Counted from the stretch's first letter, positions 1-45,156 are shown. The stretch is DNA of 45,156 bases from Candidatus Sericytochromatia bacterium (GCA_036676495.1 JAKFCT010000088.1:1-45156), one strand, 5' to 3'. The notes: generated by a model not told the origin, from the letters alone. Numbers and translations are program-made.

Positions 1-1
1 C

Positions 2-487
2 GACCTCGGCTACGGCAACGGCGGCTTCCGTAACGCCATCGTCGACGACGAGATCCAGACGATCCTCGGCGGCCTCAAGCCCGGCGTCGGCTTCCTCTTC
101 GTCTCGGACTCCTGCAACTCGGGCACCATCGACCGCAACCGGAACATCGTTCCCCGCGGCCTCGACCTCGCCCCGAACCTCGTGAACCAGACCCCGATGC
201 TGGTCAACACCGCCAAGATGAAGACCTACCAGGCCCGCCTGAACGCCGGCAAGTACCACGTTCTCACCGGCTGCCAGGATGATCAGACCTCGGCCGACGC
301 CTACATCAACCGCCGCTACAACGGCGCCATGACCTACTACATGCTCGAAACCTACAAGAAGGGTGGCAACACCCAGACCTACGGCGACTGGCACAAGAAC
401 ATGGTCTCGGCGATCGCCAAGAACGGCTACGATCAGCGCCCGAACCTGACCGGCCCCACCGGCGCCACGATCTTCAGCATCCTCTAA
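2..487 (+). CDS. Caspase-family (C14) metacaspase, 5'-truncated by window edge
   Basis: Frame 2 is open from the window edge and reads IVDDEI...FLFVSDSCNSGT (catalytic Cys motif) followed by LTGCQDDQTSAD and GAMTYY, typical of metacaspases. Confidence 0.85.
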   Translation, partial: DLGYGNGGFRNAIVDDEIQTILGGLKPGVGFLFVSDSCNSGTIDRNRNIVPRGLDLAPNLVNQTPMLVNTAKMKTYQARLNAGKYHVLTGCQDDQTSADAYINRRYNGAMTYYMLETYKKGGNTQTYGDWHKNMVSAIAKNGYDQRPNLTGPTGATIFSIL

Positions 488-499
488 GCAAAACCCCCT

Positions 500-533
500 G
501 TGAGCCCCCGCGACCCCGGTCGCGGGGGCTCAC
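500..533. terminator. Hairpin after metacaspase
   Basis: Inverted repeat GTGAGCCCCCGCGACC/GGTCGCGGGGGCTCAC just after the stop codon. Confidence 0.65.
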
Positions 534-610
534 GCCTTGCGGCCCTCGGGTCGAGACGCATGCCGCAGCGGCATCCTGTTCCCCTGGCTCTGGAGAAAAG
601 CAGCCGAACG

Positions 611-940
611 ATGACTCACCGCTTCCCCCTTCCCCGCGCGCGTTGGATTCCCGGCCTCCTGGCGATCGGGATGCTCACCGCTTGCAGCCCGAAGGAATCG
701 CCCTCGTACGTCTACACCTGCTCGGAGACCCTTCGCTTCACGGCGCGCTTCGAACCCGAGAGGGCCGTCCTCAGCTTTCCCGATCGGGAGCTTCGCTTGC
801 CTCAAGTCGTCTCGGGCTCGGGCGCACGCTACAGCGACGGGAAGACGACCTTCTGGATCAAGGGAGACTCCGCAAGCCTGGAGATCGACGGAAAAACCTA
901 CCCCGATTGCCGCAGCGAGGCGAACTCGACGCCGGAGTAA
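611..940 (+). CDS. mliC: MliC/PliC-family lysozyme inhibitor lipoprotein
   Basis: Lipobox LTAC; YTC...LPQVVSGSGARY...FWIKG...C signature. Confidence 0.85.
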   Translation: MTHRFPLPRARWIPGLLAIGMLTACSPKESPSYVYTCSETLRFTARFEPERAVLSFPDRELRLPQVVSGSGARYSDGKTTFWIKGDSASLEIDGKTYPDCRSEANSTPE

Positions 941-1044
941 AAGGCCCCCGGGCCTCAGCCCGCGCTCCGTTCCGCAAGTCGAAGAACCGGAAGGACGACA
1001 ATCATCCCAGTGGCTCCGCCGGGATCCTTCTAGCAGGTGCACGC

Positions 1045-1893
1045 ATGCCGGTTTCCCCTCGCGCCGCCAGGCCTCTCAGCCCCCAAAACCCCCAGCGCCC
1101 CGCCTCATCGCTGGGCCAAGCCCACAGGCTGCACGCCATCCCTGCCGATCGGCCGCAGGCAAGTCGAACGGGGACATCCTCGCCAGAGGAGGGCTTCGCC
1201 CAACACCTGGAAGAGGCCATTCAGCTGAATCGCAGCCGGCGAGACGTCTACGATCGGCTCTCGGGGGGCCGCACCCGTTCCCTCTCCAACCAATTGATCC
1301 TCTTGGAGCAGCTCACGCTGCCTTTCGCCTACGTCCTGGATCGCTGGGCGACGCGTTTTCAGGAGCGCGGCCTGCCGGTGCTGAAGGAGGACTTCGTCTC
1401 GATGCAGGACGTCCGCTCGCCCTTCGCCCCGCCGCGCTGGCGCGGCGTCGCGAGCGCGCAGGAGACGGAACGCATCCAGGATTGGCTGGACGGCTACCGC
1501 AAGACGCTCGGGGAGGCCCTCGGACGCAATGACTTCGCCGCCATCGCGCAGGCCTCTCATGATCTGCTCGGGAGGCTGGAGGACGCCGAGCAGGGGCAGC
1601 AGGTTCACTGGGCCATGACCAAGCACCTGGTCGAATCCCTCGGGCTGGCCGCCATGAACGCCCTCGACTACGCCGAGCGAAGCGGGGGCGATACGCTCCG
1701 GCTCTCCCGCACCTTCATTCGCTTCCAGGCCCTGGGTTTGCTGGGCGCCACGAGCGTCGATCGCAAGGCCCAGGGGTTTCATCGCCAGGGAATCGGGATC
1801 GTGGTCAATGATATCCCGGAGATTCCGTTCGCGGATCGCTGGAACGCGCAGCACGAGGAGCGCCGGGAGACGATAGGGCCGAAGGGTCGATAA
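1045..1893 (+). CDS. Hypothetical protein, predicted helical, with low-complexity N-terminus
   Basis: Typical codon usage from ATG 1045; no recognised family; start uncertain. Confidence 0.6.
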   Translation: MPVSPRAARPLSPQNPQRPASSLGQAHRLHAIPADRPQASRTGTSSPEEGFAQHLEEAIQLNRSRRDVYDRLSGGRTRSLSNQLILLEQLTLPFAYVLDRWATRFQERGLPVLKEDFVSMQDVRSPFAPPRWRGVASAQETERIQDWLDGYRKTLGEALGRNDFAAIAQASHDLLGRLEDAEQGQQVHWAMTKHLVESLGLAAMNALDYAERSGGDTLRLSRTFIRFQALGLLGATSVDRKAQGFHRQGIGIVVNDIPEIPFADRWNAQHEERRETIGPKGR

Positions 1894-1904
1894 CGGCCGC
1901 GGGG

Positions 1905-3626
1905 TCAGTAGCGGAGGCCCGCTCCCAGGGTGATGCCGCTGAACGTCTGAGTGAACGTCCCGTCAGCGCTCGCCGCCTGCTCCATCGTGTAACCCAGCGA
2001 AACGTAGCCTTGCATGACGTCCGTGACGAGGCTGGCTCCCCAGCCCCTTCCCGCGAGCGGGAAGATCGCGGGGAAGCCCGGATAGAGGGCGCCCTGAGTT
2101 CCCGGGAAGAGCTTGCCGTGGAGATCCAGGCCGAAGCCCGGAAGGAGCGAGACTTTCAGTTTGCCGGTCAGCGTCGGGCCATAGTAGGTCTGAAGCGGGG
2201 AGAAGGGGAAGGTCGTCCCGGTGCTCTCGCTTTCGACGGTGACCATGCGCCCCATGTAACCGGCCCGCAGCGAGGGCTCCAGGAACGCGAACGGATAGCG
2301 CAGGGTGACGAACGAGCCCAGGGCGGCATCCGTGCGATGCTGGCGGACGCTCTCGACCGTCAGGTCGTAAAACAGGACCCGGGCGTCGAGCCCCGCTCCC
2401 AGGTAGGGCATGAACCAGTGCTCGAGGTCGAAGCCGTTGAGACCCGCGGGGTAGGCAAAAGAGGGAGCGGGGCCGCCGTACTCTTCCAGGGTCTCGATCT
2501 GCTGCCAGCGTAGCTGGAAGGTCGAGCCGTGGCCCTTCGAAGGGAGACGGTCGGGAGGCAGCACCGATTCCGCGGCTGCCGGAGGGTCAGCCGAGGCAGG
2601 CTCGGCACTCTTCGGGGTCTCGCTTTGCGGGCGAGAGGCCGGCGCGGGCCAGGGGCTGAAAGGATCGGGAGGCGCCGTCGGAGCAGGGCTGGCTGGCCTG
2701 ACGTCTGCCGGGATGATCACCACCGGCTGACCGGATACCGGCTGACCGGATACCGGCTGACCGGATACCGGCTGACCGGAAGCAGACGGCGCGGAGGGCC
2801 GAGGACTGGAGGCCGGAGGGCCGGAAACCGGCGGACCGGAGATCGGCTCGCGCGAGGCGGGGGACGGTTTCGGGACCCAGCCCGGAACCGGGGGAGGTGT
2901 CCACTGGGGCTTGGGAGCCGGATCGGAGGCCGTCGTCCCCGGCGCCGGAGTCGATGCCGGAGCCGCAGGGCGCGGAGCGGCGGGGCGGGGCGTTGGGGAG
3001 GCGGCAGGAGCCGGCAAACGCGTGATGCGCTCGGGCTCCGGAAGGGGCGGGACGGGCGCATCCGGCACGATCGGAGCGGGCCGCAAAGGGGCGGAAGCCG
3101 GAAGGCCCGGAAGACTCTCGAGATCGCGCTCCCCCTGCGGAGGCGCCGGGTTGGCCAGGGTGATCATGAGCTTTCCGCCCGGCTGGCTAATCTTGACCAT
3201 GGGCTCGAAGCCCGGCATCAGGTCGACCACCACCCGAACCACCGCTGGAACGAACGAGTTCTGACCGATCCGGATGGAGCGGATCCGGGTGCTCTTGACC
3301 TGGACGATCGGGACGGGCTGTCCCAGCGGGAGCCGAGCCTCGGAGAGGTCGATGACCAGGCGATCCGGATGCTTGATCCGCTGGGTGCGGACGGAGACCG
3401 AGCCGGCGATCCCGATCGTGATCAGCCGCTGGGTCTCGTCGTAGGTCATGCCGGTGACGCCGACCGGAGCGGCGAGAGCCGGTGCGGGGAACCCGCCCAC
3501 GAGCAGCAAGGCCGCTGCGGCCAGGCGGACGGCCAGGACGGTCAGGCCAGCGGCCGGCGCCGCGTCGCCTGGGACGACGCCGGTGCGCCTGCTGGAACGA
3601 CCCAAGGACCTGGGAAACGGGCTCAT
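1905..3626 (-). CDS. Exported protein: AMIN domain + Pro-rich linker + predicted outer-membrane beta-barrel
   Basis: Signal peptide ending PALA; AMIN motifs PDRLVIDL and IRSIRIGQ...VVRVVVDL; long P/A/S linker; amphipathic strands ending ITLGAGLRY. Confidence 0.75.
   Translation of the reverse strand: MSPFPRSLGRSSRRTGVVPGDAAPAAGLTVLAVRLAAAALLLVGGFPAPALAAPVGVTGMTYDETQRLITIGIAGSVSVRTQRIKHPDRLVIDLSEARLPLGQPVPIVQVKSTRIRSIRIGQNSFVPAVVRVVVDLMPGFEPMVKISQPGGKLMITLANPAPPQGERDLESLPGLPASAPLRPAPIVPDAPVPPLPEPERITRLPAPAASPTPRPAAPRPAAPASTPAPGTTASDPAPKPQWTPPPVPGWVPKPSPASREPISGPPVSGPPASSPRPSAPSASGQPVSGQPVSGQPVSGQPVVIIPADVRPASPAPTAPPDPFSPWPAPASRPQSETPKSAEPASADPPAAAESVLPPDRLPSKGHGSTFQLRWQQIETLEEYGGPAPSFAYPAGLNGFDLEHWFMPYLGAGLDARVLFYDLTVESVRQHRTDAALGSFVTLRYPFAFLEPSLRAGYMGRMVTVESESTGTTFPFSPLQTYYGPTLTGKLKVSLLPGFGLDLHGKLFPGTQGALYPGFPAIFPLAGRGWGASLVTDVMQGYVSLGYTMEQAASADGTFTQTFSGITLGAGLRY
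2722..2780. repeat. 15-bp tandem repeat, about 4 copies (encodes QPVSG)
   Basis: ACCGGCTGACCGGAT at 2722, 2737, 2752 and 2767 (last copy 14/15). Confidence 0.95.
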
Positions 3627-4618
3627 TACGCCTCCGAGAGCGAGGGTTCCTCACGACGAACGCGGTCGAAGACCAGGCCCGCTGCTCCGATCATACCCGC
3701 CTTCTCCCCGAGTTCCGCCATCCGGACCCGATCGGGATCCCAGGCGCGCTCGCCGTAACGGGCGGCGACTGCTTCGCGGACCATCGGAAGGAAGAGATCG
3801 CCTTGCTCTCCGACGCCTCCACCGAGCAGGATCCGCTCGGGGTCGAGGAAGTTGACGATCGTGACGATGGCCGTGGCCAGGTGCTCGGCCATCTCGCGGA
3901 TGAGCCCGAGGGCGTTCGCGTCGCCTTCGCGCGCCAGCTGGAAGAGCTGGTAGCTGGAGGGAGCGGGGCTCCAGTGGCCGGAGCGCGCGGCGGCCTTGCC
4001 GAGGGCGGTCCCGGAGACGTAGGATTCGAGGCAGCCGTTCTGCCCGCAGTTGCAGGGCAGGCCGTTCGGCACCAGGATGGTGTGGCCGATTTCCGCGCCG
4101 CCGGCCCGCGAACCGTGGACGAGCCGGCCGTCGACGAGGATGCCGCCCCCGAGGCCGGTTCCGATGGTCATCATGACCAGGTCGGAGACTCCCTGGCCGC
4201 CCCCGCACCAGGCCTCACCGAAGGTGGCGGCGTTGCCGTCGTTATCGGCGACCACCACGAGCTCCGGGAAGTGGGAGGAGAAGGCGGCGCGCAGGTTCTC
4301 GGCGATCGCCATCCCCGACCAGCCGGGCAGGTTGGGGGTGCAGTAGAGGACCTTGCCGGTCTGGGCGTCGATGTGTCCGGCCGAGCTCACGCCGATGCCC
4401 ACGAGGGAGTCGCGCTGCTCGGGCTCCAGGGAGGCGATCGCCTCACTGGCAGCCAGTTCGAGGGCCTGCATGATGGCGGGCCCTCCGCCCTCGGCAGGCG
4501 TCGGGAAGCGCCAGGTCCTGAGGACCTTACCCGTCTCGTCGACCAGGCCGGCGAGAACCTTGGTGCCCCCGAGGTCGAGACCCAGGGCGAGGCGGGGCGA
4601 GCTTTTGAAGCTAGGCAT
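3626..4618 (-). CDS. ROK-family sugar kinase (NanK/glucokinase-like)
   Basis: GLDLGGTK, DNDGNAA, GTGLGGG, EIGH...CNCGQNGCLE motifs; adjacent to nanE. Confidence 0.9.
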   Translation of the reverse strand: MPSFKSSPRLALGLDLGGTKVLAGLVDETGKVLRTWRFPTPAEGGGPAIMQALELAASEAIASLEPEQRDSLVGIGVSSAGHIDAQTGKVLYCTPNLPGWSGMAIAENLRAAFSSHFPELVVVADNDGNAATFGEAWCGGGQGVSDLVMMTIGTGLGGGILVDGRLVHGSRAGGAEIGHTILVPNGLPCNCGQNGCLESYVSGTALGKAAARSGHWSPAPSSYQLFQLAREGDANALGLIREMAEHLATAIVTIVNFLDPERILLGGGVGEQGDLFLPMVREAVAARYGERAWDPDRVRMAELGEKAGMIGAAGLVFDRVRREEPSLSEA

Positions 4619-5330
4619 GGCGGCGAATCTCCTGCACGAAGCGAGCGGCGATGAGCTGCGGACGGGTGATGGCGGAGCCCACGACCACGGCCCAGGAGCC
4701 GAGTTCGAGCGCCTTGCGGGCCTCCTGGGGCTGCCAGATCCGGCCTTCCATCAGAACGGGGACCGGGACGTCCCGGATCAGGGCTTCGAGAAGCGCCCAG
4801 TCGGGACCTTCCTGCTGGGGGCTCTGGGGGGTGTAGCCCGAAAGCGTCGGCGCGACCGCGTCCGCTCCCGCCTGGACGGCCCGCACGGCCTCCGAAAGGG
4901 TGGAGACGTCGGCCAGGACCGGACGGTTCAGCTCATGGTGGATGCGCGCGATGGTCTCTTCCAGGGTGAGGCCGTCGGGCCGGACGGCCGTGGTGGCATC
5001 GAGGGCGACGACGTCGGCGCCCGCATGGACGACCATGCAGGCGCTCTCGAAGGTCGGGGTGATGTAAACCGGGACTCCCTCCTGGCGGATCTTGTAGAGG
5101 CCCAGGATGGGGAGGTCGACGGCGTCGCGGATGGCCCGGATATCGCGGGGGCCCTCGGCCCGGATGGCCACGGCTCCCGCCTGGAGGGCGGCGCGGGCCA
5201 TGCCCGCCATGCAGCCATGGAGGGGTTCGTCGTCACTCGCTTGGCAGGAGACGACGAGCCCTCCGCGGATGCGGGCGAAAACGCCGTCAGCGGGGCTCGC
5301 CGCGCCGTGGTTCGCCGCTTCGTGGCTCAT
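4611..5330 (-). CDS. nanE: N-acetylmannosamine-6-phosphate 2-epimerase
   Basis: GLVVSCQA, VYITPT, PTLSGYT, EGRI, VVVGSAITRP motifs. Confidence 0.93.
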   Translation of the reverse strand: MSHEAANHGAASPADGVFARIRGGLVVSCQASDDEPLHGCMAGMARAALQAGAVAIRAEGPRDIRAIRDAVDLPILGLYKIRQEGVPVYITPTFESACMVVHAGADVVALDATTAVRPDGLTLEETIARIHHELNRPVLADVSTLSEAVRAVQAGADAVAPTLSGYTPQSPQQEGPDWALLEALIRDVPVPVLMEGRIWQPQEARKALELGSWAVVVGSAITRPQLIAARFVQEIRRHA

Positions 5331-6877
5331 TCAAGGGGCCCCACGGCGGCTTCGACGGCAGCCAGCAGGGAGCCGTCGCGGATCATGGCGACCATGCGAT
5401 CGATGTCCTCGCGGGCGTAGCGGTCGGCCGAGAGGTGATCGATCCGGCGGCGGATCGCCTGATGGGCCGCATGCGCTCCGGTTCCGGGCTTCAAGGGAGC
5501 CCGGAAGTCCAGCCCCTGGGCCGCGCAGAGGAACTCGACGGCGAGCACGTGCTCGACGTTGCCCAGCACCGAGCGGGCCTTGCGAGCGGAGGTGGTGCCC
5601 ATGCTGACGTGGTCTTCCTGGCCGGCCGAGGTCGGGATGGAGTCCACGCAGGAGGGGTGCGAGAGGACCTTGTTCTCGGAGACCAGGGAGGCCGCCGTGT
5701 ACTGGATGATCATGTAGCCCGAGTTGAGGCCGCCTTCCTCGGCGAGGAACATGGGCAGGCCATTCGAGTAGGCGGCGTTCACCAGGCGCTCGGTGCGGCG
5801 CTCGGAGATGTTGGCGAACTCGGCGAGGGCGATCGCCGTGAAGTCCATGGCCAGGGCCAAGGGCTGGCCGTGGAAGTGGCCTCCGGTGAGGACCTCGTCC
5901 TGATCCGGGAAGATCAGGGGGTTGTCGGTGGCGGAGTTCAGCTCGATCTCGAAGACCCGGATGGCATGATCGAGGGCGTCCCGGCTGGCGCCGTGCACCT
6001 GGGGGGCGCAGCGCAGCGAGTAGGCGTCCTGAACCCGGTCGCAGCCGGCATGCGAGGCGATCAGCCCCGAGCCTTCCGTGAGGCGGGTGAGGTTTCGGGC
6101 CGAGGCCATCTGGCCGGGATGCGGCCGGGCCTGATGGAAGAAGTCCAGGTAGGCGCGGTTCGAGCCCAGGGTGGCCTCCAGGGTCATCGAACAGGCGATG
6201 TCGGCCAGTTTGGCGAGGTTGCGGGCTTGTTCAAGCACGAGCGAGCCGATGCCGGCCATGGCCTGGGTACCGTTGATGAGCGCGAGGCCTTCCTTGGCGG
6301 AGAGCTGGATGGGGGCGAGGCCCGCGCGGGCGAGGGCTTCGGCGCCCGGCAGGATCTCTCCCTCGAACTCGGCGAAGCCTTCACCGATCAGCACCAGGGC
6401 GAGGTGCGAAAGAGGGGCCAAGTCGCCGCTGGCTCCGACCGATCCCTGGGCGGGGATCTGGGGATGGACGCGGCGGTTGATCAGCTCGACCAGCAGGTCG
6501 ACGACCTCGGGGCGGATGCCCGAGAAGCCCTTGGCGAGGGCGTTGGCCCGCAAGAGCAGCATGGCCCGGACGGCGTCGGTGGGAAGCGCGGGGCCCACGC
6601 CGGCGGCGTGGCTGCGCAGGAGGTTGTGCTGGAGCGCCTCGACGGCGTCTTGGGGAATCCGGCGGTTCTTGAAGTAGCCGAAGCCGGTGGTGACGCCGTA
6701 GACGACGCGGTCTTCCTCCAGCAGCTTCTCCACGTAGGCGCGGGAGCGGGCCATGGCCACGCGGCTCTCGGGGGTGAGGGCGACCGGCTGGTGATCGACG
6801 GCCACGCGGCGGACGTCGACGAGGGAGAGCCCCGCGCCGTCGAGGGCGAGCGGGGCGAGGGTCTCGAGTATCGTCAT
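5327..6877 (-). CDS. hutH: Histidine ammonia-lyase
   Basis: VYGVTTGFG, MIO motif SVGASGDLAPL, QDAYSLRC, NSATDNP, QEDHVSMG; ATG 6877 overlaps the upstream stop. Confidence 0.95.
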   Translation of the reverse strand: MTILETLAPLALDGAGLSLVDVRRVAVDHQPVALTPESRVAMARSRAYVEKLLEEDRVVYGVTTGFGYFKNRRIPQDAVEALQHNLLRSHAAGVGPALPTDAVRAMLLLRANALAKGFSGIRPEVVDLLVELINRRVHPQIPAQGSVGASGDLAPLSHLALVLIGEGFAEFEGEILPGAEALARAGLAPIQLSAKEGLALINGTQAMAGIGSLVLEQARNLAKLADIACSMTLEATLGSNRAYLDFFHQARPHPGQMASARNLTRLTEGSGLIASHAGCDRVQDAYSLRCAPQVHGASRDALDHAIRVFEIELNSATDNPLIFPDQDEVLTGGHFHGQPLALAMDFTAIALAEFANISERRTERLVNAAYSNGLPMFLAEEGGLNSGYMIIQYTAASLVSENKVLSHPSCVDSIPTSAGQEDHVSMGTTSARKARSVLGNVEHVLAVEFLCAAQGLDFRAPLKPGTGAHAAHQAIRRRIDHLSADRYAREDIDRMVAMIRDGSLLAAVEAAVGPLE

Positions 6878-7551
6878 GGCTTGAGCAGTCCCTCCAGGGC
6901 GGGGATCTTCTCGGTCAGGAGGCCGTGCAGGGTCTCGCGCAGCTCGCGGCGGCGCATGAGCAGTTGCTCGCACTCGGCGCGCTTCACCGCGACCCAGTCC
7001 TGGTCCTTGATCGAGCCCAGGTTGATGGCGACGTTGAGGATGGCGCCTTCGAGGCCGGCGACGGCGAGAATGCCCGCGACTCCGGCGTCGGAGGCGCAGT
7101 TGGAGTTGCCCTGCGAGAGGGCGACGAGGGCGAGCTCGGCGGCGGCGAGGCATTCATGGGCGACTTCGAGGGGAACCTCGGCGGCGCCCTTGGTGGCGTC
7201 CTGGATGGCCTGGGAGCGGAGGGCCTTCTCCTCGTCGGTGGCCTTGGGCAGCTTGAAGGCCGCCATGACCGCGTCGAAGGCCTGGGAGTCGCGGTCGACC
7301 GCCTCGGAGAGGGTCTGGGCGATCGCGTGGCCCTGCTCGATCAGGATCTCCATCCCGTCGAATTCGGTGCCGGCGGGCATCTGCTTGCCCTGGGTGAGGG
7401 TGCCGACCATGGAGACCAGGGCGCCCGCCATGGCTCCGGCGTAGGCGGAGACCGAGCCGCCCCCGGGGGTGGGGGCGTCGGAGGCGAGCCGCTTGAGGAA
7501 CTCCTCCATTGGGAGGGCCATCAGGGGCTTAGCGAGAGACGAGTTCAGCAT
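6874..7551 (-). CDS. Formiminotetrahydrofolate cyclodeaminase / cyclohydrolase (FTCD C-terminal family)
   Basis: LASDAPTPGGGSVSA, GNSNCASDAGVA, NVAINL motifs; start 7551 or 7521. Confidence 0.9.
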   Translation of the reverse strand: MLNSSLAKPLMALPMEEFLKRLASDAPTPGGGSVSAYAGAMAGALVSMVGTLTQGKQMPAGTEFDGMEILIEQGHAIAQTLSEAVDRDSQAFDAVMAAFKLPKATDEEKALRSQAIQDATKGAAEVPLEVAHECLAAAELALVALSQGNSNCASDAGVAGILAVAGLEGAILNVAINLGSIKDQDWVAVKRAECEQLLMRRRELRETLHGLLTEKIPALEGLLKP

Positions 7552-8458
7552 CGGACGCTTTCTCCATAATCGTGTTCTCGAGCACGAGGGACGGGCTCCA
7601 GTTCTCAATCTGCAAGTAGTAGGCCGCGGCGTCCATGAGAGCGGCCTGAGGGACCAGCCCGATCACTTCCGAGCCGATCACCGGGACGCCGAAGCGCGCG
7701 GCTTCCGCCTTCACCAGCTCCTGTACCCGGTAAAGGGGCGTTTTCTCATAGTTCAAGAGGTTCATGGAGACCTGGGCCACGTTGCGATCCGCGAGAAAGA
7801 CGCCCATGGCCTGGACGTTCATCAGGCCGCCGGACGACGCGCGAACGGCCTTGGAGATGGCCTGGGCGATCGCGAGATCGGGGGTGCCGAGCTGGATGTT
7901 GTAGGCGATCAGGAAGGGGCGGGCGCCGAAGGCCGACGCTCCGAGCTTCGGGTGGGGCTGGCCGGGGCCGAAGTCGGGAGCCCAGCAGGCCTCTTGCATC
8001 TTGGTGGCGAGGCCCTCGAACTCTCCCTTGCGGATGTTGGAGAGGAGCTTGCACTCGGGGCGCTTGGCGGCCTCGGCGTAGAGGAAGACGGGAACGTCGA
8101 AGCGATCGGCGACGGCGGCGCCGATCTCCTCGGAGAGCTTGACGCAGTCCGCCATGGTGGCGTTGCGAACGGGGATGAAGGGCACGACGTCCACGGCGCC
8201 CATGCGGGGGTGCTCGCCCGTGTGCTGCGTGAGGTCGACGTGCTTGGCGACCTCGGCGTAGAGGGCCAGGATGGCCTCCTTGAGGCCTTCGGGCGAGCCC
8301 ACCAGGGTGAGCACGGTCCGGTTATGGTCGACGTCCGAGGAGCGATCCAGCAGGATCACGCCGGGGACGCGGGAGACGGCATTGGCGACGGCGTCGACCA
8401 CCTCGGGGCGGCGGCCTTCGCTGAAGTTGGGGACGCATTCGATCAGCTGAGTTGCCAT
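7529..8458 (-). CDS. ftcD: Glutamate formimidoyltransferase
   Basis: LIECVPNFSEGR, DHNRTV, GEHPRMGAVDVVPF, GARPFLIAYN, QVSMNL motifs. Confidence 0.95.
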   Translation of the reverse strand: MATQLIECVPNFSEGRRPEVVDAVANAVSRVPGVILLDRSSDVDHNRTVLTLVGSPEGLKEAILALYAEVAKHVDLTQHTGEHPRMGAVDVVPFIPVRNATMADCVKLSEEIGAAVADRFDVPVFLYAEAAKRPECKLLSNIRKGEFEGLATKMQEACWAPDFGPGQPHPKLGASAFGARPFLIAYNIQLGTPDLAIAQAISKAVRASSGGLMNVQAMGVFLADRNVAQVSMNLLNYEKTPLYRVQELVKAEAARFGVPVIGSEVIGLVPQAALMDAAAYYLQIENWSPSLVLENTIMEKASDAELVSR

Positions 8459-8549
8459 GAGATCCTTCCAACAGTCCAGTCGAGAGGGAGAACGTGGCCT
8501 CTATCTTACCGCCTGGAGGCTCCTTCGCCCAGGGGAGGGCGCGAAACGA

Positions 8550-8583
8550 CGGCCCGCCGAACCCCGTGGGATTCGGCGGGCCG
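8550..8583 (-). terminator. Hairpin after M13 peptidase
   Basis: CGGCCCGCCGAA...TTCGGCGGGCCG inverted repeat. Confidence 0.6.
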
Positions 8584-8602
8584 CGAGTTCAAGTGGAACG
8601 CC

Positions 8603-10603
8603 CTACCAGATGCGGACGCGATCCTCGGGCTTGCGGTAGAGCTTGTCTCCGGGCTTCACGTCGAAGGTCTTGTAGAAGGCGTCGACGTTGGTCACCACGC
8701 CGTTGACCCGGAAGGCCGCCGGCGAGTGGGGATCGGTCGAGAGCTTGGAGATGGCCCGCTCCTCGCGGTCCTTGTTGCGCCAGACGCGGGCGTAGCCCAT
8801 GAAGAAGCGCTGATCGCCGGTCATGTCCTTGATCACCGGGGCCTTCTTGTCGCCCAGCGAGAGGTGGTAGGCGCGCAGGGCCATGGCGACGCCCGCGAGG
8901 TCGGCGATGTTCTCACCGAGGGTGAGCTTGCCGTTGACGTTCCTGCCGGGCAGGGCCTCGTAGGCGTCGTACTGGGTGATCAGGCGCTCGGCACGGGCCA
9001 GGAAGGCCTTCTCGTCGGCGGGAGTCCACCAGTCGCGGAGGCGGCCTTCTCCGTCGAAGCGGCGGCCCTCGTCGTCGAAGCCATGGCTGATCTCGTGGCC
9101 GATCACCGCGCCGATCGCCCCGTAGTTATAGGCGTCGTCGGCGGCCATGTCGAAGAAGGGAGGCTGCAGAATGGCGGCGGGGAAGACGATCTCGTTGGCG
9201 GTGGGATCGTAGTAGGCGTTGACGGTCTGCGGCGTCATGTGCCAGCGCTTGCGGTCGACGGGCTTGCCGGCCTCGGCCATGTCGCGCCCGTAGAGGAAGC
9301 GGCTGACGCGAAGCAGGTTGCCCACGGCGTCATCGCGCTTCACGACGAGGCCCTGGTAGCCGCGCCAGGCATCGGGATAGCCGATCTTGACCTTGAAGCT
9401 GTCGAGCTTGGCGAGGGCGGCCTTCCGGGTTTCGGGGGTCATCCACTCGACCTTCGAGAGGTTCTCGCGGTAAGCCTCGAAGAGGTGGTCGACCAGCTCC
9501 TGCATGCGGGCCTTCGCCGCGGGCGGGAAGTGCTTGGCCACGTAACGCTCGCCGATGGCCTCGCCCAGCGCGTCGGAGGTGGTCTCGACGGCCTTGCGCC
9601 AGCGCGGAGACTCGGCCTTCAGGCCGCTCAGGGTCTCTCCGTGGTAGCGGTGGTGCGCCGAGCGGAAGCCCTTGCCCAGGTGCTCGCCGTAGGCGTCGAG
9701 GAGGCGGAAGCGCAGGTAGCTCTTGAGGGTCTCCACCGGGGTCTCGGCGGCAAGCTTGGAGAAAGCCTTGAAGTAGGTCTTCTCGCTGATGATCGCCCCC
9801 GAAGCCTGCGGCATGCCGCAGGCCTTGGCGAAGGCCTCCCAGGGGAAGGGGCCGTACTCCTTGGCCCAGAGCTTGCGCGCCGTGGGGTTGTAGGTCTGGA
9901 GGGCGTCCCGGCGGTCCTCGGCGGCCCACTGGATCTCGGCGAGCTCGGTCTCGAAGGCCATGACGCTCTTGGCGGTCGCTTCCGGGGTCGCGAAGCCCGC
10001 GAGCTTGCCCAGTTCGGTCAGGTAGGAGACGTAGGCCTCGCGGAAGGACTTGGCGTCGGGCTTGAGGTAGTAGTCGCGGTCGGGAAGGCCGAGGCCCGAT
10101 TGGGTCCAGGTGACGGCGTTGAGCTGGGGGTTCTTGGCGTCGGCGGAGACGTAGGCGACGACCGGGCCGGCGACGCCGGAGCCGAGCAGATGGCCCATGA
10201 GGGCGGCCACGTCTTCGAGCTTGCGGGCCTTGGCGATCCGATCGAGCTCGGGGGCGAGCGGGGCGAGGCCCGCGCGATCCAGGGCGGCGAGGTCCAGCAG
10301 CGAGGCGTAGAAGTCCCCGATCATGCGGCTCTCGGGGGAGGTGCCCGGCTTGGCCGCGGCCTCCTCCAGGAGGGCCTTCACGTCCGCCTCGGCGCGCTCG
10401 GCCAGCAGGGCGAAGGTGCCGTAGGAGCGGCGATCCGCCGGGATCTCCGTGGTGGCGAGCCAGGTCCCGTTGACATGGCGGAAGAGATCATCCTGCGGGC
10501 GGACGGTCTTGTCGGCTCCCTCGAAGGCGATCGCCCCCTGGGCCAGGACGGGGACGGAGAAGGAGAGCGACAAGAGCAAGACTAAGGTGGATCGCAGTTT
10601 CAC
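8603..10603 (-). CDS. M13-family zinc endopeptidase (PepO/neprilysin-like), exported
   Basis: VNAYY, GHEISHGFD, GENIAD, TDPHSP motifs; signal peptide after GTG 10603 with GGAG RBS. Confidence 0.93.
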   Translation of the reverse strand: MKLRSTLVLLLSLSFSVPVLAQGAIAFEGADKTVRPQDDLFRHVNGTWLATTEIPADRRSYGTFALLAERAEADVKALLEEAAAKPGTSPESRMIGDFYASLLDLAALDRAGLAPLAPELDRIAKARKLEDVAALMGHLLGSGVAGPVVAYVSADAKNPQLNAVTWTQSGLGLPDRDYYLKPDAKSFREAYVSYLTELGKLAGFATPEATAKSVMAFETELAEIQWAAEDRRDALQTYNPTARKLWAKEYGPFPWEAFAKACGMPQASGAIISEKTYFKAFSKLAAETPVETLKSYLRFRLLDAYGEHLGKGFRSAHHRYHGETLSGLKAESPRWRKAVETTSDALGEAIGERYVAKHFPPAAKARMQELVDHLFEAYRENLSKVEWMTPETRKAALAKLDSFKVKIGYPDAWRGYQGLVVKRDDAVGNLLRVSRFLYGRDMAEAGKPVDRKRWHMTPQTVNAYYDPTANEIVFPAAILQPPFFDMAADDAYNYGAIGAVIGHEISHGFDDEGRRFDGEGRLRDWWTPADEKAFLARAERLITQYDAYEALPGRNVNGKLTLGENIADLAGVAMALRAYHLSLGDKKAPVIKDMTGDQRFFMGYARVWRNKDREERAISKLSTDPHSPAAFRVNGVVTNVDAFYKTFDVKPGDKLYRKPEDRVRIW

Positions 10604-10707
10604 GAAGGCTCCTGACTGGGGACGAAACGGGGGCAAACACGCTCCATCTTAGCATGTCAGGAGGGCCTCAAAGGTCCGGGCCTCGCACGTTGCCGCCGGA
10701 GGCCGCC

Positions 10708-11949
10708 TCAGACCATGGGCCGCGGCCCGGAGATCCCCGGCGGCCAGCGCAACTCCGCCGCCGGCGCCCGGGACGATCCGTAGAGGTGCTCGCGGGTCCA
10801 CGGCAGCGGGCTCAGGCCCGATCGTCCCTGCTTGCTCGCCAATACCTGGTAGATCGACACTCCCCCCTGCTCGAAACTCTGCGCGCACCCCGCCATGTAG
10901 ATCCGCCAGATCCGGTAGCGCTGCGCCCCCACCAGGGCCTCCGCGGCCTCCCGGCTCGACTCCAGCCGATCCACCCAGTGCATCAGCGTCTGGGCATAGT
11001 GCGGCCGCAGACACTCCACGTCCGCGACCTCCAGATCCTGGCGCGCCATGTCCCGGATCACCCGGCTCAACTCCGGCAACTCCCCCATCGGGAAGACGTA
11101 GCGCCCGATGAAATCCCCCGCATCGAGCCCCTTCCCGGCAGACTCCGGCTGGGTGATGCCGTGGTTGAGCATCAACCCGCCCTCCCGCAGGAGCCGGCTC
11201 GCCGTCGCGAAGTAGCGCGGGAGATTCGCGATCCCCACGTGCTCGAACATGCCCACGCTCGCGATCTTGTCGTACTCCCCCGTGAGATCCCGGTAGTCCA
11301 TCAATTGGACCTGGCAGCGCCCTTCCAGGCCTTCCTGGCGGATCCGCTCCTGGGCGACCTCGAACTGGTTGCGGCTCAAGGTGATCCCGGTGGCCGAGAC
11401 CCCGTAGTGCTTGGCCGCCCAGACGATCAGCCCTCCCCAGCCGCAGCCGATGTCCAGGAAACGCTCTCCTGGACTGAGCATGAGCTTGCGGCAGAGGTGA
11501 TCGAGCTTCTGCTCTTGGGCCTGGTGGATGTCCTCGTCGCCGCGCGTGAAGTACGCGCAGGAGTACACCATCCGGCGGTCGAGCCAGAGGCGGTAGAAGT
11601 CGTTGGAGACGTCGTAGTGGTAGCGGATGGCCTCGGCGTCCGCGCGCTTGGTGTGGCGCCGCCACCGGAACCACGGCGCCGGCCGCGCCGCGCCGTTGAA
11701 GACCTGGGCCACCTGCAGGATATCGGGAAGGGAGCCCTCGACCTCGACCCGCCCCTCGACGTAGGCCGCCGCCAGGGTTTCCAGGTCGGGGCGGAGCAGA
11801 AGGGACGCCGCCTGGGGAGTCGGAAAGGCCAGCGTGACGCGCGGCGCGGGATCCAGATCAATCTGGGAGCCGTTCCACAGCCGGATCCTCAAGGGGAGCT
11901 CCCCGGCATGACGCTCGGCCAGACGGCGAAGAGACGCTTCTAGACGCAT
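10708..11949 (-). CDS. cfa: Cyclopropane-fatty-acyl-phospholipid synthase family methyltransferase
   Basis: HYDVSNDFY, YSCAYF, LDIGCGWGG, SVGMFEHVG motifs; AAGGAG RBS before ATG 11949. Confidence 0.9.
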   Translation of the reverse strand: MRLEASLRRLAERHAGELPLRIRLWNGSQIDLDPAPRVTLAFPTPQAASLLLRPDLETLAAAYVEGRVEVEGSLPDILQVAQVFNGAARPAPWFRWRRHTKRADAEAIRYHYDVSNDFYRLWLDRRMVYSCAYFTRGDEDIHQAQEQKLDHLCRKLMLSPGERFLDIGCGWGGLIVWAAKHYGVSATGITLSRNQFEVAQERIRQEGLEGRCQVQLMDYRDLTGEYDKIASVGMFEHVGIANLPRYFATASRLLREGGLMLNHGITQPESAGKGLDAGDFIGRYVFPMGELPELSRVIRDMARQDLEVADVECLRPHYAQTLMHWVDRLESSREAAEALVGAQRYRIWRIYMAGCAQSFEQGGVSIYQVLASKQGRSGLSPLPWTREHLYGSSRAPAAELRWPPGISGPRPMV

Positions 11950-12121
11950 GAGTCGCTCCTTCCGCTTCACATCTCTTCATCTATATATCATAAGCAACCA
12001 GGTCATGGATCAGCGGATCGCCCACTCGGCCCGTGGCGTTGCGCCAAAGTCCCTTCCGGGGTATCCGGAGAAATCGGCTGGTTTGCGTCGGCAAGGGCCT
12101 GACGAGGGAGAATTCACAGCC

Positions 12122-12215
12122 ATGACAGCCAGCATGGGGCAGGTCTTGATCATCGAGGACGCGGAGGATCTCGCGCGCTTGATCGCAGCCTTGCTCAAAC
12201 GCCACCGCCACGCCT
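12122..12215 (+). pseudogene. Response-regulator receiver-domain remnant
   Basis: RBS GAGGGAG then MTASMGQVLIIEDAEDLARLIAALLK (receiver beta1-alpha1); resemblance ends after about 30 codons. Confidence 0.5.
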
Positions 12216-12225
12216 TGAAACGGCA

Positions 12226-12256
12226 ATCGGGGGAATGCGTGAAGCACTCCCCCGAT
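12226..12256 (-). terminator. Hairpin after phnA-like gene
   Basis: ATCGGGGGAATGC...GCACTCCCCCGAT inverted repeat. Confidence 0.55.
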
Positions 12257-12259
12257 CGG

Positions 12260-12469
12260 CTAGGCCTTCTTCAGGAAGGCGGCCTTGAGCACCAGGGTGC
12301 CCTTCCCCTCGCGGACCTCGATCTCTTCGGGGTTCGACGTCAGGCGGATCTTCTTGTAGACCGTTCCCCGCTTGAGGACCGTGGAAGAGCCCTTGAGCTT
12401 CAGATCCTTGATGAGGAGGACGGAGTCCCCGTCGCTGAGGAGGTTACCGTTGCTGTCTTTGACGTCCAT
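12260..12469 (-). CDS. PhnA/YjdM C-terminal-domain small protein (no zinc ribbon)
   Basis: VKDSNGNLLSDGDSVLLIKDLKLKG...LKAAFLKKA; TATAAT at 12544-12549 on minus strand. Confidence 0.88.
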   Translation of the reverse strand: MDVKDSNGNLLSDGDSVLLIKDLKLKGSSTVLKRGTVYKKIRLTSNPEEIEVREGKGTLVLKAAFLKKA

Positions 12470-12694
12470 GATGCCCTTTCCGTGGTGATGGCCGGGTGAG
12501 CCGCCCGCGCATGTCGGCCTGAGAGCCGAGTGGCGGCCGGATGATTATACCTCCATCGAGGTAGGTAGGGGCCGATGTCCCAGGGCTATCGGGGTCGCGT
12601 CCTTCACGGTATGATCGAGTCCTAGCCCCGTGCAGGCCCCCGGCCAAGCTCCTCGCGCCCCTCGGAGCGCGAGGATCGTGAAAAGGAAGAGACC

Positions 12695-13219
12695 ATGCTG
12701 ACCCGATTTCTCCTCCCGGCGCTCCTCGTCGCCCAGGCGGCTTTCGCGCTGCCGGCCGTCGCGGCCTTTCCCGACTTCCGGGCCAAGGACCTCAACGGCG
12801 CGGAGATCACCGCCCAGAGCCTCCGGGGACAGACGGTCGTCTACCTCATCGGCTTCAGCCACGAGAGCCGCGCCGAGGTCGAGGCCTGGGCGAAGGCTCT
12901 CACGGAGCTGGGCAAGCGAGCGCCGGCAGCCGGGCCGCTTCGCATCATCCAGATGCCCGTCCTGAGCGGGGCGGGAGTCTGGGCCCGCCCGTTCATCGAG
13001 TCCGGCCTCACCCGAAAGACGCCCAAGGCCGAGCGCGCCAACGTCATGACCAGCACGGACCGTGACGCCCTGGTGAAGGGCCTCGACCTCAAGGACCCGG
13101 ATAACGGGGCGGTGATCGCCCTCGTGGATGCCGCCGGAGAGGTCCGCCTCGTCGTCAGAGGGGGAGTCACCGAGACCAAGGAACGGGACCTGGCGAAGAA
13201 GCTGGAGTCGCTCAAGTAA
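12695..13219 (+). CDS. Exported thioredoxin-like-fold protein lacking CxxC
   Basis: Signal peptide; FPDFRAKDLNGAEITAQSLRGQ resembles a redoxin N-terminus; TATGAT at 12610. Confidence 0.6.
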   Translation: MLTRFLLPALLVAQAAFALPAVAAFPDFRAKDLNGAEITAQSLRGQTVVYLIGFSHESRAEVEAWAKALTELGKRAPAAGPLRIIQMPVLSGAGVWARPFIESGLTRKTPKAERANVMTSTDRDALVKGLDLKDPDNGAVIALVDAAGEVRLVVRGGVTETKERDLAKKLESLK

Positions 13220-13268
13220 GCGCAAGCGCTCCGACCGAGACCCTACCTAAACCGAGACCCTATCCGAG

Positions 13269-13694
13269 TCACGGCCGCGTCAGCGCCACCGTAGCCACCT
13301 TTCCGGCTTCGACCGTGGCGCTGGTCGAGGCGACCTTCCCTCCGGCATGCAGGTAGACCTCGTAAGGTCCGGTCTTCATGCGCTCCAGGCGCAGGACGCC
13401 CTCCGGTCCGGTCTCTCCTTGCACCATGCTGGGACAGGTCGGCTTCGGGTAGGAATCGGAGACTCCCACCCAGTAGGCGGTCACGCTCGCGCTGGCCTGA
13501 GGCAGGCCCGCCACATCGGTGACCTTGACCTCCAGGATACCCACCGGCACGAAGGCCTGGAGCCGGTAGCTCGCCGGAAGCTGGGGCGAGCAGCCTCCGG
13601 CCCCCCCGAGGAACGGTGAGACGAAGGGGTTGCATGCGCTCAGCATGGCGCCCACCGCAACGAGCATGGAGGGGTTGAGGATCGATCGCTGCAT
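13269..13694 (-). CDS. Lipoprotein with carboxypeptidase-regulatory-like beta-sandwich (copy 1)
   Basis: Lipobox LSAC; GILEVKVTD...ASVT...GETGPEG...GPYEV pattern. Confidence 0.7.
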   Translation of the reverse strand: MQRSILNPSMLVAVGAMLSACNPFVSPFLGGAGGCSPQLPASYRLQAFVPVGILEVKVTDVAGLPQASASVTAYWVGVSDSYPKPTCPSMVQGETGPEGVLRLERMKTGPYEVYLHAGGKVASTSATVEAGKVATVALTRP

Positions 13695-13816
13695 GGGGCC
13701 TCCGGAACCAATCGACAAGCAAGGGTTAGCATGTCAGTATAGACCAATTCTCGGGATGACTGAGTTCAAGATTCTGGACTTGCGCTCGCGCCTCCGTTGC
13801 CTTCAAGGAGACCCCC

Positions 13817-14425
13817 ATGAGGGTCAGAAGCCTCATGCTTTCGCTGTTGCTGCTCGGCCTCCCGCTCCGGGCCGAAGCCTTGCCGCTGGAGGCCAAGATC
13901 GGTGTGCTGGGAATCCCCGCGCTCACCGTGGGGGGCGAAGGCGCTCTCAGCGTCACCGGGACCCCCCTCACGCTCGCGGGCCATGCCTCCATGTCCTTCG
14001 GCAGCGCGGGCCTGACGGCAGGTTGGGGGGAATACGCCCATGCCCTCGCTCCCGGAAGCGCGATCGGAGTGCTGGCGGGGGTAAATCTCGACTGGCAGCC
14101 GCGCCGGGTTCCCGCCATGTCCGATGCGACCTCCCCGCTGGTTCCCGGGAGGCTGGGCTACCTCGTCGGCGCCTTCTACCTTCACGACTGGGGGTCCTGG
14201 TGGCTGCGCGTGGCGCCGAACGTCTCGCTCATCCCGCTGGACCCGATCCCGCCACGCCCCGATCAGCTCGATCAAGGCTATACCTACCGTTCTCCGGAAG
14301 CGAACATCGGGCGTTTCCTACTCGGCGGGCCCCCCTTGGTAGAGATCGGCTACCGGCTGAGACCGGGCCTCGAGCTGGGTTTACGGAGCAGCCTCACCCC
14401 GCTGCGGGCCTCCCTCACGTTCTAG
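13817..14425 (+). CDS. Exported hypothetical protein, probable small outer-membrane beta-barrel
   Basis: AAGGAG RBS, signal peptide ending AEA, amphipathic strands, C-terminal LRASLTF. Confidence 0.6.
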   Translation: MRVRSLMLSLLLLGLPLRAEALPLEAKIGVLGIPALTVGGEGALSVTGTPLTLAGHASMSFGSAGLTAGWGEYAHALAPGSAIGVLAGVNLDWQPRRVPAMSDATSPLVPGRLGYLVGAFYLHDWGSWWLRVAPNVSLIPLDPIPPRPDQLDQGYTYRSPEANIGRFLLGGPPLVEIGYRLRPGLELGLRSSLTPLRASLTF

Positions 14426-14448
14426 GCGGGCAACATGATGCCTCCTTG

Positions 14449-14877
14449 TCACGGCCGCGTCAGCGCTACCGTCGCCACCTTTCCGGCTTCGACCGTGGCG
14501 CTGGCCGAGGCGGACTTCCCTCCGTCATGCAGGTAGATCTCGTAGGGCCCCGTCTTCATCCGCTCCAGGCGCAGGACGCCCTCCGCTCCGGTCTCGCCCT
14601 GCACCATGCTGGGGCATCTCTGCTTCGGATAGGCCTCGGAGCCCCCCACCCAGTAGGCGGTCACGCTCGCGCTGGCCTGAGGTAGGCCCGCCGCATCGGT
14701 GACCTTGACCTCCAGGACGCCCACCGGCACGGAGGCCTGGATCCGGTAGCTCGCCGGAAGCTGGGGCGAGCAGCCTCCGGACTCCCCGATGAACGGTGAG
14801 CCGAGAAAGGCGCATGCCGTCAGCAAGGAGCCCGCGGCGACGAGCAAAAACAAGGGCTTGAGGATCGATCGCGGCAT
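14449..14877 (-). CDS. Lipoprotein with carboxypeptidase-regulatory-like beta-sandwich (copy 2)
   Basis: Lipobox LTAC; near-identical to copy 1 from GGCSPQLPASYR to VALTRP; AAGGAGG RBS. Confidence 0.72.
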   Translation of the reverse strand: MPRSILKPLFLLVAAGSLLTACAFLGSPFIGESGGCSPQLPASYRIQASVPVGVLEVKVTDAAGLPQASASVTAYWVGGSEAYPKQRCPSMVQGETGAEGVLRLERMKTGPYEIYLHDGGKSASASATVEAGKVATVALTRP

Positions 14878-15002
14878 GGGAGCCTCCTTGAAACCAACGG
14901 CCAGCAAGGGTATTCCCGTCAGTATAGATCGAATCCCCGGAGGCATGGGGGCGGCGTCCTGGACCTCGGGAGTCGGTTAAGCCGAGGACAAGCCCAGGAT
15001 AA

Positions 15003-15043
15003 CTTAACCATCCCCTAAGCTCCCGTTAACCAATCCCTAAGAA
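15003..15043 (+). promoter_or_regulatory. Four 11-bp-phased half-sites (pho-box-like)
   Basis: CTTAACCA-3nt-CCTAAGCT-3nt-GTTAACCA-3nt-CCTAAGAA upstream of the clostripain gene. Confidence 0.55.
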
Positions 15044-15111
15044 AGAGCCCGGCACTTCCTTGCGATAGCTTCTCCAAGCACCGCATCGTCTCGCAAGACA
15101 AGGAAGGACCC

Positions 15112-16434
15112 ATGCGCAACCGGATTGCTGGCCTCATGCTCTCGCTCGCCCTCCTGACGGGCTGCGGCACCCCGGCATTCCTGCTCGGCGGCCCCGGCGG
15201 CACCCTCGAAGGGCGGGGCGCCAAGGACGGCAAGGACTGGACCGTCTTCATCTACATGGCGGCCGACAACAGCCTCACCGAAGCGGCCGATCTGGACCTC
15301 AACGAACTGGAGGCGGGGCTCTCCTCCGATCGCGTCCGGATCGTGGTCCTGGTGGACCAGGCCAAGCAGGGCGATTCGCGCATCCTCGAGATCCAGCCCG
15401 ATCCGCAGGGCATGAACGAGACCCTCGTCTCGCGGGCCATCGACGACCAGGGGGCGGTGATCCCGGCGAGCCGCGAGGTCAATACCGGCTCCCCCGACAC
15501 GCTCAAGCGGTTCCTCGAATGGGGAACCAAGCGCTACGCCTCGCGCCGCTCGATGCTGGTGATGTGGAACCACGGGGGCGCCGCCTTCTCGGACCCGGAC
15601 CACCTCAAGTCCTTCTGCTGGGACGACACCTCCAAGAGCCACCTGAACCTGGTCGATCTCTGGCGCACGGCCCAGCACCTGGCGACCCGGACGCAATTCG
15701 ACATCACCGGCTTCGACACGTGCCTCTTGGGGCACCTCGAGACGGCCTACCAGTTCAAGCGCGTGTCGGATTTCCTCATCTCCTCCGAGCGGGTCTCGCC
15801 CGGCCACGGCTGGGATTACCAGGCCCTGGCACGGACCCTGTCCAGGAAGCCCGACATCTACCCCCGCGCGCTGGCCGACGCGATCGCCAAGGACTACCAG
15901 GCCTTCTACCAGCAGCAGGGCGAAACGACGACCATCTCGGTCACCGACCTCCAGAAGGTGGGCGATCGCCTGGTCCCTGCCGTCAACGCCCTGGCGAAGA
16001 ACCTGACCGCCCTGGTCCCTGCTCGCTCCTCGCGCGAGGCGCTCAACGAGAGCCTCTACGCGGCCCTCGCCGCGGCCTCGGGTTCGGGAGAGCGCAACGC
16101 CATCGATCTCGGGTACTTCGGAGACCTGCTGCAGAAGAACCCCAAGCTGCCGAAGGAGACCCATGCGCTGGCGGCCAAGATGACCCAGGAGCTGCGCCGG
16201 GCCGTCGAGACGAACCTGACCACCGGCACGACGGCCGGGAAGTACCAGGGGCTGAAGATCTACTTCGCCTGGCACTACGACAAGGCTTACGCCGATCCTT
16301 CCCACCAGTTCTTCGGAACGCAGGCCTGGACCGACTTCCTCAAGGCCTACGACAAGGCGCAGCCTCCCAGCGGCGGTGGTCAGACTCCCATGCCCATCCC
16401 CGGGTTCCCCGGGCCCGGAATCGGCCCGATGTAA
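15112..16434 (+). CDS. Clostripain-family (C11) cysteine peptidase lipoprotein
   Basis: Lipobox LTGC; WTVFIYMAADNSL, WNHGG (His), GFDTCLLG (Cys), GWDY motifs. Confidence 0.9.
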   Translation: MRNRIAGLMLSLALLTGCGTPAFLLGGPGGTLEGRGAKDGKDWTVFIYMAADNSLTEAADLDLNELEAGLSSDRVRIVVLVDQAKQGDSRILEIQPDPQGMNETLVSRAIDDQGAVIPASREVNTGSPDTLKRFLEWGTKRYASRRSMLVMWNHGGAAFSDPDHLKSFCWDDTSKSHLNLVDLWRTAQHLATRTQFDITGFDTCLLGHLETAYQFKRVSDFLISSERVSPGHGWDYQALARTLSRKPDIYPRALADAIAKDYQAFYQQQGETTTISVTDLQKVGDRLVPAVNALAKNLTALVPARSSREALNESLYAALAAASGSGERNAIDLGYFGDLLQKNPKLPKETHALAAKMTQELRRAVETNLTTGTTAGKYQGLKIYFAWHYDKAYADPSHQFFGTQAWTDFLKAYDKAQPPSGGGQTPMPIPGFPGPGIGPM

Positions 16435-16447
16435 GACGCCGCAAGCC

Positions 16448-16490
16448 ACCCGAAGGGGACCGGAGCATGTCGCTCCGGTCCCCTTCGGGT
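16448..16490 (+). terminator. Hairpin after clostripain
   Basis: 19-bp perfect inverted repeat ACCCGAAGGGGACCGGAGC/GCTCCGGTCCCCTTCGGGT. Confidence 0.7.
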
Positions 16491-16768
16491 TCGGACCTGC
16501 CGTCGCATGGGAAGGCGGGTTCGCCGGCAAGAGGGAGGAGGATCGGGAGGAAGCTGAAGGGCATTCAGGACGAACGTCTTCTATGTTGAGCTTTTCGATC
16601 CGATCGTGACTTCCGGTGGGGCCCCCCTCTACCGATCACCTCGGCGCCCTGCCGGCACTGTAAGTTACGCCGGAAAACCCCCCTCGATTTCAATCGGTTC
16701 ACCGCGCCTCCTCCGTCAGACCTTTGCTATAAAGGGGGCCTCCCGGTGCTCCGGGAGAGGAGGGTGAC

Positions 16769-17206
16769 ATGCGTGACAAGCGACTAGGGGCCGGTATCGT
16801 GGTTTGCCTTGGCATTCTCGCAGGCTGCGCGTCAGCAGGGGCGCCGACCGGCTATCAAGCGGCTGAGAGCTCGAAGGTGACGAGCACGCTTGGTGGGGTG
16901 GCGACCTCGATTTCGGGTGGCGCAGAAGGCGCTGAAGCCGAGGCCACCGAGACGACCACCGTCTCGATGGAAAATCACCGCTTCATGCCCGCAACCATCA
17001 CGATCCCGGCCGGAAGCACCGTGACCTGGGTGAACAACGAGCAAGGCGTCCCTCACACCACCACCTCGGATACCGGCCTCTGGGATTCCGGCAACATGAG
17101 CACCGGGCAGACCTACTCGCGACGGTTCGACGAGCCCGGAACGTACCCCTACAACTGCACGTTGCACCGCGACCAAGGCATGGTCGGAACCGTCATCGTC
17201 AAGTAA
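16769..17206 (+). CDS. Cupredoxin (plastocyanin/amicyanin-like) lipoprotein
   Basis: Lipobox LAGC; type 1 copper ligands PH, YNCTLH and GMVG. Confidence 0.88.
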   Translation: MRDKRLGAGIVVCLGILAGCASAGAPTGYQAAESSKVTSTLGGVATSISGGAEGAEAEATETTTVSMENHRFMPATITIPAGSTVTWVNNEQGVPHTTTSDTGLWDSGNMSTGQTYSRRFDEPGTYPYNCTLHRDQGMVGTVIVK

Positions 17207-17222
17207 CCCGCGATCGCCTCAC

Positions 17223-17251
17223 ATGCGGGGACTGCGCGTCAGTCCCCGCAT
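17223..17251. terminator. Hairpin between convergent genes
   Basis: ATGCGGGGACTG...CAGTCCCCGCAT inverted repeat. Confidence 0.6.
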
Positions 17252-17281
17252 AGAGGGCCTACTCGAGAATCGTGCGGTCAA

Positions 17282-18415
17282 TCAGGGTGCCGTCGGAGGC
17301 TTCCTCAACAGCAGGGCGATGGAGCGGGCGGTTCGCTCGAGCAAGGAAGCCGCCTGACCCATGGCGCTCTCACGCGTCATGGGCTCTCGAACGAGGCTGA
17401 AGGCCGCTCCGCCACGCTCCTCCAGCAAGGCCTCCCCTTCGGGGGTGACGCGCCCCGCGATCACGATCACGCGGCCTTCCGGAGATCGCTCGGAGAGCCT
17501 TCCCACGACCTTGCCCTCGAACGAGGAACGGTCGAGCTGTCCTTCGCCGGTGATGACCCAGTCCGCCGCTTTCAGCTTGGCCTCGAGGCCCAGGGCCTCC
17601 GCGACGAGATCGAAGCCCGGCTCCAGCTGGGTACCAGCGAGGCTTACGAGCCCCGCAGGAACGCCCCCGGCCGCTCCCGTCCCCGGCAGATCATGCACCC
17701 GGATGCCGGTCTCGGCTGCGAGACGGTCGGCCAGATTGGCCAGTCCCGCCTCCAACTCCCGCACGTCTTCAGGGGTGGCGCCCTTCTGGGGGCCGTAGAC
17801 GGGAGCGGCGCCGCGCGGCCCCAGCAAGGGGTTGGAGACATCCACGGCGATGCGGATGCGCGCTTCCTTGAGCAGCGGATGGGCGTCCGAGGGGTCGATC
17901 CGGGAGATCCGCCGCAAGCCAGCCCCGCCACGGGGAACCGGCGCGCCGGAAACGTCCAGGAAGCGGACGCCCAGGGCCTCCAGCAGGCCGGCGCCGCCGT
18001 CGACGGTGGCGCTGCCGCCCACGGCCAACAGGAGGGTGCGGAAGGCGTGGCGGGCGTAGGCCTCGGCGATCAGGGTGCCCACGCCGTAGGTGGTGGTGTC
18101 GAGGGGATTGCGCCGATCGGGCGGAACCTGCGCGAGGCCCGCGGCGGCCGAGAGCTCGATGGCGACGGTGTCTCCGAGGACGCCGAAGGCCGCCGTGATC
18201 GGGCGGCCCAGGGCATCGGTGGTGGAGGCGTGGTCGAGTCGGCCGCCGCTGGCCTGGACCAAGGTCTCGACGAAGCCTTCTCCGCCGTCGGAGAGCGGGC
18301 AGACGTCGAGCAAGGCCTCGGGCAAGGCGCTTTGGAGGCCCCGGGCGATCGCCCGGGCGGCCTCCGCGGCCGGGAGGCTTTCCTTGAAGGTATCGGGCGC
18401 AATCAGGATCCGCAT
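17282..18415 (-). CDS. glxK: Glycerate kinase
   Basis: MRILIAPDTFKESL, DGGEG, GGSATVDGG, YGPQKGA, GAAGG, ITGEG motifs. Confidence 0.92.
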   Translation of the reverse strand: MRILIAPDTFKESLPAAEAARAIARGLQSALPEALLDVCPLSDGGEGFVETLVQASGGRLDHASTTDALGRPITAAFGVLGDTVAIELSAAAGLAQVPPDRRNPLDTTTYGVGTLIAEAYARHAFRTLLLAVGGSATVDGGAGLLEALGVRFLDVSGAPVPRGGAGLRRISRIDPSDAHPLLKEARIRIAVDVSNPLLGPRGAAPVYGPQKGATPEDVRELEAGLANLADRLAAETGIRVHDLPGTGAAGGVPAGLVSLAGTQLEPGFDLVAEALGLEAKLKAADWVITGEGQLDRSSFEGKVVGRLSERSPEGRVIVIAGRVTPEGEALLEERGGAAFSLVREPMTRESAMGQAASLLERTARSIALLLRKPPTAP

Positions 18416-18622
18416 GTCTCCCTCTCGCCGCAGGCGCTGTCGCCCGGGGCTCCTCCGGTAGGCGGCCGTCAAACAGCATACCTGATCCGCCGGCTTGCCG
18501 TTCTCCCTCGCGCCCTGCGGAGGCCCTGCCAAGGGGCAAGAGCTAGGATTGACATAAGTTCGAGCGATCGCTAGCATCTTGGATGCGCTATTTGAACCCT
18601 TTCCAACACCACCGGAGGTGCC

Positions 18623-19405
18623 ATGATCCTTTCGCCCCGCGGCCTCAGCGCCATTTTCGTCGCCTTCTCGTTGCTCGCGGGATGCCAGCTGTCCAACACT
18701 CCCGGCGATACCCACGCAGAGCCGACGCCCACGCCTTCCGTGACGCTTTTGGAGAGGCTGGGCGGGGATGGACTCCTGGGCGGCAGCCTGCTCGAGCAGC
18801 CACACCTGGAGGTTGTCGGGACCCTTTCCTCAAGCTGGATCTGGGACGATCGCGGCACCGGGGCCAAGAAAGACGTCTCGATCTGGCGCCCTCAGGGACC
18901 CAGCGACTACGCCTTCATCGGCGACTTCGCCCATGGGTCGCATGCGAAACCGACCTTCACTTACAACTACGAGTATTTGGGTCCAACCGTGCTAAACCCT
19001 CTCATCCTAGTCAAGGCCGTCAACGAGGATCCCGCCAATCCGCTGCTCAAAGCCCCCGTCGATTACGAACTCGCTTGGGACTCAAAACGCACGGGAGCCA
19101 GGGCGGACGGGAGCATCTGGATACCGGTCGCGCCTCCAGGCTACGTGACCATCGGGGCGGTGGCGACGACCGGCTACGAGAAGCCTTCGCTCGAGACCTA
19201 CCGGTGCGTGCGCGAGGACCTCTGCGAGAGGAAGGACTACGGCGACCTGATCTGGGATGACATAGGCTCAGGCGCTCGCAGGGATGTCGTCTTGTTCGGC
19301 ACTCCGGCTGTCCGGGAAGGCTTCATTGCCTCGCCCAATCACACTCGCCCCGTACTGGGCTGGGTCCTCAAGAGGTCGACCGAGACCCACGGCGTCGATT
19401 ATTAG
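18623..19405 (+). CDS. Vps62/DUF946-like repeat lipoprotein
   Basis: Lipobox LAGC; three repeats: WDDRGTGAKKDVSIW, WDSKRTGARADGSIW, WDDIGSGARRDVVLF; PPGYVTIG. Confidence 0.75.
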   Translation: MILSPRGLSAIFVAFSLLAGCQLSNTPGDTHAEPTPTPSVTLLERLGGDGLLGGSLLEQPHLEVVGTLSSSWIWDDRGTGAKKDVSIWRPQGPSDYAFIGDFAHGSHAKPTFTYNYEYLGPTVLNPLILVKAVNEDPANPLLKAPVDYELAWDSKRTGARADGSIWIPVAPPGYVTIGAVATTGYEKPSLETYRCVREDLCERKDYGDLIWDDIGSGARRDVVLFGTPAVREGFIASPNHTRPVLGWVLKRSTETHGVDY

Positions 19406-19414
19406 AGCCGCAGG

Positions 19415-19462
19415 GCCACCGACACTCCCCATTCGACCCGCTTGCGGGCGGGCGCATGCTCG
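19415..19462 (-). repeat. Diverged 48-bp copy of an internal hutI segment (20012-20059)
   Basis: 42/48 identities by manual alignment. Confidence 0.8.
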
Positions 19463-19604
19463 CGGCGGCCATGAAGCGGGTCGAATCGATGACAGCGCGG
19501 ACGCGTCGACACCAGCGCCTGAGCCTGCCGCTGCCGATCACCCGACATCCGGTTGATGCCCTCGGTGGCCTCGACGAGCTGCACGCGAAAACCGTCCCCT
19601 TGAT

Positions 19605-19657
19605 GCGAAAGTAGGCCCTCTTTCACCCGAAACGGGTGAAAGAGGGCCTACTTTCGC
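19605..19657. terminator. 25-bp perfect-stem hairpin downstream of hutI
   Basis: GCGAAAGTAGGCCCTCTTTCACCCG-AAA-CGGGTGAAAGAGGGCCTACTTTCGC. Confidence 0.7.
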
Positions 19658-19692
19658 GCTCGCTTTGCGTTTTCTTGGCTACAGGAGCCGCC

Positions 19693-20991
19693 TCAGGAGA
19701 CCGGCTGCGCTTCCGGCCGGGCTTCGCGCCGGTGGACGACCTTGCCGAGCTTGACGACCGTGTCCACCAGGTTGATCCCCATGCGGTAGGGGACCATCCG
19801 GTAGTCGCCGGCGTTCCAGACGACCATGTCAGCCTGCTTGCCGACCTCCAAGCTGCCCACCCGGTGGCCCCGCCCGACGGCATGGGCCGCGTTGCGGGTC
19901 ACGGCCACCCAGGCCTCCTGGGGCGTGAGCTTGAGCTGCGTGACCGCCAGGCTCATCATCAGGGGCAGGGACTCCGAGAAGCATGAGCCGGGGTTGAAGT
20001 CGGTCGCCACCGCCACCGGCACTCCCAGCTCGACCATCTTGCGGGCGGGCGCATGCTCGGCCATGCCGAGGAAGACGCCGGTGCCGGGCAGGAGGACGGC
20101 GACGACGCCGGCCTCCGCCATGGCCGCGAGCCCGTCGAGGTTGGCGCAATGCAGGTGATCCGCCGAAACGGCCCCCAGCTTGGCGGCAAGGGCCGCGCCG
20201 CCGGTGTCGACCAGCTCGTCGGCATGCAGCTTGGCTCCCAGGCCGTTGGCCTGAGCGGCCCTGAGGATCCGCTCGGTCTGCTCGGGGGTGAAGACGCCCT
20301 TCTCGCAGAAGACGTCGCAGAAGCGCGCGAGGCCCCGGATGGAGATCTTGGGGATGGCGTCCTCGACCAGCCAGGTCACGAAGGCCTCGGGGTCGGTGTC
20401 GCGCGGGACGGCGTGGGCTCCCATGAAGGTGGGGACCACGTCCACCGGATGACGGCGCGAGAGCTCCATGAGCACCTCGAGCTGCTTGACCTCGGTGTCG
20501 AAGTCGAGCCCGTAGCCGGACTTGGCTTCCACGGTGGTGGCGCCGTGCTCGAGCATGGTCTGGAGGCGGCCCTTGGCGAGCTCCAGCAGCTCGGCCTTGG
20601 AGGCCTCGCGGGTGGCGCGGACCGTGGAGTGGATGCCGCCGCCGGAGGCATGGATCTCGGCGTAGGAGGCGCCCTTGGCCCGCAGCTCGAACTCGCGCTC
20701 GCGGGTGCCGGCGAAGACCAGGTGCGTGTGGGAGTCCACCAGGCCCGGCGAGACGATCTTGCCGCGGGCGTCGATCGTGACGATGTCCGGATCCTCCTGG
20801 ACCTGGGCCAGGATCTCCTCGGTGGGGCCGATGGCCACGATCACGCCGTCGAGGCAGGCGATCGCCGCATCCTCGATCAGGCCGATCCGCCCCTGATCCG
20901 CCCCCGCGAAGGGAGCGGCGGGATCGGCGCCCTCGGCGGGCGCCATGGTGAGCAACTGCTCGGCGTGAACGATGATCAGATCCGCGCGCAT
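19693..20991 (-). CDS. hutI: Imidazolonepropionase
   Basis: PGLVDSHTHLVFAG, EAKSGYGL, DVFCE, KLHADEL, ATDFNPG motifs. Confidence 0.95.
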   Translation of the reverse strand: MRADLIIVHAEQLLTMAPAEGADPAAPFAGADQGRIGLIEDAAIACLDGVIVAIGPTEEILAQVQEDPDIVTIDARGKIVSPGLVDSHTHLVFAGTREREFELRAKGASYAEIHASGGGIHSTVRATREASKAELLELAKGRLQTMLEHGATTVEAKSGYGLDFDTEVKQLEVLMELSRRHPVDVVPTFMGAHAVPRDTDPEAFVTWLVEDAIPKISIRGLARFCDVFCEKGVFTPEQTERILRAAQANGLGAKLHADELVDTGGAALAAKLGAVSADHLHCANLDGLAAMAEAGVVAVLLPGTGVFLGMAEHAPARKMVELGVPVAVATDFNPGSCFSESLPLMMSLAVTQLKLTPQEAWVAVTRNAAHAVGRGHRVGSLEVGKQADMVVWNAGDYRMVPYRMGINLVDTVVKLGKVVHRREARPEAQPVS

Positions 20992-20992
20992 C

Positions 20993-22708
20993 TTACTCCT
21001 CCATCGGGATGCGGACGCCCTTGGCGCGCGCGGTGGCGATCGCCTCGGGGTAACCCGCGTCCACGTGCCGGATCACGCCCATGCCGGGATCGCTGGTCAG
21101 CACCCGCTCCAGGCGCTTGTCCGCCTCGGGCGTGCCGTCCGCCACGATCACCATGCCGGAGTGCTGCGAGAAGCCGATGCCCACGCCGCCGCCGTGGTGG
21201 AGGCTGACCCAGGAGGCGCCGCCCACCGCGTTGACCATGGCGTTGAGGAAGACCCAGTCCGAGACGGCGTCGGTGCCGTCCTTCATGCCTTCGGTCTCGC
21301 GGTTGGGCGAGGCCACCGAGCCGCAGTCGAGGTGGTCGCGGCCGATGACGATCGGCGCGGAGACCTCGCCGGCCGCCACCAGATCGTTGATCCGGCGGCC
21401 CAGCTTGGCGCGGTCGCCGTAGCCCAGCCAGCAGATGCGGGCGGGAAGGCCCTGGAACTGGACTTGTTCGCCGGCCAGCTTGATCCAGCGGCAGAGCTCG
21501 GTGTTGTCGGAGAATTCGTCGAGGATCAGCGCGTCGATCCGGGCGATGTCCGCGGGATCCCCCGAGAGGGCGGCCCAGCGGAAGGGGCCCTTGCCCTCGC
21601 AGAAGAGAGGGCGGATGTAGGCGGGCACGAAGCCGGGGTAGCGGAAGGCGTCCGTGACGCCCTCGTCCTTGGCGACCTGGCGGAGGTTGTTGCCGTAGTC
21701 GAAGGCGATCGACCCGGCGTCCATCATCGAGAGGATGCCCCGGACGTGCATGGCCATCGAGGCCTTGGCGAGCTTGATCAGGCGCTCGGGCTCCTGCTCG
21801 CGCATGGCGGCGGCGACCTTCATGCTCATGCCGGCCGGAAGGTAGCCGGTCAGGGGATCATGCGCGGAGGTCTGGTCCGTGACGACGTCCGGGATCACCC
21901 CGTTGGCGACCATCTGGGGGATCACCTCGGCGGCGTTGCCCTTGAGCGCGATGGAGAGGGGACGGCCCTGGGCCTGCGCCTCGCGCGCCATGGCGACCGC
22001 CGAGTCGAGATCCTTGGCCTCGACCATGCAGTAGCCCTTCTCGATGCGGCGGGCGATCCGGGTGGGATCGACCTCGATCGCGATGACCACGCCCTCGTTC
22101 ATCGTGACGGCCAGCGGCTGGGCTCCGCCCATGCCGCCGAGGCCCGCGGTGACGACCAGGCGGCCCTTGAGGGTGCCGTCGTAGTGCTTGCGGGCAAGGG
22201 CGGCGAAGGTTTCGTAGGTGCCTTGAAGGATGCCCTGGGTCCCGATGTAGATCCACGAGCCCGCGGTCATCTGCCCGAACATCATGAGGCCCTCGGCCTC
22301 GAGCCGGCGGAACTCCTCCCAGGTGGCCCAGTGGGGCACGAGGTTGGAGTTGGCGATGAGCACGCGGGGAGCGTCCGCATGGGTCTTGAAGACGCCGACC
22401 GGCTTGCCGGACTGGACGAGCAGGGTCTCGTCGTTCTCAAGAGCCAGGAGGGCCTTGGCGATCTGGCGCAGGGCAGGCCAGTTGCGGGCGGCCTTGCCGG
22501 ATCCTCCGTAGACCACCAGTTCCTCGGGGTGCTCGGCGACTTCGGGGTCGAGGTTATTGAGCATCATGCGCAGAGCCGCTTCCTGGATCCAGCCCTTGGC
22601 GTGGGGCCGGGTCCCGCGGGGAGCGCGCAGGGTCATCCGCTCCTGGCCCTCGAGAAGGGCGCTCAGGTCGGCGGGAAGGGTCGGGGTCAAACTCAGCGTC
22701 ATGGGCAC
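20993..22708 (-). CDS. hutU: Urocanate hydratase
   Basis: [49 protein letters not shown] motifs. Confidence 0.97.
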
Positions 22709-22946
22709 CTCGTTGAGCCTAATGGGCCTCGTCCGCCGAGCCCGGTACCGCCGAGCGGCGGGGGATCGGGGGCGAGGCAGCGAATCAGCATGCCGGGTTC
22801 GTCAGATTATCCCGCCATTCTACGCTCCCCGGGCGAGATCGCGCAAAGGCCGGCCGCGCGGGGCCGGCCGCGAAAGACAGGCAAGCAAGTAAGAATTAGC
22901 CCGGAGCGGGTATGAATCGCTTGGTAGCAAGCATCGAGGAGATCCC

Positions 22947-23933
22947 ATGACCCCCAAGTCCGTTCTGGTGGCCGACGCCTCCTTTCAGATCCGTCGCAAC
23001 CTCCAGCTGATCCTGCAAGCCGAGGGCTATGAGGTCCTGCTGGCGCGCAACGGACACGAGGCCCTCAATCACTGCCTGCTGCGGCAGGTCGATCTGGCCC
23101 TGGTCGATCCGGCGCTGGGGGACATCGACGGGCGTACCCTTCTCAAATGCCTGAAGCTGAACCCCCCGACCGCCCAGATTCCGGTGCTCTTCATGGCCTC
23201 GACGGTCTCGACCAAGGAAGCCCTCCATGCCATGAGCTGGGGGGCTCTGGACGTACTCATCAAGCCGATCGACACGGCGAAGCTGGTCGGGCGCGTGAGC
23301 CAGTTCATGAACCAGAGCATCATGGAAGGGCAGGTGATCTCCCTGTCCTCCGAGACCAGCCAGAACGCCTACGCCGCGCGGGTCGACGGTCGCCAGGGCG
23401 ATCGCCTCCTGGTCCGCATGCCCACCTGGCGGCCCGAGGACGAGGAGAGCTTCCTCACGGGCACGGAAGGCGAGGTCCAGTTCAAGGGGGCCGACGAGAC
23501 GATTTACCGGCAGTCGATGATCACCGGCCGGCCCGTCCAGGGCCGGCTCGAGCAGCTCGAGGTGATGCTCGACGGAGGGTACCACCGCTCCTCGCGCCGC
23601 CAGTGCATGCGCATGGACGTGGAGATCCCGCTGCGCTACCGGATCGGCCAGAGCTTCTACCGGGTGGGAACCGTGGACAACCTCTCGGGAGGCGGCATGC
23701 GCATCGCCAACGGCCCCGCCGGAGCGGCCATCGGGGAGGCGATCGCCCTGGAGCTGCGGCTCCCCCAGCAGAGCGAGCCCCTTCCGCTCGCCGGGGAGAT
23801 CGCCTGGACCCGATCCACGGACGGCTCCCAAAACGCCATGGGAATCTCCTTCAGCACGCTCTCCGCGCCGGCTCAGGCCATGCTGATCCGCTACCTCTTC
23901 TCCGAGGTGGCCCGGATCCTCCCGGACTTCTAA
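22947..23933 (+). CDS. Receiver + YcgR-like + PilZ domain protein
   Basis: N-terminal receiver fold (VLVAD, LALVD, LIKP); PilZ motifs RRQCMR and NLSGGG. Confidence 0.85.
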   Translation: MTPKSVLVADASFQIRRNLQLILQAEGYEVLLARNGHEALNHCLLRQVDLALVDPALGDIDGRTLLKCLKLNPPTAQIPVLFMASTVSTKEALHAMSWGALDVLIKPIDTAKLVGRVSQFMNQSIMEGQVISLSSETSQNAYAARVDGRQGDRLLVRMPTWRPEDEESFLTGTEGEVQFKGADETIYRQSMITGRPVQGRLEQLEVMLDGGYHRSSRRQCMRMDVEIPLRYRIGQSFYRVGTVDNLSGGGMRIANGPAGAAIGEAIALELRLPQQSEPLPLAGEIAWTRSTDGSQNAMGISFSTLSAPAQAMLIRYLFSEVARILPDF

Positions 23934-24040
23934 AATTCCCGAAATTTTTACGCAAGTTTCTGCTTCAGTTAAGGATATGTTAGGAGGAGCTCGCCCGGTG
24001 GGGGTGGAGCCGATTGATGTCCTTGAGTGAAGGAGAGCCC

Positions 24041-25273
24041 ATGCAGAACTTCAAGTCCCTTCTCGGCCTCGTGCTCGGCGCCTCGATCCTGACCGGCTGT
24101 AGCGCAGGCCTTCCCACGGGAAGCAATGGCTCCATCACCTATCAGCCCGGCTCGGTGAACCTCAACGTCTTCCGCGCGGACGGCGTCTCCAAGAAGCAGG
24201 TTCTCGTCACCTTCAAGGGCCAGGCGGATCTGAACCAGTTCCAGTCCCGCACCAAGATGCGCGTCAAGAGCGTGATCGCCCCCATCAACGCCGCCTCCGT
24301 CGAGATCTCCAGCGGCCTCAGCCCCGAGCAGGCCGTGGCCAAGCTGAAGAGCGACCCGAGCGTCGCCAGCGCCGAGTTCGACCGCGCCGTCATCATGGAC
24401 GCCGTCACGGTGAACGATCCCCAGCGCGGCAAGCAGTACGCCCTGGACGTCGTCAACGCTCCCGAAGCCTGGGGCCTCACCATGGGCAAGTCGGACGTGA
24501 CCATCGCGATCGTGGACTCGGGCGTGGACCTCGATCACCCCGACCTCAAGGCCAAGCTCATCAAGCCCAAGAGCACCGTCGACGCCACCGCCAAGGATGA
24601 CATGGGTCACGGCACCCACGTCGCGGGCATCGCGGCCGCCCTCACCAACAACAACGAAGGCATCGCCGGCCTTGCCGCCAACGCCAAGATCATGCCGGTC
24701 CGCGTGCTGGGCGGCCCCTCGGGCGGCTCGGCGGCCACCGTGGCCGAAGGCGTCATCTACGCCGCCGACAACGGCGCCGACGTCATCAACATGAGCCTCG
24801 GCTTCTACGACAAGCCCGAGGTCCTCGAGAAGGCCGTGCAGTACGCCCTCTCGAAGAACGTCGTCATCGTCGCCACCATGGGCAACAACAACATCGAGCG
24901 TCGCCGCTACCCCGCCGCCTTCGACGGCGTGATCGCGGTCGGCTCCACCGACTCCGCCGACAAGAAGTCGCAGTTCTCGAACTTCGGCGACTGGATCTCG
25001 GTCTCGGCCCCCGGCTCGGACATCATGTCGACCTTCCCCACCTACCCGGTCAGCATCGGCGGCACCAAGGGCTATGCCAGCCTCTCGGGCACCTCGATGG
25101 CCGCTCCCCTCGTCGCTGGCCTCGCGGGCCTGGTTCGCAGCCAGCACCCCAACATGGCCCCCGCGCAGGTCAAGGCCCTCCTCGAGAAGACCTCGGTCGA
25201 CCTCGGCCCCAAGGGCTTCGACAAGAACTTCGGCCACGGCCGGATCGACGCCTTCAAGGCCGTCAGCAATTAA
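24041..25273 (+). CDS. S8 subtilisin (thermitase-like) lipoprotein
   Basis: Lipobox LTGC; catalytic triad IAIVDSG, GHGTHVAG, GTSMAAP; AAGGAG RBS. Confidence 0.95.
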   Translation: MQNFKSLLGLVLGASILTGCSAGLPTGSNGSITYQPGSVNLNVFRADGVSKKQVLVTFKGQADLNQFQSRTKMRVKSVIAPINAASVEISSGLSPEQAVAKLKSDPSVASAEFDRAVIMDAVTVNDPQRGKQYALDVVNAPEAWGLTMGKSDVTIAIVDSGVDLDHPDLKAKLIKPKSTVDATAKDDMGHGTHVAGIAAALTNNNEGIAGLAANAKIMPVRVLGGPSGGSAATVAEGVIYAADNGADVINMSLGFYDKPEVLEKAVQYALSKNVVIVATMGNNNIERRRYPAAFDGVIAVGSTDSADKKSQFSNFGDWISVSAPGSDIMSTFPTYPVSIGGTKGYASLSGTSMAAPLVAGLAGLVRSQHPNMAPAQVKALLEKTSVDLGPKGFDKNFGHGRIDAFKAVSN

Positions 25274-25304
25274 GCCCTTCGCGGGCACAGCGGCCCGCAC
25301 CACC

Positions 25305-25335
25305 AAGCGGGGAGGCCCTTGGGGCCTCCCCGCTT
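25305..25335. terminator. Bidirectional terminator
   Basis: AAGCGGGGAGGCCC/GGGCCTCCCCGCTT hairpin between convergent genes. Confidence 0.75.
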
Positions 25336-25344
25336 TCTTGGTGG

Positions 25345-26031
25345 CTACTTCTTGCGCGCGAGCACCGCGGCGATCCAGTCGGGAGCGTAGAAGGGAGTGC
25401 AGCCCTTGGAGACGGGACGCGTGTCGAAGCGCCCCAGCCGCTCGCCCAGCGCGATGCAGGCCTCCCGGTACTCCGGCAGCCGGAGGGCGATCTCGACCTG
25501 GGCATAGGTCATCCTCTCCTGCTTGCGCACGGGCGCCGAGACGACCTCGGCCTCGATCGTGGCCAGGATGCCCTCGATGTCCAGGTCATCCGTCTTGCCG
25601 GCGACGATTCGCCTGACGAGAAGGCCCCAGCCCGCGCGACCGATCAGTTCCTCGGGCGACGGCATCCAGCGCAGGCGCAAGGCCTCGGCATGGGGGCTCC
25701 GGGCGATCACGTCATCGACCAGCTCATCGACCAGCAAGTAGTAGGTGAGCGGCGCCAGCATGGCGTCGAGCTCCGCCTCGGAGAGCGCGGCGGGATCCAT
25801 GATCATGGCCGCCAGCATCATGGCGTCCGCGTTCCCCGTCTCCCAGAGCTGCATGGCGAGGGCATGGTCGACCTTGATCGCCTTGGCGAGGCCGCGCAAG
25901 TCGCCGCGCTTGACGCCGAACTGAGGGTCGCCGGCTCCTTGCCGCGCGTTGATCGCGCGCACCTTCTCCGTGCCCCAGGCCTCGAGCTGGCCATAGACCG
26001 CGTCGAAGCGATACGTTTGGGCCTTCCCCAT
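25345..26031 (-). CDS. DNA alkylation repair protein (AlkD family)
   Basis: QFGVKRGDLRGLAKAIKVDHALAMQLWETGNADAMMLA and SKGCTPFYAPDWI patterns. Confidence 0.85.
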   Translation of the reverse strand: MGKAQTYRFDAVYGQLEAWGTEKVRAINARQGAGDPQFGVKRGDLRGLAKAIKVDHALAMQLWETGNADAMMLAAMIMDPAALSEAELDAMLAPLTYYLLVDELVDDVIARSPHAEALRLRWMPSPEELIGRAGWGLLVRRIVAGKTDDLDIEGILATIEAEVVSAPVRKQERMTYAQVEIALRLPEYREACIALGERLGRFDTRPVSKGCTPFYAPDWIAAVLARKK

Positions 26032-26304
26032 GACTCCCCTCCTCGTCGATTACTCCCGCGCTTGGGTGACGCGTCCGTCGTGCGAAACCAGTCTACCGCA
26101 CGGGAAGGCGGCGCGAGAACCCGGCGATCGGGCCCAGTCCGCGGAAAACCCGCTATCGAGGTTTCGCGACTTGGGGGTATGATAGGGGGGTCCGCCCTTT
26201 GGAGCGGCCCACTTCCCCGGTATTCCCCGCCCATGCCGCCTCCGGCGGTGCGGCGGCCGCCGGGAACGCGGCGCTCCTTTTTCGAAGAGGCTAAACGCAA
26301 ACCC

Positions 26305-26523
26305 ATGGCGCTCAAGGACCACCGTATCTACGTAACCTTCAACGATGGGGAGACCATCGAGCTGAATGACGATCTTCACGCCAGCCAGGGCAACCTCGTC
26401 TCCTTGCGGGAGATGGGCATGGCCGATCGCCCCAGCGGCAAGTTCCTGGTCACCCGCAAGACCGTGGAGCCGCCCCAGGTCGACGATCCCGGCTTGATCC
26501 GGTACTACCTGGAGTCGATCTAG
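26305..26523 (+). CDS. Small hypothetical protein (72 aa)
   Basis: ATG 26305 after GAGG; typical codon usage; stop abuts the next GTG. Confidence 0.65.
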   Translation: MALKDHRIYVTFNDGETIELNDDLHASQGNLVSLREMGMADRPSGKFLVTRKTVEPPQVDDPGLIRYYLESI

Positions 26524-27057
26524 GTGAGACGCGCGGCCTTCGCCGCGGGCCTGGCGATCGCCAGCGGCGCGGTCGCCAGCTTCGCGATCGCCCTCCCCGC
26601 CGAAGCCGCCCTTCAGTACACCCTGCCGGTCAGCTACCAGCGCATCGACTTCAGCGGGCAACAGACCCAGGGGGTCTTCGTTCCCCTGGTCTGGCTGCAG
26701 AGCCCGCGCCGACCGCTGGGTCTCGAAGTCGATGCCGGCTACGGCTACCTCACCGGCCCCTCGGGGGGCTTCTCGCTCGTCGGAGGGCGGCTCGCCGTCA
26801 ACCTGGGGCTCCCGCTCGAGGGCGTGATGCCCTTCGTCGGCGTCGAAGGCTACGGCTCCTACGCCCTGAGCCGGCCGACCGGCATCGCGGGCAACCCCTA
26901 CGGAGTCGCCCCCCGCGTCGGGATCAAGCTCGACCTGGGGCTGATCGAAGCCGACCTCCACGCCTCCTACGGCCCCGTCTGGGGCCTCTCGGGACCTCAG
27001 GGCGCGCTGAACGCCGAGCGGATCGACCTCGGCGGCCGCCTCCGCTTCGTTCTCTAG
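26524..27057 (+). CDS. Small outer-membrane beta-barrel protein
   Basis: Signal peptide ending AEA; alternating strands such as VMPFVGVEGYGSY and IDLGGRLRF. Confidence 0.65.
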   Translation: MRRAAFAAGLAIASGAVASFAIALPAEAALQYTLPVSYQRIDFSGQQTQGVFVPLVWLQSPRRPLGLEVDAGYGYLTGPSGGFSLVGGRLAVNLGLPLEGVMPFVGVEGYGSYALSRPTGIAGNPYGVAPRVGIKLDLGLIEADLHASYGPVWGLSGPQGALNAERIDLGGRLRFVL

Positions 27058-27225
27058 CACCCGCTTGGCAGGGCTTCGCCATCGCCGCGGTGACGAGCCC
27101 CTTGTTGCGCTAGTCGCTGGGGCTAGCGCCCGCGGCTGTTGCGAAAGGCAGCGAGCGTTAAACGAGAACCGCATGGATAGAGGCTGAATGTCAAAGCTCG
27201 CTGTCCTGCAGCAACGAAGATCGCT

Positions 27226-29181
27226 CTAGGAGGGCTGCACCGGAAGGACGAACCAGAAGGTGCTTCCCCTGGAGAGGTCGCTTTCCACCCCGATCCGGCC
27301 CCCATGGGCGTCCACGATGGACTTGCTGATGCTGAGCCCGAGCCCCGCTCCCGAACCGCTTCGGATGCCGGGGTCGAGCTGCATGAAGCGCCGGAAGAGC
27401 TTGGGACGATCGGCCGGGGCGATCCCGATCCCGGTGTCGATGACCTCGCAGCGCACCTCGTTCCCTTCCCGGCGGGCCCGGACCTTGATGGATCCCCCGG
27501 CGGGAGTGAACTTGATGGCGTTGCCGATCAGGTTGATGAGCACCTGGCCGATTCGCTGGTGATCCGCAGCGATGACGAGCGGCTCCGGCGGAAGTTCGGC
27601 CACCAGATCGACGTGCGCTTCGAGGGCCTGCGGCCTCAGGCTGTCGAGACTCTCGCGAATCTTGGCGCTGAGATCCCCCTCGCGAACCGTGAGCTTGAAG
27701 GCGCCGGCCTGGAGCCGCGCGAAATCGAGAAGATCGTTCAAGAGGTTCTCGAGACGCTTGGCTCCACGCTGGAGTTGCGCGACGAACTCATGTTGCTGGG
27801 AGGTGAGCGGACCTCCGATCTCGTCCTCGAGGAACTCGGCGAAGCCCATGACGGACGTCAGCGGCGTGCGAAGCTCATGAGTCACCGAGTTCACGAAGGC
27901 TCCCTTGAGCCGATCGAGCTCCTTGAGCTCCTCGTACTGGAGGCGGATCTGCTGATCCAAGGCCTTGACCTCGGTGATGTCCTGGGTGGTCCCGAGCATC
28001 CGCTCGATCCGGCCGCGACGATCCGTGATCACCCGGCCGCGCCCCAGGACGACGCGGACGCTGCCATCCGGGCGGCAAATGCGGTACTCGATCTCGAACG
28101 GGTGACGCTGCCTGAGGGAGATGGCGACCGCACGCTCGAGGCGCTCGCGATCCTCCGGACAAACCAGCGACACGTAACGCTGGCGGGAGGGAGTGTCCTG
28201 CGCGGGATCGAGCCCCAAGATGCGAAAGAGCTCCTCCGACCAGGTGACCTGGTTGGCCTGGATTCCCCAGTCCCAGCTCCCCAGATGCGCGAGCCGCTGC
28301 GCTTCGGCGAGCATGGCCTCGCTGCGCTTGAGCTGCTCCTCGGCCTGGCGCTGGGCCGTGACGTCCCGGCCGATCCCGGTCGCCCCCTTGAGGCGCCCCG
28401 CGTCGTCCGTCAACTGCCGACCGAACCACTGGTAGCGCCGCAGCCGGCCGTCCTTCGTGCGTAACCGCCCGTCCACGGCGGACTCCCCCTGGCTGAACTT
28501 CGCCTGGATCGCCCCGGCGATCGCCGGCCGATCCTCCTCCACGAAGAGGTCCAGCACGAAGCAGCCCCGCAGCTCCTCGCGCGAGTAGCCCGTCACCTCC
28601 TCGAGGGCCCGGTTCCAGTCGGTGAGCCGCCCGTCCAGGTCCATCTCGTAGACGATGTCGGGGAGCGTGTCCAAGAGCCGCCGCAAGCGCTGATGCGCCT
28701 CGAAGTACGAACGCTCGGCCAGCTTGCGCGTGGTGACCTCGAGATGGCTCACCAGCGCATAACGCTCGCCCCCGATGACCAGCGGCTTCGCCATGCCGAT
28801 GAACCAGCGCTCCCGGCTCGCCGAGGGACAGGGGTACTCCATCTCGAAGACCGAGAGACCACCCTCCAGCACTCCTCTCAGTCCCTCCGCGAAGCGACCG
28901 GCCTCCCGATCACCCGAAAGCGAGGCCCGATCGCAGACCTCCAGGTAGTTCGCCCCCTCCCCCACCCGCGCCGGATCCCCCTGGTTGGCCTGCGCGAAAG
29001 CCCGCCAAGCCTCGTTGACCAGCAGCACCTCGCCGCTCCGGGCCACCAGGCATGCCTCGGGAAAGAAGGCATCCATCACCCCGCGCAGGAAGCTGACGCG
29101 ATCGCTCGGATCTCCGCCGTCCTGGCGCTCCGCGCAACCCGCCGCCCGCGTGTCGATCTCCTCAGCTCGATCGTCCGTCAT
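27226..29181 (-). CDS. Cytoplasmic multi-PAS sensor histidine kinase
   Basis: Three PAS/PAC units; H-box THELRTPL; NLIGNAIKF, DTGIGI and GAGLGL boxes. Confidence 0.93.
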   Translation of the reverse strand: MTDDRAEEIDTRAAGCAERQDGGDPSDRVSFLRGVMDAFFPEACLVARSGEVLLVNEAWRAFAQANQGDPARVGEGANYLEVCDRASLSGDREAGRFAEGLRGVLEGGLSVFEMEYPCPSASRERWFIGMAKPLVIGGERYALVSHLEVTTRKLAERSYFEAHQRLRRLLDTLPDIVYEMDLDGRLTDWNRALEEVTGYSREELRGCFVLDLFVEEDRPAIAGAIQAKFSQGESAVDGRLRTKDGRLRRYQWFGRQLTDDAGRLKGATGIGRDVTAQRQAEEQLKRSEAMLAEAQRLAHLGSWDWGIQANQVTWSEELFRILGLDPAQDTPSRQRYVSLVCPEDRERLERAVAISLRQRHPFEIEYRICRPDGSVRVVLGRGRVITDRRGRIERMLGTTQDITEVKALDQQIRLQYEELKELDRLKGAFVNSVTHELRTPLTSVMGFAEFLEDEIGGPLTSQQHEFVAQLQRGAKRLENLLNDLLDFARLQAGAFKLTVREGDLSAKIRESLDSLRPQALEAHVDLVAELPPEPLVIAADHQRIGQVLINLIGNAIKFTPAGGSIKVRARREGNEVRCEVIDTGIGIAPADRPKLFRRFMQLDPGIRSGSGAGLGLSISKSIVDAHGGRIGVESDLSRGSTFWFVLPVQPS

Positions 29182-29387
29182 GGCTCGGCCCCTCCATGGG
29201 AGTGCTCCCCCGATCATCCCGGCCCCCCGGAGATTCCCCTAGCCACCTAATAACGAAATCATGCTCATAAATCATACGGAAGCCCAACGCCCGCGACCCC
29301 GCCCCTCTCACCCCGGGCCGCTCCGAGACCCATAGCCATGCCCCGCTTCGGGGTACAATGACCCATTGCAATCAAAAGGAGGCATGC

Positions 29388-30038
29388 GTGTTCGCCGCGT
29401 TGATGAACCCCAAACTCGCCAAGTTCCTCGATGACGCCTGGGATAAGGGCCTGGACTGGGTCCTGGTGCACGGCATCTCGCTCGTCATGACCCTGGGCCT
29501 CACCATGGTCGCGCTCAAGCTGTCGAGCGTCCTGCTCGACCAGCTCGGCAAGGCCATCCAGACCGGGCTCCCCTCGAGCAAGCGCGCGCGCGCCGCCCAG
29601 CGCACCAGCACCCTCACCCAGATCCTGGGAAGCACCGTCAAGACCGTGATCCTCTTCGCCGGAGCCCTGATGGCCCTCACCGAGGTCGGCATCAACGTCA
29701 CCCCGATCCTCGCGAGCGCCGGCGTCGTGGGCCTCGCGGTCGGCTTCGGCGCCCAGAGCCTGGTCAAGGACGTGGTCAGCGGCTTCTTCATCCTGCTGGA
29801 AGACCAGTACGGGATCGGGGATGCCGTCTCCATCTCGGGCCATGCCGGCGTGGTCGAGACCATGAACCTGCGCATCACCCAGCTGCGCCACTCCGACGGC
29901 TCGCTCATCACCATTCCCAACGGCCTGGTGGCGATCGTCTCCAACCAATCCAAGGGAGATTCCCCGCGGGCGGTCGACCCCTCCGGCGACGCCCTCGGCG
30001 ATACCGGGCTCGAAACCGCCCTGGGCGCGAAAGGCTAG
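29388..30038 (+). CDS. MscS-family channel, C-terminally truncated copy (possible pseudogene)
   Basis: GLAVGFGAQSLVKD and NLRITQLR...TIPNG present; diverges after SNQSK and stops early. Confidence 0.8.
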   Translation: MFAALMNPKLAKFLDDAWDKGLDWVLVHGISLVMTLGLTMVALKLSSVLLDQLGKAIQTGLPSSKRARAAQRTSTLTQILGSTVKTVILFAGALMALTEVGINVTPILASAGVVGLAVGFGAQSLVKDVVSGFFILLEDQYGIGDAVSISGHAGVVETMNLRITQLRHSDGSLITIPNGLVAIVSNQSKGDSPRAVDPSGDALGDTGLETALGAKG

Positions 30039-30115
30039 CGCGGCCCCATCCCTCGCCTCGCGAAGCCATGCCCGGCGCGGGGTACAATGACCCAGCTAAC
30101 TAAAAGGAGGCATGC

Positions 30116-31030
30116 GTGTTCGCCGCGCTGATGAACCCCAAACTTGCTCAATTCCTCGATCGCGCCTGGGACTCGACCTCGGAGTGGGTGCTCTCCAACG
30201 GCTTCCCGCTGATCATGACGCTGGCCATCACCGCGCTCGCGCTCAAGCTCTCGGACTTCCTGAGCGACCGGGTCGGCAAGGCCATCCTGTCGGGCATCCA
30301 GCCCGGCAGCAACCCGCGCATGGTGCAGCGCTCCGCCACGCTCAGCCAGATCCTGCACAGCACCGCCCGAGCCCTGATCGCCTTCGCGGGCATCATGATG
30401 GCCCTCTCCGAGGTGGGCATCAACATCACGCCGATCCTGGCCAGCGCCGGTATCGCGGGTCTGACGGTCGGTTTCGGAGCCCAGAGCCTCGTCAAGGACG
30501 TGATCACGGGCTTCTTCATCCTCTTGGAGGACCAGTACGGGGTCGGAGACATCGTGGAGATCGGGGACAAGGTCGGCACCGTCGAGAAGATGAACCTCCG
30601 CATCACCCAGCTCCGCAACCTCGACGGCTCGCTCATCACCATTCCCAACGGCGCGGTCTCGCTGGTCTCGAACATGTCCAAGGAATGGGCCCGCGCCCTG
30701 GTCGAGGTGAACATCACCCTCGAGACGGATGTCGACCATGCCCTGGCCCTCATGCTCGAAGAAGGCGTGAAGCTTCGCGAGGACTGGCCCCACCTGTTGA
30801 TCGAGGCCCCGGAGGCTCCCGGCGTCGTGAACTTCGCCGAGTACGCCGTCACCCTGCGCGTCATGGTCAAGACCGCCCCCCTCGAGCAGTGGGCGGTGGG
30901 CCGCGAGTGGCGCCGCCGGATCAAGGCGGCCTTCGATCGGGAAGGCATCAACATCGCCGTGCCCCACCGGGTCTACCGGGTCCAGAACGACGACGAAGCC
31001 CGGGCGCTCAAGGCCGGCCTCGGAACCTAG
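30116..31030 (+). CDS. mscS: MscS-family mechanosensitive channel, full length
   Basis: Same core plus the C-terminal domain (WARALV...QWAVGREWRRRIKAAFD). Confidence 0.9.
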   Translation: MFAALMNPKLAQFLDRAWDSTSEWVLSNGFPLIMTLAITALALKLSDFLSDRVGKAILSGIQPGSNPRMVQRSATLSQILHSTARALIAFAGIMMALSEVGINITPILASAGIAGLTVGFGAQSLVKDVITGFFILLEDQYGVGDIVEIGDKVGTVEKMNLRITQLRNLDGSLITIPNGAVSLVSNMSKEWARALVEVNITLETDVDHALALMLEEGVKLREDWPHLLIEAPEAPGVVNFAEYAVTLRVMVKTAPLEQWAVGREWRRRIKAAFDREGINIAVPHRVYRVQNDDEARALKAGLGT

Positions 31031-31054
31031 CCCCCGATTCAACGGAGAAGCCGC

Positions 31055-31957
31055 ATGCTCGCACTCGCACTGATCGCCCAGCTGGCCGCAGGAACCGTCA
31101 CGCTCGCTGCAGGCCCCATGCCCGCCCAAGAAGTGAGCGCCGTAGCGGTCTCCCCTTCGGATGAGGCCCGCCTCACCGAGACCCGCCTGGCGGAAGCCCT
31201 CCGAGGCCTCCGTCCCGAGACCCCGCTGCCGGCCCTGATGGTGGCGGTGGCCGAGCGCTTCATCGGCCTGCCTTACCTGGAAAACAGCCTGAACGTCGGA
31301 GAGCCCCGCGCGGGGACGCCCGAGCCCCTGGTTTCGCGGCTGGACGGCTTCGACTGCGTGACGCTGGTGGAAGCGAGCCTGGCGATCGCCCGCTCCCTCA
31401 CCCTGGGCGACCCCAGCCCCGCGGGCTTCCAGCACGAGCTGGAGGGCCTGCGCTACCGCGATGGCCAGCGATCCGACTTCGCGAGCCGCCTCAACTACTT
31501 CAGCGAGTGGATCGCCGACAACGCCCGGCGGGGCCGCCTGCTCGACCTCACCCCGCAACTCGGCGGCGTGCCCGATCCCCGCCCCCTCACCTTCATGACG
31601 ACGACCCGCAAGGCCTACCCGGCCCTCGCCGACGACGGCATCTTCGCCAAGCAGCAGGCCGTCGAGGAGGCCCTGGCGCAGCAGCCCCGCGCGGTCATCC
31701 CCATGGAGCGGGCCAAGGAAATCCTGCCTCGGCTCCAGCCCGGAGACATCCTCGCGTTCACCACCCAGATCCCGGGCCTGGACGTCGTGCATACCGGCAT
31801 GGTCGCCCGCGGCCCGTCGGGCGCGCTGCACCTCCTGCATGCTCCCGAGCCGGGAGAGCCCGTCACGATCAGCTCCAAGCCCCTGTCCGAATACTTCGGG
31901 GCCTCCAAGCGCCATAAAGGCCTGATGGTGGCCCGCCCCTTGCCCGCCGCACGCTGA
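31055..31957 (+). CDS. DUF1460 NlpC/P60-like MurNAc-L-Ala amidase, exported
   Basis: FIGLPY, GFDCVTLVE, LRYRDG, RLNYFSEW, GLDVVHTG, LLHA motifs. Confidence 0.85.
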   Translation: MLALALIAQLAAGTVTLAAGPMPAQEVSAVAVSPSDEARLTETRLAEALRGLRPETPLPALMVAVAERFIGLPYLENSLNVGEPRAGTPEPLVSRLDGFDCVTLVEASLAIARSLTLGDPSPAGFQHELEGLRYRDGQRSDFASRLNYFSEWIADNARRGRLLDLTPQLGGVPDPRPLTFMTTTRKAYPALADDGIFAKQQAVEEALAQQPRAVIPMERAKEILPRLQPGDILAFTTQIPGLDVVHTGMVARGPSGALHLLHAPEPGEPVTISSKPLSEYFGASKRHKGLMVARPLPAAR

Positions 31958-32018
31958 GCCCGCGAAACGCGCCACCCGCGGAAGCCGCGGCGCTGCGTGG
32001 CGGCATCCCGCAAGGGGC

Positions 32019-33767
32019 TCAGGCTCGGATCGGCGTCCCGACCAAACCGGCGCCTTCCCGGGCGCCGAGCAGGCGATGGTGGATCCGGGGAGCCTGCCGG
32101 GAGACATGCCGCTCGGCGACATGGGCGATCCGCAAGAGGAAGGCCTCTTCCCAGGGATTGCCGATGACCTGGAAGCCAATCGGCATGCCGTCCGGATCGT
32201 AGCCGGCAGGAAAGGCGATCGCCGGCTGCCCCGTGAGGTTCGCCAGCACCATGTAGCGCATCAGCCGGTCCAAGAGCGGAAGGTTCGACTCCCCCAGCCG
32301 CAGGGCGTCGGCGCCGATCGCCCGGGCCGTGCAGGCCGTCGCCGGCGTCACCAGCCCATCGACCGTTCGCATGACGGCCATGACCTCATGGTGAAGCCGC
32401 GCCCGATGGCGCTGTGCCAGCAGGTAATCGTCCGCGCGCGTTTGCCGCAAGAGCGCGAAGTTCACCCGGGCCTCGTGGCCGAAATCCGCGCGGTGGCGCG
32501 CGTAATGCTGCTGATGCGCCGCCAGCATCTCCGTGACGATGGTGAGGCTGTGGATCAGGCGCATGAGGCCGAGCTCCGGGATCTTCACCTCGACGATCTC
32601 GGCTCCGGCGTCGCGCAGGACCTCCAGCATCTGCCGGCACGCCGCCACGACCGCCGCATCGGCATCCTCGAACCACTCCGGGTAGAGGCCCAGGCGGATT
32701 CCCCGGAGGTCGCGGTCGAAGAGGCCCGTGAGATGGGGCATAGGCTGGAAGCGGGTCGGAGGATCCTGGTCGTCGGGGCCCGCCATGACGAGGTAGCCGA
32801 GGGCGGCGTCGCGGACGGTCGCGGCGATCGGGCCCAGGTGGGCGACGCTCCAGCAGATGGGGGCGGCCCCGCGCTCGCTGATGCGCCCGAAAGTCGGCTT
32901 AAGGCCCACGACACCGCAGAGGGCGGCCGGAAGCCGGATCGAGCCGCCACCGTCGGCCCCCAGGGCCAGGGGGGCGAGTCCCGCGGCCACGGTCGCGGCG
33001 GTGCCGCTCGACGATCCGCCCGTCATGCGGGCGGGATCGTAGGGGTTGCGCGCCGCGCCGTGATGGGGGTTGATCCCGCTCACGCCGAGCCCGAGCTCGT
33101 GCATGTTGGTCTTCCCGATGAGCAGGGCTCCGGCCGCGCGCAGGCGGGAGACGGCCTCGGCGTCACGGGTCGCGGGCTCCTTGCCGAGGAAGCGCGTGCC
33201 CGCCGTCGTGGGATAGGGGACCTGATCGACCTCATCCTTGACGGCCACGGGCACTCCGTCCAGAGGCCCCAAAGGCGCATTCCGGCGGTAACGCTCCGTG
33301 GCCTCGCGGGCCTGGGCGAGCACGTCCTCGGGGCGCTGCGCGATGAAGAGACGCATGGGAGGATCCTGCCGGTCGAGGTCCTTCGCGATCGCCAGGAGGC
33401 GCTCGGCCACTTCCAATGGGGTGCAGCGCCCCGAGCGGTAGGCCTCCACGAAGTCCGCCGCGGTCTCGAAGCGAAACCCCGGAGCGTCGAATGCGAGGTC
33501 GGGAAGCGCGAAAGGGGCCGGCACGGCCGGGGCCGTGGCGGCCGAGGCCGGCCCGGCGGCAGCGGGAAGCAGCCCGTCGAAGAGCGGGTGAACGGCCGGA
33601 AGGGGCTCCGAGACCGAGAGGGCGCGAAGGCGGGCGAGACCCATCCCATCGAGCTGCGGCCCCGCGATCATCGGGCCGAGCAGGGGGTTTTCCAGGAGCC
33701 TGGCCGCGAGATCCAGGGTGAAGCCGGTGGCCCGAGGCGCGTTCATGGGCGTGAGATCGTAAGTCAC
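32019..33767 (-). CDS. Amidase-signature family enzyme (fatty-acid amide hydrolase-like)
   Basis: GVPVAVKD, GKTNMHELG, GGSSSG, GADGGGSIRLPA motifs; GTG 33767 with GGAGGA RBS. Confidence 0.92.
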   Translation of the reverse strand: MTYDLTPMNAPRATGFTLDLAARLLENPLLGPMIAGPQLDGMGLARLRALSVSEPLPAVHPLFDGLLPAAAGPASAATAPAVPAPFALPDLAFDAPGFRFETAADFVEAYRSGRCTPLEVAERLLAIAKDLDRQDPPMRLFIAQRPEDVLAQAREATERYRRNAPLGPLDGVPVAVKDEVDQVPYPTTAGTRFLGKEPATRDAEAVSRLRAAGALLIGKTNMHELGLGVSGINPHHGAARNPYDPARMTGGSSSGTAATVAAGLAPLALGADGGGSIRLPAALCGVVGLKPTFGRISERGAAPICWSVAHLGPIAATVRDAALGYLVMAGPDDQDPPTRFQPMPHLTGLFDRDLRGIRLGLYPEWFEDADAAVVAACRQMLEVLRDAGAEIVEVKIPELGLMRLIHSLTIVTEMLAAHQQHYARHRADFGHEARVNFALLRQTRADDYLLAQRHRARLHHEVMAVMRTVDGLVTPATACTARAIGADALRLGESNLPLLDRLMRYMVLANLTGQPAIAFPAGYDPDGMPIGFQVIGNPWEEAFLLRIAHVAERHVSRQAPRIHHRLLGAREGAGLVGTPIRA

Positions 33768-33816
33768 GGTTCCTCCGGGTGGCGTGAGGCCCTCGCGGGC
33801 GGGGACAATCGCGAGC

Positions 33817-33842
33817 AAGCCGTCCCGATGACGGGACGGCTT
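33817..33842 (-). terminator. Hairpin after NHL lipoprotein
   Basis: AAGCCGTCCCG-ATGA-CGGGACGGCTT. Confidence 0.55.
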
Positions 33843-33888
33843 ACCGGCAGTATACCAAGAATGCGGAAAGCGAAACGACGCGGTCCCG

Positions 33889-35352
33889 CTACCTCAAGAC
33901 GCGGATCGCCTTGTTCTCGGTGTCGGCCACGTACAGCCGGCCCCGGGAGTCCAAAGCCACGTCGTACGGGCGATTGAAGCGGGCGGCGCTGCCCACGGCG
34001 TCGATGCTTCCGGTGCTCGTCGGCGTCCCCGCCAAGGTGGTGACCATGCCTCCGGCCGAGATCATGCGGATGGTGTGGTTATCCGTGTCGGCCACGTAGA
34101 CGTTGCCCGGGCCATCGACGGTCAGGCCCCAGGGAACGGCGAACGTCGCGGTGCCGGCCGGGCCGTCCTGCCCACCTCTGAAGCCCGTCCCCGCCAGGAC
34201 GCTGACCGCCCCGGCAGGAGTCACCTTCCAGATCTGGTTCCGGCCCGTGCTGAGCACGTAGACATGGCCCGAGGCATCCACCGCCACGCCCCAGGGCCGG
34301 TAAAAGACCGAGGGGTCGCCCATCATGCCGGCCAAGGTGCTGACCTCGCCCTCCGCGGAGATCTTGCGGATGACGTGATTGTACATGTCGGCCACGTAGA
34401 TGTTGCCCTGTCCATCCACCGCCAGGTCGTCAGGGTCATTGAATCGCGCCTCGCTGGCCGCACCATTGGCCGTGCCGCTGACGGTCGCCTTGCCCGCCAA
34501 GGTGCTCACCACGCCCCCCGACGAGATCATTCGCACGGTGTGGTTCCACGAATCGGCCACGTAGAGGTTGTCCTGGGCATCCACCGCCAGGCCGGTGGGG
34601 TGGTAGAAGCGGGCAGTGGCAACGGGGCCATCGACGGCGCCGACAAAGCTCTCGTGGCCCGCCAGGATGCTGAACACTCCGTCGGGCGTCAGCTTGTAGA
34701 TGGCATGGTAGTTTTGCGAGGTCCAGTAGACGTTGCCCTTCGAATCCACCACCACTTTCTTCGCGCGACGATCCGCCGGCACGCCCGGCAGGGTGCCGAC
34801 GGTCCACTGCCCGCTCACGCTGGGCGTGGCGGAGGCCAGGGAGCCGGGCAAGACCTCGAAGCTGCCCGAGGTCTTGCCGTCGAAGGGAACGTCCGCCAAC
34901 CGGATGGGAAGGGTGATCTTGTTCACGAGGTCGGCCTTGCTCAGGGTAACGCCCTGCATGGAGGCGGCCGAGACGCTGATGAGCGAAGCCGTCGCGGCAT
35001 CGGCGTAAGCCTGCGCCTTGAGGCGATAGGTGGCACCCGGCTTCAGGCCATCCAGCGTCAGGACCTTGTCGAGCTGGGAGCGGGGGATGTCACGCACGAG
35101 GGGCTTGCCCTCGGCGTCCAGGGCCGGAGTCTCGACCCCGGCATCGACCTCGAAGACCTTGACGATCACATGATGGATGCTCGAGGCCGTGTAGGCAGGA
35201 ACGACGGCCTGCGTGACGTAGGAGCCGTCCTTGACGACCGCCGAGACCTGGAGGGAAGCCTTCTCCTGCGAGACGACTCCGAAGGGAGTGCATCCCGCCA
35301 GCAACGTGAGGGCCAGGAGGAGGTGCGAGGGCTTGAACGAGCGAGAAGACAT
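33889..35352 (-). CDS. Lipoprotein: uncharacterised beta-rich N-domain + NHL-repeat beta-propeller
   Basis: Lipobox LAGC; about six FxxPxGLAVD..GNxYVAD..NHxIR repeats. Confidence 0.88.
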   Translation of the reverse strand: MSSRSFKPSHLLLALTLLAGCTPFGVVSQEKASLQVSAVVKDGSYVTQAVVPAYTASSIHHVIVKVFEVDAGVETPALDAEGKPLVRDIPRSQLDKVLTLDGLKPGATYRLKAQAYADAATASLISVSAASMQGVTLSKADLVNKITLPIRLADVPFDGKTSGSFEVLPGSLASATPSVSGQWTVGTLPGVPADRRAKKVVVDSKGNVYWTSQNYHAIYKLTPDGVFSILAGHESFVGAVDGPVATARFYHPTGLAVDAQDNLYVADSWNHTVRMISSGGVVSTLAGKATVSGTANGAASEARFNDPDDLAVDGQGNIYVADMYNHVIRKISAEGEVSTLAGMMGDPSVFYRPWGVAVDASGHVYVLSTGRNQIWKVTPAGAVSVLAGTGFRGGQDGPAGTATFAVPWGLTVDGPGNVYVADTDNHTIRMISAGGMVTTLAGTPTSTGSIDAVGSAARFNRPYDVALDSRGRLYVADTENKAIRVLR

Positions 35353-35369
35353 GAGTATCGACCTCTTTC

Positions 35370-36167
35370 CTAGGGAATGATCAGCGAAAGCGTCTTGGAG
35401 ATCGGCGCGTCATCGTCCGCGATCGCCACGTCCACCGAACCCGTTGCCACCTCGTTACCGTTCGACGTGACGCGGGCCTTGAGGCGGTAGGAAGTGTCGG
35501 GCGCCAGGTCCTCGAAATACAGGATGCTGGGCGCCTCGCCCCGGATCGTGGAGATCAAAGGCGTGGTGAGCGGCACCTCGGCCCCGTCTACGAGCTTCAC
35601 GAGCTCCGTGGTCGTGGTGTCGAAGGTTTTCCCTGGCGTCCAGGTGAGGGTCACGATCGCCTTGCCCTTGAAGGGCGTATCCGCGAGCTGGATGGAAAGC
35701 TTCCCCATGGTCGGACGGTCGTCGTTAGCGAGGGTGAGGTCGACGTAGCTCTTGTCAGGCGCCGAAAGCAGGACGTTCCCGGCCCCGTAGGCGGTGCCGA
35801 CGATGCGGTAGGTGGTGTTGGCGCGAAGCTTCTCGAAGGCGATCGGCGAGGCCAGGTCGATCGACGGCGACGCCATGCGATGCGTGAGCAGGACCTCGGG
35901 GTCGATGGAATCGGTGGCCCGGCCGGTAAGCTTGTCGATGGCCTGGAAGACCCCCGGAGAAACCTGAACCCAGGGGCGGATCTCCAGGACCTCGACGTGG
36001 GCGACGGTCTTGGGCGTGACGCGCGCCTGCACCAGACGTCCCGACGTGACGCTGGGAGTGACGATCAAGGTGGCGTTCGATCCGGAAGCTTGGGGAGCCG
36101 GCGGGGTCATGGCATTGCACCCGGCCAGCATGAGGCCGAGTAATGCCACGAGGGGGGCGGAAGACAT
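35370..36167 (-). CDS. Lipoprotein with two copies of the same uncharacterised beta-rich domain
   Basis: Lipobox LAGC; LRANTTYRI and LAPDTSYRL segments match LKPGATYRL in the neighbour; start 36167 or GTG 36176. Confidence 0.75.
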   Translation of the reverse strand: MSSAPLVALLGLMLAGCNAMTPPAPQASGSNATLIVTPSVTSGRLVQARVTPKTVAHVEVLEIRPWVQVSPGVFQAIDKLTGRATDSIDPEVLLTHRMASPSIDLASPIAFEKLRANTTYRIVGTAYGAGNVLLSAPDKSYVDLTLANDDRPTMGKLSIQLADTPFKGKAIVTLTWTPGKTFDTTTTELVKLVDGAEVPLTTPLISTIRGEAPSILYFEDLAPDTSYRLKARVTSNGNEVATGSVDVAIADDDAPISKTLSLIIP

Positions 36168-36520
36168 GGGTTTCACGAAAAGGTCCTCGTTGATGGCTTT
36201 GATGTCGTGTGAGTCGGCAGGTCTCGTCACCCGGCAAGGGGCACGGCGATCCGAGGGAACCCTCGAACGATCGCCCTTATATCATAGCAAGCGGGAGTTC
36301 AGGGATGAAGCGATCCGCGATGAAGAAATGCAACATGCCGATCGCCGGCTAAGCGGCCTGGCCCGCTGAATAAGGCCTCCCTGCCGGAGGAGAGCAGCTT
36401 GGGACGCAGCTTCGAAGAAGCCCAGCGGGCCTTGGTCCGGGGGAGCCCATGCTGAGAAAGCCGCAGGGGCAGAGAAACTACAGGGGGTGGGAGGCTACAG
36501 GGGCTGTGCAGCCCTGGGCA

Positions 36521-37279
36521 TCAGGCCCAGACGGCGACGCCGACGTTCCAGTTCTCGTGGGCCATGTAGCGGCGCAGCTCGTCCCGGGTGATCTCGAGGC
36601 TGCCGGCCTTGGAGAGGGGATCGTTGATCCAGACGCGATCGCCGACCATGTGCGTGACCGTGATGAAGTGGCCGCCGTTGAAGCTGGTGAGCTGGTCTTC
36701 CCGGAAGCGATGGCCATAGGCCGCGGGGTTGCCGGCGAGCACGACGAGCTTGCCCTCGGCGATCGCCCGCTCGACGTTCGCCAGTCCGTAGACCTTCTGG
36801 GCCTGAGCCCCCGAGGCCAGGGCCCCACGCAGGACGTCGTCATCCGAAGAGAGCTGCAGATCGTTTTCGGTGCCCATCATGGCCCGCCGGGTCTTGTCGA
36901 TGAACGCTTCCACGTTGCGAGGATCGCTCACGCCCGGAGGCGTGAGGCCGAAGGCCTTGAGGGCCATGGTCAAGCTGGCGGGGCCGCAGTTCGTGGATCC
37001 CTCGGGCCCCTGGGGGTTCCAGCGGGGATGGTAGAACTGGGTGACGAAGTAAGCATTGGGATCCGAGGGAGGCCGGCGCAGGGGAGGCGCGTTGAAAAGT
37101 CCAGACGTGCGGACGAACTGATCCTGGCCCAGCGGAGAGGTGGGTCTGGGGGGTGTTTGCGGCGCGAGCCAGCTGGGGATCGAGGCCGTGGAGGCCGATC
37201 CGCCCGAGCGAGCGGGAGCCGCGCCCACCATGGCGTTCAGGCGCTGGAGAATGGTTTGGTAAGAGGTGACGGCGCTCAT
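36521..37279 (-). CDS. C39-like papain-fold cysteine peptidase with low-complexity N-terminus
   Basis: NCGPASLTMAL (Cys), GHFITV (His), WINDP (Asp); AAGGAG RBS. Confidence 0.85.
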   Translation of the reverse strand: MSAVTSYQTILQRLNAMVGAAPARSGGSASTASIPSWLAPQTPPRPTSPLGQDQFVRTSGLFNAPPLRRPPSDPNAYFVTQFYHPRWNPQGPEGSTNCGPASLTMALKAFGLTPPGVSDPRNVEAFIDKTRRAMMGTENDLQLSSDDDVLRGALASGAQAQKVYGLANVERAIAEGKLVVLAGNPAAYGHRFREDQLTSFNGGHFITVTHMVGDRVWINDPLSKAGSLEITRDELRRYMAHENWNVGVAVWA

Positions 37280-37286
37280 GCGGGCT

Positions 37287-37359
37287 CCTTCGGGGCCGGA
37301 ATTCCCCCTCGATCGGGCTTGCGCCCTTACCTGGGTTATCCCGCCTTCGGGGCCGGAAT
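37287..37359. repeat. 16-bp direct repeat, two copies
   Basis: CCTTCGGGGCCGGAAT at 37287 and 37344. Confidence 0.85.
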
Positions 37360-37404
37360 CGGTAAAGCGAGCCTAAAGCTTGAACTAAGAAACGGAGAAA
37401 AGGT

Positions 37405-37432
37405 AAACCCCCGGCGGCGCCGCCGGGGGTTT
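37405..37432. terminator. Palindromic terminator
   Basis: AAACCCCCGGCGGCGCCGCCGGGGGTTT with T-rich flanks on both strands. Confidence 0.7.
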
Positions 37433-37584
37433 GGTTTTCATACGATCATCATACGTCTGGAGAACTTCTTGGGCACCAGCCATCCGCACGAGATCATGGC
37501 CAAAATTTTGGAGGTTTTGCCCTTGATCGCAAGGCCGAGCGCTACCACCGGGCTGCTAGCGGTCCTTTCGGGGGGACGCAGGCG

Positions 37585-39045
37585 CTAGAGCGCGCCCTTC
37601 AGGCTGTTGACGGCCCCGATGAAGGTATTCCAGCCGTTCAAGCCGCCGTTCACGGCCCGACGGACGGCCTGCCAGTCGCCGCGGTCGGCCATGGCGGCGA
37701 TGCCGCGACGCTCGAAGTACTCGGCGAGCACTTCCGCCGAGACATGCGGGTCGAGGGCGAGATCGGGGTTGGCGACCAGGTTGACGCCGAGCGCCTTGCC
37801 GTAGGTATCGTAGTTGGCGCGGCCGGTGAGCTGGATGAACCCACGGCCCTTGTAGCGGACGCCGTCGCCGCGCTGGGTGTTGCCCAGGTCGCTGCGGCCT
37901 TCGTAGGCGGCGCCGGAGGCGTACTCGGGGATGGGCTTGAAGGATCCGACTTCCACCTTGATGGTGGCCAGGACGGCGATCACGGCATTGGTCGAAGTGA
38001 TGCCCCGCTTCTTCAGCGCCTGGGCGATTTCGGGCCAGTACTTCCGGACGTTCTCCACCGGAGCGCCGAGAGCGCGGGCGATCTGATCGGCGTTGAGCCC
38101 GAAGTTGAAGTCCACTGACGGAGGCGGCGACGACGGAGCCGAGGTGCTGGGGGCCTTGGCGCCGTTCGGCAGCTTGATCATGGTGCCAGGGATGATCACG
38201 TTGGGGTTCGAGCCGATGGCGTTCTGGTTGAGGTCGTAGATCTCGCGCCAGCGGCCGCCGTCTCCCAGGGTCGCCTGGGCGATCGACGAGAGCGTGTCGC
38301 CACTGCGCACCGTGTAGGTCTCGTAACCGGGGGCGGTCGGCTTGGGAGGCTCGGGCTTCGCGGGCTCCGGCTTGGGCTCCGGCTTGGGCTCGGGCTTGGG
38401 AGCCGGCTGAGCCGCAGGAGGCTGGGAGGTCTGCCAGTCGACATCCAGCGGCCCGTTGGGAGTGGAGCCTTGCGGCTGGGGAGCGACGACCCAGTCCATG
38501 CCCAGCGGGTTCGACTGCGGAGGCTGGGCGGGAGCAGCCGGCTGAGGGTTCGGCGCCGGCTGGGCGGGAACGGTCGGCTGGATGGGAGCGGTCTGGACGG
38601 GGAGCGTCGAGGCGGGAGGGGTGACTCCCCGCGTGCGGGGAAGCTGGCCCGCGAAGACCGCCATCATCGTGGCGTACGCGGTCTGGTCGAAGGCGCCGGT
38701 AGCCGGCAGGCCGTACTCGAACTGGAAGTAGCGGACGGCCTCGATGGTGCCGTAGGCGTAAACGCCGTCAGCCTGGCCCGCGAGGTAACCCAGGGCGGCG
38801 AGGTGCGTCTGGAGGGCGGCGACCTCGGGACCGGTCTGGCCTCCGACGAAGTAGCCCCAGGCAGGCATCGGGAAGCCGTACGTCGCGCGCTGGATCTGGT
38901 CGACGGGCATGACGGGGGCCGAGACGGCCGGGGCGATGGGCAAGGCCGGGACGACCGGAACGGCCGGGGCCGGGGCGCCACCGTTCGACAGCACGTTCAG
39001 GCGCTGCAAGAATCCCTGGAAGGTGTTGGTTTGAGCTGCGTTCAT
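37585..39045 (-). CDS. PG-binding + LysM + GH19 lysozyme/chitinase-like hydrolase
   Basis: PG-binding GPEVAALQ...ADGVY...FQ...GLPATG; LysM YTVRSGDTLSSIA; GH19 YEGRSDLGN..GDG.RYKGRGFIQLTGRANY; GGAGG RBS before ATG 39045. Confidence 0.9.
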   Translation of the reverse strand: MNAAQTNTFQGFLQRLNVLSNGGAPAPAVPVVPALPIAPAVSAPVMPVDQIQRATYGFPMPAWGYFVGGQTGPEVAALQTHLAALGYLAGQADGVYAYGTIEAVRYFQFEYGLPATGAFDQTAYATMMAVFAGQLPRTRGVTPPASTLPVQTAPIQPTVPAQPAPNPQPAAPAQPPQSNPLGMDWVVAPQPQGSTPNGPLDVDWQTSQPPAAQPAPKPEPKPEPKPEPAKPEPPKPTAPGYETYTVRSGDTLSSIAQATLGDGGRWREIYDLNQNAIGSNPNVIIPGTMIKLPNGAKAPSTSAPSSPPPSVDFNFGLNADQIARALGAPVENVRKYWPEIAQALKKRGITSTNAVIAVLATIKVEVGSFKPIPEYASGAAYEGRSDLGNTQRGDGVRYKGRGFIQLTGRANYDTYGKALGVNLVANPDLALDPHVSAEVLAEYFERRGIAAMADRGDWQAVRRAVNGGLNGWNTFIGAVNSLKGAL

Positions 39046-39162
39046 TCCGGCCTCCATATGCCACTACATGTCTGTCGGCCGGCATGAACGAGATCCGATA
39101 AAGAGCCCTTTAAGGTTTTCTCAAGGTTGAACGATCGCAGCGTCTCGACCCGATGGAACGGC

Positions 39163-39702
39163 TTACTTCTCGGCGATCGCCTTGAGGCTCGCGAGGCCGG
39201 TCTCGAAGTCCTTGCCGATCATCGCGTCCATGTCCATGAAGACGCTCATGACCTTGGAGAGGAAAGGCTGGGGGCCGGACATGCGCCAGGTGAGCTTCTG
39301 GGCGTCACCCTCGGAGGCGAGCGTGAACTCCGTGACGTTGTGCGATTCGAAGGGCACGAGGAAATCCAGCTTGATCACGATCTTGGAGGGTGCGGTGGCC
39401 TCGATGATCTCCATGCGGCCCTTACCGGCCTTATCGTTGCCTTCCCAGGCGTAGACGGCGCCCGTACCGCTTAGCGCACCGTCATAGGTCCGCTTCATCG
39501 CAGGATCGAGCTTGTCCCAGGGGGACCAGGCTTCCCACTGGTGGAAGTCGGAGATCAGCGCGTAGAGGGTCTCCGGGGCGGCCTTGATCGTGGCCGAGCG
39601 TTCGACCGCGAAGGTGTCGGGCTTGGTCGCGGCGAGACCCAGGACGCCGACGACGATCACGGCGAGGACGGCGGCGACGGAGAGTAGAAGTTTCTTGATC
39701 AT
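39163..39702 (-). CDS. SRPBCC (polyketide cyclase-like) protein with N-terminal membrane anchor
   Basis: PDTFAVERS, WEAWSPW, YAWEGNDKAGKGRMEI, IGKDFETGL motifs. Confidence 0.9.
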   Translation of the reverse strand: MIKKLLLSVAAVLAVIVVGVLGLAATKPDTFAVERSATIKAAPETLYALISDFHQWEAWSPWDKLDPAMKRTYDGALSGTGAVYAWEGNDKAGKGRMEIIEATAPSKIVIKLDFLVPFESHNVTEFTLASEGDAQKLTWRMSGPQPFLSKVMSVFMDMDAMIGKDFETGLASLKAIAEK

Positions 39703-39884
39703 GGGACCTTCCTTTTCGAGGGAGCAGTGGAAGTGAGGCCCCCCCAGCCTACCCCGGCCAAGGTGCAGCCTACCGTGATCCCGGTAACTCCCCGGGGCCG
39801 GTGAGGCGGGCGTGTCATCCCCGGACCGAACACTCCGTTTCCCGACACGCGAGTCCGGCTTGCACGAGACGTCGCTCGCCCTGA

Positions 39885-39925
39885 CTTCATCGTTTGTTAC
39901 CCTCACCTTAACCTCAGGATAAGTC
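39885..39925 (+). promoter_or_regulatory. 11-bp-phased pho-box-like repeats
   Basis: CTTCATCG-3nt-GTTACCCT-3nt-CTTAACCT-3nt-GATAAGTC. Confidence 0.5.
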
Positions 39926-40002
39926 AGCCCCCCTGACATGGAGACGACAACATCCCTCAGCGACTGACGTTGAAAGCACCCATCGAAAGACGAGGAGGGA
40001 GC

Positions 40003-41484
40003 ATGCCCACGCCCATCGACCGCCAGACCCTTAGCGAGTTCACCCGACGGATCGACCGAAACCGCGACACCCTGATCGATCGTACGGAAGCCGAGATCCT
40101 GGGCTCTGTCGGGAACCGCAACGGATCCAACGGTACCCGCGAGACGGCGGACGCCCTCGCGAATGGCGACGCTGCCCTCAGCGGCTTCCGGCTGGGCGCC
40201 TCGGACGCGGATGCACTGGCCGATCGCCTCGCCGGCGGCGACTCCTGGGTCTCCAAGGAAGATCTCAGCCTCACGGATGGCGCGCGCGATCGGATCGACG
40301 GCCTGGCAGGCGGTGCGTACGACGGGAAGATCTCCAAGAAGGAGCTCTCGGCGGGCTTGCAGCAAGGCGGTCTCGCCCTGACCGGTGATGGGATCATGCT
40401 CTCCCGCGAAGCCGAGAGCCGCTTCTCCTCGCGCCCGACTCCTCCTGGCGGTTCGGATCGTCCGACTCCTCCCAGTGGTTCGGATCGCCCCACGCCTCCC
40501 GGCGGTTCGGATCGTCCCACGCCTCCCAGCGGTTCGGATCGCCCCACGCCTCCCGGCGGCTCGGATCGTCCCACTCCTCCCAGTGGCTCCGATCGCCCCA
40601 CTCCTCCGGGCGGTTCGACGGGCCCGGTGCCCCCGCATGTGCCCCGCTACTATTGGCAGCCCCAGATGCCGGTCATCCTTCCCAACGATCCCCGGCCCGT
40701 GCCCAAGATCGCCTTGCCCCCCGAGCCGGCTCCGGCCCACAAGGTCGAGCTCAGCGAGGTCAAGGGCGACGTGATCGATCTCCTGGCGGGCTACGACCGG
40801 CTGCGCACCAAGAAGAAAACCCTCTTCATCACCCACCACCCCGAGATCACGGCCTCCGAGGCCAAGGACAAGCTGGGCAAGGGCGAAACCATCTACCTGG
40901 CCCCCGATGGCGGCGTGAACAAGACCAGCGCCTACAAGCCCATCAAATCCGCCCAGGAGCTCGAGCCGCTGTTTTCCCAGGTGAAGGAGCAGAAGCGCGG
41001 GGACATGCAGGCCGTCGAGAACTCGGCATACCAGGCCCGCGTGCGCGACTGGACCGAGCGCGACATCCGCAACCGGATCTCCAACCTGCCGGCCTTCAAC
41101 TCGATCTACAACACCGATCGCCTCGCGCTCAACAACCTGCTGGTCACCGAAGGCGGCCGCTCCTTCAACCGCAACATGATCACCGCCATGAACGTCTACA
41201 ACCAGGCCGACACGCAGCGCGAGATCGCCCGCCGGTGGCATGAGAACCCCGAGATGAGCACCAAGGACTTCAACCGGATGGCCAATTCGGTGATCTCCAG
41301 CAAGGTCTCCAACCTCTACTGGCAGGCGGACTACATGGGCGATCCCGAGGCCTACCTGGGCCGCGTCCCGGTCCCCGGCCTGCGCTACCCCGACACCCAG
41401 GAGGACGTCGATTACAACGTCCAGGTGATCCGCCGGGTCTCGCAGGAGCTGCCGCACCTGCTGAACTCCGCGGTCAACCCGTAA
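40003..41484 (+). CDS. Hypothetical protein: EF-hand-like N-domain, Pro-rich repeat linker, unknown C-domain
   Basis: GAGGAGG RBS; DRNRDTLIDRTE and YDGKISKKEL loops; strongly biased codon usage. Confidence 0.75.
   Translation: MPTPIDRQTLSEFTRRIDRNRDTLIDRTEAEILGSVGNRNGSNGTRETADALANGDAALSGFRLGASDADALADRLAGGDSWVSKEDLSLTDGARDRIDGLAGGAYDGKISKKELSAGLQQGGLALTGDGIMLSREAESRFSSRPTPPGGSDRPTPPSGSDRPTPPGGSDRPTPPSGSDRPTPPGGSDRPTPPSGSDRPTPPGGSTGPVPPHVPRYYWQPQMPVILPNDPRPVPKIALPPEPAPAHKVELSEVKGDVIDLLAGYDRLRTKKKTLFITHHPEITASEAKDKLGKGETIYLAPDGGVNKTSAYKPIKSAQELEPLFSQVKEQKRGDMQAVENSAYQARVRDWTERDIRNRISNLPAFNSIYNTDRLALNNLLVTEGGRSFNRNMITAMNVYNQADTQREIARRWHENPEMSTKDFNRMANSVISSKVSNLYWQADYMGDPEAYLGRVPVPGLRYPDTQEDVDYNVQVIRRVSQELPHLLNSAVNP
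40432..40620 (+). repeat. 27-bp tandem repeat x7 encoding RPTPP(G/S)GSD
   Basis: Seven 9-aa units with strict G/S alternation. Confidence 0.95.
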
Positions 41485-41491
41485 GCCAAGC

Positions 41492-41527
41492 CGAACGGCC
41501 CGTCTCCGGTGGGAGACGGGCCGTTCG
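41492..41527. terminator. Hairpin between convergent genes
   Basis: CGAACGGCCCGTCTCC-GGTG-GGAGACGGGCCGTTCG. Confidence 0.75.
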
Positions 41528-41546
41528 CGGTCAGCGGAATTTACGG

Positions 41547-42299
41547 TTAAAGGTGGTTCTCGGGGGGCGCCGGCGGGGTCAGGATGGCCTGAAGCTGCTT
41601 GACGGCGCGCTTGAGGCGGCGGCAAATCTCCATCTGGGAGACTCCCAGGCGCCGGGCCACCTCGGCCTGGGTCATGTCCTGGAAGTAGCGCATCTCGAGC
41701 AGTTCCTGCTGCGGCTTGGACAGGCGCGAGATGGCTTCCTTGAGCAGGAGGCGCTCGTCGATGTCCACCTGTCCGTCGCGCGAGGAGCGCGGGTCCTGGA
41801 GGGTGTCCAGCAGGGTGCGGGAGTCGTCCTCGTCCTTGCGGCCCTCTTGATCCAGCCAGTAGACCGAGATCCGGGAGTCGTACTGACGGACTTCGTCGAT
41901 CAGCTTCTCGGAGATTTCCAGCACCGCGGCCAGCTCGGCGTGCGTGGGATCGCGGCCCAGCTGATGGGAGAGGTTGGCCGTGACCGTGGCGAGGCGATAC
42001 GAGAGCTCCTGGAGGGCCCGGGGGCCGCGCAGGAGGTTCTGGCGATCGCGCAGGTAGTGCCGGATATGACCCGTGATGTAGTGGACGGCGTAGGTCTTGA
42101 ACTCGGTATTATGGCCGATCTCGTAGCGGTCGATGGCTTCCAGGAGGCCGATCGAGCCTACCTGGATCAGATCCTCGACCGGATCGGTGCTCCGCCGGGC
42201 CAGACCGCGCGCGATCTTCTTGACCAGGGGCATGAACTCGAGCACGAGCTGCTCGCGCTCCTTGGGCGTAAGGTTCCACTTTCGGGTGGTGCGTTCCAA
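41547..42299 (-). CDS. SigB/SigF/SigG-family RNA polymerase sigma factor
   Basis: EDLIQVGSIGLLEAIDRY, FKTYA..YITGHIRHYLRD, region 4 MTQAEVARRLGVSQM; TTG start with GGAGG RBS. Confidence 0.92.
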   Translation of the reverse strand: MERTTRKWNLTPKEREQLVLEFMPLVKKIARGLARRSTDPVEDLIQVGSIGLLEAIDRYEIGHNTEFKTYAVHYITGHIRHYLRDRQNLLRGPRALQELSYRLATVTANLSHQLGRDPTHAELAAVLEISEKLIDEVRQYDSRISVYWLDQEGRKDEDDSRTLLDTLQDPRSSRDGQVDIDERLLLKEAISRLSKPQQELLEMRYFQDMTQAEVARRLGVSQMEICRRLKRAVKQLQAILTPPAPPENHL

Positions 42300-42447
42300 G
42301 GCGAACCTCCGGGGCGCTCAAGGGGGGATTGCAGGGTCACTCCTGCTGAACCGATCCATTTCAAGACTCGGACGCGAAATTCCGCGTCGTTTCCGCGAAA
42401 CGGATCCCAGACGCTCGCCTTAGGTGCGGGCGCTCTGCTTACTGGGA

Positions 42448-42456
42448 ATTATAACA
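42448..42456 (-). promoter_or_regulatory. Extended -10 promoter element for the sigma factor gene
   Basis: TGTTATAAT on the minus strand in an AT-rich intergenic region. Confidence 0.6.
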
Positions 42457-42605
42457 GAATTGACGCTTCGGGACGGAGATCTCGCCGTATCGATTTGTTA
42501 ATATGCTGTCAAAACGCTTTAAATCACGGCCGAAATGGGTAATAAACCCCTGGAACCCTGACTTTTATGCAAGCAAGGGTTTTCCGCGCCGAATTAGGCG
42601 TCCAA

Positions 42606-44120
42606 TTATTTTCCCACGCAGAAGTTAGCGAAGATGTGATCGATGACCTCCTCTTTGAGGTCCTCGCCGGTGATCTCGCCCAGGGCAGAGACGGCGGCCT
42701 TGAGATCGATCGCCACGAAATCCGCCGGCATGGCTTGGCCCGCGGTCTCCATGGCGCGCTCCAGGCTGGCGTCGGCCGTGCGCAGGGCCGCCTCGTGGCG
42801 GGCGTTGATCGCCACCCCGGCCACCGTGGAGACCTCGCCTCCGAGGGCGAGCTCGAGGACGGCCTGCTCGAGATCCTCGAGCCCCTGGCCGAACTTGGCC
42901 GAGACCGCCACGATCGGCAGGCCGTGGGCGTCGGGGCGGACGGCGGCGATCGCCCCCCGCAGATCCTCCACCGCGTCGACCTTGTTGAGCACGATCAAGC
43001 TGGGATGCTGGGAGGCCGCCTCCAGCACCACCCGATCCGCGGGCGTCAGGGGCTGGGAGCCATCCAGGACCACCAGGCGCAGATCGGCCATGGTGAGCGC
43101 CCGGCGCGAGCGCTCGATCCCGATGGCCTCCACCTGATCGGCGGCATCCCCGCGGATGCCTGCCGTGTCGATCACCCGGAAGCAGGCTCCGCGGATGGCC
43201 AGGGTCTCCTCGATCACGTCCCGGGTGGTGCCGGGGATATCCGTCACGATGGCGCGGTCCGCCCGCAGGAGGGCGTTGAGCAGGCGGCTCTTGCCCACGT
43301 TGGGACGTCCCACGATGGCGAGGGAAACCCCTTCGCGCAGCAGCTTGCCGTGGGCGGCCGTGCCGAGCAGATCGGCGAGATCGGAGCGGATCCGGCCGAG
43401 GGCCCGGGAAAGCTCTCCCGGGGCCATCTCGTCGATCTCGTCGGGGAAGTCGATGCTGGCTTCCAGCTGGCTGAGGACGTGCTTGACCTGATCGCGGATC
43501 CGGCGGGTGATGTCCGAGAGCTGGCCCTCCAGCTGGGAGATCGCCGCCTGCAGGCTCTTCTCGGTCTTCGCCGAGGTCACGTCGCAAATGGCCTCCGCCT
43601 GGGCCAGGTCGATCCGGCCGCCGAGGAAGGCGCGCTTGGTGAACTCGCCGGGCGCGGCCAGGCGCGCGCCTTCCATCAGGCAGAGCTTGAGGATCTTCTG
43701 GACGCCCGCGATGCTCGCATGGCACTGGAACTCCACGACGTCCTCGGTGGTGTAGGAATGTGGGGCCCGGAAGACCAGCATCACCGTCTCATCGACGGGA
43801 GCGGCCTCGGGAGGGGCGCCGGAGGCGCCCGGCAGCGCGGCGTCCGGGGCGCCTCCGGCGGGATCGACGATCCAGCCGTAGAGGAACTGCTTGCCGGGGC
43901 GCTCGGCGAGGGGGGGATCCAGGCGTTCGAGATCCGGGTTGCGGAAGAGCCGATCGGCGATGGCGATCGCCTCGGGGCCGCTCACCCGGATGACGGCGAC
44001 GCCACCGGACCCCACCGGGGTCGCGATGGCGGCGATGGTCTCGTCGAAGGGCGTGCCGGCCTGGGGGCCGGCGCTGCCGAAACGCTGGGAACGGCCCTCA
44101 GGCCTGGGACTGGGGCTCAT
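42606..44120 (-). CDS. mnmE: tRNA modification GTPase MnmE
   Basis: ETIAAIATP, GRPNVGKS, GTTRD, DTAG, NKVD motifs and C-terminal FCVGK. Confidence 0.97.
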   Translation of the reverse strand: MSPSPRPEGRSQRFGSAGPQAGTPFDETIAAIATPVGSGGVAVIRVSGPEAIAIADRLFRNPDLERLDPPLAERPGKQFLYGWIVDPAGGAPDAALPGASGAPPEAAPVDETVMLVFRAPHSYTTEDVVEFQCHASIAGVQKILKLCLMEGARLAAPGEFTKRAFLGGRIDLAQAEAICDVTSAKTEKSLQAAISQLEGQLSDITRRIRDQVKHVLSQLEASIDFPDEIDEMAPGELSRALGRIRSDLADLLGTAAHGKLLREGVSLAIVGRPNVGKSRLLNALLRADRAIVTDIPGTTRDVIEETLAIRGACFRVIDTAGIRGDAADQVEAIGIERSRRALTMADLRLVVLDGSQPLTPADRVVLEAASQHPSLIVLNKVDAVEDLRGAIAAVRPDAHGLPIVAVSAKFGQGLEDLEQAVLELALGGEVSTVAGVAINARHEAALRTADASLERAMETAGQAMPADFVAIDLKAAVSALGEITGEDLKEEVIDHIFANFCVGK

Positions 44121-44124
44121 ACGG

Positions 44125-44778
44125 CTACGGCGCGGGGGGCATGGCCCGATCGCGATCGGGCCGGTAGCCGGGGCGGCGTCCGCGGCCGCGCTTGGGCGAG
44201 ATGACCACGAAGCGGTTGGGGTCTTCGCCCTGCGAGCCGGTCTCGAGGTCCGCGTAGTCCAGGAGGGCGTTGTGGACGATCCGGCGATCGCTCGCGCTCA
44301 TGGGCGGGAGGCGGAACGGGCGGCCGTTCATCCGGACCCGCTCGGCGGCCTCATGGGCCTGGGAGACCAGCTTGGCCTCGTGGCGCTCGCGGTAGCCCTG
44401 GATGTCGACGATCATGCGCTTGCCGACGGCCTGGCCGAAGGCGGCGTTCAGGAGGTACTGGATGGCGTCGAGGGTATGACCCTTGCGCCCGATGATCATC
44501 CCGGCGTCCTCGTCGGTCTCGAGGTCGAGCGTGACCGCGTCCTCGTCGAGGTAGGCCACGGCTTCGCAGGGGACGCCCATGGCGTCGAGCAGGTCCTCGA
44601 GCCAGTCGAGGGCGTCGTCGATGGGGTTGGGCAGCACCGAGACCCGGATGGTGATGGTCTCGCCGGGGATCTCCGCGAGGACCTCGATCTCCACCTCGTC
44701 CTCGTGCCGATCCAGCTTTTCAAGGGCTTCGGCGACCGCGTCGTCGTAGGTCTTGGCGGTAAGCTCTAGTTGCTCCAC
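44125..44778 (-). CDS. jag: Jag/KhpB (EloR) RNA-binding protein, KH + R3H
   Basis: IIGRKGHTLDAIQYL (KH) and SASDRRIVH (R3H); position between yidC and mnmE. Confidence 0.93.
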   Translation of the reverse strand: MEQLELTAKTYDDAVAEALEKLDRHEDEVEIEVLAEIPGETITIRVSVLPNPIDDALDWLEDLLDAMGVPCEAVAYLDEDAVTLDLETDEDAGMIIGRKGHTLDAIQYLLNAAFGQAVGKRMIVDIQGYRERHEAKLVSQAHEAAERVRMNGRPFRLPPMSASDRRIVHNALLDYADLETGSQGEDPNRFVVISPKRGRGRRPGYRPDRDRAMPPAP

Positions 44779-44781
44779 GTT

Positions 44782-45156
44782 TTACTTCCCTTTCTTGCGG
44801 GCGGCATCCCGCAGGCGCTGGCGCTTGGAGGCACGGGACTCCTTGATCGGGGCGTCGGCGCCGGGCACCTCGGCGCGGGTCTCGATCACGGCCTGGGAGG
44901 CGGGAGTCGCGGCGACGGGCACCGGCGGCATCTGCTTGAGGAGGACGAAGTTCTGGGCGAGGGTGATCAGGTTGGAGGCCACGATGTAGAGCAGGACCCC
45001 CGAGGGCAGCGGGAAGAACAGGAACATGCCGGTGATCATGACGGGCATCATGATCAGCATCTGCTTCTGCATGGGGTCGTTGGGGTTGGTGGTCATCATC
45101 TTCTGCATCAGCCAGGTGCTGGCGCCGAAGAGCGCCACCAGGATCAGGTTGTCCCA
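44782..45156 (-). CDS. yidC: Membrane protein insertase YidC, 5'-truncated by window edge
   Basis: QKQMLIMMPVMI...LPSGVLLYIVASNLITLAQ and basic tail; upstream of jag. Confidence 0.9.
   Translation of the reverse strand, partial: WDNLILVALFGASTWLMQKMMTTNPNDPMQKQMLIMMPVMITGMFLFFPLPSGVLLYIVASNLITLAQNFVLLKQMPPVPVAATPASQAVIETRAEVPGADAPIKESRASKRQRLRDAARKKGK

Follow-up and report, generated by a model that had tools for sequence, protein, structure and literature searches.

By textbook account, the export and control of bacterial cell wall hydrolases, which are dangerous enzymes, are matters of Sec or Tat. The Bacillus autolysins under SigD control have Sec signals, and phage endolysins, pneumococcal LytA and release of the clostridial TcdE type require no conserved leader on the enzyme. 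The polymorphic toxin markers MIX, FIX and LXG are folded domains of 100 to 200 amino acids tied to the T6SS or T7SS. [quoted passage not shown] FlgJ is reported to couple a wall hydrolase with flagellar assembly (PMC8517470), and SigD of B. subtilis to govern flagella, motility and the vegetative autolysins (PMC3865298).

Here we analyse a stretch of 45,156 nucleotides (the window) from a member of the Candidatus Sericytochromatia, non-photosynthetic relatives of cyanobacteria, in which two adjacent genes, A and B, encode predicted wall hydrolases with a common bipartite N-terminus. To our knowledge, the lineage is known only from metagenome-assembled genomes, and among the titles and abstracts listed for Sericytochromatia flagella and secretion systems, in literature outside subscription journals, none dealt with protein export in the class.

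The leader of two adjacent wall hydrolases

All features of the window described here lie on the minus strand. Gene A (36521..37279; ORF and Pfam) encodes a 252-amino-acid protein in which the leader precedes a papain-like C39_2 cysteine peptidase. The protein starts MSAVTSYQTILQRLNAMVG, and these residues, 1 to 19 (37223..37279), form motif 1, modeled by AF2 as a helix from 3 to 19 (pLDDT 62 to 68) and recurring in homologues as S-Y-x-x-[ILM]-L-x-x-L-[NHS]. It is followed by a Pro/Ala/Ser-rich spacer, residues 20 to 49 (37133..37222), without secondary structure (pLDDT 44 to 61) and differing in length and sequence between homologues, and by motif 2, LGQDQFVRT, residues 50 to 58 (37106..37132), which is marked by D53, the sole column outside the catalytic domain that is kept in at least 90% of 32 homologues. 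The catalytic domain, residues 71 to 252 (36524..37069; pLDDT 93 to 98), matches Pfam Peptidase_C39_2 at 89 to 221 with 29.7 bits, above the cut-off of 24, and its C98 and H204 are invariant in the 32 homologues. The AF2 model as a whole (mean pLDDT 85.7) shows the helix at 3 to 19 and then 50 disordered residues, unpacked against the enzyme, and Foldseek returned papain-like matches (Alr0975, 3erv, the PCAT C39 domain and PeiR) at a TM of about 0.5. By profile, Cys/His residues and predicted fold, the product of gene A is a papain-like Peptidase_C39_2. Its paralogue L037 starts with a lipoprotein signal, and the C39 domain of A would therefore work outside the cytoplasm.

Gene B (37585..39045; ORF and Pfam) encodes 486 amino acids comprising the leader, a PG_binding_1 domain, a LysM domain and a GH19-like region. 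The ORF as called runs from 37585 to 39057 and starts MEAGMNAAQ; from the ATG at 39045 the protein starts MNAAQTNTFQGFLQRLNVLS, and this start, used in the preliminary description, is the likelier one because GGAGG lies 6 nt upstream of that ATG. Motif 1 occupies residues 1 to 22 (38980..39045) and motif 2, VMPVDQIQRA, residues 45 to 54 (38884..38913). PG_binding_1 follows at residues 71 to 124 (38674..38835; Pfam E 1.9e-13), then the linker motif NPLGMDW (38491..38511), present also in genes C, D and E introduced below, in an amidase and in one further ORF, and then LysM at residues 244 to 293 (38167..38316; Pfam). The C-terminal lysozyme/chitinase-like region (37588..38085) is assigned through a Pfam match confined to residues 394 to 437, where Glyco_hydro_19 reaches 33 bits (cut-off 25.5) but over no more than 45 of the profile's 232 positions (103 to 147); the region is conserved in relatives. 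Orthologues of B with 81 to 83% identity occur in two named Candidatus Sericytochromatia MAGs.

Overall, the leader consists of an amphipathic motif 1, S-Y-Q-G-[ILM]-L-Q-R-L, a Pro/Ala spacer of variable length, and motif 2, D-Q-[FIL], often DQFVRT. The common pattern that the preliminary description had read from the two starts fits both proteins, with the two aspartates where it placed them (D53 in DQFVRT and D49 in DQIQRA), and its view of the disordered spacer and second motif as parts of the leader agrees with the AF2 model and the homologue alignment.

Pairwise BLASTP of A against B gave an E value of 0.36, which alone is not significant. Residues 1 to 62 of B, searched against the 34,235 stop-to-stop ORFs of at least 60 amino acids in the same genome, retrieved a third N-terminal copy (E 0.0023), and a profile of the three copies added another two at E 5e-06 and 7.7e-06, the next match standing at 0.23. 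With residues 1 to 62 of A as the phmmer query on these ORFs, only A itself scored below E 0.07. The exact string LQRLN, too strict a detector of the leader, occurs eight times in the six frames of the genome and is N-terminal only in A and B; a loose expression gave 9 matches (1 to 4 in shuffled sequence), seven of them at the N-termini of wall hydrolases. Each leader copy begins at the first Met of a peptidoglycan hydrolase, with a Shine-Dalgarno sequence 6 to 9 nt upstream, and no Pfam family, Rod_binding included, matched the leader at E ≤0.001. The similarity between the leaders of A and B is beyond chance: five strong carriers were recovered from 34,235 ORFs, stepwise from B alone.

Carriers, cargo and signal peptides

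The genome contains five leader carriers (A to E) and two variant forms (F and G), whose domains are C39_2 (A, E and F), GH19-like (B), NlpC/P60 (C), GH73 glucosaminidase (D) and M23 (G). The preliminary description had called the catalytic domains of A and B unrelated, and Pfam extends this to five unrelated kinds over the seven carriers. All seven are peptidoglycan hydrolases or binders, and all 21 database proteins that match the leader carry peptidoglycan domains; it is therefore not a general toxin leader. Thus the earlier idea of a lineage-specific leader stood in so far as the leader is real, N-terminal, conserved in orthologues and in the place of a Sec signal; its supposed occurrence on diverse toxins or effectors did not. 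As in MIX, FIX and LXG proteins, a single N-terminal module is combined with many kinds of C-terminal enzyme, but unlike those markers the leader consists of two linear motifs within about 55 disordered residues, and no T6SS marker was found in this genome.

Profile scans of the genome and its relatives, which the preliminary description had proposed, gave further N-terminal matches. Same-genus genomes with the leader yielded 3 and 6, and a search of 1.84 billion cluster representatives yielded 5 at E ≤0.001, a count that underestimates the family because homologues of A carry diverged leaders. Weak matches in genome G015 and some in G003 and G005 (L008 and L014 to L016) look like low-complexity sequence and were not counted as carriers. 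Most of the 32 homologues of A, which extend down to 42% identity, retain motif 1, and at least 90% retain D53, with a variable spacer. The orthologue conservation that had been predicted holds for both motifs, in orthologues down to about 45% identity, while the spacer drifts, and by this pattern the leader module is evidently under selection. The leader genes sit in ordinary chromosomal contexts outside the flagellar clusters. In genomes G008 and G005 a leader-type LysM-GH19 gene lies near flhA-2, with a GH15 gene and a small ORF intervening; both genomes belong to one genus (g4), and the proximity is weak evidence.

The absence of a Sec signal or lipobox from A and B, as first described, is upheld by comparison with lipoproteins of the same genome. 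Within the first 70 residues, the hydrophobicity of the best 12-mer is 0.97 in A and 1.72 in B, the latter with three prolines, and ranges from 0.62 to 1.88 across A to G, mostly with one to four prolines (none in A); in three lipoproteins of this genome it is 2.26 to 2.53. Alternative starts do not supply ordinary Sec signals, since no signal-like hydrophobic stretch was found in frame upstream of the Met of any carrier. The genome encodes TatC; neither a twin arginine nor a lipobox was found in A or B, and no RR occurs in the first 45 residues of A to E, where the single Arg is that of LQRL.

In a census of LysM proteins, we scored as signal-like any 12-mer upstream of the LysM domain with a Kyte-Doolittle value of at least 1.8 and at most one proline, a home-made rule whose threshold was lowered from 2.0 to 1.8 after the controls were seen. 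Such stretches occur in 7 of 24 LysM ORFs of this genome (two of the seven inside an amidase domain), in 5 of 11 from two other Sericytochromatia families, in 3 of 10 from three flagellated genomes of another class, and in 7 of 8, the eighth being unreadable, from three non-flagellated genomes of the phylum that lack FlhB, a census that is small and confounded by phylogeny. By this rule, most LysM proteins of the genome are predicted to lack signal peptides. Further signal-less LysM hydrolases here carry no leader; the leader is therefore not the sole solution, and this counts against the export reading given below.

The shared promoter and candidate sigma factors

Five carriers and their orthologues have in common a promoter of the form TTAAx-N6-TTTACCGGAT-N14-GCGATAA. 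The promoter-like element of gene A, TTTAG-N6-TTTACCGATT-N14-GGGATAAC, lies at 37335..37380 (PWM score 39.5), and that of gene B, TTAAA-N6-TTTATCGGAT-N14-CCGACAGA, at 39071..39116 (PWM score 35.6). Among 41 relatives, 18 contain the strict pattern and none contains its reversed control. Other genes, for an amidase, for lipoproteins and for Gly-zipper membrane proteins, likewise have TTTACCGGAT-N14-GCGATAA in front of them. Their products include a conserved 203-amino-acid Gly-zipper membrane protein with a weak DUF1269 match, whose orthologues in G003, G005, G006 and G008 stand behind the same promoter, and two more proteins behind it have Gly/Ala-rich hydrophobic tails.

The consensus of sigma-28 (FliA/SigD/WhiG) is a -35 TAAA, 15 nt and a -10 GCCGATAA. 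A similar -10 is present in the leader promoters, as GCGATAAC, GGGATAAC or CCGACA, at a fixed 14 to 15 nt after the upstream box, but that box reads TTTACCGGAT and there is no TAAA at 15 nt. In this genome the canonical TAAAG-N15-GTCGAATA stands before the flagellin gene, which has no TTTACCGGAT box, and none of the 21 PWM promoter matches falls within annotated flagellar contig stretches. In its cargo the arrangement resembles the SigD autolysin regulon (LytC, LytD and LytF), GCGATAA standing as -10 before an amidase, a GH73 glucosaminidase and a LysM-NlpC/P60 endopeptidase; unlike in that regulon, the -35 box is TTTACCGGAT instead of TAAA at 15 nt, and the enzymes of Bacillus are Sec-signalled. 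The carriers may serve antagonism or predation, as first proposed, or remodelling of the cell's own wall; their sigma-28-like promoter is as reminiscent of Bacillus autolysins under SigD as it is of a weapon.

A group-3 sigma factor, SigB/F/G-like and with Pfam regions r2, r3 and r4, is encoded in the window at 41547..42299. It scores 199 bits with NCBIfam SigBFG, below the cut-off of 234, and is 98% identical and syntenic in MAG LC031; it is a candidate for reading the shared promoter. The sigma factors of flagellar clusters 1 and 2 are FliA/WhiG-like. Assignment of the promoter to a sigma factor by phyletic pattern was dropped, as the cluster-2 sigma is present in 39 of 41 relatives and the pattern is therefore non-discriminating.

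Possible roles and export routes of the leader

The genome encodes two sets each of FlhA, FlhB and FliP, in two flagellar clusters. No marker of a T6SS, eCIS, T4SS or PCAT was found in it (TssC, sheath and VirB4 among those sought), and at 92% completeness a secretion machine may have been missed. The inventory of machines that the preliminary description had called for turned up two flagellar type III export gates and no T6SS or eCIS marker. FHIPEP is present in 40 of 41 relatives in the class, so the class offers no contrast for a link between FHIPEP and the leader.

That the leader drives export, and by which route, we infer. We tentatively favor the view, to which we would give somewhat less than an even chance, that it is a putative Sec-independent export signal, probably for a flagellar-type T3SS; by elimination and architecture, a machine of the type III/flagellar kind is the best candidate. 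The leader would stand in for the Sec signal on co-regulated peptidoglycan hydrolases of the Candidatus Sericytochromatia lineage, the amphipathic helix of motif 1 would serve as N-terminal signal, and motif 2 would dock in the manner of the motif by which the gate recognises early flagellar substrates, the likeliest machine being one of the two flagellar-type gates of the genome. As in those substrates, the leader is N-terminal, unstructured and bipartite on proteins without a Sec signal. Its motifs are about 30 to 35 residues apart, motif 2 beginning at residues 42 to 53 in A to E, a separation that accommodates the roughly 19 to 24 residues required of a flagellar signal; in genus g2 the gap is only about 12 to 15 residues. 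Small non-polar residues, a loose criterion, are found early in each protein, positions 3 to 5 being A-V-T (A), A-A-Q (B), T-A-A (C), S-A-A (D) and P-M-I (E). The genome's own FlgD and FliE have Pro-rich N-termini followed by D-F-type motifs.

Several observations stand against export through a flagellar gate. Motif 2 is D-Q-[FIL] and follows F-x-x-x-hydrophobic in the D type only (FVRTY); FVRTS, IQRAT, LALSQ and FTLSP in A, B, C and E show no clear fit. Sequence conservation is unusual among type III signals, whereas motif 1, unlike the N-termini of early flagellar substrates, is a strongly conserved amphipathic helix. The cargo comprises seven enzymes of five catalytic kinds, none encoded in a flagellar cluster, and the flagellin promoter differs from theirs. 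A flagellar gate also offers no obvious way of keeping LysM enzymes in the periplasm of the cell that makes them. A predicted complex of FlhB-C (cluster 1, residues 212 to 353, 41-row alignment) with the leader (70 amino acids, 15-row alignment), run without controls, gave ipSAE values of 0.01 and 0.02 against a mark of 0.32 and speaks neither for nor against this route.

The leader might instead serve another exit, through a dedicated and undescribed translocase, through the holin-like or Gly-zipper proteins of the regulon, or by regulated lysis of the type-10 kind. We regard this as unlikely, though deserving serious attention, for the 203-residue Gly-zipper protein and the two proteins with Gly/Ala-rich tails stand behind the same promoter, the leaderless signal-less LysM hydrolases fit a less specific exit, and there is reported precedent for signal-less proteins leaving by way of a holin-like protein or autolysis (PMC6016235). 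The carriers do resemble lysins released by holins or lysis in being signal-less wall hydrolases with co-regulated membrane proteins; they differ in their conserved leader, and non-specific release would not account for two short motifs being held by selection at a given distance from the N-terminus. As first described, the window contains no phage genes or recognised holin, and among the co-regulated and neighboring proteins no holin family was recognised by Pfam, the protein atlas giving only unnamed clusters; nor was a candidate translocase gene found linked to the leader genes in their neighborhoods. A reading in which the leader crosses no membrane at all, and acts as a docking or control element through which a partner localises, activates or inhibits wall hydrolases, seems to us rather improbable. 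It has in its favor a cargo of peptidoglycan enzymes only (21/21 in the database and 7/7 in the genome), and gene E lies directly downstream of a cluster of OEP, HlyD and two MacB_PCD/FtsX genes. Its role would be comparable to that of the N-terminal coiled coils in hydrolases under FtsEX control. But the MacB/FtsX neighborhood was seen for one of the seven carriers only, the AF2 model leaves the leader unpacked on its enzyme, and the carriers, given no passage across the membrane, would require a second, unseen signal.

Two further readings fare much worse. A functionless remnant of recent duplication, or chance likeness, could be argued from the E value of 0.36 between A and B and from linker motifs common to B, C and E, which do make common descent of their whole N-terminal halves likely. 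This reading is disfavored and we consider it very improbable, as homologues down to 42% identity retain the motifs while the sequence between them varies freely, the leader always stands at a first Met with a Shine-Dalgarno sequence 6 to 9 nt upstream, and five unrelated catalytic domains carry it. A leader of the double-glycine type, cleaved and exported by a PCAT, is scarcely credible. Like such leaders it is short, N-terminal and amphipathic on proteins without a Sec signal, GG, GA, SG or GS follows motif 1 in A, B, C and E, and C39-family domains are present in the genome. The Gly pair is unconserved, D-type leaders ending V-S-P or V-A-P without Gly, the cargoes are enzymes of 250 to 490 amino acids, and the three PF03412 matches in this 92% complete genome belong to one leader hydrolase, one lipoprotein and one membrane-anchored protein, all without a fused ABC transporter.

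Export of the carriers by a flagellar-type gate could be part of something wider. Sericytochromatia, perhaps flagellated non-photosynthetic Cyanobacteriota generally, might export most LysM and peptidoglycan-active proteins independently of Sec by means of a bipartite signal (a short N-terminal element, a Pro/Ala spacer and D-Q-[FL]). Nearly every genome of the class has two flagellar-type gates, and one of them would then act as general exporter of wall enzymes and not just in building flagella, the YQGILQRLN leader being a sharpened genus-level version of the signal with its own sigma-28-like regulon. We hold this extension to be doubtful. If true, a lineage with a signal-less arsenal of amidase, glucosaminidase, GH19-like, NlpC/P60, M23 and C39-like enzymes, several with a conserved bipartite tag, would extend the few known kinds of protein-export signal by one. 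The leader, which at about 55 residues is small enough to test as a peptide and has two motifs open to mutation, is potentially the first functional handle on the uncultured Sericytochromatia, be it on cell separation, flagellar insertion or bacteriolysis. Were a flagellar-type gate the route, it would be a natural, sequence-defined type III signal of interest for secretion engineering.

A shared leader on peptidoglycan-acting enzymes

The two adjacent hydrolase genes singled out in the preliminary description lie on the reverse strand: gene A (36521..37279) encodes a 252-aa protein with a Peptidase_C39_2 domain in Pfam, and gene B (37585..39057) encodes a protein with PG_binding_1 and LysM domains and a partial Glyco_hydro_19 match. 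Initiation at 39045, the start adopted previously, gives a B protein of 486 aa, and GGAGG lies 6 nt upstream of this ATG; similar Shine-Dalgarno sequences precede the leader methionine in the other carriers. The N-terminal sequences of both proteins had been given correctly, as had D53 of A and D49 of B. The surroundings are ordinary chromosome (hut genes, an M13 peptidase, a two-component system, MscS channels, mnmE, and yidC), and the reported lack of phage genes holds for the annotated genes of the window. Relatives of B with 81-83% identity are found in two MAGs named Candidatus Sericytochromatia.

A BLASTP comparison of A with B falls short of significance (E 0.36). We searched the genome (G000; 4.14 Mb, 106 contigs, 65.9% G+C, 92% complete) as all 34,235 stop-to-stop ORFs of at least 60 aa, and residues 1-62 of B retrieved a third protein, on contig C3 (E 0.0023), in which the match starts at the first Met. 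As proposed in the preliminary description, we scanned with an N-terminal profile; built from these three proteins, it added carriers on contigs C23 (E 5e-06) and C8 (E 7.7e-06), the next match being at 0.23, and a five-protein profile found no others among the genome's ORFs. A looser regular expression gave 9 matches, compared with 1-4 in shuffled ORFs, and 7 of the 9 are N-terminal, adding the variant carriers F (contig C34) and G (contig C82). In Pfam, the leader is followed by LysM and NlpC/P60 in C, by PG_binding_1 and a GH73 glucosaminidase in D, by LysM and C39_2 in E, by C39_2 in F, and by two LysM domains and M23 in G. A single N-terminal module is therefore joined to five unrelated catalytic folds among seven carriers, all acting on peptidoglycan, so that, at the level of sequence, the original observation of a leader shared by unrelated enzymes is confirmed and extended.

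In alignments, the leader consists of motif 1, M-x(3-5)-[ST]-[YF]-[QN]-[GT]-[ILMF]-L-Q-R-L-x-x-[LMV], a Pro/Ala-rich spacer of variable length, and motif 2, in which an invariant central Asp forms D-Q/T-F/I/L, often followed by V-R-T. The module occurs in both other genomes of the genus (3 and 6 matches), in a sister genus as SYQSILTRLHQRV...GDSFVRAGG ahead of LysM-GH73, and in genus g4 as AAYPTLARRLEA...GLGQDAWV ahead of LysM-GH19. Among 32 homologues of A, with identity down to 42%, most carry motif 1 as S-Y-x-x-[ILM]-L-x-x-L-[NH], and at least 90% conserve D53, with 'LG-x-D-x-F-[VI]' seen frequently; the spacer varies freely in length and sequence, and a hydrophobic signal is present in 0 of the 32. 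The expected conservation in orthologues is thus borne out, and because both motifs are kept while the spacer drifts and a hydrophobic signal is absent, these alignments indicate selection on two putative linear motifs in a disordered region. In an AlphaFold2 model of A built on the same alignment (mean pLDDT 85.7), residues 3-19 form a helix (pLDDT 62-68), residues 20-70 are disordered (44-61), and a confident papain-like domain begins at residue 71 (93-98), on which the leader does not pack. By Foldseek (TM about 0.5), the relatives of this domain are Alr0975-type gamma-glutamyl peptidases, the peptidase domains of C39 proteins and of peptidase-containing ABC transporters (PCATs), and the pseudomurein endoisopeptidase PeiR.

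The leader matched no Pfam family at E <=0.001. Searched against 1.84 billion cluster representatives, its profile found 5 proteins at E <=0.001, all aligned from residue 1. In one of them, P0005, the leader and an E-type linker run into a C-terminus resembling SbcC/SMC (weak Pfam matches); a chimera at the level of the contig or gene call is likelier here than genuine non-hydrolase cargo. A larger search of 5.8 billion proteins, longer than 123 aa and prefiltered by shared words, gave 21 matches at E <=0.01, and all 21 contain C39_2, GH19, NlpC/P60, GH73, LysM, or PG_binding_1, from which we infer that the leader is restricted both to this lineage and to enzymes of the wall. The earlier interpretation therefore survives in part: a lineage-specific, bipartite, non-Sec N-terminal module stands, but its cargo is wall hydrolases and it is not a tag for effectors generally.

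Several features of the carriers and their surroundings were seen along the way. The linkers contain an NPLG[VIM]xW motif, once in B (38491-38511) and twice each in C, D, and E (L001, L002, L003); it recurs at the extreme C-terminus of an Amidase_2-LysM protein, and a PG_binding-like repeat protein (G000:C57:645-2108) has three copies. The genome-wide total is 15 matches in 10 ORFs, compared with 2-8 in shuffles. At L003:1420-6623 (contig C8), directly upstream of E are genes for an OEP (TolC-like) protein, an HlyD-family protein, and two MacB_PCD/FtsX permeases, and a LysM-C39_2 gene with neither leader nor signal faces E on the opposite strand. At L036:2403-7127, F contains a second leader-like stretch, LSGLFQRLDQLV, and lies between a gene for a 980-aa Omp85/PD40/peptidase-MA protein and lspA (signal peptidase II). 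Within the window, two lipoprotein genes (33889-36230, reverse strand; a 487-aa NHL-repeat protein and a 286-aa protein without a Pfam match) separate A from an amidase-family gene; neither is matched in L025 or L026, two related loci in which the amidase gene directly follows A. Between a sigma factor gene and B, a 504-aa protein (39970-41484, forward strand) shows by eye two EF-hand-like loops and then six PTPP[GS]GSDR repeats; neither Pfam nor NCBIfam gives a match, a signal peptide is absent, and the protein is syntenic and 85% identical in MAG LC031. Other wall-related window genes encode an MliC-type lysozyme inhibitor (488-937), an AMIN-domain protein (1908-3650), and an AmiA-like amidase (31031-31954).

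Wall proteins without Sec signals

The claim that A and B lack a hydrophobic Sec signal proved sound. Over the first 70 residues of A-G the top hydrophobic 12-mer scores 0.62-1.88, with 1-4 prolines in all but that of A, compared with 2.26-2.53 and zero prolines in three lipoproteins of this genome; none of the leaders has an RR pair. On contig C72, a paralogue of A starts MRIHALSALLTLGLLLGC, an ordinary lipoprotein signal, and continues with a C39_2 domain as in A; the leader therefore sits where a sister protein has a Sec signal. On contig C96, a 425-aa protein (L035:4359-5633) has four LGE[VI]LV...L..AL.EQKRT repeats, one membrane helix, and then a C39-like peptidase domain, and appears to couple a cytoplasmic repeat module to an outside peptidase.

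There are 33 LysM matches in 24 ORFs of this genome. We scored the entire in-frame sequence preceding the first LysM, which makes the census independent of start-codon choice, by averaging Kyte-Doolittle values over 12-residue windows that contain no more than one proline. Four of the 24 ORFs reach 2.0 and seven reach 1.8, two of the seven inside an amidase domain whose N-terminus is lost at a contig end. The corresponding counts are 2 and 5 of 11 in two genomes from other Sericytochromatia families, and 3 and 7 of 8 (one unreadable) in three complete genomes of the phylum without FlhB; three flagellated genomes from another class of the phylum have 3 of 10 at 1.8, the value to which we lowered the threshold after the controls, where four obvious signal peptides score 1.81-1.93. 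With a home-made rule, small samples, and groups that are clades, this contrast serves as a lead, not as a test. In this family and in others, several LysM proteins without a signal have Pro/Ala/Gln-rich N-termini followed by D-[QST]-[FL], and others open directly with LysM, e.g., MNVKIKFGDTLS. These N-termini suggest that the leader is one of several solutions in a setting where wall-binding proteins commonly lack Sec signals.

A shared promoter

When aligned, the sequences preceding A-E and the orthologous genes share TTAAx-N6-[CT]TTTACCGGAT-N14-GCGATAAC. A position-weight scan of the genome gave 21 sites, 13 of them scoring at least 25, at a fixed spacing. Besides A, B, C, D, and E, these sites precede the N-terminus of an Amidase_2-LysM protein whose gene is split between the ends of C9 and C23, a LysM protein with a Gly/Ala-rich tail, a 203-aa Gly-zipper membrane protein, 207-aa and 1033-aa proteins without Pfam matches, and three lipoproteins, one clostripain-like; the box is absent upstream of F and G. 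The Amidase_2-LysM gene pieces are G000:C9:15818-16054 and C23:52826-54292 (L052, L002), with the N-terminus MAIRQFSQAYRPAVQGL... and no Sec signal. Of 41 relatives, 18 contain the strict pattern (families f1-f4 of the order, none of f5-f7), compared with 0 of 41 for its reversed control, and the genes downstream are again those for the Gly-zipper protein, amidase, lipoproteins, LysM proteins, and leader hydrolases. Taking promoter sequence as the guide, the leader hydrolases form a predicted regulon, and in this they may be likened to the B. subtilis SigD regulon, which according to PMC3865298 covers flagella, motility, and vegetative autolysins.

The box resembles the sigma-28 consensus in its -10 element, though not in its -35; in front of this genome's flagellin gene stands a canonical TAAAG-N15-GTCGAATA. 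The candidate sigma factors are three group-3 proteins, one SigB/F/G-like in the window and one FliA/WhiG-like in each of two flagellar clusters.

Candidate routes of export

Flagellar genes form one set on contig C38 (L032, L033; fliE-F-G-H-I-J, flgD, flgE, fliK, motAB, fliL-M-N, fliP-Q, flhB, flhA, che genes, and a FliA-type sigma) and another on C45 (L034; flgF-G-A-H-I, sigma, flgC, fliE, a fliF-fliG fusion, and flhA), with a second flhB and a second fliP elsewhere. Over C38, C45, C42, C34, and C47 the export gate amounts to two complete sets (FlhA x2, FlhB x2, FliP x2); extra ORFs comprise two with only the FlhA C-terminal domain and one with only that of FlhB. FHIPEP (the FlhA family) is found in 40 of 41 class genomes, mostly as two full copies, with 7-12 matches in some families. 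No TssC, contractile sheath, or VirB4 was found in this 92% complete genome, none of its three Peptidase_C39 matches is fused to an ABC domain, and TatC is present, although the leader lacks a Tat motif. This leaves, by elimination, a flagellar-type gate as the only recognised Sec-independent exit from the cytoplasm.

We therefore weighed the module as a candidate export leader for this gate, a tentative reading to which we give a little less than an even chance. Sequence conservation, as in this leader, is unusual among type III signals, the leader genes lie outside the flagellar clusters, and the flagellar genes inspected are not in the regulon. Early flagellar substrates, as passages of PMC8983047 describe them, have an N-terminal signal and a gate-recognition motif (36-FLTLL-40 in FlgD) at least 19 residues apart, with an optimum near 24. 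The leader is alike in its two-part architecture, with motifs about 30-35 residues apart, and would work through the gate with motif 2 docking like the gate-recognition motif; however, motif 2 clearly matches F-x-x-x-hydrophobic only in D. FlgD ('QADFLKLL') and FliE ('RPDFGAIF') of this genome have D-F motifs, that of FliE after a Pro-rich N-terminus.

That the leader serves a different exit, with the co-regulated Gly-zipper membrane proteins and lysis among the options, seems unlikely, and a role as a docking or control element, not itself an export signal, somewhat more so. A PCAT-type double-glycine leader and chance resemblance are, taken together, highly improbable: a PCAT would call for an ABC-fused peptidase, and chance is at odds with the shuffled-ORF counts and the gap in profile E values.

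A stretch between two flagellin-family genes (G000:C29:20001-36500) has 57% G+C, compared with 66% for the genome, and its ORFs resemble, by eye, genes for the synthesis of nucleotide sugars and sialic-acid-type sugars, which would make it a possible island for flagellin glycosylation.
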